A DNA stretch of 64,000 nt from an uncultured Chloroflexia bacterium (GTDB taxonomy: Bacteria; Chloroflexota; Limnocylindria; QHBO01): contig CAWFCQ010000007.1 in the NCBI GenBank assembly GCA_963814375.1, positions 1 to 64,000 on the forward strand. The letters are read 5' to 3'. This document shows, in pieces, positions 1-64,000 of this stretch; the first letter of the stretch is position 1, and each line of letters starts with the position of its first letter. The notes under the pieces were generated by a model, which was given only the letters and a program-made list of their open reading frames with translations, made no database searches and was not told the origin of the DNA. The translations under genes were made by a program, and so were the position numbers.

Positions 1-6
1 TCCTCG

Positions 7-819
7 TCATCTGAGCGTCCCGGTCGTGATCAGGTACGTTGCCGGCTCGCGCACCATGCGCTCGAAGATCGGGCGCAGCTTCGTGCTCACCGATTCCCAC
101 CGACCCTCCGGCTCAAGGAGGCGGCGGGCCGTGATGAGGGGTCCGAACGCACCGACGTAGAACTCGAAAGCATCATCCGGGTCGATGTCCGGATCGATGG
201 GCAGCTGGTCGACGATGAAATCCAGGTCGATCCCCGCGTCCGCGAAGAGCCCGCGCACATGGTCCGGATCCCCCCACGCCAGCGGATCCTCGGCAATCGC
301 CGGAGGCGCAGGCAGCTCAGCGGCGACCGCGCGGAACATGTCGGCAACGGTCCCCTCGGCCGTCCACGTCGCGAGGCCGATGCGGCCGCCCGGTCGCAGC
401 ACTCGCGCCATCTCACGCGCCGCGACCGCGTGACGCGGCGCGAACATCACACCGAACGACGAAAGCACGACGTCGAAGCTGTCATCGGCGAAGGGCAGTT
501 CCTCGGCGTCGCCCTCGACCCAATCGATCTCGACACCGGCGTCGGCCGCCCGTTGGCGGCCCGCCTCGAACATCTCAGGCGTGAGATCCAGCGCGGTGAC
601 CGATGCACCCGCCTCCGCTGCACGTACCGCGGCGTTGCCGGTGCCGGCGGCGACATCGAGCACCCGGTCGCCACTCGCAACGCCGGAATGAGTGACGATC
701 CGCTCGCCGACGGGCCAGACCCCCTCGGCAACCGCGTCATAGGTGCCCGAGGCCCACGTGTCCCGCGCCTGAGCCTTCAGCTGCTCGAGTCCCGCATCGG
801 TGATTGATGTCGTCGCCAT
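7..819 (-). CDS. Class I SAM-dependent methyltransferase (UbiE/Methyltransf_11-like)
   Basis: Motif I VLDVAAGTG, EGDAEELPFADDSFDVV and RVLRPGG; start taken at MATTS, preceded by GAGGAGG. Confidence 0.9.
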   Translation of the reverse strand: MATTSITDAGLEQLKAQARDTWASGTYDAVAEGVWPVGERIVTHSGVASGDRVLDVAAGTGNAAVRAAEAGASVTALDLTPEMFEAGRQRAADAGVEIDWVEGDAEELPFADDSFDVVLSSFGVMFAPRHAVAAREMARVLRPGGRIGLATWTAEGTVADMFRAVAAELPAPPAIAEDPLAWGDPDHVRGLFADAGIDLDFIVDQLPIDPDIDPDDAFEFYVGAFGPLITARRLLEPEGRWESVSTKLRPIFERMVREPATYLITTGTLR

Positions 820-841
820 TGATGGCCTCCTCAAACAATGC

Positions 842-881
842 GCACGATCGGTCGGTCACCTATCTATACGACCGGTCGTGC
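842..881. promoter_or_regulatory. Tandem palindromic operator, probably for the adjacent TetR
   Basis: Perfect palindrome ACGACCGGTCGT (868-879) and a near copy ACGATCGGTCGG (844-855) between the divergent methyltransferase and TetR genes. Confidence 0.7.
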
Positions 882-897
882 TATCTTGTCAAGACCC

Positions 898-1525
898 ATG
901 ACCACGACTACCGAGACGGCCCGAACCGACCTGCGCCGAGAGCGCGGCGATCGGACGCGGCGCGCGATCCTGGAGACCGCGGCGCAGCTGTCGAGCATCG
1001 AGGGCCTCGAGGAGCTGTCGATCGGCCGCCTGGCGGAGCACCTCGGTATCAGCAAGAGCGGCCTTTACGCGCACTTCCGGTCCAAGGAGGAGCTCCAGCT
1101 TGCCACCATCCGCGTGGCCGAGGAGCTGTACGAGGAGGCGATGGTTCGTCCTGCGATGGACGAGCCGGCGGGCGTCGCGCGGGTCATCCGGTTCGCCGAC
1201 CTCTACCTCGACTACCTGCGTGACGGGCCGTTCCCCGGCGGATGCTTCTTCATCGCCGCGTCGATCGACCCGGCGCGGAATCGCGGACCGGTGAAGGAGG
1301 CGCTTGCCGCCGCCCAGGCCGATCTGCTCGACTTCTTCGCCGATGAGATCGGCAACGGACAGGCGCTGGGCGAGATCCCCGACGACGTTCCCGCGCGCGA
1401 CCTCGCATTCGCCGCGGACGGGATGCTGACCGCCGCAGACCTCAACTACCTGCTCTTCGACGACGCCAACCTATCTCGAGCTTGCAAAGCAGGGCGTGCG
1501 CCGGCTGCTCGGGCGATCAGGCTGA
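898..1525 (+). CDS. TetR/AcrR family regulator (frameshift near 1472)
   Basis: HTH SIGRLAEHLGISKSGLYAHFRSKEEL and GGCFF motif; the alternate frame gives YLELAKQGVRRLLGRSG* ending at 1525. Confidence 0.88.
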
Positions 1526-1563
1526 AGCGCCAGCCACAGGACCGGCTCCCAAAGGTCCGCCCC

Positions 1564-1695
1564 TCAGGTCCGCTTCGTCGGTTTGGGCTTGAGCGAGGCC
1601 ACGTAGTCGCAACTGCGGCCAAACCAGGGCGCCAGCTCCTCGAGCTCTCCCAGGAGGTCGCCGGGGACAGCGACGTACTCCTTCATGACCGCCCC
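1564..1695 (-). pseudogene. 3' remnant of a TfoX/Sxy-like protein
   Basis: Manual translation GAVMKEYVAVPGDLLGELEELAPWFGRSCDYVASLKPKPTKRT*; in-frame stop about 40 nt upstream, N-terminus missing. Confidence 0.55.
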
Positions 1696-1917
1696 GGCGC
1701 AGCTCGGGCTCGAATAGGCATTACGAGATAGCTATAGGCACAACCCAGCGGGCGACGCATGCTGCGGCCAGTTCCGGCCGTCGTCTGGTCTCTGAATGGC
1801 GGGGGTCTCCGGGGTGATCATGCGGCGCCCCTCCGACCCGACTGCTCGTGTCCGCACGCCGAGCAGTGATCCTCACCATTCAGGCCGGGCGACTGGCACA
1901 GCCGCATACTGAAATCG

Positions 1918-3372
1918 ATGCGGATCCTGATCGTCGGCGCGAGCGGCTACGTCGGCGGGCGGTTGCCGTCCCTGCTGGAGGCGGCCGGCCACGAGCTCGT
2001 GCTCACGAGCCGGAACACTACCTCGCTGGAGGGCCGCTTCCCAGGCGCGCAACTGGTGGCCGCCGATCTGCTGAAGCCGGAGACGCTGCCGGCGGCCGTC
2101 GAGGGCGTTGGCGTCGCTTACTACCTCGCCCACGCCATGCGTTCCGGTGAGCGCGGCTTCGCCGAGCGGGACCGCGCCTCCGCGCGGAACTTTGCGCGGG
2201 CGGCGGCAGCCGCCGGGGTGGGACGCATCGTCTACCTTGGCGGGCTCGGTGACGACCGTGCTGACCTGTCGCCGCACCTCATGAGCCGCCACCACGCCGG
2301 CGCCGAGCTGGCTTCCCATGGCGTGGCGGTGACCGAGTTCCGCGCGGCCATCGTCATCGGCTCAGGGAGCGCATCGTTCGAGATCCTCCGAAACCTCACC
2401 GAGCGCCTGCCGATCATGATCACGCCGCGCTGGGTCAGGACGCGCTGCCAGCCGATCGGCATCCGCGACGTCCTCGACTACCTCGTCGGCGCTATCGAGC
2501 ATCCGGAGATCACCGGCATCGTCGAGATCGGCGGGCCGGATGTCCTGTCGTACGGCGACATGATGCGCGGGTACGCCCGGCTCCGCGGCCTGCGCAGGTT
2601 GATGATCCCGGTCCCCGTACTGACACCCCGCCTGAGCTCGTATTGGGTCAGCCTCGTCTCGCCGGTACCAGCCGGGATTGCCCGTCCGCTCATCGAGGGC
2701 CTGCGCAATGAGGTCGTCGTGCGGAACCCGGAGTCAGCAGCCCGGTTCGGCCTCCGGCCTCAAACCTACGAAGGGGCGATTCGGCGCGCAATCGAACGAA
2801 CCGATCGCCACGAGGTCGAGTCGACGTGGTTCGACGCGCTCGCCACGCCGGATATGCCGGTGCTGGCCACCTCGCACGAGGGGATGATCATCGAGAGGAG
2901 GCAGCGCGCGGTGGCGGCCAGCGCAGACCGCGTGTTCGCGGAGGTGGAGCGCATCGGCGGCCGTTCCGGCTGGCCGTACGCGAACGTGTTGTGGCGGGTG
3001 CGCGGCCTCATGGATCGGTTTGTTGGCGGCATCGGTATGCGACTCGGCCGCCGGGCGCAGCATCGACTCCGGGTCGGGGATGCCCTCGACTTCTGGCGGG
3101 TGGAAGCCCTGCGCCGTCCCGAGCTGCTTCGGCTCCGAGCCGAGATGAAGGTGCCCGGTCGGGCTTGGCTGCAGTGGGAGGTCGTTCCGGCGGCGCACGG
3201 CAGCCGGCTGGTCCAGACGGCCTTCTTCGAGCCGAAGGGGCTGCCCGGGATCGCCTATTGGTATGTCCTCTACCCCGTCCACGGCCTTATCTTCCGCGGC
3301 ATGGTCCGCGTACTGGCCGCGCGCGCAGAGCGTCCCGCTCCGGTCGAGCCCGAGCGATCCCGCGCTTCGTGA
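1918..3372 (+). CDS. NAD(P)-binding SDR-like oxidoreductase with C-terminal DUF2867 (YbjT-like)
   Basis: GASGYVGG Rossmann motif, GSGSASFE, LRVGDALDFWRVE and LRAEMKVPGRAWL. Confidence 0.9.
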   Translation: MRILIVGASGYVGGRLPSLLEAAGHELVLTSRNTTSLEGRFPGAQLVAADLLKPETLPAAVEGVGVAYYLAHAMRSGERGFAERDRASARNFARAAAAAGVGRIVYLGGLGDDRADLSPHLMSRHHAGAELASHGVAVTEFRAAIVIGSGSASFEILRNLTERLPIMITPRWVRTRCQPIGIRDVLDYLVGAIEHPEITGIVEIGGPDVLSYGDMMRGYARLRGLRRLMIPVPVLTPRLSSYWVSLVSPVPAGIARPLIEGLRNEVVVRNPESAARFGLRPQTYEGAIRRAIERTDRHEVESTWFDALATPDMPVLATSHEGMIIERRQRAVAASADRVFAEVERIGGRSGWPYANVLWRVRGLMDRFVGGIGMRLGRRAQHRLRVGDALDFWRVEALRRPELLRLRAEMKVPGRAWLQWEVVPAAHGSRLVQTAFFEPKGLPGIAYWYVLYPVHGLIFRGMVRVLAARAERPAPVEPERSRAS

Positions 3373-3485
3373 CCAAGGACCAGACGCACGTCGAAGACGC
3401 ACATCGGCACCGTCGTTCGCGCTCGACGAGCGAAGAGCCCGACCGCCGAAGCGACCGGGCTCAATAGCGCTGGAACGCTGGCCCG

Positions 3486-3797
3486 TCAGCCGCACCACGG
3501 GTAGACGAACAGGCTGGCGTCGCCGGCCCGATGGTCGGCCAGGAGGACGGGGAACGGGATCGGATCGGGAACGCCCGAGATGTCCGCGCCCGCTCGCACG
3601 GTGACGCCGAGGCTCACCGCGAGGGCGATCGGTACGCCGCCGCGAGCCGCGTCGTCGAGGAGGCCGGCACCCTTGAGCGTCGCGATGCCCGCGCGCATGC
3701 AATCGGTGTCGGGCCGGGTTTTGGCGGCGGCCGTCCCGGCGATGGTCGTGATGGCCAAGGTGGCAGCCACCAGGGAGAGTGCGATCTTCCGCTTCAT
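3486..3797 (-). CDS. Small secreted hypothetical protein with two Cys
   Basis: Signal peptide MKRKIALSLVAATLAITTIAGTAAA. Confidence 0.65.
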   Translation of the reverse strand: MKRKIALSLVAATLAITTIAGTAAAKTRPDTDCMRAGIATLKGAGLLDDAARGGVPIALAVSLGVTVRAGADISGVPDPIPFPVLLADHRAGDASLFVYPWCG

Positions 3798-3931
3798 GAC
3801 AGGGTCCCCTTCTTCGTGGATGGCATTCCGCTTGCTGTAGAGTGTTTGTACACTCCAGCGGACCCATGCTAGAAGACCCGGCAGGCTGCTGTCAAGTGTT
3901 TGTCTATAGTTGACTTAGGAGGACCCCCACC

Positions 3932-4378
3932 ATGGTTCAGCATCCCGCTAAGCGAGGCGACCTGACATCCGTGACCCAGCTGCTCAAGAAGCTTGACATC
4001 TGCATGCTCACTACGCGCGCCGACGACGGAGCGCTCCACGGCCGACCGATGTCCAACAACGGAGAGGTCGAATACGACGGCGACTCGTGGTTCTTCTCAT
4101 TCAGCGACAGCCGCAAGGTCCGCGAGATCGACGCCGATCCGCGGACAGAACTGGCGTTCATCGACACGCCGAACGGGACGTGGGTGAACGTCGAGGGCGA
4201 GGCGACGGTCGTCCGTGACGATCCGGAACGCAAGCGGGCGCTGTGGCAGGAGGACCTGAAGCGCTGGTTCGCGGAGGGTCCCGACGATCCGAACGTCGTG
4301 CTGATCAAGGTCACCGCACGTCATATCGACGCCTGGTCCGGCTCAGACGAGTACTCCCTCGACCTCGACGATAGCTGA
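3932..4378 (+). CDS. Pyridoxamine 5'-phosphate oxidase-like general stress protein (Gsp26/YdaG-like)
   Basis: ICMLTT...LHGRPMS and WF.EGPDDPNVVLIKV; AGGAGG RBS. Confidence 0.88.
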   Translation: MVQHPAKRGDLTSVTQLLKKLDICMLTTRADDGALHGRPMSNNGEVEYDGDSWFFSFSDSRKVREIDADPRTELAFIDTPNGTWVNVEGEATVVRDDPERKRALWQEDLKRWFAEGPDDPNVVLIKVTARHIDAWSGSDEYSLDLDDS

Positions 4379-4423
4379 CCCACGTAGGAGATCGACGACC
4401 GACACGGGCTCCGACGGCGCCGA

Positions 4424-4600
4424 TCACCGTCGGCTGCTATGGCCGGCGGAGAGGACGAATCGGACGGCCAGCTCGACCGCCTCGGCGTGAGTGCACTCCT
4501 CCACGACCGCAAGCGACCGCCAGGCCCAGAAGCCGAGGACGTGCCCGATGGCGGCGCGGACGGAGTGCGAAGCCCGGAGCGCGCGCCACCGGCCGAACCA
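4424..4600 (-). pseudogene. Possible 3' remnant of a TetR-family gene
   Basis: Manual translation ...VRAAIGHVLGFWAWRSLAVVEECTHAEAVELAVRFVLSAGHSSRR* resembles TetR C-terminal helices; no HTH upstream. Confidence 0.4.
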
Positions 4601-4645
4601 GCTCAGTGGCCGCGCACGCCTCTGCGGCCGCTACCCTAGCCACCG

Positions 4646-5818
4646 ATGCTCAAGCCCGAGTCCGCGTGCCTCGCCATTGCCGACATCTCCGGTTACACCA
4701 GGTTCCTGGCCGGAGCCGAGCTCGATCACGCGCAGGACATCCTCGCCGACCTCATGAGCACGGTCGCAACGAGCCTTCGCCCGACTCTTCGCCTTGCGAA
4801 ATTCGAGGGTGACGCCGTCTTCGTCTACGCGATCACCGATGCGCTCGACGGTCCCCTGCTCCAGGACACCGTAGAGCGGTCGTACTTCGCCTTCCAGCGC
4901 CGACTGCGGGACATCCGCCAGGCCTCATCCTGCGAGTGCAACGCGTGCGTCCTCGTCCCCAACCTCGACCTGAAGTTCGTCCTGCACCACGGCCAGGTCG
5001 TGCGCCAGCGCATCGGCACCTCGGAGGAGCTCGTCGGGAGCGACGTGATCGTCGTCCACCGCCTGCTGAAGAGCAGCGTGGTCGAAGCCACCGGCATCAG
5101 CGCGTACGCGCTCTACACCGACGCCTGCCTGGCCGCGATGGGCCTCGATGACCCGGCCGCGGCTGGAATGGTCGCCTACGGCGAGGATCTCGACGACGTC
5201 GGAGAGATCAACGGCTGGGTGGTCGACCTCCATGCCGCATGGGTGTCCGAGCTCGACCGCGCTCAACTGGTCGTCGAGAGGGAGGGCGCCCTGCGCGTGT
5301 ATGACGTTCTACTCGACGCGCCACCAGCGCTCGCGTGGGAGTACATCACCTCCCCCAGGCTGAGGCCGAAGTGGCAATACGGAGTGGAGGCCATCGTCCA
5401 GGAGGCCGGGCCGGCCGGCCGGCGAGGCATCGGCACCGTCAACCACTGCATGCACGGCAAGGACACGATCATCGAGGAGGTCCTCGACTGGCAGCCGAAC
5501 GACCACGTGACGTATCGGTCGCTGTTGCCGATGCCGGACGCCCCGAAGCTCCTGAACACCTTTGCCTTCACCGATGCCGGTGATGGCCGAACGCGCGTGG
5601 AGTTCCGAATTGGGCGACCGAAGTCGGCGAAGGATCGAGCCGTCGCGCTCGGGATGGTGCCGATGCTCGACGGGATGATCGCCAGGGGCTTCGAGTCTCT
5701 CGTCCCCCTGATCGCCGAGGCTTCGAAGGCCACTGCGACGGCCGAGCTCCCCGACGAGCCCGATCTGCCGGTCTCGCTCCGGCGCAACGACACCGAGCCG
5801 ATCGTCAGCGGCAGCTGA
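4646..5818 (+). CDS. DUF2652 (class III cyclase-like fold) fused to an SRPBCC/START domain
   Basis: IADISGYT, KFEGDA, CECNAC, LKFVLHHG, GSDVIVVHRLLK; C-terminal APPALAWEYITSP..RPKW...NHCMHG. Confidence 0.85.
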   Translation: MLKPESACLAIADISGYTRFLAGAELDHAQDILADLMSTVATSLRPTLRLAKFEGDAVFVYAITDALDGPLLQDTVERSYFAFQRRLRDIRQASSCECNACVLVPNLDLKFVLHHGQVVRQRIGTSEELVGSDVIVVHRLLKSSVVEATGISAYALYTDACLAAMGLDDPAAAGMVAYGEDLDDVGEINGWVVDLHAAWVSELDRAQLVVEREGALRVYDVLLDAPPALAWEYITSPRLRPKWQYGVEAIVQEAGPAGRRGIGTVNHCMHGKDTIIEEVLDWQPNDHVTYRSLLPMPDAPKLLNTFAFTDAGDGRTRVEFRIGRPKSAKDRAVALGMVPMLDGMIARGFESLVPLIAEASKATATAELPDEPDLPVSLRRNDTEPIVSGS

Positions 5819-5843
5819 TCTGAGCTTCACCCACCTGCAGGAA

Positions 5844-6986
5844 TCAGGACTTCGGGATCTCCTTCGTAGGATCGATGAACGGCATCGGCACCACGGTCGC
5901 CGATCGCTCGCCATCGGGACAGCCGACCGCCACGGACGTCCCATCGGTCGCCATCTCGATTGGCAACCACGCGTAGCCGATGTTCTTCTCCAGACGTGGT
6001 GACCAGAGGGCGGTGGTGACCTCGCCGGCCGGGCGACCATCGGCGTGGACCGGCCACTTCGTGAAGTTCATCTCCAGCTTGGCGCCGCCGATCTCCACGC
6101 CCACGAGCTTGCGGCTGACGCCCTCGTCGCGGATCCGTCGCAGCGCCGCCTTGCCCTTGAATTCGAAGTCGCCGTCCAGATTGCACAGCCGTTCCAGGCC
6201 GACCTCAAACGGGTTGTTGGCGATCGTCATGTCGGCGCCCCAGTTCAGGATTCCGCCCTCGACGCGCCGGATGTCGACGGGTCCGGTCGGCCTGATGTCG
6301 TAGGGCTTCCCCGCCTCCATGATCCGCTCCCAAAGCTCGGTCCCGCGGCTGCCGTCGCGCAGGTAGACCTCGTACCCCACCTCGGCAGTCCATCCGGTTC
6401 GAGTCACGATCACCGGGATCCCATCGAGCTCGAGCTCGCGGAACCAGTAGTACTTCAGCGACAGGATGTCGTCGCCGAAGAGCGCGGCCACCACGTCGCG
6501 TGAGCGCGGCCCCTGGATCTGCACCGGGGAGACGTCGGGCTCGGTGAGCTGGACGTCCCACCCCAGGTCCGCCGCCAGGCCCATGGCATACAGCAGCGCG
6601 TCTGAGCTGGCGAGCGCGAACCAGAAGTGGTTCTCCCCCAGCCGCAACATGACCGGGTCGTTGACGATCCCGCCATCGGGCGCCGTGATGAGCACGTACT
6701 TCCCCTGACCAACGGCGCACTTCGACAGGTCTCGCGGAGTTAAGAGCTGGGCGAAGCGGAACCCATCCCGCCCCTGCACCTCGAGCTGTCGCTCGACCGC
6801 GACGTCCCACAGCGTGACGTGCCGCAACAGGTGCCAGTACTCCGCCTCGAAGTCGTCGAAGCTGATCGGGAACAGCATGTGGTTGTAGACGGTGTATCCG
6901 CGCGGCCCATACGCCTGCTCGGCCTCGAAGAAAGGCGACTGACGCAGCCGCGCCCCGCGCTGGACCAGGCTCATGTCAAAGGCCAT
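5844..6986 (-). CDS. GcvT-family aminomethyltransferase (DmdA-like)
   Basis: LWDVAVERQLEVQG, GGIVNDPVMLRL, TRTGWTAEVGYEVY, IRRVEGG and SPRLEKNIGYA. Confidence 0.9.
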   Translation of the reverse strand: MAFDMSLVQRGARLRQSPFFEAEQAYGPRGYTVYNHMLFPISFDDFEAEYWHLLRHVTLWDVAVERQLEVQGRDGFRFAQLLTPRDLSKCAVGQGKYVLITAPDGGIVNDPVMLRLGENHFWFALASSDALLYAMGLAADLGWDVQLTEPDVSPVQIQGPRSRDVVAALFGDDILSLKYYWFRELELDGIPVIVTRTGWTAEVGYEVYLRDGSRGTELWERIMEAGKPYDIRPTGPVDIRRVEGGILNWGADMTIANNPFEVGLERLCNLDGDFEFKGKAALRRIRDEGVSRKLVGVEIGGAKLEMNFTKWPVHADGRPAGEVTTALWSPRLEKNIGYAWLPIEMATDGTSVAVGCPDGERSATVVPMPFIDPTKEIPKS

Positions 6987-7194
6987 CTGCTCACCCACTC
7001 CGTTAGGACGAAGAAACTAGAGCCGGACGGACCCATTCGTCCACGACCCGGCAACCGCCCGATCCTACCTGCCCATCGGAAGTCAACGTGACAGTTCGCC
7101 CAGGAACTCCTTGGCGACCCGGCTAATCGGGCCACGCGGGGTTTGCGACGACCGTGAGGCATGGCTACTTGCGCACCGGGAGTATCGTGCGGCG

Positions 7195-7404
7195 ATGCCT
7201 ACGTTCGTGGAAGCCTTGACCCTTACGGCCCTTGTGGCTGCAACCCTCGAATACGCCATCGTGATGCGGCACCGCGAGGAGCAGCGCGACGCGATCCGTT
7301 GGCAGGCCCAGGTACAGGAGTCACTGACATCCGTCGGCCGTAGCATCGCGGCACCAGTGCGTCGCTGGACGGACGACGGCACTCGGTTCCGAGTGGAGCG
7401 CTAG
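7195..7404 (+). CDS. Small hypothetical protein with N-terminal hydrophobic segment
   Basis: 69 aa ORF; TATCGT hexamer 6 nt before the ATG (leaderless-type). Confidence 0.45.
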   Translation: MPTFVEALTLTALVAATLEYAIVMRHREEQRDAIRWQAQVQESLTSVGRSIAAPVRRWTDDGTRFRVER

Positions 7405-7416
7405 CCGACCAGCGCG

Positions 7417-7725
7417 TCAGATGCCTGACGCCTCCCCCTCTCCACCGACCGATTCGCCAATTCGGCTTTTCGCCTGTGCTTCTGCCTGCGCCTGCTGGAT
7501 TCGGATCGCCGCCGCCGTTTGAGCCTCGGCGGACTCGCGGATCGCCTTCTCGAGCTTCTGCGTGCGACTGTCGGCGTTGGCGGAGCTCACGACCAACAGT
7601 GCCCAAATCGCAGCAATCGGCCATCCGATCAGCGTGATCATCAGGAAGAAGCAGAGCACCGCCTGGAATGGGCGCCCCTTCAACAGCATCGCCAACGGTG
7701 GAAGCAGGATCGCAACGACGAACAT
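7417..7725 (-). CDS. YqaE/Pmp3 family membrane protein with coiled-coil tail
   Basis: AILLPPLA...LIGWPIAAIWALLVV. Confidence 0.8.
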   Translation of the reverse strand: MFVVAILLPPLAMLLKGRPFQAVLCFFLMITLIGWPIAAIWALLVVSSANADSRTQKLEKAIRESAEAQTAAAIRIQQAQAEAQAKSRIGESVGGEGEASGI

Positions 7726-7783
7726 GTGAAGGGCTCCTCCCAGCAACTTACGGCGCATGCCCTCCGTTCGAACAGGATAGCCG

Positions 7784-8122
7784 TCAGATGAACGGGCGCA
7801 CCTCTACCGGCACCCGACACGCGACGGCGGCCTTGCGCCCCCACGCCAGCGCCTCGTCCAGGTCCGCGGCTTCCAGCACCCACAGACCGCCGACGTACTC
7901 CTTGCTCTCCAGGTACGGCCCGTCGGTGATGACCACCTTGCCATCGGGCTGCGCTCGCAGCGACGTCGCGCTGTTTGCCGGATGCAGGCCGCCAACGAAG
8001 ACCCTGACACCAGCCGCGACCATCTCGTCGTTCAGCTCGTCGATGTCTCGAGACATCGCTTCGTCCTCGACGGATGGGTCGTAGTCCTCGGGGTGGTGAA
8101 TCGTAACCAAGTACTGCGTCAT
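7784..8122 (-). CDS. YciI family protein
   Basis: GGLHP...ITDGPYLESKEYVGGLWV...VEVRPF. Confidence 0.92.
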   Translation of the reverse strand: MTQYLVTIHHPEDYDPSVEDEAMSRDIDELNDEMVAAGVRVFVGGLHPANSATSLRAQPDGKVVITDGPYLESKEYVGGLWVLEAADLDEALAWGRKAAVACRVPVEVRPFI

Positions 8123-8563
8123 GACTCTCAGCTCTAATGCTCTCCCGGCGGGCTGTTTGCCCTGCCTTCACTGTACCGACGAACGGCCCGCCCGAGATCA
8201 GACACGGGCCGCCGGTTCGATGCGATGCCAATGCGGCGCCGTCGGATATTGGCCCTAGACGGGGCCAGGGCACGCCGGTCTCCAGAGCGTGCGCATACTC
8301 CGCCGCCCGGTCATCGTCGTGCCCGCGGATCTGCGATAGAAACGGGAAGTTGTCAGGCTCCACGCCCACGCGGGCAAGCGGCCGCACGGCCGTCAGCGCC
8401 GGCCCGACGGCTTCTCGGGGAATCGCAGGTCCCACGTGAAGAGGCCATCGTCGTTCGGCAGCATGAGGGCCACCGGCTCAGCGTCCTCCGGCGCCGACCC
8501 GACGTCCGGAAGGGGCCCCCTCAGACCCTGCACCACTCGCGGCGAAGCCGCGCCTACACGTGT

Positions 8564-8878
8564 TCAGTGGATCGCGGGACGCTGCTCCCTCGGCTGCCCG
8601 TCCGCCTCCGCATCGGCTCGGTCGATCGCAGAGCCAATCCGCTCGAGCACCAGGTCGAGTTCGTCGTGCGCTGCATTCAGGTCGTCGACGATCGCCTGGA
8701 GGGAAGGCGTCGTTTCGACGTCATCGCGGATGCTGAGCAGGAGCCGATGCGCGACATTGACGAGGACCGAGACTTCATTGAGGTCGTCCGCGACCGCCGA
8801 CGGTTCCACTTGCCCACCTATGCTGCGAGGCCTTCCCACGGTACGCCGTTCGGACGCTACTGCGCGAGCTGACCTCAA
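8564..8878 (-). CDS. Hypothetical helical protein (start uncertain)
   Basis: Amphipathic helical ORF with GC3-biased codons; no recognisable motif. Confidence 0.4.
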   Translation of the reverse strand: MRSARAVASERRTVGRPRSIGGQVEPSAVADDLNEVSVLVNVAHRLLLSIRDDVETTPSLQAIVDDLNAAHDELDLVLERIGSAIDRADAEADGQPREQRPAIH

Positions 8879-8949
8879 TAATCGGGTAGCTCCACCTTGG
8901 CCACCTCATCGGCTGCCGAGCGACGAGGACGAAGCGGCGCGACGATTCC

Positions 8950-9555
8950 TCACAGCCAGCCTCGATCACGCGCCACCCGCGCGGCCGCGACTCGGTTCGT
9001 GGCGCCGAGCTTGCCCATCGCCTCGGAGAGGTAGTTGCGTACCGTTCCCTCCGAGAGGGTAAGCCGATCGGCGATCGCGGCGTTGCCGAGGCCCTCGCCG
9101 GCGAGCCGCACGACCTGCCGCTCTCGCTCGGTGAGTGGATCGGGCTCACTCCATGCATCGGCGGCGAGCTCCGGGTCGATCGCCCGGCGGCCGGCATGGA
9201 CGGCGCGAACCGCGTCCACGAGCTTCGTCACGGGTGCGTCCTTGAGCAGGTAACCCGCCGCACCCGCGTCGAGCGCCCGCCGCAGGTACCCGGCGCGCGC
9301 GAAGGTCGTCACGATCAGGACCCGCGTCGGGAGGCCTCGCCGCCGGATCTCGGCCGCCACCTCCAGCCCGGTCCGGCCCGGCATCTCGATGTCGGTGAGC
9401 AGCACGTCCGGCCCGAGCGCCGCGACGAGCCGCAATGCCTCGTCCCCGTCCGGTGCCGTCCCGACCACGTCGATGTCCTGCTCGAGCCCCAGCAGCGTTC
9501 CGAGCGCGCCGAGGACGAGCAGCTGGTCCTCGGCCAGGACGACGCGGATGCTCAC
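8950..9555 (-). CDS. NarL/LuxR family response regulator (DesR/YvfU-like)
   Basis: AEDQ, LTDIEMPG, TTF, YLLKD and LuxR HTH SEGTVRNYLS. Confidence 0.93.
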   Translation of the reverse strand: MSIRVVLAEDQLLVLGALGTLLGLEQDIDVVGTAPDGDEALRLVAALGPDVLLTDIEMPGRTGLEVAAEIRRRGLPTRVLIVTTFARAGYLRRALDAGAAGYLLKDAPVTKLVDAVRAVHAGRRAIDPELAADAWSEPDPLTERERQVVRLAGEGLGNAAIADRLTLSEGTVRNYLSEAMGKLGATNRVAAARVARDRGWL

Positions 9556-10634
9556 GAGACCGGCACCCGAACCAGGACGCGCGTGCCAGCCGATCCGTCG
9601 ACGGTCACCTCGCCCCCGACCGCCGAGATCCGCTCCCGCATGCCGGCCAGGCCCGAGCCCTCGGTTCCGTCGGTGCCGCGTCCGTCATCGGCCACCTCCA
9701 GCACGACGTCGGGACCGCGTGCGGACACCGCGATCGTGGCCCGCCCGGCGTCGGCATGCCGCACGACGTTGGTGACCGCCTCGCGCAGCGCGAGGGCCAG
9801 GGCGGACTCGCGGTCCGGATCGAGCGACGGCAGATCCGCTCGCTCGACGGTGACGGCAACATCGGCCGCGGCGAGTGCCCGCTCTGCACCTTCGATCTCC
9901 GCTGCCAACCCCCGAGCCCGGTAGCCGCTCACGGCGGCCCGCACCTCGCTGAGCGCCTCGCGGCCGATGCGCTCGATGTCGCCGATCTCTGTGGCGGCAC
10001 GGTCCGGCTCGACGGCCACGAGCCGCCCCGCCAGCTCCGCCTTGACGACGATCACCGACAGGGTATGGCCCAGCAGGTCATGGAGGTCGCGCGCGATTCG
10101 CTCACGCTCGCCGAGCGTGGCGAGCCGCTCGATCTCCTCGTCCGCGCGCAGGAGACGACGCGTGGCACGGTCGCGTTCGACCTCGAAGATGCTGGCCGTC
10201 CCCGTCACGATCGTGAAGATGAGGGCCGGCGCGAAGCTGTAGAAACGCATCGGCATCGGGATCGGCGACACGATGACCATGAGAACGATGAGGCCCACCA
10301 GCCCCGCGATCACCATGACGGCCAGGCGGACGGGTTTCAGCCAGGCGGCCGCGACGGCGGCGTAGACCACGAAGACGCTCGCACCGCCGTTCACGAATGA
10401 GCCGACGAACGCCAGGCCGGCCATGGCGCCGATGAGAAGCAGCTTCCGGCGCTGGTCGTGCGGCCGGAATGTCGCGAAGTAGATCGGCAGGAAGGCCGCG
10501 ACGAGCGCGGCCGTGAGGACCCAGTCGATCGGTCCCGAGGTGGGGTCGAGGATGGGCTGGAAGAGGAGCGAGCCGAGGTAGACCAACCAGATGTAGCGGG
10601 TCCACCTCGTGCCGTCGGCCGGCTGCTCGCTCAT
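9552..10634 (-). CDS. HisKA_3 membrane sensor kinase (DesK-like)
   Basis: ERERIARDLHDLLGH, REAVTNVVRHA, DDGRG, GSGLAGMRER; about 5 TM helices. Confidence 0.93.
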   Translation of the reverse strand: MSEQPADGTRWTRYIWLVYLGSLLFQPILDPTSGPIDWVLTAALVAAFLPIYFATFRPHDQRRKLLLIGAMAGLAFVGSFVNGGASVFVVYAAVAAAWLKPVRLAVMVIAGLVGLIVLMVIVSPIPMPMRFYSFAPALIFTIVTGTASIFEVERDRATRRLLRADEEIERLATLGERERIARDLHDLLGHTLSVIVVKAELAGRLVAVEPDRAATEIGDIERIGREALSEVRAAVSGYRARGLAAEIEGAERALAAADVAVTVERADLPSLDPDRESALALALREAVTNVVRHADAGRATIAVSARGPDVVLEVADDGRGTDGTEGSGLAGMRERISAVGGEVTVDGSAGTRVLVRVPVS

Positions 10635-10641
10635 GAGGTCC

Positions 10642-11451
10642 TCATCCGTAGGTCTTGCCCTCGTCACGCCGGAACCCCCACGCCGCGACGGCCAGGAAGA
10701 CTGCCGTGAACCCCGCGAGCGCAGCGAGGTGCAGAAGCGCGGAGCCTCCCTCGGACGCACCGAACGTGCCGAGCGCGAGCTGAGAGAAATGATACGGCGG
10801 CAGGAACGGGGCGACTGCCCGGACGGCGTCCGGTAGCTGCGTGATCGGGATCCACAGGCCGGCTGCGAACGCCATCGGCAGGTAGACCAGGTTCAGGACG
10901 GCGGGAGCCGAGTTGGGCCCGATGAGATACCCGAACGCCAGTCCCATCGCGGAGAACGGCAGCGCACCGGCGATGAGCACCAGGGCCAGGCTGACCCATC
11001 GGTCGATCGACATCTCCACACCGCCCATCGTGGCCCCGAGCCCGAAGAGGGCCAGCACGATCAGCCCCGACACCGCGGTGGCCATCGCGACCTTCGCCAC
11101 GAAGTAGGCGAGCGGCGGCATCGGCGAGACGCGCTTCAGGCGCATCCAGCCCTGCCCGCGCTCGGTGGCGATCGACGCGCCGAAGCCGAAGAGGGCGGCG
11201 CCGATGACGCCGAAGGCGCCGTACGTCGCGAGCATGTAGGTCGTGACCCCCACGCCCCCGGCCGTCTCGTCCGCGAAGGTGATGCCGAAGATCACGTAGA
11301 ACATCAGCGGGAAGACGAGCGTGCTGACGGCGAACATCGGCACGCGGATGAGCTTGAGGAACTCGTGGAACGCCTCGGTGCGGTAGATCCGGACCAGGCT
11401 CGGCCCGCGGCCCGGCTCGGGCCGGACGCGGGCATCGGTCAGGGCGGTCAT
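10642..11451 (-). CDS. ABC-2 type exporter permease
   Basis: Six hydrophobic segments, IATERGQGW, GLWIP...LP. Confidence 0.9.
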   Translation of the reverse strand: MTALTDARVRPEPGRGPSLVRIYRTEAFHEFLKLIRVPMFAVSTLVFPLMFYVIFGITFADETAGGVGVTTYMLATYGAFGVIGAALFGFGASIATERGQGWMRLKRVSPMPPLAYFVAKVAMATAVSGLIVLALFGLGATMGGVEMSIDRWVSLALVLIAGALPFSAMGLAFGYLIGPNSAPAVLNLVYLPMAFAAGLWIPITQLPDAVRAVAPFLPPYHFSQLALGTFGASEGGSALLHLAALAGFTAVFLAVAAWGFRRDEGKTYG

Positions 11452-12410
11452 GCAGCTGCCTCGCTTTCGGGTGTGTCGGTCGTCAGGGCCAGGAACGCCT
11501 CCTCGAGGCTCGGCTCGACGATGGTGAGGTTGGAGACGGAAGGATCGGCCGCCAGGAGGGCGCGAACGGCCGGCTCGGCGGTCCCGACCAGCAGCTCGAT
11601 CCAGGTGCGATCGCGGGTGACGCGCTGGACGCCCGGGAATCGCTCGGCGGTGGCAACCGAGACCGAGCTCTCAGCCCGGATCCGGCGCCCCGGAACGAGC
11701 GACTTCACCTGGCTCGGCGTCCCCTCGGCGATGATGCGTCCGCGGTCCATCACGACGATGCGGTCCGCGAGCGCGTCGGCCTCCTCGAGGTAGTGGGTGG
11801 TGAGGACGACGCCACGGCCGGAGCCAGTCAGCGTCCGCAGTGTCGACCACAGCGAGCGCCGGATCTCCACGTCGAGGCCGGTCGTCGGCTCATCGAAGAA
11901 GACGAGCTCCGGGTTGCCGGCCAGCGCGATGCCGAAGAGGACGCGGCGCTGCTGGCCTCCGGAGAGATCGCCGAACAGGCGGCGCTCCAGCCCGTCCAGC
12001 CCGGCGGCCTCGACGATGTCGGCCATCGAGAGCGGATCGGGGTAGTACGCCCGAAACTCGGCGAGGAGCTCGCGGACCCGCAGCGTGTCGGGCACGCCGG
12101 ACGCCTGCAGCATCACGCCGATGCGCTGCCGCGCTCGCAGGTCGCGTGGATCGCGGCCGAAGAGCGAGGCCGTCCCGACAGTCGGGCGGGAGAGACCGGT
12201 GAGCATGCTGATGGAGGTGGTCTTGCCGGCGCCATTCGGCCCCAGCACGGCCAACAGCTCGCCCGACCGAACGGTCAGGTCGACGTCGCGAACGGCATCC
12301 ACCGCCGCCGCACCGGAGCCGAATCGCTTCGACGCCCCGCGCAGCTCGGCAAGCACCGTCCGCTCGTCACGGGTAGGTGTGGTCGGAGTCGACCAGGTTT
12401 GAGTAGCCAT
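11448..12410 (-). CDS. ABC exporter ATP-binding protein
   Basis: GPNGAGKT, LSGGQ, FFDEPT, TTHY. Confidence 0.95.
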   Translation of the reverse strand: MATQTWSTPTTPTRDERTVLAELRGASKRFGSGAAAVDAVRDVDLTVRSGELLAVLGPNGAGKTTSISMLTGLSRPTVGTASLFGRDPRDLRARQRIGVMLQASGVPDTLRVRELLAEFRAYYPDPLSMADIVEAAGLDGLERRLFGDLSGGQQRRVLFGIALAGNPELVFFDEPTTGLDVEIRRSLWSTLRTLTGSGRGVVLTTHYLEEADALADRIVVMDRGRIIAEGTPSQVKSLVPGRRIRAESSVSVATAERFPGVQRVTRDRTWIELLVGTAEPAVRALLAADPSVSNLTIVEPSLEEAFLALTTDTPESEAAA

Positions 12411-12468
12411 GCCCCGACGATGCGGCCCCCAACCGGGCCACGGTAGTGTGCGAGATCACGAGCGCCGC

Positions 12469-12482
12469 ATGACATTCATCAC
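12469..12482. promoter_or_regulatory. Possible NarL-type regulator site upstream of the ABC exporter
   Basis: Imperfect inverted repeat ATGACATTCATCAC about 60 bp upstream of the ABC gene start. Confidence 0.35.
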
Positions 12483-12783
12483 CCGCCGGCGCATGCGTCA
12501 TCGGCTCCAGCACCAGCCGGGAGCACGCCGTGGCCGTGCAGATGTCAAGTGCTATTTGCCGGCGGGTGTACGCTGAGACCGGACCACGTTCTGGCCGAGC
12601 CACTGACCGATGGATCGCCCGCACTCGTTCCGAGTATGCGCGTACCCCGGCGCACGAATGCGTGAAGCGGGTGCGCGGCCCTGGGGCGGCGCACGACGCC
12701 TCCAGACGCATCGACCCCGACCCCCTCCGAGCCTCCAGGCTGCTGGATTCATTACGGCCACTCGGTGAGAGAAGGAGTCGATC

Positions 12784-13914
12784 ATGCCCTCGCGACGAGA
12801 GCTGGCCGAGGTCAGCCCGGTCAAGCTGCGGAAGCTGCCTGGCTTCTCAAGAGTTGAGCGACATAGTGCCCTCTTTCCGAAGCAGTCCACCAGCGCCGGC
12901 CAGGCAAGGACCCTGCAACGGCGCACCCTGACGAACATGGCTGCAGTCCAGCCTGGATCGCAGCCCGCATCGAAGTCGATCAGGGCCACGCGACCCGCGA
13001 CACGAGACTTCGGGAGGCTTCGCGCGGTTCACAACAGCGCGTCGGCGAGCGCCGAGCTGGTCGCGCAGAAGCTGACTCCGGACGATGCGCTCGGCACCCT
13101 GTACTCCGCGCTCGTGACATACGAGTACGTCCAGTTGAAGGCCGAACGCAAGCGCCGGCTGGCGCTGGCCAAGGATCGCCGACGCGTCGACGCGCGGTGG
13201 CGACAGATCGTCCAGGCTGCGTCGCAGGCCTTCGCCGACGGCGGCATCCGCGGGGTCACCGAAGCGGACCTCGACCGGTTCGGCACGGAGCTCACGCGGA
13301 GCCGGGCCAACTTCAACGCCGTCGTCGAGATCGCGAACTCCGCGCGGGACCTGGTATCGGTGGCCGGCGGCGGGGCCTCCACGGCAGCCGGCAACTTCGT
13401 CACGATTTACGACAGGTTCGAGGACCTGGCACCCGTGGTCATCCCGACGCCGGATGACCTGTGCGATCGGCCCATCGAGGGCAAGTACACGAAGCACTTC
13501 AGCCGGTCCTTCAGCCTGAGCGTCCGGATCACGTACTGGTGTCCGACGTGGACGAACTGGACGCGGACGTGTACCAAGACGGTCACGCTCGCAGGCGTCA
13601 GCTTCAGCATCGGACTGGAGGTCGGCTATCGAATCACCTGCTGCGGTGCGATCGCGTGGGGCCAGGCATACACGCAGGCATGCGGCACGATCGTCGGCAT
13701 CACCCTGTGTGCCAGCTGCAGCGCCAAGGTCATCGGCGTGGCCGGGATCTCACGGTCCGGATCGGGATCGTCGTGCACGTACGGCCTCGGCGTCACGGCT
13801 GAGCTCAGATGCATGGTCGGAGGCGTGACAGTGTTCTACGCCAGCGTGCCTTACGGGTGGACCATCACGGGCCCGTGCCCGCCGCCGGTCCTCCCCTGCA
13901 ACACCATCGGCTGA
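12784..13914 (+). CDS. Hypothetical protein with Cys-rich, beta-rich C-terminal domain
   Basis: AAGGAG RBS; 12 Cys in the last ~150 aa; stop overlaps the next start (TGATG). Confidence 0.8.
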   Translation: MPSRRELAEVSPVKLRKLPGFSRVERHSALFPKQSTSAGQARTLQRRTLTNMAAVQPGSQPASKSIRATRPATRDFGRLRAVHNSASASAELVAQKLTPDDALGTLYSALVTYEYVQLKAERKRRLALAKDRRRVDARWRQIVQAASQAFADGGIRGVTEADLDRFGTELTRSRANFNAVVEIANSARDLVSVAGGGASTAAGNFVTIYDRFEDLAPVVIPTPDDLCDRPIEGKYTKHFSRSFSLSVRITYWCPTWTNWTRTCTKTVTLAGVSFSIGLEVGYRITCCGAIAWGQAYTQACGTIVGITLCASCSAKVIGVAGISRSGSGSSCTYGLGVTAELRCMVGGVTVFYASVPYGWTITGPCPPPVLPCNTIG

Positions 13915-14234
13915 TGGGGAATCAGCTCGACGAGCCCCTCCTGTTCGTGATGAGCGTCCTGGCGACGTGGCGAATTGCGGCGCTGGTCGCATACGAGAGC
14001 GGTCCCTTCCGCTCCCTGGAAGCGCTCCGCCGCCTCCTCGTCCAATTGCGACTGGGGCGGCTCGTCGGCTGCTTCCATTGTCTCGCCGTGTGGATCGCGG
14101 CCATCGTGGTCGCTGTCGCCTATCTGTGGGAGCCGATGACCGTGCTCGTTTGGCTTGCGGTTGCCGGCGCCGTGTCGATCATCGAACGCTGGCTCGGAGA
14201 GACGAGCTTCATGGAAGGCCAAGAGGATGGTTGA
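13914..14234 (+). CDS. DUF1360 family membrane protein
   Basis: LATWRIAALVAYESGPF...LVGCFHCLAVW (CxxC). Confidence 0.8.
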   Translation: MGNQLDEPLLFVMSVLATWRIAALVAYESGPFRSLEALRRLLVQLRLGRLVGCFHCLAVWIAAIVVAVAYLWEPMTVLVWLAVAGAVSIIERWLGETSFMEGQEDG

Positions 14235-14475
14235 GGGCTGCTGTGGCCAGCTGCGGCCGAAACGACGAGTGCGCGCAAATCGCGAGCCCCTTCCAGCCAA
14301 CCCCACCCCGGCCGGGGGGATCACGATGATCTACCTCGGCTCGGGCCGGCGTGACCTGGACGGACCACGATCGGGACTGCGCTACTTCGTATCCGATCAC
14401 CGGCGGCACTTCAAAGCCGATCCTAGTGACGTCGAGCTCCTGGTGCGACGGCGCGACTTCATGCTCAAAGTGTGA
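14227..14475 (+). CDS. Small hypothetical protein with N-terminal GCCG
   Basis: MVEGCCGQ...IYLGSG...GPRSGLRYFV; overlaps the DUF1360 stop by 8 nt. Confidence 0.7.
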   Translation: MVEGCCGQLRPKRRVRANREPLPANPTPAGGITMIYLGSGRRDLDGPRSGLRYFVSDHRRHFKADPSDVELLVRRRDFMLKV

Positions 14476-14480
14476 GCTTG

Positions 14481-14714
14481 TCAACCGCCGTGCCGGCGCA
14501 GCAGGTAGACCGCCAACGCAATCAGGCCAAGCATCCCAAGGAGAGCCCAAGCCCCGGTCAAAGTCACGCCAAAACACCCGAGCTTGGCCTTCGACTCACG
14601 AATCTCGCGCAGAATCCGCTCGGGATCCGAACCCGGATCCGCGCTGGGCGGCGGCCATGGCGGCGCGTTCGGCAGGTGGTCCTGATCGCGCTCAACCGGC
14701 TCTTGATCGTTCAT
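14481..14714 (-). CDS. Small membrane protein
   Basis: GGAGGAG RBS; C-terminal TM helix followed by RRH. Confidence 0.55.
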   Translation of the reverse strand: MNDQEPVERDQDHLPNAPPWPPPSADPGSDPERILREIRESKAKLGCFGVTLTGAWALLGMLGLIALAVYLLRRHGG

Positions 14715-14924
14715 CCGATGGCTCCTCCGCATCAGGACGCGTGTTCGCCATATTGGGCACCTCAAGCGGCCCAGATTGCAACCGGGCCTGAGGCTCGATT
14801 CGTGCCATCAATCGCCGCCCGGTAGACATCCGACATCGACGTGTCCGGGAGCCGTGTAGCCGAAGGCTACCGTCGCTCAGACTCGAGCTTCGACGTCTCT
14901 AGGAGTGATCGCCATTCGGGTCGC

Positions 14925-18086
<3,162 letters not shown>

Positions 18087-18215
18087 GATGGGATGAATCC
18101 CTCTGCGTTGCTATCGGCCGGCGGAAGGCCTTTCGCGGATGCAGCGTCCGCGTCGGTCGAGCGGGTCCCACCACCGGTCCGGCGCCTTGCTGTGCGCCGC
18201 ATTGTCAGGTCGTCA

Positions 18216-18245
18216 AGTGTATGACGCGCTCACCCGCCTCGTCAA
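18216..18245 (-). promoter_or_regulatory. Sigma70-type nrdJ promoter
   Basis: Minus strand TTGACG-N18-TACACT. Confidence 0.55.
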
Positions 18246-18252
18246 GCAAAAA

Positions 18253-18301
18253 CCACAACATCTGGTGGTGTGGTTCGTGCCCGCACCACAACATGATGTG
18301 G
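18253..18301. promoter_or_regulatory. Two NrdR boxes
   Basis: CCACAACATCTGGTGG (18253-18268) and CCACAACATGATGTGG (18286-18301), 33 bp apart, resembling the NrdR consensus acaCwAtATaTwGtgt. Confidence 0.85.
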
Positions 18302-18395
18302 CGGGCCCGAGTCAATTGTGTGACACATGTGGATGGTTTGTGGGGAACGGGGGTCTGGCTGTGGAGTCGATGTGGAGTGGTGGTCGGCGTCTCGG

Positions 18396-18527
18396 TTTAC
18401 CGCTGCTGGTAAGCAACGGAGAGGGAACGGCCGAATCGGGCTGAAATCGGTCGTGAATTGATCGGATCCGGTAAGCCGCGGCCATTGAGAGGGCCCTGGA
18501 TCTCCGTTGGTTACCAGGGTGAGTAAA
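18396..18527. repeat. Palindromic element, copy 1 (132 bp)
   Basis: TTTACC-GCTGCT-GGTAAGCAACGGAGA ... TTGATC-N6-GGTAAGCCGCGG ... TCTCCGTTGGTTACC-AGGGTG-AGTAAA. Confidence 0.93.
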
Positions 18528-18539
18528 GGCGGAGCTGCA

Positions 18540-19517
18540 GCAGGGTCGTTCGGCGTTGGTGGCACCGGGTGCAACCGCCGCGGATTGCGCCGAGCGGGAG
18601 CGGAACCATTCGAGGGTCTGCTCGATCGCGGCCTCGACCGGGGTCGGAGCCGCTCCGAAGGTGGTGCGGAACTCTTCGTCGTCGACGACCCAGGGGCCTT
18701 CCCACTGGTAGAGCGTGCCGCGCAGCTCGCGAATGCGGGGCGAGAAGAGGCCCGCCATGATCACCATCGGCCGCGAGATACGCGAAGGGCGCACCGGCCG
18801 GCCGACGGCCTCCGCGAGCTTGCTCCCCCACTCGCGGCCGGTCATGGCCGGCTGGACGGGCAGGTGCCAGACCCGACCATCGGCCTCGCTGCGCTCTCCG
18901 AGGGTGACGAGCCCCGCGGCCATGTCCGGAAGGAAGCTGAGGCTGTGCGGCTGGTCGAGGCTGCCGAGCCATCGGGTCTGCTTGCCGGCGGCCGCGGCGC
19001 CGAAGAGCAGCTCGCCGACTCCCGAGTTGATGCCGCCCGGGCCGAAGTAGTCGGACGAGCGCCCGATCGCGACGCGGATTCGGCCGTCGCGATGCGCGGC
19101 CAGGAGGTCATCGGCCATGCTCGCGCGCAGAAGGCCCTTGCGGTCGGTCGCTCGCTGCGGCGTGTCCGGGCGGAGCGGTCCGTCGGGCGGGCCGTACATG
19201 TAGAGGTTGTCGGCCATCACCAGCTTGGCGCCGAGCGCCTCCACGGCGCCGATGAGGTTCGCCTGGATCGGCGGGAACTCGATCGGCCAGCGATGGTAGG
19301 TCGGGCTGACGCACTGGTAGACCACGGTCGCGCCGTCGACGGCGGCACGCATGGCGGCCGGATCCGAGAGGTCGGCGGCGACGTTCTCGACGCCCTCGGT
19401 GCTTCCCGGCCGGCGGGAGACGCTTCGGACCCGATGGCCGCGGCGCAGCAGCTCCTTCACCACGGCGGCCCCGGTGCCGCCGGATCCACCCAGGACGACG
19501 TGCAGCTCATCGGTCAT
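18540..19517 (-). CDS. NAD-dependent epimerase/dehydratase family protein (3' end uncertain)
   Basis: GGSGGTG, DNLYMYG, KGLLRA, SDYFGPG; as assembled the ORF reads through element copy 1 to 18312. Confidence 0.85.
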
Positions 19518-19548
19518 TTCGGACACTCCATTCATTACGAGATGCTGT

Positions 19549-19595
19549 ATCTTGCTGGTGGTAAGATAGAGCAGGTATGTTGACGGTGTCAAGAT
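19549..19595. promoter_or_regulatory. Paired TetR operators
   Basis: ATCTTGCTGGTGGTAAGAT (19549-19567) and ATGTTGACGGTGTCAAGAT (19577-19595) between divergent genes. Confidence 0.75.
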
Positions 19596-20209
19596 GAAGG
19601 CGGCGACGCGCACGACGTATCACCACGGGGACCTCCGGGCGACCCTGCTCCGGGTGGGGCTGGAGCTCGTCGCCGAGCGCGGGATCAACGGCTTCACGCT
19701 GCGCGAGGTCGCGCGGCGCGCCGGTGTCAGCCACGCGGCTCCGTACCACCACTTCGCCGATCGCGGCGCGCTGGTCCGAGCGATCGTCGCCGAGAGCTAT
19801 GCCGACCTGGCCGTGGCGCTCGAGGCGTCAGCGACGAAAGGCGGCGACGACGCGGTCGAGCGGCTCGAGGCGATGGGAGAGGGATATGTCGGCGTTCGCG
19901 CTCGCCAACCCGGATCGGTATCGGCTCATGTTCCGCACCGAGCTCGCCGGCGACGGGTCGGAGGCCGACGAGGTCGACCGGGCCGGGGCCGATGCCTTCG
20001 GAGCGCTGGTCACCGCGGTGGAGGCGGCGCACGCCTCGGGTCGGCTCGCGGCCGACGTGGATGTCGGGACTGCGGCCGCCGCGTGCTGGGCCACGGTCCA
20101 CGGTGTCTCGTCGCTGCTGATCGATGGCGCTCTCGGCGTGCCGGCCGACCAGCCGGAACGGGGCCTTCAGCTCGCTCGCCGACTCGTGGAGGTGACGTTG
20201 GAGGACTGA
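19594..20209 (+). CDS. TetR family regulator with WHG domain (frameshift near 19890)
   Basis: YHHGDLR, LREVARRAGVSHAAPYHHF; second frame YRLMF...WATVHG. Confidence 0.9.
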
Positions 20210-20244
20210 CGACCTGAATCGGCTAAGGGCGCGCATCGTCGGGA

Positions 20245-23200
20245 TCAGGCTCGAGCCGTCTCTGACCTCGCGGCGGGCTCTGCGGCAGGCGCGTCTGCCG
20301 CTGAGACCTCGAGCGCATCATCCAGGAGGGCCGTCCAGGCGGTCGCCCCAACCGATTCGAAGGTGGCCCTCGCCTGCGGCTCCCAGGCACGGACGCGCGA
20401 ATCGCCAGGGAGCGCCAGGAGCACGACGATCGTCGTCAGCGCGGCGTCCCAATTGAGAGCCCGGCCGACCTGTACCGCGCGAGCGCGTCCGCAAACTGCC
20501 GCGTACGCTTCGTCCGGCTTGCCCTCGACAGCCGCGAGCACGGCGGACATCCCGATGCGAGCGGCATTGCTCCACGCGCCGCTGATCGGTGCTTCGTCAG
20601 CCCTCCGCCGCGCCGCTTCGAGCCGCCCTATCTCTCCGGTGTGGAGCACGGCGTTGGCCAGGTGATGCCACACCCAGAAAGCCGCCCATGGGTCGATTTC
20701 GATGGCGCTCGACGCTGTGGCTGCCGCGTCGTCCCATCGTCGCTCGAGGCACGCGTGCCACGTTCGAACGATCGAACGGGTTGAGGGGGACGCGCGGATT
20801 CGAGCTGCTTGCCACCAGCCTATCGAGCTCGGCAATGCCCTCGCGGATGTCCCTGCCGGCCGACGCCTCGATGTAGAGCCGATCGGGGATCAGGTAGATG
20901 AGGTCGTCGTCCGACGGACCGAGGTCCATCGCCTTTTCGAAGCAGGTCGTCACTTTCGCGCCATGTCTCGGCGGTTCCGCAGCGCGAGGGTCATTTCGAC
21001 CAGGTTGGCGATCAGCGAGGTGTATGCCCCTCGGTCGCCAAGGCGTTCAGCCAGCTGGACGGTCTGCCGGAATGCTTCCAGCGCACGCCCTGGCTCGTCG
21101 TCGGTGAGCGTGTTTCCCAGATTCATCCGAGCCCGAAGCCCGAGATGCGCCAGACCCTCGCGCTCGGCGATGCGGATCCCACTCTCGAGGAGCGATGCGC
21201 CCTCGCGGCGACGACCGAGCTGGCTCAGCGCGGAGCCCTTGTTCACGAGGGCGGTCGCGGCCACGCGTTCAAGGTCCTGGCGCTCGGCGATGACGAGGGC
21301 GCGGTCGGCGTAGGTGATGGATGCCTCGCTCCGTTCGTTGCGCATCTCCGCACGCGACTGTGCCGACAGGAGCGACGGCTTCGGGCTCGCCCCAGCCGGC
21401 CTCCGAGCTGTCGACGAGGCCGGCCACTGCCTCGGTGAGCAGCTCGGAAGCCTCGCGCACGCGGCCGGCGTCCAGCAGCAGGTCGGCGACGAGCGCGGTT
21501 GCGGCAATCGCCGCGGAACTGGTCACCGATCTCCCGGTAGAGCTCCAGCGCGGCTTCGGCGAATCCGACGTCGGCCGGAACGAGCCCAGCCGAATTCGCG
21601 TGTCCCGCTGCCCGCTCCAGCAGCTCGGCGCGCTCGCGAGGCTCCTTCGTCAGCTCCAGCGCGTGCTCGAGGTTTCCGACAGCCTGCTCGTGCGCTCCGA
21701 GCCTTGCGGCGCGATCGGCCGCCGAGCGAAGGCTGATGCGCGCCTGGGCGCCGACGGCATCGGCCTCGGGGCCCTCATCCGACGCTCGGTACGCGGCGAG
21801 GTAATGGGTGGCGAGCGCGCCGGCGGCTTCGTCAGATTCCGCTGCCTCCAGGTGGCGGGCGGCGGCGAGGTGCCGGCTCCGGCGCTCGCGCATGGCGAGC
21901 GTGTCGTAGGCGACCTCGCGGATCAGCGACTGGACGAACCGATACTGGCCCCGCTCCGGTGAGCGAGGATCGGCCTCGATCTCGAGCAGCTCCCGACGCA
22001 CCAGCCCTCGTAGCCGCGGCTCGAGCTCTTCGGGGCCACTGCCCGACACCGATGCCAGCGCATCGGCGCCGAAGGCCAGGCCGAGCACGGCCCCGTGCTG
22101 GAGCAGGGTGCGGTCTTCCGGCGAGAGCGCGTCAAGGCGCGAGGCGATGAGAGATCGGAGGCTGACCGGGATGGGCATCGACTCGAGGTCACCGGTCGGA
22201 ACGAAGGCGTCGCCCTGTCGCTCGATGCGCCCCTCGGCGAGGAGGGCGCGGACCATCTCGACGGCGTAGAGCGGCATCCCGCCGGCGCGCTCGACGATCG
22301 GTCCGATCTGGGCATCCGGCAGTCCGGGAAGCATGCCGCTCAGGAGCTCGCGCATCTCGGCATCGGCCATCGGCTCGAGCGCGATCGCGGTCGAGTTGCC
22401 GCGCCCGTCCCCCACCCGGCTCGCGTGTCCAGGAGCTCGGGCCGGGCGAGCGTCACCACGAACATCGGCTGTGCGCGCGACCAGTCGAGGAGGTGCTCGA
22501 CGAAGTCGAGGGTGCCGCTGTCCGCCCATTGAAGGTCCTCGAAGACGAGGACCGTCGTGCCGCGCTGCGCGACTCGCTCGAAGAACGTGCGCCAGGCAGG
22601 GAAGAGGGACTCGCCCTCGGCGGGGTCGGCGTTGACGCCGAGCAGGGCGAGGAGCGCCGGAGCGATCCATTCGCGCTCAGCGGGGTCGCTCACGAATTCC
22701 TCGACGGTGGCGGCGACGCGTTCCGTGGTCGTCTCGGCGTCATCGGCCTCCACCAGGCCGGCGCGCTGGCGAATCATCTCGCCGAGGGCCCAGAAGGCGA
22801 TCCCCTCGCCGTAGGACGGCGAGCGGCCGGTGTGCCACCACACGTCCTCCGCGATCCCGTCGGCGTAGACGCCGAGCTCCTCGATGAGCCGGCTCTTCCC
22901 GATTCCGGCGGGTCCGGTGATCGAGACGAGGCGGATGCGCTGCTCGCGGCCGACCGCGTGCAGGAGCTCCTTCGTGCGCCGAAGCTCATCGGCGCGACCG
23001 ACGAACGGCGGCTCGACGAGGCCCTCGCTCGAGCGCGCGGCGAGCACGCGGACCGCGCGCCAGGCGCGCATCGCCTCGGCCTTGCCCTTGAGCTGCCGTT
23101 CGTCGACCGGCTCGAAGACGATCGTCGCCGATGCGGCCTGGACGGTGCTCTGGTCGGCCAGCACCTCGCCCGGCCCGGCCGACGACTGCAGCCGCGACGC

Positions 23201-23764
23201 GGTGTTCACCATGTCGCCGGCCACCATGCCCTGGTTCGTCGCGCCGATGCTGACCGCCGCTTCGCCGGTGACGATGCCGGCCCGCGCGTCGAGGTCGTGG
23301 CCGAGGGCGCGGACCGCGTCGATCACCTCGAGGCCGGCCCGAACGGCACGCTGGGCGTCGTCCTCGTGCGCGATCGGCGTGCCCCACACCGCCATCACCG
23401 CATCGCCGATGAACTTCTCGACCGTCCCGCCGTGGCGCGTGATCGCCTCGCTGGCGGCCTCGAAGTAGCGGCTCTGGAGCGCGCGCACCTGCTCGGGGTC
23501 GCGCCCGTCGGCGAAGCTCGTGAACCCGACCAGATCGGCGAAGAGGACGCTGACGAACCGCCGTTCGGCCGATGGGCCTGTTGCGGGCTGGGACGCGGCT
23601 GGCGCCGGGGCCTCGGTCAGGGGCTTGGCGCAGGACGCGCAGAAGCGCGCGTCCGCCCGATTCGGCTCACCGCACGCGGGGCAGGTCGATGCGAGCGGGG
23701 CGGCGCATTGGTCGCAGAACTTGCTGCCGGTGCGGTTCTCGGCTCCGCATGCCGCGCAGATCAT
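20245..23764 (-). CDS. Double zinc ribbon + class III adenylate/guanylate cyclase + AAA ATPase + TPR protein (several frameshifts)
   Basis: Four CxxC motifs, FADLVGFT, EKFIGDA, GDMVNTASRLQ, GPAGIGKS, FEDLQWAD, GMPLYAVE and YRFVQSLIREVAY across ORF fragments. Confidence 0.9.
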
Positions 23765-23826
23765 CGGCCCTCCGTTGGTTTCGCTTCGCGGAGGGTAGTC
23801 GATGGAAGGCGCCGCCGCGGCGGCGA

Positions 23827-23959
23827 TTTACCTGGGGCGGTAAGCAACGGAGAGGGAGCAGCGGAATCGGGGCCGGAATCGGTCGTGGATTGATCAGATC
23901 CGGTAAGCCGCGACCATCGGGAGGCTCGCCGTTCTCCGTTGGTTACCAGGGCGGGTAAA
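23827..23959. repeat. Palindromic element, copy 2 (133 bp)
   Basis: TTTACC-TGGGGC-GGTAAGCAACGGAGA ... TTGATC-N6-GGTAAGCCGCG ... TCTCCGTTGGTTACC-AGGGCG-GGTAAA. Confidence 0.93.
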
Positions 23960-23970
23960 GCGGCCCAGCG

Positions 23971-24625
23971 CTACAGCAGGAGGATGCCGTTGGCACCCGG
24001 GTCGCGCCCATCGGCGAAGGCGCGCAGGAGATCGCGCGACTCCAGCGGGAACGACGCGCGAGCCGATGAGCCTGCGAGACGCAGCGCCTCGCGATTGGCG
24101 CGCGTCCCCTTCAGGACGACGATCGAGCCGATCGGCGCGCAGGTCTCGTTGCTTGAGGAGCGCCGAGCGCGTCTGGGCCTGCCAGTCGGCGAGCCGCGTC
24201 CAGAGCTCGCACAGGACGACGCAGCCAGGGATGGTCGCGGTGGCGTCGCCGGCTCGAAGGTCGCCGGGAATCGGCATCGGCACCTCGGTTGCCCACGTCC
24301 AGGCAGGGTGGGCGCGAGCCCGCAGCCCGGCGAGGAGGTCGAGCTGCGGTTGGTCGAGGAGCCGGCGTCCGGCCGGGAACGCCCGCAGGTAGAGCTTCAG
24401 GCCGAGCGCCGCAGAGATCTGGGCCAGCTGCCGGTAGGTGATGGACCCAATGAGGCCGCGCTCAACCATGCTGATCCTGCCCACTGACGTTCCCACCGCT
24501 CGCCCGACCTCCATCTGGGTCCTGCCCGACATGACGCGGGCGAGCCGGATCTCGCGACCGATGTCCGTCAGCTGCCAGGCAGCGAGGCGGAGCGCATCGG
24601 TGCGGGGCGAGCTTCGGTTCGGCAT
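23971..24625 (-). CDS. XRE-family HTH protein with putative C-terminal PD-(D/E)XK/DUF559-like nuclease domain (1-nt frameshift near 24124)
   Basis: IRLARVMSGRTQMEVGRAVGTSVGRISMVERG (XRE HTH); TEVP...RAGD...CELWT; removing one base gives RLIVVLKGTRANREAL...SFPL...GRDPGANGILLL* (about 217 aa). Confidence 0.75.
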
Positions 24626-24670
24626 GCGCCGATCCTGACGCAGCGCTCGTTACCGGCCCATTACGCGCCG

Positions 24671-24802
24671 ATTACCTGAGCGGGTAAGCAACGGAGAGGC
24701 AACCGGCGATATCGGGCCGATTGCGTCGTGGATTTGCCGACGCTGGTAACGGGCGGCTATCGAAATGCCCGCCGATCTCCGTTGCTTACCGGTGCTGGTA
24801 AA
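24671..24802. repeat. Palindromic element, copy 3 (132 bp)
   Basis: ATTACC-TGAGCG-GGTAAGCAACGGAGA ... TTTGCC-N6-GGTAA ... TCTCCGTTGCTTACC-GGTGCT-GGTAAA. Confidence 0.93.
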
Positions 24803-24847
24803 TCCCTCAGTTGACCCTTGGGCACGTATGGTGCAAGTGCAGCGCGC

Positions 24848-25132
24848 ATGGCGACCGAATCGGACCTGCGGCTGGCGATCCGAACGGTCGCTGTCAGCGC
24901 CCGCGCTGCGGTGACCACCCACGCCAAGGTCGGGCGACCGGACCTGGCTGCCGAGAGTGCGCGGCGCGGGTTGAAGATGCTCGGCGATCTGCGTGGCCGG
25001 CTGACTCCCGAGACTCCGGCGGAGACCCGCGAGACGTTCGATTCGGCGATGCGAGAGCTCGGGGCGGCGGCCGGGCTGGCCGACCTCGAGGTCGACGCCC
25101 CGCTGCCCAAAGAGGTCCGCAGCCGGCCCTGA
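24848..25132 (+). CDS. Hypothetical helical protein
   Basis: MATESDLRLAIRTV..., 94 aa with GC3-biased codons. Confidence 0.6.
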   Translation: MATESDLRLAIRTVAVSARAAVTTHAKVGRPDLAAESARRGLKMLGDLRGRLTPETPAETRETFDSAMRELGAAAGLADLEVDAPLPKEVRSRP

Positions 25133-25144
25133 GGGTATGCTCGA

Positions 25145-25537
25145 CTAGCGGATGGCCGGGTCGGCGAGGAGGCCGTCGACGGCGTCGGTCAGGAGGTCGA
25201 TGCTGAACGGCTTGCTGAGGGTCGCAACCCGGCGCGTCTCCGCGAGGCCCGCCTCCAGCTCTTGAAGCTCAAACAGGTCCGCGCTGCACAGCAGGACGGG
25301 CAGCTCCGTGAACATCGGATCGCGACGGACTTCCTGCGCGATCTCCCAGCCGTGATCACCCTCGACCCCGAGCCGCACGTCGATCATCAGCAGGTCCGGG
25401 CGAGACGAGCGGATCAGGTCGAGCGCATCGGGACGATCCCCGTCGATCAGGGTGGTGTCGTATCGGTCTCCCTCGAGGATGTCGTGGACGAGGTCGAGGA
25501 ACTCCGGATTGTCGTTGACGACCGTGATGCGAGCCAT
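25145..25537 (-). CDS. Single-domain response regulator receiver
   Basis: MARITVVNDN, PDLLMIDVRL, LLCSA, LSKPF; GGGAGG RBS. Confidence 0.9.
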   Translation of the reverse strand: MARITVVNDNPEFLDLVHDILEGDRYDTTLIDGDRPDALDLIRSSRPDLLMIDVRLGVEGDHGWEIAQEVRRDPMFTELPVLLCSADLFELQELEAGLAETRRVATLSKPFSIDLLTDAVDGLLADPAIR

Positions 25538-25631
25538 TGAACCCTCCCATGGCCCCGCTGGATTAGGCATCCAAGAGTACACCCGAGCCGAGCAAGGCCG
25601 ATGTGGCACACCGGTTGCCACACAGCCGGGC

Positions 25632-26708
25632 GTGGCTGTCCTCGCTCCCCTGATCGCATTCATCGGCCGCCAGCTCGGCCGGCTGGTGCAGATGGTCTTC
25701 GGCTGGGCGACGCTCATGCTCTTCGGCCGAGTCCCGCAGAGCAAGCAGCTGCTCCTGGCCGGCGTCTCCGCCGGCGCGCTGGCGTGGATCGTCGTCCTCA
25801 TCGGCATTGCGATCCCGGACGTCGGCACATTCCTGATCGCGCTGGTTCCGACCCCCGACTTCATCGAGGAGAGCTGGATTCGCATCGCGATGATCGTGCT
25901 GGCGGTGGCGCTGCCGCTGGCGGTCGGCGCAGGCGGCCTGATGCTGATGGACCCGGCGGATCGTCCGGAGGGCATCGGCGGCAAGGCGGTCCAGGTCCTG
26001 CGCGGATATCCGTACTCGGTCGTGCTGGCGCTCGTGATCCTGTTCCTGCTGGTCGTCGCACCCGCCTTCAAGGTGCGGACGATCATCAAGCGCTGGGACG
26101 ATGCCCACATCCCGATCATCGTCAAGCCCGACGGGTACGAGCAGGTTGCCGGGGAGCTCGAGCAGGCGATCGACTCGGCGGGCATGAACCTCGAGCGGGC
26201 ACGCGTGCCGCGCGTCCTGGAGGCGCCCTCCCGCCTCCTCGCCCTCGTCGGAGGCGAGAGCGTCAAGCGCCTCGTGCCGGATCGGCTGGTGATGCTCAAG
26301 TCCAAGTCGCTGGAGGTGACGATCCACCCGTCGGACGTCGCGATTGCGGGAGAGAAGGAGGCGGTGGCACGGGCGCGCGCGGCGGTGGCCGATCGGCTGA
26401 CGAAGACCGAGGCCTACCTCACCATCGCGGAGGAGTCGCAGGAGATCGAGGACGCGCTTCGCCGGCTGCGCGGGACCGATGTCGAGGATGACTCCGCACG
26501 GGTGGCGGCTCTCGAGAGCCTGCGCTCGATCGATGGCCGGCTCGCTCGCCTGGTCGTGCCATACGAGGAGTGGGAGGTCCTCTACCGCCAGCGACTGCAG
26601 ATCGAACGCGACCTGCTGCGCGCCGGCCAGCCCGACGAGACGGCCGAGGACGAGGAAGGGCTCCTGAAGCGTGTCGGCCACGCGGTCGAGTCACTCGTCG
26701 GCGGGTAG
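25632..26708 (+). CDS. Hypothetical membrane protein
   Basis: About 4 N-terminal TM helices and a soluble C-terminal domain. Confidence 0.8.
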   Translation: MAVLAPLIAFIGRQLGRLVQMVFGWATLMLFGRVPQSKQLLLAGVSAGALAWIVVLIGIAIPDVGTFLIALVPTPDFIEESWIRIAMIVLAVALPLAVGAGGLMLMDPADRPEGIGGKAVQVLRGYPYSVVLALVILFLLVVAPAFKVRTIIKRWDDAHIPIIVKPDGYEQVAGELEQAIDSAGMNLERARVPRVLEAPSRLLALVGGESVKRLVPDRLVMLKSKSLEVTIHPSDVAIAGEKEAVARARAAVADRLTKTEAYLTIAEESQEIEDALRRLRGTDVEDDSARVAALESLRSIDGRLARLVVPYEEWEVLYRQRLQIERDLLRAGQPDETAEDEEGLLKRVGHAVESLVGG

Positions 26709-26731
26709 TTCGGGCCGCGCCGCCGCCGCCG

Positions 26732-26863
26732 TTTACCGAGGCTGGTAACCAACGGCGAACGAGCGCCCGAATTCGGTTCGGATCGGTCGCGGATTTACCG
26801 GCCCGGGTAACGGCCGGCGAACGAGGCGGCCCTGGATCTCCGTTGGTTACCCGTACGAGTAAA
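26732..26863. repeat. Palindromic element, copy 4 (132 bp)
   Basis: TTTACC-GAGGCT-GGTAACCAACGGCGA ... TTTACC-GGCCCG-GGTAA ... TCTCCGTTGGTTACC-CGTACG-AGTAAA. Confidence 0.93.
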
Positions 26864-26951
26864 GGACCACCGGGCGCGGTACCTCTTGACAGCCTCGGCT
26901 TTCATGTCTACCTTGTCATTCATCTTTGTGTGAACGATAGGTACGACCTGA

Positions 26952-27560
26952 ATGAAGCCGAAGACCTCCCCTGCCGATCCGCCGGCCGAGATGCTCATCA
27001 CCGACGTCGAGCAGCTGAAGGCCGTCTCCGATCCCCTTCGCATCCAGCTCCTGGAGCTCATGGGCGAGGCACCGGTGCGCGGCTGGACCGCCAAGGAGCT
27101 GGCAGAGCGCCTGGCGACGAAGCAGACGAAGCTCTACCACCACATCAACCTGCTGGAGGAGCGCGGCTTCATCGGCGTGGCGGAGACCCGGATGGTCTCG
27201 GGCATCCAGGAGAAGCGCTACCGGGTCAACGCGCTCAGCTTCCGGGTCGACCGCAACCTCTTCACCGCCGCCCCGGCGCAGGAAGCCTTCTCGCACGTGC
27301 TCGACGCGATCTTCGAGAAGGCGCGCAACGAGATCATGGCCGGCCAGCGCTCCGGGCTGATCGACCTCGGTGAGGGGGAGTTCGAGCGGCGTCGCGCGGC
27401 GATGTGGTCGTCACACGCCCGGCTGAGCGACGCGAGCGTCCGCAAGGTGATGCGCCAGATCAAGAAGCTGGCCGAGATCGACGACCTCGAGGAGGCCGAC
27501 GGCACCGACTACGGGCTCGTCCTGGCCTTCTATCCGCGTGCAACCGACAAGGAGGACTGA
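26952..27560 (+). CDS. ArsR-like (HTH_20) winged-helix regulator
   Basis: LKAVSDPLRIQLL, TAKELA, LYHHINLLEERG, GIQEKRY. Confidence 0.88.
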   Translation: MKPKTSPADPPAEMLITDVEQLKAVSDPLRIQLLELMGEAPVRGWTAKELAERLATKQTKLYHHINLLEERGFIGVAETRMVSGIQEKRYRVNALSFRVDRNLFTAAPAQEAFSHVLDAIFEKARNEIMAGQRSGLIDLGEGEFERRRAAMWSSHARLSDASVRKVMRQIKKLAEIDDLEEADGTDYGLVLAFYPRATDKED

Positions 27561-27563
27561 CCG

Positions 27564-28833
27564 ATGACCGACACACCGATGGGGGTCCGCGACGTCCTCC
27601 GCATCCGCGACTACCGACACCTCTTCGCCGGCCAGGTCGTCTCCGACATCGGCGACGGCATCACGCTGCTGCTCGTCCTGCTGGTCATCAACGACCTGAC
27701 CGGTGGCTCCACCATCGCCATCGCGCTGATGGCGATCGCCGAGGCGGTGCCGGCCTTCACCGTCGGCCTCGTCGCCGGGGTGTACGTCGACCGATGGAAC
27801 CGCCGCTCGATCATGCTGGCCGCCGACCTGCTGCGCGCCGGCATCGTCATCACCTTCGGGCTCATCTCGAGCCCCGAGCTGCTCCCGCTCCTCTACGCCC
27901 TGGGCTTCGCTCCAGGCGTCCGTCAGCACGTTCTTCCGCCCGGCGCGCGGCGCACTCCTGCCGCACATCGTCCCGGCCGAGGGCCTGCCGGCGGCGAACG
28001 GGCTGGCACAGGCGTCCCAGGTCATCGGCGGCGTCATCGGTGCCGGGATCGCCGGGCTCCTGTTCGGCCTCTTCGGATCCGGCCTCATCGGATTCGTCAT
28101 CGACGCGGGCACATTCCTCGTGTCGTTCCTGCTCATCTCGCGCATCGCCTCGTCGGCCGGCGCGATCGCGGGCGACGTCCGCGCGCGTGCGGCTGGATCG
28201 AGCGTCGTCTCGTCGCTGCGCGACGGATTCGGGATCGTTCGCCACTCGCGCGTCCTGGCCGGGATCATCCTCGCCGCGGGCGTGACGATGCTCGGGCTCG
28301 GCTCGGTGAACGTGCTGTTCGTCCCGCTCGTCATGAACGACCTCCAGGTCAACCCGACCTGGATGGCCGGGATCGACGCGGCGCAGACGGTGGGCATGCT
28401 GGCCGCCGCCGCCCTCGTCACCACGCTGGTCAAGCGCGTGGCCCCGACCTCGATCATCACCCTCGGCCTCGTCGGCATCGGGATCTGCATCGGCCTCATG
28501 GCAGGCGTGAGCGCGATCTGGCAGGTCCTCGTGATCCTCGTGATCGTCGGGCTGTGCGTGACGCCGGTCCAGGCGATGATCCAGACGCTCGTGCAGACCG
28601 CGACGCCGGACGCGTCTCGTGGCCGGGTGGTCTCGCTGATCCAGGCGGCGATGTCGACGGCGAGCGTCGCCTCGATGGCGATCGGCGGCGTCCTTGGCCA
28701 GGTCATCGGGATCCGGGAGGTGTTCTTCGCGGCTGGCGTCATCACGCTCGTCGCCGCCGCAATCTCGTTCGTGATGTTCCGAGGAGTGTCCGGGCGACCC
28801 GTGTCGAGGCCGGCCGCCGCGGAGCCCGCCTAG
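27564..28833 (+). CDS. MFS transporter (MFS_3/DHA3-like; frameshift near 27912)
   Basis: LFAGQVVSDIGDG, GVYVDRWNRR, RGRVVS. Confidence 0.9.
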
Positions 28834-28841
28834 CGCCGCGG

Positions 28842-28972
28842 TTTACCGGCTGCGGTAACCAACGGAGATCGGCGAAGCCCGGAGCCCGGTTTCCGGTCGC
28901 CGAATTCCCAGACGGGTAAGCCGCGGCTATCGGGAGGCCTTCCGATCGCCGTTAGTTACCGGCACGGAAAAA
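28842..28972. repeat. Palindromic element, copy 5 (131 bp)
   Basis: TTTACC-GGCTGC-GGTAACCAACGGAGA ... GGTAAGCCGCGG ... TCGCCGTTAGTTACC-GGCACG-GAAAAA. Confidence 0.9.
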
Positions 28973-28982
28973 CGGCGGCGGT

Positions 28983-31900
28983 TCAGCCCCGAGTTGGGAC
29001 CCCGGTCGTGGCACCGACCGAGGAAGGTGCGGTGGCGCGGGCGAGGGCTGCATCGAGGCGGTCGAGAAAGGCGGAGGCGCGGAGTTCGACGAGGAGCGGT
29101 CGCACCTCCTCCGCCCACTGCTGAACCTCGGATTCGTCCGGCATGAGCGTGGCCGCCCCGACGACGAGCATCGCATCCTCCATGAGGAGGCCCAGGCGCC
29201 GCAGGATCTCGCGCGCCGCGCGCGCCGCGTCGAGCGCCTCGGGGCGGCGGTTCTCGAGCGCCGCCACCGCGGCTTTCGCCTGCAGCCGCAGCGAGTCCGA
29301 CCAGGCTCCCGTGAGGCGCAGGTTTGCGACCCGATCTGCGACGCTCCGAACCCGCTCGAGATCCCGCGCCGCAATGGCGGCCTCGAGGGCCAGGCCCAGC
29401 GGGACCTCCTCGTTCTGTGGCTGGAGAGCCGCGGCCTCCATGCCGAAGTCGAATGCACGCTCAGGATGGCCCGAGGCGAGTGCGGCGGTGCCGCTGGCCA
29501 TCGGCAGCGTGAACAGGTCGTCCGGGTCCTCGCTACCGGCTGTGAGCTCGCGCAGCTCCTCGACAACGGCATCCAGCCGCTCGCCGCGGGCTGATTCGAT
29601 GACCCCAATCAGCGCGATGAGCCGCACCCGATCTCCCCGCAGGGTCGCTCCCTCAAGAGCCTCGCGCATGACGGCGAGGTGCTCGTCCCACGCTTGGCCC
29701 TGCGAATATGCGGTGACGCCCGCGGTTCCGGACAACCAATTGAACATGCCGCGGTCGCCGATCGTCCGGGCGAGCTCACGCGCCTCGTTGTACATCCTCC
29801 CGGCGCGTGCCGGATCGTCGTCGGAATAGGCCGACGCAAGGTTGTTTCGAACGCGCATCTCGATGCTCCGGTCGCCGATCTGCTGAACGAGCTCGAGCGC
29901 GGCCTCCTGGAGGGCGATCGACTCGCGGCGCCGGCCCAGGATGTTCAGGCCCGGAGCCCTTGTTCACGAACGCCTCGACCACGACGTCGTCGAGGTTCAG
30001 CCGCTCGGCAATGGGCAGAGCACGCTCCCCGGCGGCCACCGCCCGCTCGCCGTCCCCGGCACGCATGTAGGCCCGCGCCAGGTTGGCGAGCACGTTGGCA
30101 AGGGCGACCTCGTCGCCCGCCGCCTCCGCTTCTGCCACCCCGGCCTCGAGAATCTCGGTGGCACGCATGATCTGGCTGGCGTCGATCAGGACCTTGCCCA
30201 GACGGGCGGTCGCTCGCGCCGCCGCACTCGTGTCGCCGATCTCGCGATACGCATCCGCGGCGGCGGAAGCGAACCGCTCGCGCACCCTCGGAGGCGGCAG
30301 CGGCCGCTGACCGGGCCGCGCGATCGAGCAGCGGGGCGCGCTCGGCCGCGCCGGGGGTCACGGCCAGAGCCTGCTCGAGGTAGGACACCGCCTGCTCGTG
30401 GGCGCCGAGCTCTGCCGCGCGGTCGGCGGCGGCGGTCAGGGCGATGCGCGCCTGGGTGGCGACCGCATCGGCCTCCGCGCCCTCTTCGGACGCTTCGTGC
30501 GCTGCGAGGTAGTGGCTCGCGAGCGCGCCGGCCAGCTCGTCATCGCCGAGTGACTCGTAGTGGCGGGCAGCGGCGAGGTGGCGATCGCGGCGATCACGGC
30601 GGGCCAGCGTGCCGTAGGCGACCTCGCGGATGAGCGACTGCACGAACTTGTACTGGCCACGCTCCGGTGACGCCGGATCGCGCTCGACATCGAGCAGCTC
30701 ACGCCGCACGAGGTCGCGCAGGCGGCCGTCGAGATCGGCTGCCTCGGCGCCGGTCGTGGCAGCGAGCGTGTCGGCGCTGAAGACCTGTCCGAGGACGGCC
30801 GCGTCCTGGAGCAGGCTGCGGTCCGAGCCTTCCAGCGCGTCGAGACGCGAGGCGATGAGCGAGCGCAGCGTGTCGGGAACGGTGATGTTCGACAGGTCGC
30901 CGACCGGCTCGTACACGTCGCCGACGCGCTTGATGCGCCCATCGGCCAGCAGCCCGCGAACGGTCTCGACGGCGTAGAGCGGAACTCCCTCCGCGCGACC
31001 GACGATGGCGGCGAGGGCGTCATCCGGCAGCCCGGGGACGAGGCCGTTGAGCATCTCGCGCACGGCCGCATCGGTCAGCGGCTCGAGGGCGAGGGCGGTC
31101 AGGTGGCGGCGGTTGGCGGCCCAGTCGGCGCGCCGGTCGAAGAGCTCCGGCCGCGCCAGCGTCACGATCATGATCGGGAGGCCGCGCGACCAGTCGAGCA
31201 GGTGGTCGATGAAGTCGAGCAGGCCCGAATCGGCCCACTGGAGGTCCTCGAACACGAGCACCGTCGTCCCACGCTCGGCGATGCGCTCGAGGAAGGTGCG
31301 CCACGCCGGGAACAGCGTGTCACGCCCACCCGCAGGTCCCTCCTCGACGCCCAGCAGTGCCAGCAGCGCGGGACCGATGAGCTCGCGCTCGGCCGGATCG
31401 GCCACGTACTCAGCCACCGTCGCCGCGATTCGCTCGCGCGTCTCGGCCTCGTCCGCGTCCTCGGTCAGCTGCGCGCGGCGGCGCACCATCTCGCCGAGCG
31501 CCCAGAAGGTCATACCCTCGCCGTACGAGGGTGAGCGGCCGCGATGCCACCAGATGTCCTCGGCCACGCCGTCGATGTACTTCTCGAGCTCCCAGACCAG
31601 CCGGCTCTTGCCGATGCCGCCGGGACCCGTGATCGAGACCAGCCGCGTTCGACGCTCGCGGCCGACGGCGTGGAGCACCTCCTTGAGCTGGCGCAGCTCC
31701 TCCTCGCGGCCGACGAACGGGGCCTCGAGCGCATCGGCGCGTCCCTGCCCGCCCCGCTGGGCGACGACGCGCATCGCCTGCCACGCCGGAACCGGGCTCG
31801 TCTTGCCCTTGAGCGAGTGGTCGCCGATCGACTCGAACACGATCGACCGCTCGGCGGCGCGCATGGTGCTCTCGCCGACCAGCACGGTGCCGGGTTCGGC

Positions 31901-32508
31901 CACGCCCTGGAGGCGGGCCGCGGTGTTGACGAGGTCGCCGGCCACCATCCCCTGGTTCTGGGCGTTGAGCGTCACCGCCGCCTCGCCGGTCAGCACACCC
32001 CCGCGCGCCCGAAGGTTCGGGTTGAGCGTGCCGACCGCGTCCACCAGCTCGAGCGCGGCGCGAACGGCGCGTTCGGCGTCATCCTCGTGCGCGATCGGGG
32101 TGCCCCAGACCGCCATCACCGCGTCGCCGATGAACTTCTCGACCGTCCCGCCATGCAGCGTGATGATCCCGGTCGCCCGTTCGAAGTACTTGCTGAGCAG
32201 CTCGCGGACCGCCTCGGGGTCCCGATCCTCCGCCAGGGTCGTGAACCCGACGAGATCGGTGAAGAGGACGGTCACGACCCGGCGCTCGGCGCTCCGTTCC
32301 TGGTTGCTGCGTTTGCGGCTCCGTGGCGGTCGCGACCGGCGGCGGACGTGGCGGCACCGGCGAAGGCGTGGCCGCAGCTGGCGCAGAAGCGGGCGTCCGA
32401 CCGATTCGTGGCGCCGCAGCTCGGGCAGGCGGCCTCGAGGGCCGTCCCACAGCTATCGCAGAAGCGGCTCCCGGGACGGTTCTCGGTCCCACACGACGAG
32501 CAGCGCAA
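28983..32508 (-). CDS. Second double zinc ribbon + class III cyclase + AAA ATPase + TPR protein (frameshifts)
   Basis: TTG start after GGAGGA; CSSC..CDSC..CPSC..CASC, FTDLVGFT, EKFIGDA, GDLVNTAARLQ, GPGGIGKS, FEDLQWAD. Confidence 0.9.
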
Positions 32509-32611
32509 CCTGGTTCCTCCGACAGATATGACGCGGAGCGTACTCCGCGACGCAACCCGATCGTAAGATGCGCGGCGTGGGGGTCGTGGCATCCATGGAC
32601 GGAGGACCCGC

Positions 32612-33082
32612 ATGAGCTCGACAGCACCTGTGGCCGCGCCGATCGCCTACGGCGGGTTCTGGATCCGCTTGCTGGCCATCATCCTCGACGGGATCATCAT
32701 CGCGGTCGTGACCGGAGCCCTCGCGCCGATCCTCGGGGTGGACAGCCTCATCCCGCCCACCCCGCCACCGACCGATCCTCCGCCGGGCATCAGCATCAAC
32801 TTCCAGTTCAACGCGCTGGGAACGCTGTTCGGTCTCGTCTACTTCGTCGGTTTCTGGGCGTGGCGCGGGCAGACGCCGGGGATGATCCCGTTCCGGATGC
32901 GCATCGTCCGCGCCGCCGATGGTTCACGACCCGACTGGGTGATCGCCCTGCTCCGCTACGTCGGGCTCATCATCTCGATCGTCGTCTTCCTCCTCGGCGT
33001 CATCTGGGCCGCCTTCGACGGCCGCAAGCAGGGCTGGCACGACAAGATCGCCGGCACTCTCGTGGTGCGCGATCCCGCCTGA
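32612..33082 (+). CDS. RDD family membrane protein
   Basis: YGGFWIRLLAIILD, GQTPG, KQGWHDKIAGT. Confidence 0.92.
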   Translation: MSSTAPVAAPIAYGGFWIRLLAIILDGIIIAVVTGALAPILGVDSLIPPTPPPTDPPPGISINFQFNALGTLFGLVYFVGFWAWRGQTPGMIPFRMRIVRAADGSRPDWVIALLRYVGLIISIVVFLLGVIWAAFDGRKQGWHDKIAGTLVVRDPA

Positions 33083-33124
33083 CGACGGGTCGCATCGTGT
33101 CTGGCCGGCCGTGGCGCGGCGGCA

Positions 33125-33256
33125 TTTACCGGCTCGGGTAACCAACGGAGAGGACGGGCCCCAAACGGGTCCTTTCTGGTCTGGGATTTACTCGTACCGG
33201 TAAGCCGCGGCCATCCGGAGGGCATCGGATCGCCGTTAGTTACCGATATCGGTAAA
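33125..33256. repeat. Palindromic element, copy 6 (132 bp)
   Basis: TTTACC-GGCTCG-GGTAACCAACGGAGA ... TTTACT-CGTACC-GGTAAGCCGCGG ... TCGCCGTTAGTTACC-GATATC-GGTAAA. Confidence 0.93.
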
Positions 33257-33378
33257 GCCGGTCCAGATTCGAACGGCACCCCGGCGAAAGATCAGGCCGT
33301 TGGTCGCCGAGAGAGTGAGCGGAGTGGCACGAGGGCTGCAATTGCGTTGCTCTGAATCACCGCAGGGGGGAACCTCCG

Positions 33379-33939
33379 ATGGCGCAAACGCCACCCACCA
33401 ACTACGACGATCCGGCCACCACGACGCCGGGCTCCACCGAGACGCAGAGCCCGCTGGCCGAAGCCGGGCAGCAGGCCAAGGACGAGGCGGACCACCTCGC
33501 CACACGCGCAGCCGACATCGGCTTCAAGCAGGCCGATCGCGGACGCGAGCAGGCGGCTGACGGCGTCGCCAAGGTCGCCCAGACGATTCGGCGCGTCTCG
33601 AGCGACATCGAGGGCCAGCCCGCCATCGCCGATGCCGCGACCGGCGCGGCCGACCAGGCCGATCGTTTCGCCGCCTACCTGCGCGAGCATGACGCGCGCG
33701 ACATGATCAACTCCGTCGAGGATGCCGCTCGACGCCAGCCGCTCCTCTTCCTCGGCGCCGCGTTCGCGCTCGGCGTCGCCGCCTCCCGGCTGGTCAAGGC
33801 GGCCGGAAGTGGATCGGCCTCGGAGACCAAGAGCCGGAGTGCCTACGGCGGCGCGGCAAGCCTGGGGTCCAAGCCATACCGCGCCACCGGATCGGCCGGG
33901 CATAACGGCGGCGACGGCTTCGAGGGCGAGGGCATCTGA
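33379..33939 (+). CDS. Helical membrane-anchored stress-type protein (ElaB/DUF883-like C-terminal half)
   Basis: YLREHD...VEDAARRQPLLFLGAAFALGVAASRLVK. Confidence 0.75.
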   Translation: MAQTPPTNYDDPATTTPGSTETQSPLAEAGQQAKDEADHLATRAADIGFKQADRGREQAADGVAKVAQTIRRVSSDIEGQPAIADAATGAADQADRFAAYLREHDARDMINSVEDAARRQPLLFLGAAFALGVAASRLVKAAGSGSASETKSRSAYGGAASLGSKPYRATGSAGHNGGDGFEGEGI

Positions 33940-33941
33940 CG

Positions 33942-34338
33942 ATGCGCGAACCTGACGAATCCCGCAGCCTGGGCGAGCTCTTCAGCGATCTCGGTCGACA
34001 GGTGAGCACGCTCGTCCGCGAGGAGATCAATCTCGCGCGCGTCGAGGTCACGTCGAGCGTCGGGCCAGCTTTCCCGTGGTGCCGTGATGGCCGCAGCGGG
34101 CGGCGTGCTGCTGTTCGCAGGGTTCCTCGTCCTGCTCGCCGCGGCGACATTCGCCCTGATCGACGCGGGCATGGATCCGTGGCTGGCGTCGCTCGTGGTC
34201 GCCGCCGTCGTTCTCATCGTCGGCGGGGTCGTCACCTGGATGGGCATCAACCAGATTCGCAGCGCGGAGCTGGCACCACGGCAGACGGTCGAGACCGTTC
34301 GCGAGAACGTCGAGCTCGTCAAGGAGTCGATGAAATGA
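33942..34338 (+). CDS. Phage holin family (YhjD/DUF1469-like) membrane protein (frameshift near 34065)
   Basis: SLGELFSDL..QVSTLVREEINLARVE; two TM helices; LAPRQTVETVREN. Confidence 0.82.
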
Positions 34339-35121
34339 CCGATGACCGACACGAGGCCGCGGTCGCAGATGCGACGGCGGACGAGATGGAGCGCATGAGC
34401 GACGACGAAGCTGCCGAGGTGACCGATATCCGAGCGGATATCGACGAGACGCAGGCCGAGATGAGCGGCACCCTGCGCGAGCTCGGCGACCGCCTCGAGC
34501 CTGGCCACCTCGTCAACGAAGCCAAGGAGAAGGTTCGCGACGCGACCGTCGGTCGTGTCGAGGACACCGCGAAGGGGGTCTCAGAGATGGTGATCGAGAC
34601 GATCAAGCGCAATCCGATCCCGGCCGCCATGGCCGGCGCCGGCCTCGCCCTGCTGTGGGCGAACCGATCGAATGGCCACACCCAGCCGACGCCGGGCGCC
34701 TACGGGAAGGAAACTCCCGGAGCCTTCGGCAAGTCCACGTCGAGCGGCCCGGGCGTCGGCGATCGCGTCGGCAACGTTGCGTCGAGCGTCGGCGACAGCG
34801 TCAGCGGCGCCGCCGACAAGGTCGGCCAGACGGCCGGCGACGTCGGCACGAACATCGGGCAGACCGCCGGCCAGGTCGGGGGCCAGCTCGAGAGCCTGAT
34901 GCAGGCAAGCCCTCTGGCGATGGGCGCCATCGCTGTTGGGGCCGGTGCCGTGGTCGGCGCCCTCATTCCCGGAGACGCCGCAGGAGCGCGAGTTCCTTGG
35001 AGACGCGGGGCAGCAGATCGGAGACACCGTCCGGCAGACCGTCGACAAGGCCGCCAGCGCAGCCGAGCAGGCGCTCGACCGGACCGAGGAGAACGTCGCG
35101 ACCGGCTCCACCGCCTATTGA
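34335..35121 (+). CDS. DUF3618 domain protein (frameshift near 34970)
   Basis: IRADIDETQAEMSGTLRELGDRLEP, NPIPAAMAGAG and LEA-like Ala/Gly repeats. Confidence 0.82.
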
Positions 35122-35156
35122 TCGGCTAACTCTGATTTGGGGGTGCCCTCCCCTAC

Positions 35157-35194
35157 GGCCCCGGTTCCGCTTCGGCGGGCCGGGGCCTTTCGTT
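35157..35194 (+). terminator. Rho-independent terminator
   Basis: GGCCCCGGTTCCGC-TTCG-GCGGGCCGGGGCC followed by TTTCGTT. Confidence 0.8.
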
Positions 35195-35309
35195 CGGGCG
35201 TCCCTCGGCATGAGTCGCACGGGGTGACACCAAGTGACACATTCGGCGCCGGATTGCGTCACACCGGCGCAGATAGCCCACCATCCCGGACACACACCGA
35301 GGATCTGCC

Positions 35310-36572
35310 TTGAGCCGTCGCCTGGTGATCACCGTGGGAGCCGCGATCGCCGCGGTCGTTGCTGTCGCCGTCGCATTCGTGGTCTGGGGCGGCGAGGAGC
35401 CACCAGCCGCCAGCCCAACTCCGAGCGCCAGCGCGAGTCGTCAGCCATCGGCCAGCTCGAGTGCCAGCGCCAGCGCATCGGCCTCGCCTTCGGCCGCGCC
35501 GTCCGTCAGCCCGTCGCCGTCGGAAGCCGCGGGGCCACCCCAGGTTGCCTGGGAGCCTGTCGATGCCGTGGACGACGCCGCGGAGCTCTTCAACGTGGCC
35601 TTCGTCGACGGACGATGGTTTGCCGCTGGCGATATCGATGGGCTGCCAGCGATCTGGCGTAGCGGCGACGGTCGATCGTGGTCGCCGACGAACGTCACCA
35701 CGACGGTGACAGAAACCGAGTGGGCTTGGGTGTCCGACGTCGTCGCGCTGAATGGGACGCTCATCGCAATCGGTTCTTGGGGCGCCATCGAGTCCGACCA
35801 GGTCGCGTGGGCGACCTGGCGTTCCACCGACGGCGGCGCCAACTGGACCGAGGATCGGACCGATTCGGCCGCAGCCCGTGCCGTGACCGCGGGCGGACCG
35901 GGCCTGGCTGCAGCCGGGTGGGACTACTTCGGCATCTTGCCTTTCAACTCGTGGATGTCGCTGACCGCCGATGGCCAGACGTGGGCACGGGTCGACTCCG
36001 ACTCCCTTGTCAACTCGGAGGTGCATGCGCTGACCGTTCTCGGCGAACGGCTCATCGCGGTCGGTAATCGGTCAACCCCGTCGGGGTACGCGCCCGCCGC
36101 TTGGGTCTCGGACGACGCAGGGGAGACATGGCGGCTGACCGAGCCTGGCTCGCCGTCCGTCGATTCGTTGGGCTCCGTCAGCGACATCACTCTCCTCGGC
36201 GATGTGGCCGTGGCGGTCGGCCGCAGCGGCGACGCCCAAAGCAGCACACCGTTTGCATGGCTGTCCACCGATGGCGAGACCTGGCGCCAGGAGGTGATGG
36301 GCGAGGACGCCACCGCGAATGCCATCTCGGTCGTCGACGGCGGCCTCGTCGCCGTCGGTAATGGCAGCGGCCTTGATCCCGGCCCCGAGGTTGCGTGGAC
36401 CTCCGCGGACGGCATCCTGTGGGCGGAGTCGGGGCCGCTGTCGGCTGGCAGCGGCGTCCGTGGGCTGAGCGGCGCGGCCGGTGCCGGCGACGTGGTCATC
36501 GCCAGCGTCACCTGCCGAGGTGATCCGTGCGGCCCCCGTATCTGGCGCGGCGAGGTCTCGGCGGCTCCCTGA
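35310..36572 (+). CDS. Membrane-anchored BNR/Asp-box beta-propeller protein
   Basis: N-terminal TM, Ser/Pro linker and six W-x-S-x-D-G-x-x-W-like repeats. Confidence 0.8.
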   Translation: MSRRLVITVGAAIAAVVAVAVAFVVWGGEEPPAASPTPSASASRQPSASSSASASASASPSAAPSVSPSPSEAAGPPQVAWEPVDAVDDAAELFNVAFVDGRWFAAGDIDGLPAIWRSGDGRSWSPTNVTTTVTETEWAWVSDVVALNGTLIAIGSWGAIESDQVAWATWRSTDGGANWTEDRTDSAAARAVTAGGPGLAAAGWDYFGILPFNSWMSLTADGQTWARVDSDSLVNSEVHALTVLGERLIAVGNRSTPSGYAPAAWVSDDAGETWRLTEPGSPSVDSLGSVSDITLLGDVAVAVGRSGDAQSSTPFAWLSTDGETWRQEVMGEDATANAISVVDGGLVAVGNGSGLDPGPEVAWTSADGILWAESGPLSAGSGVRGLSGAAGAGDVVIASVTCRGDPCGPRIWRGEVSAAP

Positions 36573-36582
36573 CGGCGCGACG

Positions 36583-37396
36583 TCAGCGCACCAGGGGGAC
36601 GCGCGGATCCGGCTCCAGCGAAGCCCACGACGGCTCGCACGTGGTCGAGCGCAGGGTCGAACGAGCAGGCCATGGTTCGCACGTCGCCGGCGAGGGCGTT
36701 GAGGTAGTAGGCATCGTCGCCGTGGGTGGCGACGAACGGGTGGTAGCCGTCGCGCACGATGACGGTTTCGCCATCCCGCACCGCCCACAGGCCCTCGACC
36801 GAGCCGCCGTAGAGACGCTGAACGCCCCAGGCATCGGCGCGGCGGAACCGGTAGTGGTAGACCTCCTCGAGGATCGCCTCGCGCGGCATGTCATCGGTGT
36901 CGTGCTTGTGCGGCGGCCAGGAGCTCCAGTTGCCCGAAGGGGTGAAGACCTCGACCACCTCGAGGCGATCGGCCGGGAACTCGGGCGTGATGATGTGGTT
37001 GATCTGGCGCGTCGCGTTGCCCGCGCCACGCACCTCGACGCGGACGTCTTCCGGGCCGATCCGGACCGGCGCATCGGCCGTGGCACGCCCCGAGGCCGGC
37101 GCGCTTGCGACCGCCACCGTCAGCGGGCCGTCGAGCGGCTCGACGGTCGCGACTTGACCGGGCGGCAGGTACACCGCCGATGGCAGCCCGTCCCAGACCG
37201 ATGCGCGCCCGGCAAGCTCGAGCTGACCGACGCGGAACGCACCTCCGCCCAACCCGACGATCGCCGTTTCGGTGTCGGGAGCACCGACCTGCATCGGCTG
37301 TGACAGCTCGTGGACGGCGAACGAGAGGTAGCGCCAGCCGGCCCGCTCGGGCGTCACGACCTCGCCGGGCGGCAGGCGCAGGTCGGGATCGGTCAC
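36583..37396 (-). CDS. iolB: 5-deoxy-glucuronate isomerase (frameshift near 3' end)
   Basis: RGAGNATRQI, EVFTPSGNWSSWPPHKHD, LEEVYHY, GYHP, YYLNALAG. Confidence 0.92.
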
Positions 37397-38465
37397 GCCA
37401 GGAGCGCCTCGCCCGACGAGGTGCAGCAGCTCGTGATACGAGCCGATGAAGGTGCGCAGCGTCTTGACGGTCGGGCCCCACGAGTCGAACTCGGAGACCG
37501 CAAGGCCGTCCGGCTCGAACGCCCGCACGAAGTCGGGCAGCGCGCGCAGCTCCTCGATGATGGGATGGATCGACCGGGTCGTCGATGCGCGGCCGAACGG
37601 CGACCGACGAGGCATTGAATCGCCGCTGCCAGGCCGGCGGCAGCGTGATGACGACGTCGCCGCCGATCAGCTCCGACCAGTGCAGCTGATGCCGGATGGC
37701 GGCGCCGAGGAGGCGAGCACGGAACCCGCGCGACGGCCACTCGGCGAGCGCACGCTTGAAGACGGCGATCCCCGACCACGGCAGCGCCGATGGGTGAACG
37801 GTGAGCCCGTCGCGGTCGACGATCTCGCGCAGCCAGTCCTCGAGGCGGCCCATCATGATCGTGATGACCGGCCCCATCCGATCGGTCGGAAGGTCCTCGG
37901 CGTCGCGGCGTCGCAGGCCGCGCTCGACGGCATCGGCGGCCGCGAGCGCCTGGGCGACGGAGAACGACACCGTCGCGTTGATGCTGATGCCGCGGTACGT
38001 CGCCTCCTCCATCGCCGCCACCCCGGCGCTGGTGGTCGGGAACTTGACGATGACGTTCGGCGCCAGCTCGGAGAAGGCGAAGGCCTGGGTCACCATGGCG
38101 GGAGCGTCGCGGAAAAGGGTCGGATCGGTCTGGATGCTGAGCCGGCCGGCGCGCCCGCCGGAGGCCTCGAAGGCCGGCATGAGCAGGGGCGCGGCTCGCA
38201 CGCTCATCTCGGCCACGATCCCCCACGCCAGCTCGCGCTCCGACCATGCGGGCTGCTCGGCGCCCAGCTGCCGCACCCGGGTGGCCCAGTGATCCGGGTC
38301 CTTGCGCCAGTTGTCGACCACGATCGTCGGGTTGGCGGTGGCGCCGACCGCGCCGAAGCCGACAGCGTAGGCGAGCTCGTCGACGTTGCAGCTGTCGTTC
38401 CAGATGTCGGTCGCGGTCTCGGCGATCGTGCGGCCGAGCGGCGTATCGGTCAGGGTGGCTGCCAT
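37393..38465 (-). CDS. Transaldolase/FSA family class I aldolase (frameshifts)
   Basis: WNDS, GATANPTI, LSIQTDP, NVIVKFP (Schiff-base Lys), INATVSFS. Confidence 0.88.
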
Positions 38466-38503
38466 GAGTGCCCCGATGGTAGACCGCGCCTAGAATCGGG
38501 ACC

Positions 38504-40288
38504 ATGCCACCCCAGCGCCTGACCGGCGCCGAGATCGTCGTCAAGTTCCTCGCGCGTGCGGGCGTGCGACACGCGGCCGGCATCCCCGGCCACGGGGCAT
38601 GGACCCTGACCGATGCGCTCCTCGACTGTCCCGAGATCCGCACGGTCCAGGTCATGCACGAGCAGTCCGCCGTCCACCTCGCCGATGGCTACTACCGAGC
38701 GTCCGGTCAGCCGATGCTGGCCTTCACCTCCATCGGGCCCGGGGCCACGAACACGGTGATCGGGATGGCCACCGCCTACGTGGACTCCACCGCGGTCGCG
38801 CTGTTCACCGGCTCGACGCACACGTACATGCGGGGTCACGGCGTGCTCCAGGAGCTCGAGCGCCGGCACGCCGCCGACAACCCGCGCATCTTCGAGCCGG
38901 TCGTCAAGGAGTGGTGGCAGCCGTCGCGCGTGGACGACCTGCCCTTCGTCCTCCACCGCGCCTGGAATGCGATGACTACCGGGCGACCCGGCCCCGTTCT
39001 GCTCGACGTGCCGATGGACGTCCAGGCGGCGACCGCCGAGGTCAACCTCCCCGAGCTGGCGCAGCGAGAGGCGCGCGGCCGCCCACGCCCGGACGCGGAC
39101 GCCGTCGAACGCGCCGCCCGGCTGCTGGCCGATGCACGCCGCCCGGTGATCGTGGCCGGAGGCGGCGTCATCGGGGCCGACGCGACCGCCGAGCTGCGCG
39201 CCGTCGCGGAGCGGCTCGGCGCGCCGGTCGTGACGACCTGGAACGGGAAGGGCGCGATCGACGAGACCCATCCGCTGGCAGGCCAGACGATCGGCGACAC
39301 CGGATCGACCATCGGCAATGCGCTGGCGGCCACGGCCGACGTGATCCTGAGCGTCGGGTGCCGCTTCGTGGACTGGTCGACGTCCTCGTGGCGTGCGGGC
39401 GTGACCTTCGCGATCCCGCCGACCCAGCTCATCCAGCTCGACATCGACGAGCGCGAGATCGGCAAGAACTATCCCGTCGCCGTCCCGCTCGTGGCCGATG
39501 CGCGCGCCGGGCTGGCCGATCTGCTCGACGCGCTCGGAGGCGGCGAGCCGAGCACGGATTACGGCGACGAGATCGATCGGCTGCGCGAAGCCTGGCGAGA
39601 GCAGATCGAGGTGAAGTCCGGCTCCGACGCGAGGCCGATGACGATGGCGCGGGCCGTGCGGGAGGTGCAGGCCGCAACCCGGCCGGATGCGATCGTGGTG
39701 ACCGGCGCCGGCCTGCCGCAGGGCATGGTCAAGCAGCGCTGGGTCACGCGCGAGCCGCGCACCCACATCACCTCGGGTGGCTTCAGCACGATGGGCTTCA
39801 CGCTCCCCGCGGCCATCGGCGCGCAGCTGGCTCGACCGGAGGCGCAGGTGCTCGCGATCTGCGGCGACGGCGACTTCCTTCAGTCGATGCAGGAGCTCGC
39901 ATCGGCGGCGATGCTCGGGACGCCGGTCTGCACGGTCGTGCTCGACAACTCGGGCTGGATCAGCATCAAGGGCGGGCAGCAGGCGCACTTCGGCCGGACC
40001 GCGATCACCGACTTCATGCGCGACGGGGCGCCGTACTCGCCCGACTTCGGGGCCATCGGTCGCGCATTCGGTATCCACGCCGAGGTCGCCGACGCGCCCG
40101 ATGAGGTGCGACCCGCCGTCGAACGCGCCCTGGCCTCGGGCGGGCCGTCGCTCGTCCATGTGAAGGTCGACCGCGACCTGGCCGTGGCCGGTCCCGACAA
40201 GACGGGCTGGTGGGACGTGCCGGTGCCCGAGGGCCGCCCCGTCTACGACGAGCAGCTGGCCGGAAGGGCCGAGGAGCAGCACCGGTGA
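38504..40288 (+). CDS. iolD: ThDP-dependent enzyme, probable IolD (THcHDO hydrolase)
   Basis: GIPGHG, HEQ, TSIGPGATN, LQELE, GDGDF...N; iol gene context. Confidence 0.75.
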   Translation: MPPQRLTGAEIVVKFLARAGVRHAAGIPGHGAWTLTDALLDCPEIRTVQVMHEQSAVHLADGYYRASGQPMLAFTSIGPGATNTVIGMATAYVDSTAVALFTGSTHTYMRGHGVLQELERRHAADNPRIFEPVVKEWWQPSRVDDLPFVLHRAWNAMTTGRPGPVLLDVPMDVQAATAEVNLPELAQREARGRPRPDADAVERAARLLADARRPVIVAGGGVIGADATAELRAVAERLGAPVVTTWNGKGAIDETHPLAGQTIGDTGSTIGNALAATADVILSVGCRFVDWSTSSWRAGVTFAIPPTQLIQLDIDEREIGKNYPVAVPLVADARAGLADLLDALGGGEPSTDYGDEIDRLREAWREQIEVKSGSDARPMTMARAVREVQAATRPDAIVVTGAGLPQGMVKQRWVTREPRTHITSGGFSTMGFTLPAAIGAQLARPEAQVLAICGDGDFLQSMQELASAAMLGTPVCTVVLDNSGWISIKGGQQAHFGRTAITDFMRDGAPYSPDFGAIGRAFGIHAEVADAPDEVRPAVERALASGGPSLVHVKVDRDLAVAGPDKTGWWDVPVPEGRPVYDEQLAGRAEEQHR

Positions 40289-41181
40289 GCCTGCGCGACG
40301 CGCCCGTCGGCTACGTGCCGATCGTCTGGAACAACGCCGACCTCTTCGATCTCGCGCCCGAGACGGCGGCGGAGACGGTGCTCGACGAGATCGCGCGCAT
40401 CGGCTATTCGGGGACCCAGTTCGGCCGCGGCTTTCCCGAGGGCGAGGAGCTGCGCGGCGAGCTCGAGCGTCGCGGGCTGCGATTGGCCGAGCTGTACTCG
40501 GCGCTGGGCTCGTCGCCGCAGGGCCTTGGGCCGGATGCGGCGCGGACCGCGCACCACGACCTGGCACGTCTGAAGGCGGCGGGAGGCGAGGTCCTGGTCG
40601 TGGCCCTCGACGGCGGAGGGGAGCGCGACGAGTGGAGCGGGCGCGTCGCCGATGGCGCACCTCGATGGCCCGACCGCGCCTTCGACGAGCTCGGCGCTCT
40701 GCTCGGCCGGTTGGCCGAGGCGGCGCCCGAGGGCGTCCGTGTCGCCTTCCACCCGCACCTGGCGACATGGATCGAGGCGCCCGACGAGGTGGATCGGCTG
40801 GCGGCCGCGCTGGAGGGGACCGGAGCCGGGCTGTGCCTGGACGTGGGCCACTATCTCGCGGGCGGCGGCGACCCGGTCGAGGCGATTCGGCGCCACGGGG
40901 ACCTCGTCACCCACGTCCATCTCAAGGACGTCGATCCGGCAGTCCTCGAGCGACTCAGGGCCGGCGAGCTCGAGAGCCTGGCGCTGGCGACCCGTGAGCG
41001 GATCTTCACCGAGCTCGGCAACGGGGCGCTCGACCTCGACGGCGTACTGCGCGAGCTCGACCGCGCCGGGTTCACCGGCTGGATGATGGTCGAGCAGGAT
41101 TCCTCGTGGCTGCCGCCGTCGGAGGCCGCGGCCATCGGCAGGCGCGTCCTGCGCTTCGCCATGCGAAGGCTCGAGGCGTGA
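40285..41181 (+). CDS. iolE: Myo-inosose-2 dehydratase (AP endonuclease 2 TIM barrel)
   Basis: PIVWNNAD, FHPH, LDVGH, HVHLKD, FTELG.G, VEQD. Confidence 0.85.
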   Translation: MSLRDAPVGYVPIVWNNADLFDLAPETAAETVLDEIARIGYSGTQFGRGFPEGEELRGELERRGLRLAELYSALGSSPQGLGPDAARTAHHDLARLKAAGGEVLVVALDGGGERDEWSGRVADGAPRWPDRAFDELGALLGRLAEAAPEGVRVAFHPHLATWIEAPDEVDRLAAALEGTGAGLCLDVGHYLAGGGDPVEAIRRHGDLVTHVHLKDVDPAVLERLRAGELESLALATRERIFTELGNGALDLDGVLRELDRAGFTGWMMVEQDSSWLPPSEAAAIGRRVLRFAMRRLEA

Positions 41182-42185
41182 AGGTCGCCGTCGTCGGCGC
41201 CGGCACCATGGGCGCCCTCCACGCTCAGCTGCTGGCCGAGACCGAAGACGTCGAGACCGTGCTCGTCGTCGACGTCGATCAGGGTCGGGCAAGCGAGGAG
41301 GCGGCGCGCATCGGCGGACGGGCGGCCTCCTTCGAGGAGGCGCTGACGGAGGCCGATGCCGTCGTGATCTCAACGCCGCCGCAGTTCCACGAGCAGCAGG
41401 TCACCGCCGCGATCGAGGCGGGCCTCCACGTCATGTGCGAGAAGCCGCTGACCGACCGCCTGGACTCGACGCTGGCGCTGGCGGAGCGCATCGAGTCGGA
41501 GGGCGCGCACGTCGAGGTCGGCTTCCAGCGACGCCACGATGCCGGCTTCCGCAGGGCACGCGAAGGGATCTCGGGCCGCATCCACGTCGTGCGGCTGACC
41601 GCGCACGATCCGATCGGATCGCCGCAGCCGCCACCTTCCGGCGACCCACCGGAGACCGCGCCGATCTTCCGCGACTCGTCGATCCATGACTTCGACGTCG
41701 TCCGCTGGCTCACCGGGCAGGAGGTCACCGAGGTCGCGGTCGAGGCCGGCCGCCGCGATGGGCGACGCCCCACCGATCCGCGCGAGATCGAGAGCGCGGG
41801 GGTGACGATGCGGCTGTCGGGCGGCGGGATCGCGATCCTGGAGGCGAGCTGGCTGCATCCGGCCGGCTACGACGTCCGGCTCGAGGTCATCTCCGAGGGC
41901 TCGGCGGTGAGCGGCGGCCTCTCGGCGCGCACGCCGACGCGCCACGCCGACTGGGACGAGCCCAACGCCGGCTGGGCCGGCTACCTCGAGCGGTTCGAGG
42001 CTGCCTATCGGGCCGAGCTCGTCGACTTCCTGGCGTGCTGCCGGGGCGTGCGTCCCGCCTTCAGCACCGCGCGAGACGGCGTCGAGGCGATGCGGATCGC
42101 CGTCGCCGCGACCCGAGCGTTCTCGGAGCGTCGCCTCGTGCGGCTCGACGAGATCCCTGGTCTCCCGCGGCGAGAGGTGGCCTGA
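41178..42185 (+). CDS. iolG: Gfo/Idh/MocA oxidoreductase, inositol 2-dehydrogenase-like
   Basis: GAGTMG, CEKP, GFQRRHD, IFRDSSIHDFD, GYDVRLE. Confidence 0.75.
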   Translation: MKVAVVGAGTMGALHAQLLAETEDVETVLVVDVDQGRASEEAARIGGRAASFEEALTEADAVVISTPPQFHEQQVTAAIEAGLHVMCEKPLTDRLDSTLALAERIESEGAHVEVGFQRRHDAGFRRAREGISGRIHVVRLTAHDPIGSPQPPPSGDPPETAPIFRDSSIHDFDVVRWLTGQEVTEVAVEAGRRDGRRPTDPREIESAGVTMRLSGGGIAILEASWLHPAGYDVRLEVISEGSAVSGGLSARTPTRHADWDEPNAGWAGYLERFEAAYRAELVDFLACCRGVRPAFSTARDGVEAMRIAVAATRAFSERRLVRLDEIPGLPRREVA

Positions 42186-42199
42186 GAGGCGTCAGGCTT

Positions 42200-42220
42200 T
42201 TTGTGCTTCTCATCGACAAA
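42200..42220. promoter_or_regulatory. Candidate ROK/XylR operator before xylA
   Basis: TTTGT-N11-ACAAA inverted repeat in an AT-rich patch. Confidence 0.65.
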
Positions 42221-42237
42221 CGTCTCTGGTACCGTCG

Positions 42238-43601
42238 ATGAGACCGCCCAAGGAGCACCTCGTGGCCGCCTTCTTTCCCGATGCCCCGGACCGGGTTCCG
42301 TTCGCCGGGCTCGACTCGCCGGAGCCCTTCGCCTACAAGGTCTATGAGCCTGATCGTCAGGTGCTGGGCAAGCGCATGGAGGACCAGCTGCGGATCGCGG
42401 TCTGCCTCTGGCACTCGTTCAACTGGCCTGGCTCCGACGTCTTCGGCGTCGGGACGTTCGATCGGCCCTGGCTGGCCCCGGCGTCGACCCGACCGAGGGC
42501 TCGCGCGCCAAGATCGACGCCGCATTCGAGTTCGTCGCCAAGCTCGGCGTCCCCTACTTCACCTTCCACGACCGCGACGTCGCTCCGGAGGGCGGGAGCT
42601 TCGGTGAGACGATCGCCATGCTCGACGCCGCGGTCGAGATGATCGAGGCCCACATGGAGCGGACCGGCATACGGCTTCTGTGGGGCACGGCCAACCTGTT
42701 CAGCCACCCGCGCTACGCGGCCGGAGCTGCCACGAACCCGGACCCCGAGGTGTTCGCCTACGCCGCCGCGCAGGTGAAGCACATGCTCGAGACGACGCAT
42801 CGGCTCGGCGGGGCGAACTACGTGCTGTGGGGCGGACGCGAGGGCTACGAGACGCTCCTCAACACCGACCTGGCGCGAGAGGAGGCTCAGCTCGCTCGCT
42901 TCCTGACGCTCGTCGCCGAGCACAAGCATCGCATCGGCTTCGAGGGCATGCTTCTTCTCGAGCCCAAGCCGCAGGAGCCGACCAAGCACCAGTACGACTA
43001 CGACTCGGCGACGGTCGACTCCTTCCTCGTGCGCCACGACCTCGCGGGCGAGTACCGCGTCAACATCGAGGCGAACCACGCCACGCTCGCCGGGCATAGC
43101 TTCGAGCACGAGGTCGCGGTCGCCGTCAGCCGCGGAATCTTCGGCAGCATCGACATGAACCGCGGCGATCCCCAGAACGGCTGGGACACCGACCAGTTCC
43201 CGAACTCCGTCGACGAGCTCGCGCTCGCCGTCTACGAGATCCTGCGCGGCGGCGGGTTCACGACCGGTGGCTTCAACTTCGACGCCAAGCTCAGGCGCCA
43301 GAGCATGGACCGCGCCGATCTCTTCCACGCCCACATCGGCGGGATCGACACCCTCGCGCGGGCGCTCCTGGTGGCCGCCGCGCTCGTCGAGAAGGGCGAC
43401 CTCGCCGATGAGAAGGAGCGCCGATACGCCGGCTGGGCCGACGGCCTCGGTGCGGAGATGCTCGAGGGCGGTCTGTCGCTTGGCGACATCGAGGCGCGCG
43501 TCGCCGGTGGAGGGATCGATCCTCGACCTCGCTCGGGCAGCCAGGAACGCCTGGAGAACATCGTCAACCAGCGCATCTGGTCGGCCGACCGGGACCGCTG
43601 A
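42238..43601 (+). CDS. xylA: Xylose isomerase, class II (frameshift near 42495)
   Basis: [60 protein letters not shown]. Confidence 0.96.
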
Positions 43602-43604
43602 GCG

Positions 43605-45115
43605 GTGGGATCCCACGTTCTCGGGATCGACGTCTCGACCACCGCGACCAAGGCGATCCTCGTGGACGAGGCTGGCACCGTGGCGGGCGTCGGATCGGCG
43701 GAGTACGACTTCGCGGTTCCCGCGCCGCTGTGGAGCGAGCAGGACCCCGAGCTGTGGTGGAGCGGCGCGCAGGTCGCCATCCGCGCCGCGCTGAACACCG
43801 CCGGCATCTCCGGCACCGACGTCGCGGCGATCGGGCTGACCGGCCAGATGCATGGCGCCGTGCTCCTCGACGACGCCGATCGGCCGCTTCGGCCGGCCAT
43901 CCTGTGGAACGACCAGCGCACCGCCGCGGAGTGCGACGAGATCCGCGAGCTGGTTGGGCCGCGACGCCTGATCGAGATCACCGGCAACGATGCGCTCACC
44001 GGCTTCACCGCGCCGAAGCTGCTGTGGGTGCGCCGCAACGAGCCGGACACGTGGGCGCGGGTCGCGCACGTCATGCTGCCGAAGGACTACGTTCGCCTGC
44101 GGCTGACCGGCGAGCACGCCACTGACCGGGCCGATGCCGCGGGCACCCTGCTTCTCGACCTGGCCGCCCGCGACTGGTCAACCGAGGTGCTCGACGCGCT
44201 CGACATCGAGCCGGCGATCCTGCCGCGTACCTTCGAGGGCCCCGAGGTCACCGGACACATCACCGCCGAAGCGGCCGATGCGACCGGGCTGCGCGCCGGC
44301 ACCCCGGTCGTGGCCGGCGGTGGCGACCAGGCGGCGAACGCCGTCGGCGTCGGAGCGATCGACGAGGGGGTGGTGGCGCTCTCGCTCGGCACATCCGGCG
44401 TGGTCTTCGCCGCCACGGCACAGCCAATCATCGAGCCCGCCGGGCGAGTCCATGCCTTCTGCCATGCGGTGCCGGATCGCTGGCACCTCATGTCGGTCAT
44501 GCTCTCGGCCGCCGGCAGCCTGCGCTGGTTCCGCGATGCCCTCGCGCCCGGCGTCGAGTTCGCCGCCCTGGCCGACGAGGCAGCCGGCGTGCCTGCCGGC
44601 GCTGACGGGCTCCTCTTCCTCCCCTACCTCAGTGGCGAGCGCAGCCCGCACGCGGATCCGCTGGCGCGCGGCGCGTTCATCGGCCTCACGGTGGCCCACG
44701 AGCGGCGGCATCTGACGCGTGCCGTGCTGGAAGGCGTCGCCTTCGGACTGCGCGACGGGCTCGACCAGATGACCGCGACCGGTGTCCCCGCGCCCCACCA
44801 GATCCGCGCCTCCGGGGGCGGCATGGCCAGTCCGCGTCTGGCGCCAGATCCTGGCCGACGTCCTCGTCGCCGAGATAGCCGCCGTCGGGACAGCCGAGGG
44901 TGCCGCCTATGGCGCAGCTCTGCTCGCCTCGGTCGGCGCCGGCTGGTTCACGAGCCTCGAAGAGGCGGCGAGTAGGGTCGTGCGAGTGACGCCGGTCGCC
45001 GCACCGGGCGCCGACGCGCAGGTGTACGTCGACGCTCTCGAGTGCCTATCGATCCCTCTATCCGGCCCTGGCGCCGATGTTCCACCGCGAGGTCACATCG
45101 GCGGCAGAGGGCTAG
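43605..45115 (+). CDS. xylB: Xylulokinase (frameshifts near 44835 and 45040)
   Basis: [43 protein letters not shown]. Confidence 0.95.
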
Positions 45116-45927
45116 CCCTTCAGCTCCTCGAGCTCCTCGCGCGTCGCCTCGTCCGGCTTCTTGCCCAGGATGATCATCGCGAGCACGTCGTCGGTCGTGA
45201 CGTCCTCCTTCCTCATCGTTCCCACCAGGCGACCGTGGTACATCACGCTGATCCGATCCGACAGATCGAAGACGTCGTGGATGTCGTGGCTGATGAGGAA
45301 GATGCCGATCCCCTCGGTCTTCAGCTGACGGATGAGATCGCGCACCTGGGCTGTCTCGGCCGGCCCGAGAGCGGCAGTCGGCTCGTCCATGATGAGGATC
45401 TGCGCGTTGAAGTGGACCGCGCGGGCGATGGCGACCGCCTGGCGCTGGCCGCCGGAGAGCGACTTCACCGGCATCGCGAACCGCGTGAAGTTCGGGTTCA
45501 GCCTCCCCATCACCCTGCGAGTCGCATCTTCCATGGACCCTTCGTCGAGCGTCCTCCACCAGGTCTGCATCTCGCGACCGAGGAAGACGTTGCCCGGCGC
45601 GTCGATGTTGTCAGCCAGGGCGAGCGTCTGGTAGATGCATTCGATGTTGAATGCCTTCGCGTCGCGCGGGTTGCTGATCACCCGGGGCTCGCCGTTGATG
45701 CGGATCTCGCCGGAGTCTGCGGCGTGCGCGCCGGAGAGCGTGCGAATTAGGGTCGATTTGCCGGCGCCGTTGCCACCGACCAGGCCGACCACCTCGCCCG
45801 GGTAGAGGTCGATGCTGACGTCGTCGACGGCATGCACACCGCCGAAGGCGACACGGATGTTGCGCATCTCGACGAGCGGCACACGCTCAGCTCCGTTCGG
45901 CGCGGTGACTGGCGCCTCGGCCGTCAT
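45112..45927 (-). CDS. xylG: Sugar ABC transporter ATP-binding protein (single domain)
   Basis: [23 protein letters not shown]; xylose gene context. Confidence 0.8.
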
Positions 45928-47249
45928 GTGCCACCCCCGCGCCGACGGTTATACGTGTCGAGGCCAACGGCGATGATGAGGACAATGCCGGCCACCACGT
46001 TCTGGGTCGGGGAGTTGACGCCGTTGTAGCTCATCCCGTAGGCCAGCGACTGCATGACGAACGCGCCCAGCACGGCACCGGGGATGGTGCCGATGCCTCC
46101 CGCGAACGACGTGCCACCGACGACGGCGGCGGCGATGACGTAGAGCTCGTCGCTGGAGCCCACGTCGAGGGTCGACCCGTTAAGCCGTGCGGACGAGATC
46201 GCAGCGGCGATCGCGCAGAGGACCCCCATCAGCATGAAGGTCTTCATGATCGTCCAGCGGGTGTTGATGCCCGCCAGCTCGGCGGCGTCGGGATTGCCCC
46301 CGTAGGCGTAGACGTATCGCCCGAAACGCCGCCGGGTAGCGATGAAGGTCATCACGACTGTCACCGCGATGACGAGGATGACCGGCCATGGGAAGCCGAC
46401 CGAGATCTTCAGGCCGCCCGGAGGCTCGGTGATGCCGTTCGCCTGCGCGTACTGGGTGGCGAGGCCCGCCGGCCAGAAGTTGGCGTTGGCGAACGCGACG
46501 ACGCCGATGACGATCGCGCAGCCCAGGACGCCGAGGAGCACCTCCGCCCACATCGGCCTCACCGGAAATCCGAACTTCTGGCGCTGGCGACGGCTGTTGA
46601 CGAGCAACGCGATGATCGCGATGCAGCCGACGATGCCGAGGACCCACGTCAGGAGCCCGCCGATCGAGCCCACCGCGCCGCCCCCGATGAGGCGGAAGTT
46701 GCTGTGCAGCCCAGATACGGCGGCGCCGCTAGAGAGCAGCCACACCGAGCCGCGCAGGGAGAGGAGGCCGCCGAGCGTCACGATGAAGGAGGGGACGCCG
46801 ATGTAGGCGATGATGAAGCCCTGGAAGCCGCCGATGAAAGCCCCCAGGCCGACTCCCAGCAAAAGGGCGACGATCCATTGGATGGGGTTGTCCAACCCGA
46901 GCCCGAGAGCCGGCAGCCAATCGGTCTGGAGCAGCGCGTAGACCATCGCCACGACGCCGACGATCGATCCCACCGACAGGTCGATGTTCCGCGACACGAT
47001 GATCAGGACCATGCCGGTCGCCATGATGGCCGTGCCCGATGCCTGGACCGCGAGCGTGACCATGTTGGCCGGCCGTAGGAACGTGCCGCCCGACACGATG
47101 TGGAAGCCGAGGAGGATGACCGCCAGCGCGACCAGCATGCCAAACAGGCGCAGGTCGATCTCGGTCTTCGAGAGCGTCTCGCGCACCGATCCCCGCGGGG
47201 CCGGTTGTGCCTGACCCGGCACCGGAGCCGCGTCGGCTACGTCAACCAA
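45924..47249 (-). CDS. xylH: Xylose ABC transporter permease
   Basis: [39 protein letters not shown]. Confidence 0.85.
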
Positions 47250-47278
47250 TTCGGGGTGCCTCCCCCGTGTGATGGAAG

Positions 47279-47313
47279 TGCCCTGGCCCGCGGCATGGCT
47301 GCGGGCCAGGGCA
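47279..47313. terminator. Stable hairpin between xylF and xylH
   Basis: TGCCCTGGCCCGCGGC-ATG-GCTGCGGGCCAGGGCA; typical partial terminator or 3' stabiliser after a binding-protein gene. Confidence 0.7.
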
Positions 47314-47338
47314 TCAGTCGACGGATCTGGTCAGGCTG

Positions 47339-48523
47339 CTACTGGCAGGCCGCCGGCGCGCTGGCCGCGTCGACGCCCTCGCACAATTCATCCTGGGTGA
47401 GCCACCCGGAGTCGATGATCAGGTCCAGGTTCTCCTGGGTGATCGGCTGCGGCTTCAGGATGAACGAGGTGATCTCGTTCTCGTCACCCGAATCCGGCTC
47501 TCCATCCGGACCCGGGGTCGTGAACGGGGCGGCCGTGAGGCCGGCTTCCGGCGCCACCGCGTCGTTGACCGTTCCTTCCGGAAGCGTGATGTCCGCCATC
47601 GCCGTGCCCTCGCACAGCTGCAGCGCCGCGGCGCCGGCGACCTTCCCGAGCTCGTTGGCGTCCTTCCAGACGTCCACGTACTGGAGACCCTGGGCCACAT
47701 TCTGCAGGTTCGCGGTGTCACCGTCCTGGCCGCTGACAGGGATCGTGTCGTAGTTCTTCGCCTGGAGTGCCGCAACGACGCCCAGCGCCGTGCTGTCGTT
47801 CTCGGCCAGCACCGCGTCGATCTGGACGTCCTGGTCATTGGCGGCGTCGATGATCGCCTCCATGTTGTTCTGGGCCGTCTCGGTGTCCCACGCGTCGGTG
47901 AACTGATCGTCGAAGATCTCGATCTCACCGGCGTCGATCTTGTCCTGGAGGCCCGCGTTATCCCAGCCCTGCGGCAGGAAGATGGAGGCGTTCGGGTCGC
48001 CCGGATCGCCCTTGATCAGGACGTACGTACCCTCCGGCACGGCCTCGAACATGGCCTCGGCCTCGGCCTCGCCCACGCCCACGTTGTCAAATGTGATGTA
48101 GAGAAGCTCGGGATCCTCGATCAGGCGGTCGTACGCGATGACCGGGATGCCGGCATCCTTGGCGGCCTGGACGCCCGGCAGCACCGCCTGGTTGTCCTGC
48201 GCCAGGAGGATGAGGACATCGATATCCTGGTTGATGAACGTCTCGATGTCGGTCAGCTGCTGCTCGGTGTCGAGATTCGCGTCGGCGTCGGTGTAGGTGC
48301 CGCCACCCGCCTCGACCGTCTCCTGGATGTTTGGCTTGTCCTTCGCCGCCCAGCGCGGCTGCTGGAAGTTGTTCCACGAGACCGCGACTGAGCAGTCACC
48401 GCTGGCCGCCTGTGATCCGCCGCCGTCAGAACCGGCGGGCTCGGACGCGTCACCCTCGCCGCCGCAAGCAGCGAGCACAAGGGCAAGCGTGCCCAGCGTC
48501 GCCGCCATCCTCCGAATCATCAT
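47339..48523 (-). CDS. xylF: D-xylose ABC substrate-binding lipoprotein
   Basis: Lipobox LAAC, RWAAKD, IAYDRLI, FDNVGVG, ENDSTA, SGQDGD. Confidence 0.85.
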   Translation of the reverse strand: MMIRRMAATLGTLALVLAACGGEGDASEPAGSDGGGSQAASGDCSVAVSWNNFQQPRWAAKDKPNIQETVEAGGGTYTDADANLDTEQQLTDIETFINQDIDVLILLAQDNQAVLPGVQAAKDAGIPVIAYDRLIEDPELLYITFDNVGVGEAEAEAMFEAVPEGTYVLIKGDPGDPNASIFLPQGWDNAGLQDKIDAGEIEIFDDQFTDAWDTETAQNNMEAIIDAANDQDVQIDAVLAENDSTALGVVAALQAKNYDTIPVSGQDGDTANLQNVAQGLQYVDVWKDANELGKVAGAAALQLCEGTAMADITLPEGTVNDAVAPEAGLTAAPFTTPGPDGEPDSGDENEITSFILKPQPITQENLDLIIDSGWLTQDELCEGVDAASAPAACQ

Positions 48524-48678
48524 TCCGAAAGCTCCTCCATCAAGATCCCCCGCCGTTTTGCTTACTTCTCAGTTTTGCCTTGCGTAGGCTACTCCTCTGT
48601 CAAGCCCTCCTCCTCCATTCGTTCGCCTTCGCCGTGGTTGGTCCCGAAGCGCGGGCCGAGCCGTCCAAGGGGCGCGCG

Positions 48679-49911
48679 TCATGCGCTCGCCAGTTCCGGT
48701 CGATGCGCACCGGCGGACGCCAGCCGCCACGCCGGGTCGGTGAGCATCGGCTCGAACGCGAGCTCGGCGGCGCCGATGATCGGCGCGTTGACGCCGAGAG
48801 CGGCGGGCACCACTCGCACGAGGGACCGAGAGGCCGGCAACGCGCGACGCTCAAGCGCCGCGCGCAGCCCGTCCAAGACCAATGGATGAATCCGTCCCAG
48901 CACGCCGCCCAACACGACCAGCGTGGGGTTGAAGATATTGACGAGCGACACCACGCCGATGCCGAGCCACTCCCCGAGTCGCTCGATGCTGGCGCTCGCG
49001 GCGGGTTCCCCAGCAATCGCGGCGTCGATGAGCTCGTCGACCGCTGCGCGTCCACCGGTCGCGGACCGTCCCGACATTGAGAGCATGGCGCGCTCGCCGA
49101 TCTCGGTCTCCCAGCAGCCGAACGAGCCGCACGCGCAGGCCTTGCCTCCGGGATTGACGATCATGTGCCCGATCTCGCCCGCGTAGCCTGCCGCGCCCAC
49201 CAGCGCCCGACCACCGACCGTCACGCTGCCGCCAACACCGACCTCGCTCGCCACGTAGACCACGTCCGCCTCTCCGACCGCCGCGCCCCGCCTATGCTCC
49301 GCCAGCCCACCGAGGTCGGCCTCGTTGGCGATCGCAAGCGGCACGTTGGGTCGAAGGGCCTCCGCGACACGCTGGCCAAGCGGCACGTCGTGCCAGCCGA
49401 GGTTCGGAGCGAGGCGAACGAGGCCATCGCTGCGGCGGACGATGCCGGCCACACCGAGGCCGATGCCGACAAGGCCATCGTCGCCCGCATCGAGCATTGG
49501 CCGGGCCAGCTCAGAAAGGTCGGCGACGATCTGATCAACGGTGACGTGCGCTCGCGGCCGGTCGACGCGGACGAGCTCGTGAATCGTTCCGCCGAGCCCG
49601 ACCCTGGCGGCGGCGAGGGAGTCGACGTTGATCTCGAGGCCCACCACCCAGGCCGCATCGGGGTTCGGATGGACCAGGGGCGAGGGCCGGCCCGGGACGC
49701 CGGCCGGCTCGTTGCGGCTCTCGACGAGGAGACCGCCACGCACGAGCTCGCCGACGAGGGTGCGGATCGCCGAACGGGTCAGGCCGGTATGGGCGACCAG
49801 CTCGGACCGCGACAGCGGGCCGCGAAGGTGCAGCGCTCGGACGATCGCGCTCAGGTTCGATCGCCGCACCGTCTCGCTGCGCTGGCCGACCACTTCCCGA
49901 GGCGTGAACAT
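48679..49911 (-). CDS. xylR: ROK family repressor (XylR-like)
   Basis: HTH LSRSELVAHTGLTRS, GRP, NEAD, GEIGH, CACGSFGCWE. Confidence 0.8.
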   Translation of the reverse strand: MFTPREVVGQRSETVRRSNLSAIVRALHLRGPLSRSELVAHTGLTRSAIRTLVGELVRGGLLVESRNEPAGVPGRPSPLVHPNPDAAWVVGLEINVDSLAAARVGLGGTIHELVRVDRPRAHVTVDQIVADLSELARPMLDAGDDGLVGIGLGVAGIVRRSDGLVRLAPNLGWHDVPLGQRVAEALRPNVPLAIANEADLGGLAEHRRGAAVGEADVVYVASEVGVGGSVTVGGRALVGAAGYAGEIGHMIVNPGGKACACGSFGCWETEIGERAMLSMSGRSATGGRAAVDELIDAAIAGEPAASASIERLGEWLGIGVVSLVNIFNPTLVVLGGVLGRIHPLVLDGLRAALERRALPASRSLVRVVPAALGVNAPIIGAAELAFEPMLTDPAWRLASAGAHRPELASA

Positions 49912-49916
49912 CAGAG

Positions 49917-49937
49917 TTTGTGTTCCTCTCATCCAAA
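49917..49937. promoter_or_regulatory. Second candidate ROK operator
   Basis: TTTGT-N11-CCAAA, same geometry as the site before xylA. Confidence 0.6.
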
Positions 49938-50004
49938 TGTTGTCGTAGACTCGTCCATCGGCGCGGGACCTGTCAATACGTCTGCATGGAGGTCAACGTC
50001 ACGG

Positions 50005-51000
50005 ATGCGACGGCTGCGCTGGGGAGTGCTCTCGACGGCCGCCATCGGCCGCCTGAAGGTGATACCGGCCATCCAGAAGGGCGAGCACTGCGAAGTGGTT
50101 GCCATCGCCTCCAGAGATCTGGCCCTCGGCAAGAAGGTGGCGTCAGAGCTGGGCATCCCCACCGCTCACGCTTCGTACGAAGCCCTGCTGGCCGACCCCG
50201 GCGTGGAGGCGGTCTACATCCCGCTGCCGAACCACCTCCATGCCACCTGGGCCATCGCCGCCGTGGAGGCGGGCAAGCATGTCCTCTGCGAGAAGCCATT
50301 GGCGCTGACCGCCGCCGATGCCGAGCGCATGATCACGGCCGCCGATCGCGCGGGTGTCCACCTGATGGAGGCCTTCATGTATCGGCTCCACCCGTCATGG
50401 GTCGCGGTGCGTGAGCTGGTCGCGTCCGGGCGGATCGGAGCGCTGACCGCGGTCCAGAGCTGGTTCTCGTATTACAACGACGATCCGGCGAACATCCGCA
50501 ACATCCTCGAGGCTGGCGGCGGCGCGCTCTATGACATCGGCTGCTACAGCATCAACCTGTCGCGGATGCTCTTCGACGCCGAGCCAGACCGCGTCGAGGG
50601 GATCGTCGTGCGCGACCCGTCGGGGGGGATCGATACCCTCACGAGCGGCATCCTCGGTTTCGGCAGCGGCATCGCCAGCTTCACCTGCTCCACGCGCGCG
50701 GAGGACGATCAGCGGGTCCACGTCTACGGCACCACTGGACGCATCTCGATCGAGATCCCGTTCAACATTCCTCCCGATCGACCCACGCGCATCCATGTCA
50801 CGGCCGGCGGCGATCCGCCGGTAGCTCCCCTGACCGAGACCCTGACATTCGCCACGGCCGACCCCTACACGGTCGAGGCCGATGCGTTCGCCGCCGCGGT
50901 CCTGGAAGACCGCCCCGTACCGGTGCCGCCGAGCGATGCGGTTGCCAACCTGCGGGTCATCGAGCGGCTGCTGGCCTCCGCCGAGCCGACGTCCGCCTGA
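50005..51000 (+). CDS. Gfo/Idh/MocA oxidoreductase (xylose dehydrogenase-like subgroup)
   Basis: LRWGVLSTAAIG, YIPLPNHLH, CEKP, EAFMYR, GGGALYDIGCY. Confidence 0.9.
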   Translation: MRRLRWGVLSTAAIGRLKVIPAIQKGEHCEVVAIASRDLALGKKVASELGIPTAHASYEALLADPGVEAVYIPLPNHLHATWAIAAVEAGKHVLCEKPLALTAADAERMITAADRAGVHLMEAFMYRLHPSWVAVRELVASGRIGALTAVQSWFSYYNDDPANIRNILEAGGGALYDIGCYSINLSRMLFDAEPDRVEGIVVRDPSGGIDTLTSGILGFGSGIASFTCSTRAEDDQRVHVYGTTGRISIEIPFNIPPDRPTRIHVTAGGDPPVAPLTETLTFATADPYTVEADAFAAAVLEDRPVPVPPSDAVANLRVIERLLASAEPTSA

Positions 51001-51014
51001 GGGTCAGTGGTTCA

Positions 51015-52686
51015 ATGCGTCCCGTGACCACGGGCAGGCGTGGCTTGATCGCCATCGGCATCGGCATCCCGATCGTCGCGCTCGGGGCAGCCTTTCTGGT
51101 GCCACGCTTCGGTTCGCCGAGCGGCTGGCGATGCGCTGCCGGCACCCCGGTTCGTCGAGGAAGCCTCCGCGGCGGGCATCGAGCATCGCTACGACGGCGA
51201 GTTCATGTACTTCGTCGGTGGCGGCGTGGCTGTCTTCGATTGCGACGACGACGGGCGGCAGGACCTCTACCTGGCGGGCGGCGAGGAGCCGGCCGCCCTG
51301 TACCGCAACCGCAGCCCGGCGGGGGGAGCCCTGGCGTTCGAGGCTATCCCTGGCAAGGCGACCGACCTGCGGCAGGTCACCGGTGCGTACCCGATCGACA
51401 TCGACGGCGACGACGTCGACGATCTCGCCGTCCTCCGCGTCGGCGAGAACGTCCTGCTACGCGGCCTTGGGGACTGCGCCTTCGAGCGTGCGAACGAGGC
51501 ATGGGGCTACGACGGCGGAGACGCGTGGACGACCGCGTTCAGCGCGACATGGGAGTCACCCGACGGGTTGCCGACCATGGCCTTCGGCAACTACCTCGTG
51601 CCGGACACCGTCGAGGACGGCACGCTACGTGTGCGACGACCACGAACTGGTGCGTCCCGCGCGCCGATGCGACGTCCTACGACTCGCCGACCACGCTGTC
51701 CCCTGGCCTGTGCACGCTCTCGATGCTCTTCAGCGACTGGGATCGGTCCGGCCGGCGCGATCTGCGGGCGTCGAACGACCGGCATTACTCGGTGGCCGCC
51801 CAGGAGCAGCTGTGGCGCATGGAACCGGGCGCGGCGCCGGACCCCTGGACCGTTGAGGAGGGCTGGCAGACGGTGAAGATCTGGGGCATGGGCATCGCCA
51901 GCCAGGACCTGGACGGTGACGGGTACCCGGAGGTCTACCTGACCAGCCAGGCCGACAACAAGCTCCAGACGCTGGCCGATGGCGCATCGCAGCCACGCTA
52001 CGAGGACATCGCGATCAGCAGCGGTGCGACCGCCCACGAGCCGTACACCGGCGACACCGAGATGCCCTCGACCGCCTGGCACGCCGAGTTCCAGGATGTG
52101 AACAACGACGGCTTCACCGACCTGTTCGTGTCGAAGGGCAACGTGGAGGCACAGCCCGACTACGCCGCCCGCGACCCGAACAACCTGCTCATCGGGCAGC
52201 CGGACGGCACCTTCGTCGAGGGTGGCATGGAGGCCGGGATCGTGAGCTTCGCGCGGAGCCGTGGGGCCGCCCTCGCCGACCTGAACCTCGACGGGCTGCT
52301 GGACCTCATCGTGGTCAACCGGACGCGAAAACGTCGACCTCTGGCGCAACGTCGGCGCCGGGACGGCGGATGGCGCGGAGCCGATGGGCAACTGGCTGGC
52401 TCTGCGCGTGGACGACGATGGCGCGAATCGCGATGCGGTCGGCGCCTGGATCGAGGTCGAGGTCGGAGACCGGGTCATCAGCCGCGAGGTGACGGTCGGC
52501 GGCGGCCACGTCGGCGGACAGCTGGGATGGCTCCACTTCGGCCTCGGCGAGGCGGATCGAGCAACGGTGACCGTCACCTGGCCGGATGGGGAGGTCGATC
52601 GGCCGGTCGAGGTCGATGCGAACGGGTTCTTCGTGCTGGAGCGAGGAGCGGAGGAGGCACGACCGTGGGAGCCGCCAGAGGAATGA
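51015..52686 (+). CDS. CRTAC1/FG-GAP repeat protein with ASPIC/UnbV domain (frameshifts)
   Basis: Repeated DxDxDG loops, WGMGIA, NRDAVGAWIEV, GGGHVGG...LHFGLG. Confidence 0.85.
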
Positions 52687-54073
52687 CGCCCTCGTCGAGC
52701 GCCGCTCGCCTGGCGCAGGTCGCGCTTCCGGACTTCGGGATGCCGGACGCCATGCCGGAGATCCCGCCGGCGACGTACGTCGCCCGGCTCGAACGCCTCC
52801 GTGCGCGCGCCGAATCGCGAGGCCTCGACCGCGTCGTCGTCTATGCCGATCGCGAGCACAGCGCCAACGTGTCGTACCTGACCGGGTTCGACCCGCGCTT
52901 CGAGGAGGCGCTCCTCGTCATCGGCCCCTCGGATGACCCGGCGATCCTGGTCGGCAACGAGTGCTGGGGCATGGCGGGCGCCGCGCCGCTGCCCATGCGA
53001 CGGCATCGGTTCCAGGACTTCAGCCTGCCGATGCAGCCGCGGGATCGATCGAAGCCGCTTGCCGAGATCCTGCGCGAGGAGGGCATCGGCGCGGGCAGTC
53101 ATGTCGGGCTCGTCGGATGGAAGTCGTACGGCGAGCCCTGGAAGAGCGACGTTCCTGCCTACCTCGTCGACGAGCTGCGAGGGCTTGTCGGAAGCGGTGG
53201 ATCGGTCGAGAACGCGACCGACGTGCTCATCGACGCGGCCGACGGCCTGCGTGTCATCAACGAGGTCGAGCAGCTCGCCTTCTTCGAGTGGGCCAGCTGC
53301 CACACCTCGCAGGGTGTGCGATCGCTGATCCACGGCCTGCGGCCCGGCATGAGCGAGCGGGAGGCGGTCGCGCTGCTCGGGTGGAACGGATGGCCGCTCT
53401 CCTGCCATCTGATGCTGACCGCCGGCTCGCGCGCTCCGCTCGGGCTGCTCAGCCCCGGCGATCGGCCGATCGAGCGCGGCGATCCGTTCACCACGGCCTT
53501 CGGGATCTGGGGCGCGCTGACCTGCCGCGCCGGCTTCGTGGTCGAGGACGCCGGCGAGCTGCCGGAGGCGATCCGCGACTACGTCGATCGCCTCGTGGCC
53601 CCGTACTTCACCGCGATCGCGGCGTGGTACGGCGCACTCCGCATCGGCGTCACCGGCGGCGAGCTCCAGGCGATCATCGACGACCATCTCGGCGACCCGT
53701 TCTTCGGGATCTTCCTCAACCCGGGACACCAGCTCCACCTCGACGAGTGGGTGAGCTCACCGATCTTCCCCGGCTCGCCAGGTGGAGCTGAGCTCGGGCA
53801 TGGCGCTCCAGGTGGACGTCATCCCGGCCACCGGCACCGAGTACTTCACGACCAACATCGAGGACGGCGTGGCCCTGGCCGATGCGTCGCTGCGCGCCGC
53901 CTTCGCGAGCGGCTACCCCGCGGCGTGGGCACGCATTCAGCGCCGAAGGGAGTTCATGTCTTCCGTACTCGGCATCGACCTCCATGCCGATCGTGCTGCC
54001 GCTTTCGAACCTGCCGGCCGTGCTTGCCCCGTTCCTCCTGCGACCGGACCGTGTGATGACGATGGCCGGATGA
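52683..54073 (+). CDS. M24/creatinase-like (Xaa-Pro aminopeptidase-like) protein (frameshifts)
   Basis: YADREHSANVSYLTGFDPRFEE, NPGHQLHLDEW, NIEDG. Confidence 0.8.
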
Positions 54074-54954
54074 GTGGGGCGCGCGAGGTCGTCCTGCGCA
54101 GCGACGTCCTCGAGGTCGTCCTGCTCCCGGAGCTGGGAGCGAGGATCCATCGGATCCGTGCCTTCGGCGAGGACCTTCTCCGCACCCCGGCCGATCGGGC
54201 GGCGCATCGGGACGAGCCGTTCTTCTGGGGCGCGTACCACATGGCGCCGTGGTGCAACCGCGCGGCGGCCGGTCCATCGACGATCGCCGGGCGAACGGTG
54301 CGGCTCGACGCGAACTTCGCCGACGGCTCGGCGATCCACGGGCTCGTGTCGAGCTCGCCGTGGGAGGAGCGCGATGACGGCTCGCTCGCCATCCGAATCG
54401 GCGGCCACGAAGGCGGCTGGCCGTGGCAGCACGAGGTCTCGCTCGCGCCGGCGGTCGACGCGGAGACCCTGACGCTGGACTACCGGGTCCGAAACCTCTC
54501 GGACGCACCGATGCCGGCGGGGATCGGCTTCCACCCGTGGTTCCGGCGTCCGGTCGAGCTGCGGCTGCCGGCGGCGTTCGGTCTATGCGAGCAACGACGG
54601 ATCTTCGGGCGAGCCGCGGCCGGTCGATGGTCCGCTCGACCTCCGCCGTCGAACGATGCCCGCCCACGGCATCGACGCGACGTGGACCGATCTCAGCCCC
54701 GCGCGAGTCGACCTGTGGTGGCCGGAGGTCGAGCTGAGCGCGAGCAATCGAGATCGAGTCGGACGCGGAAGCGGCGTGCGTGGCGGTCGCGGCCCCGGAT
54801 TCCATCGATGCCGTCGCCGTCGAGCCGCAGACCCACGGTCCGGATCCGATGCGCCGCCTGGCATACGGCGAGCCGGACGCGCCTCGCCTGCTCCCGCCCG
54901 GCGACGACCTTCGGTTCCGAGTCCGGCTCAGCGGTGACTCAGGGAGCCGTGTAG
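54070..54954 (+). CDS. Aldose 1-epimerase family protein (frameshifts; 3' end approximate)
   Basis: PWCNR, AIHG, GFHPWF, AVEPQT. Confidence 0.85.
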   Translation: MSGAREVVLRSDVLEVVLLPELGARIHRIRAFGEDLLRTPADRAAHRDEPFFWGAYHMAPWCNRAAAGPSTIAGRTVRLDANFADGSAIHGLVSSSPWEERDDGSLAIRIGGHEGGWPWQHEVSLAPAVDAETLTLDYRVRNLSDAPMPAGIGFHPWFRRPVELRLPAAFGLCEQRRIFGRAAAGRWSARPPPSNDARPRHRRDVDRSQPRASRPVVAGGRAEREQSRSSRTRKRRAWRSRPRIPSMPSPSSRRPTVRIRCAAWHTASRTRLACSRPATTFGSESGSAVTQGAV

Positions 54955-55737
54955 GCGATCGTCTCGCTACGGGCGACGACGAAGCTGCCGAGCGTCGTGT
55001 CGCGCACCGCCTCGATCCGCAGCTCGTGGGCGCCGGGTCGCAGCGCATCGGTCGCGAACGCGGCGGTGGCCTGGCCGTTGATGACGTTGAGGACCGTGGT
55101 GCCGTCGAGGAGGTGATAGGCGGTGAAGCAACCGGAGAAGCCGCGGTACGCCGACCAGGCGACGTGGGTCATGCCGTCGGCATCGGTGCTCACGGTCGAG
55201 CTCTCCGAGGCTCGCGACCTCACTGAGCCGGGCAGATCGAACCGGCGACGCGCTCACCACCGCTCCCGCCGCGTCGTAGGCCATGACGCGGTAGTTCCAC
55301 AGCGTCTCGGACGGGATGATGCTCGCGTCCACCGCCGAGGTTACGAATCGGTCCGTCGCGAACGTGTCGCCCCAGTCGACGGCCGGGGCGATCGGCGGAT
55401 AGTCAGGAGCGATCGCCCGGCGAGGGCTGCGGAGCGCGATGTAGTGGTCGAAGCTCGGATGCGTGCTGGGCGACCACTCGAGCACGACCCCACCCTCGCA
55501 GCCGATGGCCCGCAGGTCGAGTGCGCCTACGTCCGGGCTCGGCGTTGGAGCCGCGGTGGGCTCCGGGGTCGCGGTTCCGAGCGACGGACTGGCGCCGGGC
55601 GTCTGCGAGCTCGCCGTCGGGCTGGGATCAGGCCCGAACCGGGTCGGCGAGGCCTCCGTCTCCGACGGCGCGCGGATCGTGCAGGCGACCGAGAGCGCGC
55701 CGACGACCACGAGGACGAGGGGGCGGCGCGCGCGCAT
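54939..55737 (-). CDS. Putative lipoprotein with Fn3-like domains (frameshift near 55200)
   Basis: Lipobox SVAC, Pro/Thr linker, VVLEWS...YRVMAYD. Confidence 0.7.
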
Positions 55738-55790
55738 CGGCGGACCGTAGCACGGCCGAGCGGCGCGGATCGGACCGCTAGACTCCGGCG

Positions 55791-56390
55791 GTGATCTCGT
55801 CCCTGGCGCCGCTCGACGTCATCCTGGTGAGGCACGCCGAGTCCGTACCGGTCGGCACCGCCGGCGTCGAGGACGACGATCGCCCACTCACCGATGCCGG
55901 CACGGCCGACGCCCGCGAGCTGGCCGATGAGCTCGAGGCGTACGAGATCACCGCGATCTACAGCTCGCCCTACGCCCGGTCGGTGGCGACCGTCACGCCA
56001 CTGGCAGAGCGGCGCCGCCTGCCGGTCCAGGTGATCGAGGATCTCCGTGAGCGCCGCCTCTCTCCGGCTTCGCTCGACGATTGGCGATCCACGCTCGAGC
56101 GAGCCTGGGCGGATGCCGACTTCGTCAGCCCCGGTGGGGAGTCCGGTCGGGCCGCCCAGCGCCGGGCAATGGCGACGCTGGACCTTCTTCGCTCACGGCA
56201 CCCTGACGGCGGGCGGCTGGTGATCGGCAGCCACGGCAACCTCATCAGCCTCATGCTCAACGCCCTCGAGCCGGGGGTCGACTTCGAGTTCCACATGGCC
56301 ATGCCCACCCCGGCGGTCTATCGGCTCATCCACGACGGCCTGCGCTGGAGGATCATGGGCGGCCACGGCTTCACGCCCGTCGATCTATGA
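55791..56390 (+). CDS. Histidine phosphatase family protein
   Basis: LVRHAES, SSPY.R, LRER, SHG. Confidence 0.9.
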   Translation: MISSLAPLDVILVRHAESVPVGTAGVEDDDRPLTDAGTADARELADELEAYEITAIYSSPYARSVATVTPLAERRRLPVQVIEDLRERRLSPASLDDWRSTLERAWADADFVSPGGESGRAAQRRAMATLDLLRSRHPDGGRLVIGSHGNLISLMLNALEPGVDFEFHMAMPTPAVYRLIHDGLRWRIMGGHGFTPVDL

Positions 56391-57507
56391 GTCGCGCACC
56401 ACGAAGTCTTCGAACGTCTCGCGGCGCCGGCTGAGCCGCAGCTCCCCTTCCTCGATCACGGCCTGCGCCGGCCGCAGCCGACCGTTGTAGCTCGAGGCCA
56501 TCGCCGCGCCATAGGCGCCGGCCGACCCGATCGCCAGCAGGGCACTTACGCCCGCCATCGGGCCAAGGTCGACGTCGCGGGCCAGCAGGTCTCCCGCTTC
56601 GCAGATCGGCCCGGCGAGGGTCCACCGCTCGACGTCCGTCGGCAGCGGACCACCCGGTGCGAGAACGCTGACCGGATGCTCCGCGCCATAGAGCATCGGC
56701 CGGATCAGCTCGGTCATGCCCGCGTCGACGACGAGGTGGCCGCGGGCCTGGATACGGACGACGCGCGTGACCAGCCATCCGGCATCGCCGACGATGCTGC
56801 GTCCGGGCTCGACGATCAGCAGCCCAGGCTCCGGGAGCGCCGATCCGATCGCGGCGGCATAGCCTTCCGGCGCGCCGATCCAGCCGCCGCCGAGGTCCAC
56901 GCGCTGGGCGCCGGCCTCGGAAGCGAGACGCGCGAGCAGCTCGGCGAGTCGCCGGAAGGCGTCGAGATCCGCGATCTCCGAGCCGATGTGCGCGCCGATC
57001 GACTCGAGCTTCCCGCCGGCAACGCGGATGCGGCGCAGCGCCTCGCTCAGCTCGTCGAGCGAGATCCCGAACTTCGACCCGGCCGCCCCGGTGGCGAGGT
57101 GTGGATGCGTCTGCGCATCGAGCGCTGGGTTGATCCGGAGGCCGATGCGTGCCGCTCCGACCTCGAGCAGCGTGTCGAGAGCGCCAAGGGTCTCGGCGTT
57201 GACGAGCGCACCGGTGTCGGCGGCCGCGGCCAGGTCGGGATCGGTCTGTCCCACGCCGTTGACGACGATCCGCTCCGGTGGACATCCGGCGCGAAGGGCC
57301 AGCGCGAGCTCGACCGGACCGACCACCTCGAATCCACACCCATCACGCCGCGAGCCGTCGGAGGAGCGCCGGATCAGGGTTTGCCTTGACGGCGTAGGCG
57401 ACGAGGGCGCCAGGCAGTGCCGCGCGCCAAGCCGCGGCCCGATCCGCAGCAGCGTCGAGGTCGGTCACGTAGAGAGGCGTCCCCCACCGCGACGCCGCCT
57501 CGCGCAT
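56385..57507 (-). CDS. lysA: Diaminopimelate decarboxylase-like PLP enzyme (frameshift near 57340)
   Basis: TPLYV, YAVKAN, SKFG, HIGS, DLGGG, EPGR, GPICE, GAYG...YN. Confidence 0.82.
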
Positions 57508-57517
57508 GAGTTCGGGG

Positions 57518-57726
57518 TCACTCCTCTGGCGCAGGCAGCTCCTCCCATTCCGTCGACGAAGAAGTCGACACACCGCACGCGGGCAGACGTAGACGTCGAA
57601 GTGCTCTTTGTTGACGAAGCTCTCCGAGGTCGCCAGTGCACCCCAGCGAGTGCCGTGGTGGAAGTCCCGCGTCCCGGCGTATTCGAGCGGGATGCGGCAG
57701 CGAGCGCAGGCGAGTTCGTCGGTCAT
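57518..57726 (-). CDS. Small zinc-ribbon protein (frameshifted)
   Basis: CARC...YVCPR(C); alternate frame ends DFFVDGMGEELPAPEE*. Confidence 0.65.
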
Positions 57727-57952
57727 GGGGCCCTATTGTGGACTGATGAAGCTCCGACCATCCGTCTCTCGGATGTAACCTTCTAAGCCCACCGGCAGCA
57801 TCGCGTCGTCGCCGGTAGTGCCAGCGTGACCGATGAGTTTCGGGCCACCGCGGCAGTCAAGTAGGCATCGGGCAGTCGAGACGCGCAAGCCCAAGTGATC
57901 AGGCGCCGCCGACAGCGTGGCCTGCACCATCCGCCAGAAGGAGCGACAACTG

Positions 57953-58318
57953 ATGCAGTTCTTCTTGACCGTGCCCCACGACTCGGCCGAGGAGCCGACC
58001 ATGGCGTCGATGGACCCGGCCGAACTAGAGGCCGCGCTGGCCGCCGTGGAGGAGTTCAATGCCGACCTACACAAGTCCGGGGCGTTTCGCTTCGCCGGGG
58101 GCCTGCACCCGCCGTCGTCGGCCAAGACCGTCGACGCCAGCGGCGGCGAGCCCGTGGTGGTCGACGGACCGTTCGTTGAGGCGCCGGAGTACGTGGGCGG
58201 CTTCTGGGTGATCGAGGCCGCTGACCAAGATGCCGCTGTCCGGTGGGCGACGAAGGCGTCGAAGGCACTGGGTGGCCGCATCGAGGTGCGCGCCTTTCAG
58301 GAGCCACAGGACGCCTGA
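57953..58318 (+). CDS. YciI family protein
   Basis: GGLHPP, VVDGPFVEAPEYVGGFWV, IEVRAF; AAGGAG RBS. Confidence 0.92.
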   Translation: MQFFLTVPHDSAEEPTMASMDPAELEAALAAVEEFNADLHKSGAFRFAGGLHPPSSAKTVDASGGEPVVVDGPFVEAPEYVGGFWVIEAADQDAAVRWATKASKALGGRIEVRAFQEPQDA

Positions 58319-58391
58319 TCGACCGGAGATCGCCGGCAGCCCTTCGCGCCGGGTTCGGCACCGAGGCGTCGCGCGACCACGATTGACGCAC

Positions 58392-59258
58392 TCAGGCCAG
58401 GCGCCAGTGGAGCGGTGACTCCTCCTCCTGCGCGCCGCAGCTGATCGGACGCGCCGGCTCGGCCGGCTCGGCTCGCAGGTCGATCGGGTGGGTCATGCCG
58501 TCCCGCGTGCGGAGGGTGACCTTGGCGCGGTCGGCCTTCGTCTCCACGGACACGAGGCTAACGTCGTCGATCCGGACCAGGCCGGCGCGCTCGCGCAGCG
58601 TCTGCTCGGCGACCTGCGCGGGAGCCGGCCATGCCGAGCGCCCGCGCAACCGGGCAACGTCGAGAGTGCCGTCGAGGTAGGCATCCGCGAGCCGTGGGCC
58701 GTCGTCGGCGGTGACGCGTCCGTACACGATGCCGTCCGGCAGGCACACGAGGTTGCCCGCGAACCGATGGCCGCCGAGGTGGGTGCACTCCCAGACCCGC
58801 TCGGCGTGCTCGGCCGCCAACGCGGCGACGAGCGCGCGTCCGCGCAGGGCGCAGCAGGCGTCGCGCTTGCCATTCGTGCAGACCAGGAAGATCGGGTCGC
58901 GAAGCGGCGCACCGAACTCGGCAAGCGCACCTTCGCCGACCGATGCGATCGAGAGCTCGGCCGGGTCGGTGATGCTGCGGATCGCCATCTCGCCTCGCTC
59001 GGTGTCGACCAGGATCGCGCGCCGCACCGCATCGGCTGCCGGATCGCCCTCCCTCCGCCGAACGAGCAGGAGGCGCATCCCGAGCCGCTTCGCCGCGGCC
59101 GCGGCATCGGCGCCGAAGACGTCCTCGACGGCGTGGCTGCCCCAGGCGGATCGGTCCTCGAGCAGCAGCCACCGGCGTCGCTGGTCGACCGTCCCGATCA
59201 TGGGCTCGGCCAGCTGCTCGGCCAGCGCCGAGCAGCGCATCGGCGTCGCGAGGGTCAT
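58392..59258 (-). CDS. Sucrase/ferredoxin-like (2Fe-2S thioredoxin-fold) protein
   Basis: VCTNGKRDACCA, WECTHLGGHRFA, YGR, RGRS. Confidence 0.88.
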   Translation of the reverse strand: MTLATPMRCSALAEQLAEPMIGTVDQRRRWLLLEDRSAWGSHAVEDVFGADAAAAAKRLGMRLLLVRRREGDPAADAVRRAILVDTERGEMAIRSITDPAELSIASVGEGALAEFGAPLRDPIFLVCTNGKRDACCALRGRALVAALAAEHAERVWECTHLGGHRFAGNLVCLPDGIVYGRVTADDGPRLADAYLDGTLDVARLRGRSAWPAPAQVAEQTLRERAGLVRIDDVSLVSVETKADRAKVTLRTRDGMTHPIDLRAEPAEPARPISCGAQEEESPLHWRLA

Positions 59259-60565
59259 TCGGCCTGTGCCGGGATCTCGCGAAGGGTGCGAACGGGTGAG
59301 AAGAGGACCGGCAGGAAGGCGGTCAGGGCGCCGATGGCCGACACCCACAGCGCCGCGTGGAGGCCGACGACGGTCCCGAGCAGGCCGCCGAGCACCGCGC
59401 CGATCGGGATGGTGCCCCACACGATGAGGCGCATCGTGGCGTTCATGCGCCCGAGCATACGGTCCGGCGTGATCGCCTGCCGCAGCCCGACCTGGTTGAC
59501 GTTGTACGCGACCGTCGTGAACCCGCCGATGATCCCGCCGATCACGAGGAACCAGAAGGGATCGTCCTGCGGTGCGAGCGGAACGAACAGCAGCGCAACC
59601 CCCGAGAACGCCGCGGTGACGATGATGGTCGGGCCGATGCCGATCGCCTTCGCCAGGCGGCCGCCGGTCAGCGCGCCGAGCAGCACGCCGATGTTGCCAA
59701 GCGCGAAGATGAGGCCGAGCATGCCGGCGCTGAGCTCGAGCTCCTCGACGGCATAGAGGATCAGGATCACCCCGCCGATGTTCCCGAACAGGTTCGCCGT
59801 CCCGGTGCAGGCGGCGATGCTGCGCAGGTACCTGTTCGAGAGAACGTAGCCGAGCCCGGCGCGAGCCTCCTGCCACATGCTCGGCCGCTCGCCCTGGGCC
59901 GGATCATGCGGCTCCGGACCGGCCTCGTTCCGCCGGATGAGCCCGACGAACAGCGCTGCCCCGAGATAGCTGATGGCGTCGAAGAAGATCGCCAGCGGCG
60001 CGCGAACAAGCTCGATCAGCACGCCCGCGATGGTCGGGCCCAGGACCGAGGAGGCGGCGCGTGACAGCTCGAGCTTCGAGTTGCCCTCCACCAGCTCGTC
60101 GCGCTCGACGACGCTGGGCAGATAGGACTGGTAGGCAACGTCGAAGAACACCTCGAGCGTGCCGGCCACGAAGGCCACGATGTAGACCTGCCAGATGGTG
60201 AGCGCGCCCAGCACGAAGGCGATCGGGATCGAAACCAGCAGTGCCGCGCGCGCGATATCGGCGCCGATGAGGATCGGACGGCGACGCATGCGATCGACCC
60301 ACACCCCGGCCGGCAGGGTGAAGAGGATCCACGGCAGGAACCGCACGACGCCGAGCACGCCGAACTCGACCGCGCCCGCCCCGAGCACACTGATGGCGAG
60401 GAGCGGGATGGCGAGCTCGGTGATCTCGTCGCCGAACTGGCTGATGGTCTGCCCGGTCCAGAGCTTCATGAAGTCGCCCTGGCGCCACAGGCTCGGCCGA
60501 TGCGGGACGGTGGCGGCCACTTCGCTCAGGGACGGGTCTCCGGTCGGATTGCGCTCGAGGGACAT
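59255..60565 (-). CDS. MFS transporter (MFS_3-like)
   Basis: LWTGQTISQFGD, GVWVDRMRRR, LGRMNA; about 12 TM. Confidence 0.93.
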   Translation of the reverse strand: MSLERNPTGDPSLSEVAATVPHRPSLWRQGDFMKLWTGQTISQFGDEITELAIPLLAISVLGAGAVEFGVLGVVRFLPWILFTLPAGVWVDRMRRRPILIGADIARAALLVSIPIAFVLGALTIWQVYIVAFVAGTLEVFFDVAYQSYLPSVVERDELVEGNSKLELSRAASSVLGPTIAGVLIELVRAPLAIFFDAISYLGAALFVGLIRRNEAGPEPHDPAQGERPSMWQEARAGLGYVLSNRYLRSIAACTGTANLFGNIGGVILILYAVEELELSAGMLGLIFALGNIGVLLGALTGGRLAKAIGIGPTIIVTAAFSGVALLFVPLAPQDDPFWFLVIGGIIGGFTTVAYNVNQVGLRQAITPDRMLGRMNATMRLIVWGTIPIGAVLGGLLGTVVGLHAALWVSAIGALTAFLPVLFSPVRTLREIPAQAE

Positions 60566-61153
60566 CTAGGAGCCCTCCGGCTTTCCGGCCCAGTCAGGCA
60601 CGTAGACGGCGCCGACGAATCCGAAGGCCTCGCCCTTCCCGGGCGCCCCGTCCGCGAACTCGGCGGCGAGGGCATTGACCATCTCGGCGAACCGCTTGGC
60701 GCGGGCGGCCGGCATCCGGGCGCGGACGACGATCGACATCGACGGGTCGTCGCCTCCGGCGGACGGGCGCGCCTCGCCGATCGCCTGGCGCAGCGGCAGG
60801 GTGCCGAGCTCGGGATGCTCGCCCGCCAGCTCGCTCTCGCTCTCCGGCAACCGAAACTGGCCAGCGACGCGCACGTAGCGCTTCTCGACCACGCCGCGGA
60901 TGCGGTGCCGCTCGGCGATCCGGATCAGGCCGGCGTCGGCCAGCACCCGCACGTGGTGCCCGATCGTGCCCTTCGCAGCGCCCAGCGACCGGGCCAGCTC
61001 CTGGATGCTGGCGGGACCGTCGAGGAGGCGTCCCAGAATGCGCCAACGGGTCGGATCGCCGAGCGCGTGAAGCTGATCCGGGCGGTCGATGGTGAAGTAG
61101 TCGGCCATCGGGCCGGAGGCACTATGGTCGGGATCTGCTGATTGGTCGGCCAT
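60566..61153 (-). CDS. ArsR-like (HTH_20) regulator
   Basis: ALGDPTRWRIL, SIQELA, HHVRVLADAG, GVVEKRY. Confidence 0.88.
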   Translation of the reverse strand: MADQSADPDHSASGPMADYFTIDRPDQLHALGDPTRWRILGRLLDGPASIQELARSLGAAKGTIGHHVRVLADAGLIRIAERHRIRGVVEKRYVRVAGQFRLPESESELAGEHPELGTLPLRQAIGEARPSAGGDDPSMSIVVRARMPAARAKRFAEMVNALAAEFADGAPGKGEAFGFVGAVYVPDWAGKPEGS

Positions 61154-61176
61154 TGCCGACCATTACATCACGCCCG

Positions 61177-61833
61177 TCAATTCCCGCGCACCACCGCCAT
61201 CGTCAGCCCGTCCCCGATGGGCAGGATGGTGTGATCGACCCGCTCGTCGGTGGCGATCTTCTCGTTGAGCGCTCGGATCGCCGTCACCTGCTCGTCGTTC
61301 TGGGACGGGTCGGCGACTCTGCCGCTCCACAGGGTGTTGTCGATCATGATCAATCCACCCGGCCGGACGACGCGGAGGCAGCCCTCGTAGTACGCGTCGT
61401 AGCTCGGCTTGTCCGCGTCGATGAACGCGAGGTCGAAGCTGTCTTCGTCGAGCGAGGCAAGCGTCTCGGTGGCCGGCCCCAGGCGCAGCTCGATCCGGTC
61501 CGCGACGCCCGCATCGGCCCACGCCTTGCGCGCGAGGCTGGTCCACTCCTCGCTCACGTCGCAGCACAGCATCCGTCCGTCCGACGGCTGCGCCAGCGCC
61601 ATGGCGGTCGAGGAGTACCCGGTGAAGGTGCCGATCTCGAGGATCCGCTTCGCGCCGATGAGCCGGACGACGAGTCCCATGAACGCGCCCTGGTCCGGCC
61701 CGATCTGCATCCCGTGCTCGGGCAGCGGCGCGGTCTGCTCCCGGAGGCCGGCGAGGACCGGGTGCTCGCGCACGCCGTATCGGCGGACGTACTCGACGAG
61801 CTCGTCGGTCATGGGCAGGGTGCGATCAGCCAT
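61177..61833 (-). CDS. O-methyltransferase (Methyltransf_3, caffeoyl-CoA OMT-like)
   Basis: MQIGPDQG, LEIGTFTGYS, FIDADK, DNTLWSG, IGDG. Confidence 0.93.
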   Translation of the reverse strand: MADRTLPMTDELVEYVRRYGVREHPVLAGLREQTAPLPEHGMQIGPDQGAFMGLVVRLIGAKRILEIGTFTGYSSTAMALAQPSDGRMLCCDVSEEWTSLARKAWADAGVADRIELRLGPATETLASLDEDSFDLAFIDADKPSYDAYYEGCLRVVRPGGLIMIDNTLWSGRVADPSQNDEQVTAIRALNEKIATDERVDHTILPIGDGLTMAVVRGN

Positions 61834-61902
61834 TGATCGCCATCGTACGCCGGTGGGATATCGGGTGGGGCCGCATCCCACCCGATCCCGTGATGCGGAG
61901 GT

Positions 61903-62884
61903 TCAGCGGCTGAGGCGGCGCCTCCAGACGATCGCGATCGTCGTCGTCGAAATCAGCATGAGCGCGCCGAGGCCGATGACGAGGCCGGGCTGAGAGCTCG
62001 GAACCTCCGTGCTGGTGTCGGGCAGGCTCCCCCCATCTCCACCGGCGCCGGCCCCGCCCGCGGGTGTGGCGACCGGGGTGGCGGACGCGCCACCAGGCGG
62101 CACCGCGTGGGGATCGGAGTCGGGGTCGGGGTCGGGGTCGCCGCCGTCCCGGCAATGTCGAAGTCGAACGTCTCCGTCGTCGCCACCTCTCCATCTAGGG
62201 TGGTCAGCGACACGCCGTCGGCGTAGCTCGTGATCGCCGGATGGCACCGCCAGGTGCCGATTGCGATCTGAACGGCCGAAAATCGCCCAGTCGGGTATTC
62301 CGCTTTGAACTCCGCGAATGTGCAGGGATCCGCCATGGGGCAGAAGCCGTCCTCGATGTTGGTCTGCCAGACCACGGTCGCATCTCCGAGCGCGTGTCCT
62401 GCCAGACATTCGGCGTGACTGTCCCGTTTCTCCACGGGTCCACGACGAGCGTCGTGAAGACCGAAGTTCCGAGCTGGTAGCCGGAAAGACGCAGCGAGGC
62501 TGCTTCTTCATCCATGCCAGTTGCACCGGTCACGAACGTCCGCCAGCCACCGGCGGTCAGGTCGGAGAATGGGATGCCGAGCGGGAGGAAGGGGTGCGCC
62601 ACGCCGGCGAAGTCCGTATTCGCCGCCACGGTCATCGCGAGGCTGCCGAGCCCCAAGGTTCCCGGGCCAGGCCCTTCGACCAGCTCTGTGCTTCCGCCGG
62701 CGGTGTTATCCGGGCTCTGGATCCATCCCCCGCCCGGAATCGTCGTGACGACGACCGTGCCGCCTCCACCAAGCACGGCGGGCGCGAGTGCCGCGGCTGC
62801 CAACACGATGACGACTGCGAGCAGTGCCACAACGCGTACACGTGGGCGTGGCCTGGTCTGCGATCGAGGTGACTGGTCGGTCAT
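61903..62884 (-). CDS. Secreted surface protein with LPDTS-TM-basic C-terminal sorting signal (frameshifts)
   Basis: Signal peptide; PTPTPTP linker; LPDTS...GLVIGLGALMLISTTTIAIVW-RRRLSR. Confidence 0.7.
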
Positions 62885-63160
62885 GACGTTCCCTTCGTCT
62901 ACAGATCGTGAGCGACGTTGTGACTGAGCCGCGGAGGCTGCGGCGCATGACGATTGCGCACCACCACGCCGTCGACGTGGGTCGTAACCTCGGGAAGCGC
63001 CGTGCCGAGCGCGACCTGGGCGGCGGTATGCGGTCGCGGTGACTGGTCGGGCATGCCGACCCCTTTGCCGTACGGCTGGCGGTTATCATCCGTCCGTACG
63101 GTTCCATACACAAGCAGGCAGGCCCTTGCCTGCTGGAACCGGCGGTCGAGGGACCCGCCT

Positions 63161-64000
63161 TCAGGGGAGGAGCCACTCCTCGCGGTTGGAGGCGGGCACC
63201 TCGCCGCCATCGAGCCAGCGCAGGACGTAGAACTCGGTGCCGATCACCTGGTCTCCGAGGTCGTCCGGCAGCTCCAGCATCCAGCCGAAGTCCTGTCGCT
63301 GCGTCTTGTGACAGTCCATGCTGCGCCGCTTGGCATCGGCGAAGGCCGAGACATCGACGCGGGTCGTGACATCGGCGTCGGCGCGGCCGAACTCGAAGGC
63401 GTCGTCCTCCGCGCTCTCCACCGAGTCCGCGCCCGCTGGGGTGTCCTCCGCGTTCTCGTCGTCCATGCCCCACGGGAGGGCGATGCCTCGCTCCTTCATG
63501 GTTTCCATCATCTCGAGCCAACGCTCGCGGACAAAGGCGATCTCATAGAAGCGCGAGACCTCCCATTCCTCCCCGGCCGATGCGGTGTACGCCTCTCGGG
63601 CGATACGGGCCGCGTTGATGTGGTCCGGGTGGCCGTAGTTGCCGTTCTCGTCGTAGCTGACGATGGCCGACGGTCGCGCCTCGCGAACGACCTCGATCAG
63701 GCGGACCGTCGCCTCCTCCAGGTCGGACTGCCAGAACGAGTCGGGATGCTCGTTGGCATCCGTGCCGATCATGCCCGAGTCGCGATAGCCCAGGAGGTGC
63801 TGGTGGATGGCGCCGCCGCCGAGGGCATCCACCGAGCACGCGAGCTCGGCCGCGCGGATCTGCGCGAGTCGGGGACGCGCCTCGTCGTGATCGAGCGTCG
63901 GGTCGTGGATCTCCCCCTCGGCCCCGTCCGTGCACGTCACCAGGTCGACCCGCACACCCTCGGACACGAGGCGCGCGATGGTACCGCCGGTCCCCACCGA
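63161..64000 (-). CDS. PIG-L family deacetylase (MshB/Mca-like), truncated by the window edge
   Basis: TCTDGAEGE, R.AEL, LGYRDSGM, GNYGHPDH, H.TQ. Confidence 0.9.
   Translation of the reverse strand, partial: SVGTGGTIARLVSEGVRVDLVTCTDGAEGEIHDPTLDHDEARPRLAQIRAAELACSVDALGGGAIHQHLLGYRDSGMIGTDANEHPDSFWQSDLEEATVRLIEVVREARPSAIVSYDENGNYGHPDHINAARIAREAYTASAGEEWEVSRFYEIAFVRERWLEMMETMKERGIALPWGMDDENAEDTPAGADSVESAEDDAFEFGRADADVTTRVDVSAFADAKRRSMDCHKTQRQDFGWMLELPDDLGDQVIGTEFYVLRWLDGGEVPASNREEWLLP

Follow-up and report, generated by a model that had tools for sequence, protein, structure and literature searches.

What accounts for a set of palindromes of almost constant length that crowd around one small gene in a Chloroflexota genome? 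The question is raised by the window, the 64-kb stretch of DNA analysed here, in which two of six such elements bracket a gene for a helix-turn-helix (HTH) protein with a nuclease-like second domain. The genome of the window (G000; its contigs are C7, C8 and so on) is a soil/freshwater Chloroflexota genome and is 89% complete. The association between elements and gene is lineage-specific, and the elements are insertion-polymorphic and have a pattern of local duplication. We lean, at somewhat better than even chances, towards a repeat-nuclease partnership with the logic of REPIN-RAYT and an unrelated enzyme, in which the protein would bind and cut the elements.

The palindromic elements and their copies

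All six elements of the preliminary description are present (Table 1). They measure 131-133 bp (n=6), with a mean column identity of 78% in the alignment, and they have the 27-bp inverted termini that had been reported. The terminal-box pattern matches 11 times in the window, where 100 shuffles predict 0.00 matches, always inside the six elements, and the terminal boxes are invariant in the six-copy alignment save for the right-hand box of c5. A third, central TTACC-N6-GGTAA box is present in each element, and the boxes of the lineage-A element, the type seen here, are three TTACC-N6-GGTAA palindromes of 16-18 bp spaced by ~63 and ~52 bp. An inverted CAACGGAGA/TCTCCGTTG pair adjoins both outer boxes, and each element end has two inverted arms with a 6-bp spacer. 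By eye, the N6 spacers of neighbouring copies follow no pattern. With the six-copy profile, all six window copies score 100-121 bits on the + strand and 19-42 bits on the - strand; since the former scores are far above the latter, the elements are co-oriented, as had been claimed. Neither the terminal-box pattern nor the profile scan found a seventh copy in the 64-kb window, again as first described.

Table 1 Features around the bracketed gene, with positions in the window
Feature	Positions	Strand	Remarks
nrdJ, class II ribonucleotide reductase	14925..18086	-	conserved anchor gene (Pfam)
c1 element	18396..18527	+	solo, upstream of nrdJ; nearest to c2 (82% identity, the highest between any two copies of the genome)
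segment c1-c2	18528..23826		5.3 kb; epimerase-family ORF, TetR gene, zinc-ribbon/cyclase/AAA_16 gene (Pfam)
c2 element	23827..23959	+	11 bp past the stop (23971) of the HTH-nuclease-like gene
XRE-HTH / PD-(D/E)XK-like gene	23971..24625	-	frameshift near 24124/24125; between c2 and c3
c3 element	24671..24802	+	45 bp before the start codon (24625) of the HTH-nuclease-like gene
c4 element	26732..26863	+	solo
c5 element	28842..28972	+	solo; right-hand box degenerate; nearest relative c6 (70%)
c6 element	33125..33256	+	solo

A structured RNA was considered as the nature of the element and rejected: there is no Rfam match at gathering score, RNAalifold gave no consensus fold for the 20 copies of the genome, and pairing equals that of shuffled controls (413-428 of 500 shuffles as high). 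Single-sequence folds of the elements contain long hairpins, but what is conserved is the box sequence.

A profile search of the contigs brings the genome total to 20 copies, one partial and one weak. They are unevenly spread: six lie at 18-33 kb of C7, eight at 2-41 kb of C8, and the other six lie apart, either on further contigs or at distant positions on C8. An even spread, which would count against a link with the gene, would give ~0.12 copies per 15 kb by arithmetic. All 34 terminal-box matches in the genome fall inside 132-bp elements. The suggestion that the elements spread locally is only partly right, since 14 of the 20 copies form two clusters at the starts of C7 and C8 but six are scattered. 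A search for adjacency of the two contig starts, made with their first genes in five relatives, left one query unmatched and gave one weak paralog for the other.

Adjacent copies are mutually closest (c1/c2 82%, c5/c6 70%, and the C8 copies at 2071, 5382 and 7996 74-76%, over a background of ~60%). Partial tandem duplicates of elements occur in G066 and G003, and tandem element pairs in G014. Together, these nearest-neighbour relationships and tandem duplicates point to some process that acts directly on the DNA. At 55-82% identity among copies the elements are old, and there has thus been no recent burst. Related genomes have arrays as well. In a G014 array (C7, 295-312 kb) the + strand gives the best score for all nine copies; on C11 of G003 the - strand does so for four of five copies, and the fifth (L096 9590-9720) scores equally on both. 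The gene segments between elements are ordered differently from genome to genome and are accessory: two of their genes were tested, and these were absent from the matches in four or five of five relatives. Among public sequencing runs, six holders were returned, with at most 0.09 of the sampled words.

The bracketed gene and its protein family

Copies 2 and 3 do bracket a single gene, at the reported gaps of 11 and 45 bp. The last 50 residues of its product match the family in another frame, and intact homologs have 217 aa, which confirms the frameshifted reading. No family member other than this gene was found in G000. In G014 the gene is split; G000 and G014 have the most lineage-A element matches among the genomes searched. 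The N-terminal domain is an XRE HTH as proposed, with Pfam matches above cut-off to HTH_31 (29.8 bits, cut-off 27) and HTH_3 (27.6 bits, cut-off 23). Its structural matches reach Z 10-11; it superposes on C.BclI, C.AhdI and C.Esp1396I and is structurally closest to restriction-modification controller proteins and ClgR-type repressors. A homodimer model scores 0.73, the best of three controls 0.40, with the interface in the HTH domain, at least 71% of contacts shared between runs and a partner pLDDT of at least 83. The mark for such models is reached by 20 of 30 proteins whose solved structure is a pair of the same chain and by one of 23 whose solved structure is a single chain, and since XRE dimers have already been solved, this pass may reflect memory.

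The C-terminal domain has no family in Pfam, NCBIfam or PADLOC. In the AF2 model (pLDDT 86.5) it is predicted to have a PD-(D/E)XK-like fold with an alpha-beta-beta-beta-alpha-beta core, as the preliminary description had supposed. Residues 90-217 match 2okf (Z 9.0; rmsd 3.1 over 105 aligned residues), 2vld (Z 8.7; rmsd 2.9 over 95), 1y88 (Z 8.2) and Card1 and Can2 (Z 7.6-7.8) (VIA), where Z 8-9 is middling and can be reached by unrelated models. Among 90 diverse members, conservation reaches 95% or more at D91, E114, D122, R124, D127, D147, Q149, R153, K158, D161, N177 and R178 and 90% or more at E140, and the HTH recognition region is variable. The conserved D127 and E140 lie at the start of beta 2 and in beta 3, respectively. 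The position two residues past E140 is taken by W, F, Y, V or I, and the conserved K158 is on the next helix. Because the canonical lysine two residues past E140 is absent, the motif is atypical.

The family comprises 294 clusters at 50% identity (E up to 1e-30), found almost exclusively in Limnocylindria (Chloroflexota) MAGs among the homologs retrieved, with up to seven genes per genome. Its existing label is 'XRE transcriptional regulator' only. A PADLOC search of defence families returned HTH matches only, solved structures searched by sequence gave no more than weak HTH matches, and the Protein Atlas matches the C-terminal domain to unnamed Chloroflexota clusters only.

Homologs, too, are flanked by their own palindromes, as would be expected of a partnership. 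A direct repeat of ~130-150 bp flanks the gene on either side in 25 of 31 homolog loci of the genus, where a locus was counted if its own flank pair beat every non-cognate pairing (upstream flanks of about -200 to -45 compared with downstream flanks of about +5 to +165). Leaving out three loci from unpublished genomes, the score is 22 of 28. A second set, of named MAG records and with some genomes shared with the first, started from 43 loci, of which 14 were excluded for partial genes and five for short flanks; the flanking repeat is present in 16 of the 24 usable loci. The repeat stops ~45 bp upstream and begins 5-30 bp downstream of the gene, and this layout, each time with its own element family, is found in at least ten protein lineages. 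The box differs by protein lineage: TTACC-N6-GGTAA, TTGCGC-N3-4-GCGCAA, TTGCC-N5-GGCAA, TCGGCC-N7-GGCCGA or GTCGCG-N5-CGCGAC. A covariance model of the lineage-A element matches on either side of the gene in the window. Of eleven other loci, five match on both sides (L020, L021, L022, L024, L025), two on one side (L023, L028) and four not at all.

Co-divergence of the gene with its own flanks is expected, as linkage alone would produce it. For two other element families, solos are confined, in the genomes searched, to genomes with the cognate gene lineage: the second family's solo pattern has five sites in G053, four in G061 and one in G056, the third family's has 29 clustered sites in G041 and two each in G001 and G016, and both have none in G000 and G054. 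Some genomes, among them G009, G020 and G022, do have lineage-A-like matches but no lineage-A gene. The synteny of gene-bearing units is conserved across species, and the gene itself therefore rarely moves.

Insertion polymorphism, mechanism and alternatives

The presence or absence of elements at orthologous intergenic loci, another point of the preliminary description, is observed. At a site on C5 the flanks are 219 bp apart in G000 and 9-27 bp apart in G010, G053, G003, G009, G062 and G045. At a site on C3, 211 bp separate the flanks in G000 and 28-80 bp do so in at least 12 relatives, and in G004, G010 and G042 the same place holds palindromic elements of unrelated sequence. The solo elements are insertions, and the element is MITE-like, insertion-polymorphic DNA. 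At nrdJ, several relatives have the element-gene-element unit directly adjoining this anchor gene. The order is nrdJ-element-gene-element in G066, G014 and G003 and nrdJ-c1-[5.3 kb]-c2-gene-c3 in G000; the nrdJ-proximal place is thus held by the gene-bearing unit in the relatives. The 5.3-kb segment, missing here in G066, G014 and G003, is bracketed by the two most similar copies of G000. Target-site duplications, which the preliminary description had suggested looking for, did not appear: none of the 20 copies has a direct repeat at its borders, and comparison of filled with empty C5 and C3 sites gave none.

The RAYT-analogous system first proposed is supported as a partnership of repeat and gene, and we infer that the protein binds, cuts and spreads the elements. 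A putative dimer of the protein would bind the boxes through its HTH. Such binding would probably also repress the gene's own promoter, which is expected to lie in the upstream copy. The nuclease-like domain may cut at or near the element ends, and host repair (Ku is present in G000) could then duplicate or re-insert elements. DNA flanked by two elements could travel along in the manner of a composite transposon, and this carriage would build co-oriented arrays of accessory genes beside nrdJ. A bolder form of the proposal, which we hold tentatively and at well under even odds, is that of a new class of prokaryotic mobile element with a sequence-specific HTH/PD-(D/E)XK nuclease as its sole dedicated protein. 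Staggered cuts at the two terminal boxes, then fill-in and end joining by the host, would lead to duplication and capture of foreign DNA, giving an integron-like array by nrdJ with no integrase, and families of nuclease and element would co-diversify within one bacterial class. We know of no transposase that is a PD-(D/E)XK nuclease alone.

It is unlikely, in our view, that the protein is a regulator only, that is, a transcription factor that uses its C-terminal domain to oligomerise or to sense a ligand. The elements would then be operators for autoregulation and for control of neighbours (nrdJ, cyclase-ATPases), and the operators of paralogs would have diverged against cross-talk. The likeness of the HTH to controller proteins and ClgR-type repressors, the predicted dimer through this domain, the upstream copy that stops 45 bp short of the start codon, the box spacings of roughly whole helical turns and the position of five of the six window copies upstream of some gene all fit this explanation. 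However, the solo at the C3 site sits between the stop codons of two converging genes, a place with no promoter to control, and this site has unrelated families in other genomes and is empty in at least 12. The co-orientation of the arrays disregards gene direction, and in most loci a full element copy also lies 3' of the stop codon. The dozen or so invariant charged residues of the C-terminal domain, the tandem duplicates and the close relationship of adjacent copies argue against a regulator as well.

Quite unlikely, too, is movement by another enzyme, unassembled or unrecognised, with the elements being MITEs or composite-transposon ends and the HTH-nuclease gene a passenger, regulator or immunity factor. 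Terminal inverted repeats of ~27 bp and constant length are typical of MITEs, the assembly is just 89% complete, and in some genomes there are element matches without the matching gene lineage. Yet there is no transposase Pfam match in or near the arrays, and no Y1_Tnp match, the mark of an HUH transposase, in G000 at 89% completeness. In the same incomplete assembly, a terminal-box pair at IS-like spacing occurs solely around the HTH-nuclease-like gene. A parent IS, HUH transposase or nearby integrase was not found in these searches. The lack of target-site duplications points the same way, and a passenger would be unlikely to retain the -45/+5..30 layout with its own element family in at least ten lineages.

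An integron-like platform, in which the elements are sites of some site-specific recombinase, the segments cassettes and the HTH-nuclease an accessory or excision-control factor, as XisH is reported to be, is very unlikely. The sites are co-oriented imperfect palindromes of uniform length that have two inverted arms with a 6-bp spacer at each end and bound variable accessory segments by a conserved gene, with the two segment genes tested missing from most relatives, and the C-terminal domain has as its best structural match an entry that bears the title fdxN-element excision-controlling factor; but the only two tyrosine recombinases of G000 (Phage_integrase matches) are on C4, at 116208 and 161438, with none among the ORFs at 14.9-35 kb of C7 or 0.4-46 kb of C8 (Pfam), canonical attC core heptamers are unmatched, the segments are multi-gene and on both strands, and single solos lie far from any array.

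To our knowledge, REPIN-RAYT is the sole well-described case of a bacterial repeat family accompanied by an enzyme gene of its own that is inherited for the most part vertically. If the favored repeat-nuclease partnership is true, its logic has arisen a second time with an unrelated enzyme, and such partnerships would be general and not a peculiarity of HUH enzymes. A large unannotated protein family would gain a role, and the breaks of Limnocylindria assemblies at ~1-kb units would be explained in part. Potentially, the many natural pairs of nuclease and box could supply sequence-specific binding or cutting modules with readable specificity. The element-bracketed accessory arrays by nrdJ may represent gene capture that is free of an integrase.

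Comparison with known systems

In the parts of the open literature available to this search, no account of an HTH-nuclease/palindrome pairing was found. Several known systems share features with the one described here. Restriction-modification C proteins are dimers that bind palindromic operators; the N-terminal domain of the present protein can be superposed on them, and its C-terminal domain has a predicted restriction-endonuclease-like fold. Here, in contrast, both parts are in one 217-aa chain, and no methyltransferase neighbour was seen by Pfam of the local ORFs. The protein differs from PD-(D/E)XK endonucleases in lacking the canonical (D/E)xK lysine and in having its gene flanked by 130-bp repeats. 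ERIC/IRU elements are ~127-bp intergenic imperfect palindromes of enterobacteria without their own transposase. Though similar in constant length, intergenic position and the lack of a transposase of their own, the present elements have no sequence similarity to them and no Rfam match, and a cognate protein gene can be identified.

The attC sites of chromosomal integrons are uniform, co-oriented imperfect palindromes between variable gene segments. The present arrays resemble them in these respects and in the paired inverted arms around a short spacer, but they have no adjacent IntI, and they differ in their core motifs, their multi-gene segments on two strands and the isolated solos elsewhere in the genome. 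MITEs are short, non-coding and constant in length, with terminal inverted repeats, and two of them can enclose cargo DNA in a composite unit, as in integron mobilisation units. Constant length, terminal inverted repeats, bracketed cargo and presence or absence at orthologous sites are shared with the elements here; unlike MITEs, these have no target-site duplication, no parent IS or DDE transposase was found for them, and the sole associated gene encodes a nuclease-like HTH protein.

The closest likeness in logic is to REPIN-RAYT, as far as the parts of the papers available to us describe it (PMC5581495, PMC8049555, PMC8266576, PMC3479197, PMC3733652). In both systems palindromic intergenic repeats flank a cognate gene, gene lineages are paired with repeat families, and old, diverged copies persist over the long term with mainly vertical inheritance. 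The enzyme is different, being XRE-HTH plus PD-(D/E)XK-like here and HUH/Y1 (Y1_Tnp) in RAYT. According to the available text of PMC3733652, REPs are hairpins of 20-40 bp or REPIN doublets with GTAG/CGTC-type tags, whereas the elements here are 131-133 bp long with three boxes. Further differences from REPIN-RAYT are that the copies next to the gene are direct repeats here, that a genome can have up to seven genes, and that the elements stand in co-oriented arrays with accessory genes between them.

Palindromic elements in the window and across the genome

The six elements of the window align over 133 columns with 78% mean identity. Three boxes, a TTACC...GGTAA box at each end and one in the centre, are invariant in this alignment, as is an inverted CAACGG/CCGTT pair. 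The terminal-box pattern gives 11 matches in the window, none of them outside the six elements, where shuffling (100 rounds) gives an expectation of 0.00. All six copies are co-oriented, since a profile of them scores 100-121 bits on the plus strand and 19-42 bits on the minus strand. The six intergenic palindromes with a common orientation are thus as the preliminary description had them, and so is the placing of copies 2 and 3 around a single gene, which is on the minus strand with gaps of 11 and 45 bp. A structured RNA is not supported. The element matches no Rfam family and pairing in its structure model is no better than in shuffled controls; therefore, it is the box sequence that is conserved, not a fold.

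Across the genome of the source organism (G000; 2.52 Mb, 70% G+C, 8 contigs, 89% complete), in which the window makes up the initial 64 kb of contig C7, nhmmer finds 20 copies. They are unevenly spread, as the preliminary description presupposed: six and eight are clustered, where a uniform spread would give about 0.12 copies per 15 kb by arithmetic. There are 34 terminal-box matches genome-wide, each within a ~132-bp element, and the only IS-like pair of boxes at kilobase spacing in this genome is the one around the HTH-nuclease gene. A (GCC)3-type trinucleotide tract occurs at most 30 bp from 6 of the 20 elements, compared with 2.5% of 20,000 random genome positions (intergenic and coding DNA pooled). 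Such tracts may represent a target preference or filler DNA. Cyclase-domain genes adjoin elements four times in G000.

Features of the element arrays and related loci
Feature	Location	Strand	Remarks
Element cluster	C7 18-33 kb	plus	six copies (nhmmer)
Element cluster	C8 2-41 kb		eight copies, first three co-oriented, one partial (nhmmer)
Scattered single elements	C1, C3, C4, C5, C8 523 kb		two on C1, one weak (nhmmer)
Partial element	C8 11411-11495 (L001 10054-11495)		right-hand ~70-85 nt; directly upstream of the next gene
Alpha/beta-hydrolase-adenylate-cyclase gene	C8 10054-11367	minus	
HTH-nuclease gene	window 23971-24625	minus	between c2 and c3
Zinc-ribbon/adenylate-cyclase/AAA_16 gene	window 20245-23764	minus	in 5.3-kb segment; divided between overlapping ORFs 22340-23764 and 21243-22670
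Intact paralog of the preceding gene	C8 34338-37883		1181 aa
Epimerase-family ORF	window 18312-19613	minus	433 aa, domain at residues 39-244
Lineage-A gene of G014	G014:C7:295799-296334		split into two adjoining matches
Short tandem arrays	L030 2370-2481, L029 1274-1353		8-bp; 8/14-bp periods; just outside downstream or upstream element

Pairing of genes with cognate elements

Among other genomes of the genus, 20 of 24 have matches to the element model of lineage A, the protein lineage and element family of G000, against 0 of 16 genomes from four further families in the class. For the protein, 50 of 60 genus genomes have matches, up to seven each; both genus tallies take in unpublished genomes (G006, G050). 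A word-indexed search returned 929 proteins, and an exhaustive profile search 5349 at E <=0.001 and 294 at E <=1e-30. The named records are MAGs of Candidatus Limnocylindria or Chloroflexota, with a few contigs in otherwise-labelled bins. Many members are on contigs of 900-2000 bp (~1 kb), approximately the size of one element-gene-element unit, which points to the unit borders as breakpoints of metagenome assembly.

Homologs were proposed to be flanked by their own cognate palindromes, and this is borne out. The best upstream-downstream flank alignment exceeds every non-cognate pairing in 25 of 31 genus loci (22 of 28 without L032, L033 and L035, from unpublished genomes), and 16 of 24 usable loci pass in a second set, which shares genomes with the first and is not independent of it. 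This second set began as 43 loci in named records; partial gene alignments removed 14 of them and short flanks another five. The flanking repeat spans about -200..-45 and +5..+165 relative to the gene. Measured against random genome segments, palindromic arms are above the 95th percentile upstream in 20 of 31 flanks, downstream in 19 of 32, and on either side at 26 of 32 loci. The lineage-A model matches both gene sides in the window and five other loci (L020, L021, L022, L024, L025), one side in L023 and L028, and neither in L026, L027, L029 and L030; each of these last six loci has repeats and palindromes of its own on either side of the gene.

In a qualitative comparison, box sequences vary with protein lineage, and some gene-flank co-divergence is expected because of linkage alone. 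Stronger evidence for the pairing acts in trans: solos (copies without a gene) of two other element families are found only in genomes with the cognate gene lineage, and one genome has 29 clustered copies.

Insertion and local duplication

At the C5 solo site, the flank alignments are 219 bp apart in G000 but 9-27 bp apart in G010, G053, G003, G009, G062 and G045; in G066 and G022 the separation is about 1.4-1.5 kb (the tally takes in unpublished G006, G050 and G075). The C3 solo sits between convergent stop codons, in a gap of 211 bp that measures 28-80 bp in 12 or more relatives, and G004, G010 and G042 have palindromic elements of unrelated sequence there. Presence and absence at orthologous intergenic sites, a comparison called for earlier, is therefore observed at both sites. 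This shows repeated, independent insertion of elements, a pattern that fits a purely regulatory role poorly. In L112 (G011) and L114 (G046), a short conserved ORF (~60 aa) takes the place of the C3 element, and G014 seems to retain a remnant of it.

Neighbouring copies are most closely related to each other (c1 and c2 share 82% identity). The element proximal to nrdJ, the ribonucleotide reductase gene beside the array, has undergone partial tandem duplication in G066 and, independently, in G003, and G014 has three tandem element pairs. Upstream of nrdJ, the order is element-gene-element in G066, G014 and G003, and c1-[5.3 kb]-c2-gene-c3 in G000. Array segment order also differs between G000 and G003, and two array genes were not found in four or five of the five relatives tested. 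The same loci, e.g., upstream of nrdJ or beside a cyclase-AAA_16 gene, carry different protein lineages in different genomes. Compared with its G003 homolog, the zinc-ribbon/adenylate-cyclase/AAA_16 gene of the 5.3-kb segment switches frame near 22612 and near 22403-22412, and is either a pseudogene or affected by an assembly indel. The epimerase-family ORF runs through c1 before its stop, and the element may have altered the 3' end of this ORF.

The putative HTH-nuclease and comparison with REPIN-RAYT

The intact homologs have 217 residues. The gene in the window has a frameshift near 24124/24125, and its last 50 residues fit the family in another frame. An XRE-type HTH (residues 21-80) is the sole Pfam match; for residues 88-217, searches of NCBIfam, PADLOC, PDB sequences and the protein Atlas returned nothing except unnamed Chloroflexota clusters. 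An AlphaFold2 model from 11 sequences (pLDDT 86.5) shows an alpha-beta-beta-beta-alpha-beta domain C-terminal to an HTH bundle. For the HTH, the structural matches (Z 10-11) are R-M controller proteins and ClgR; for the C-terminal domain they are PD-(D/E)XK proteins, with moderate Z: 2okf (9.0; rmsd 3.1, 105 aligned), 2vld (8.7; rmsd 2.9, 95 aligned), 1y88 (8.2), and Card1 and Can2 (7.6-7.8). An archaeal Holliday-junction resolvase is at Foldseek rank 36. Among 90 diverse members, conservation is at least 95% at D91, E114, D122, R124, D127, D147, Q149, R153, K158, D161, N177 and R178 and at least 90% at E140, and the HTH recognition region is variable. The lysine of the classical (D/E)xK motif is out of place. 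Thus, the proposed XRE-HTH plus PD-(D/E)XK-like architecture is supported by Pfam and the predicted fold, with an atypical catalytic motif.

The protein is predicted to form a homodimer through its HTH domain (score 0.73 against 0.40 for the best of three controls; at least 71% of contacts in common between runs, partner pLDDT at least 83). Of proteins whose structures are pairs of one chain, 20 of 30 attain the pass mark, as does 1 of 23 with single-chain structures; solved XRE dimers exist, and the prediction may reproduce them.

G000 has no match to Y1_Tnp, no transposase match within the element arrays, two tyrosine recombinases (both on C4), and Ku. We found no account of this protein-repeat pairing in those parts of the literature that were available.

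Several features argue against a RAYT-like partnership. No target-site duplication is visible at the G000 copies, the copies are old (55-82% identity), and the catalytic motif is atypical. Gene-bearing units keep conserved synteny, and some genomes have element matches without the lineage-A gene. The gene is also broken in G000 and split in G014, which has the most lineage-A element matches of the genomes searched with this model (46, both strands counted); either gene breakage goes along with high element numbers, or these are indels in long-read assemblies. Even so, a palindromic element family with a dedicated HTH-nuclease fits such a partnership. We suggest that the protein would bind and cut the elements, with a repair route following, in a system analogous to REPIN repeats and their cognate HUH/Y1 transposase.
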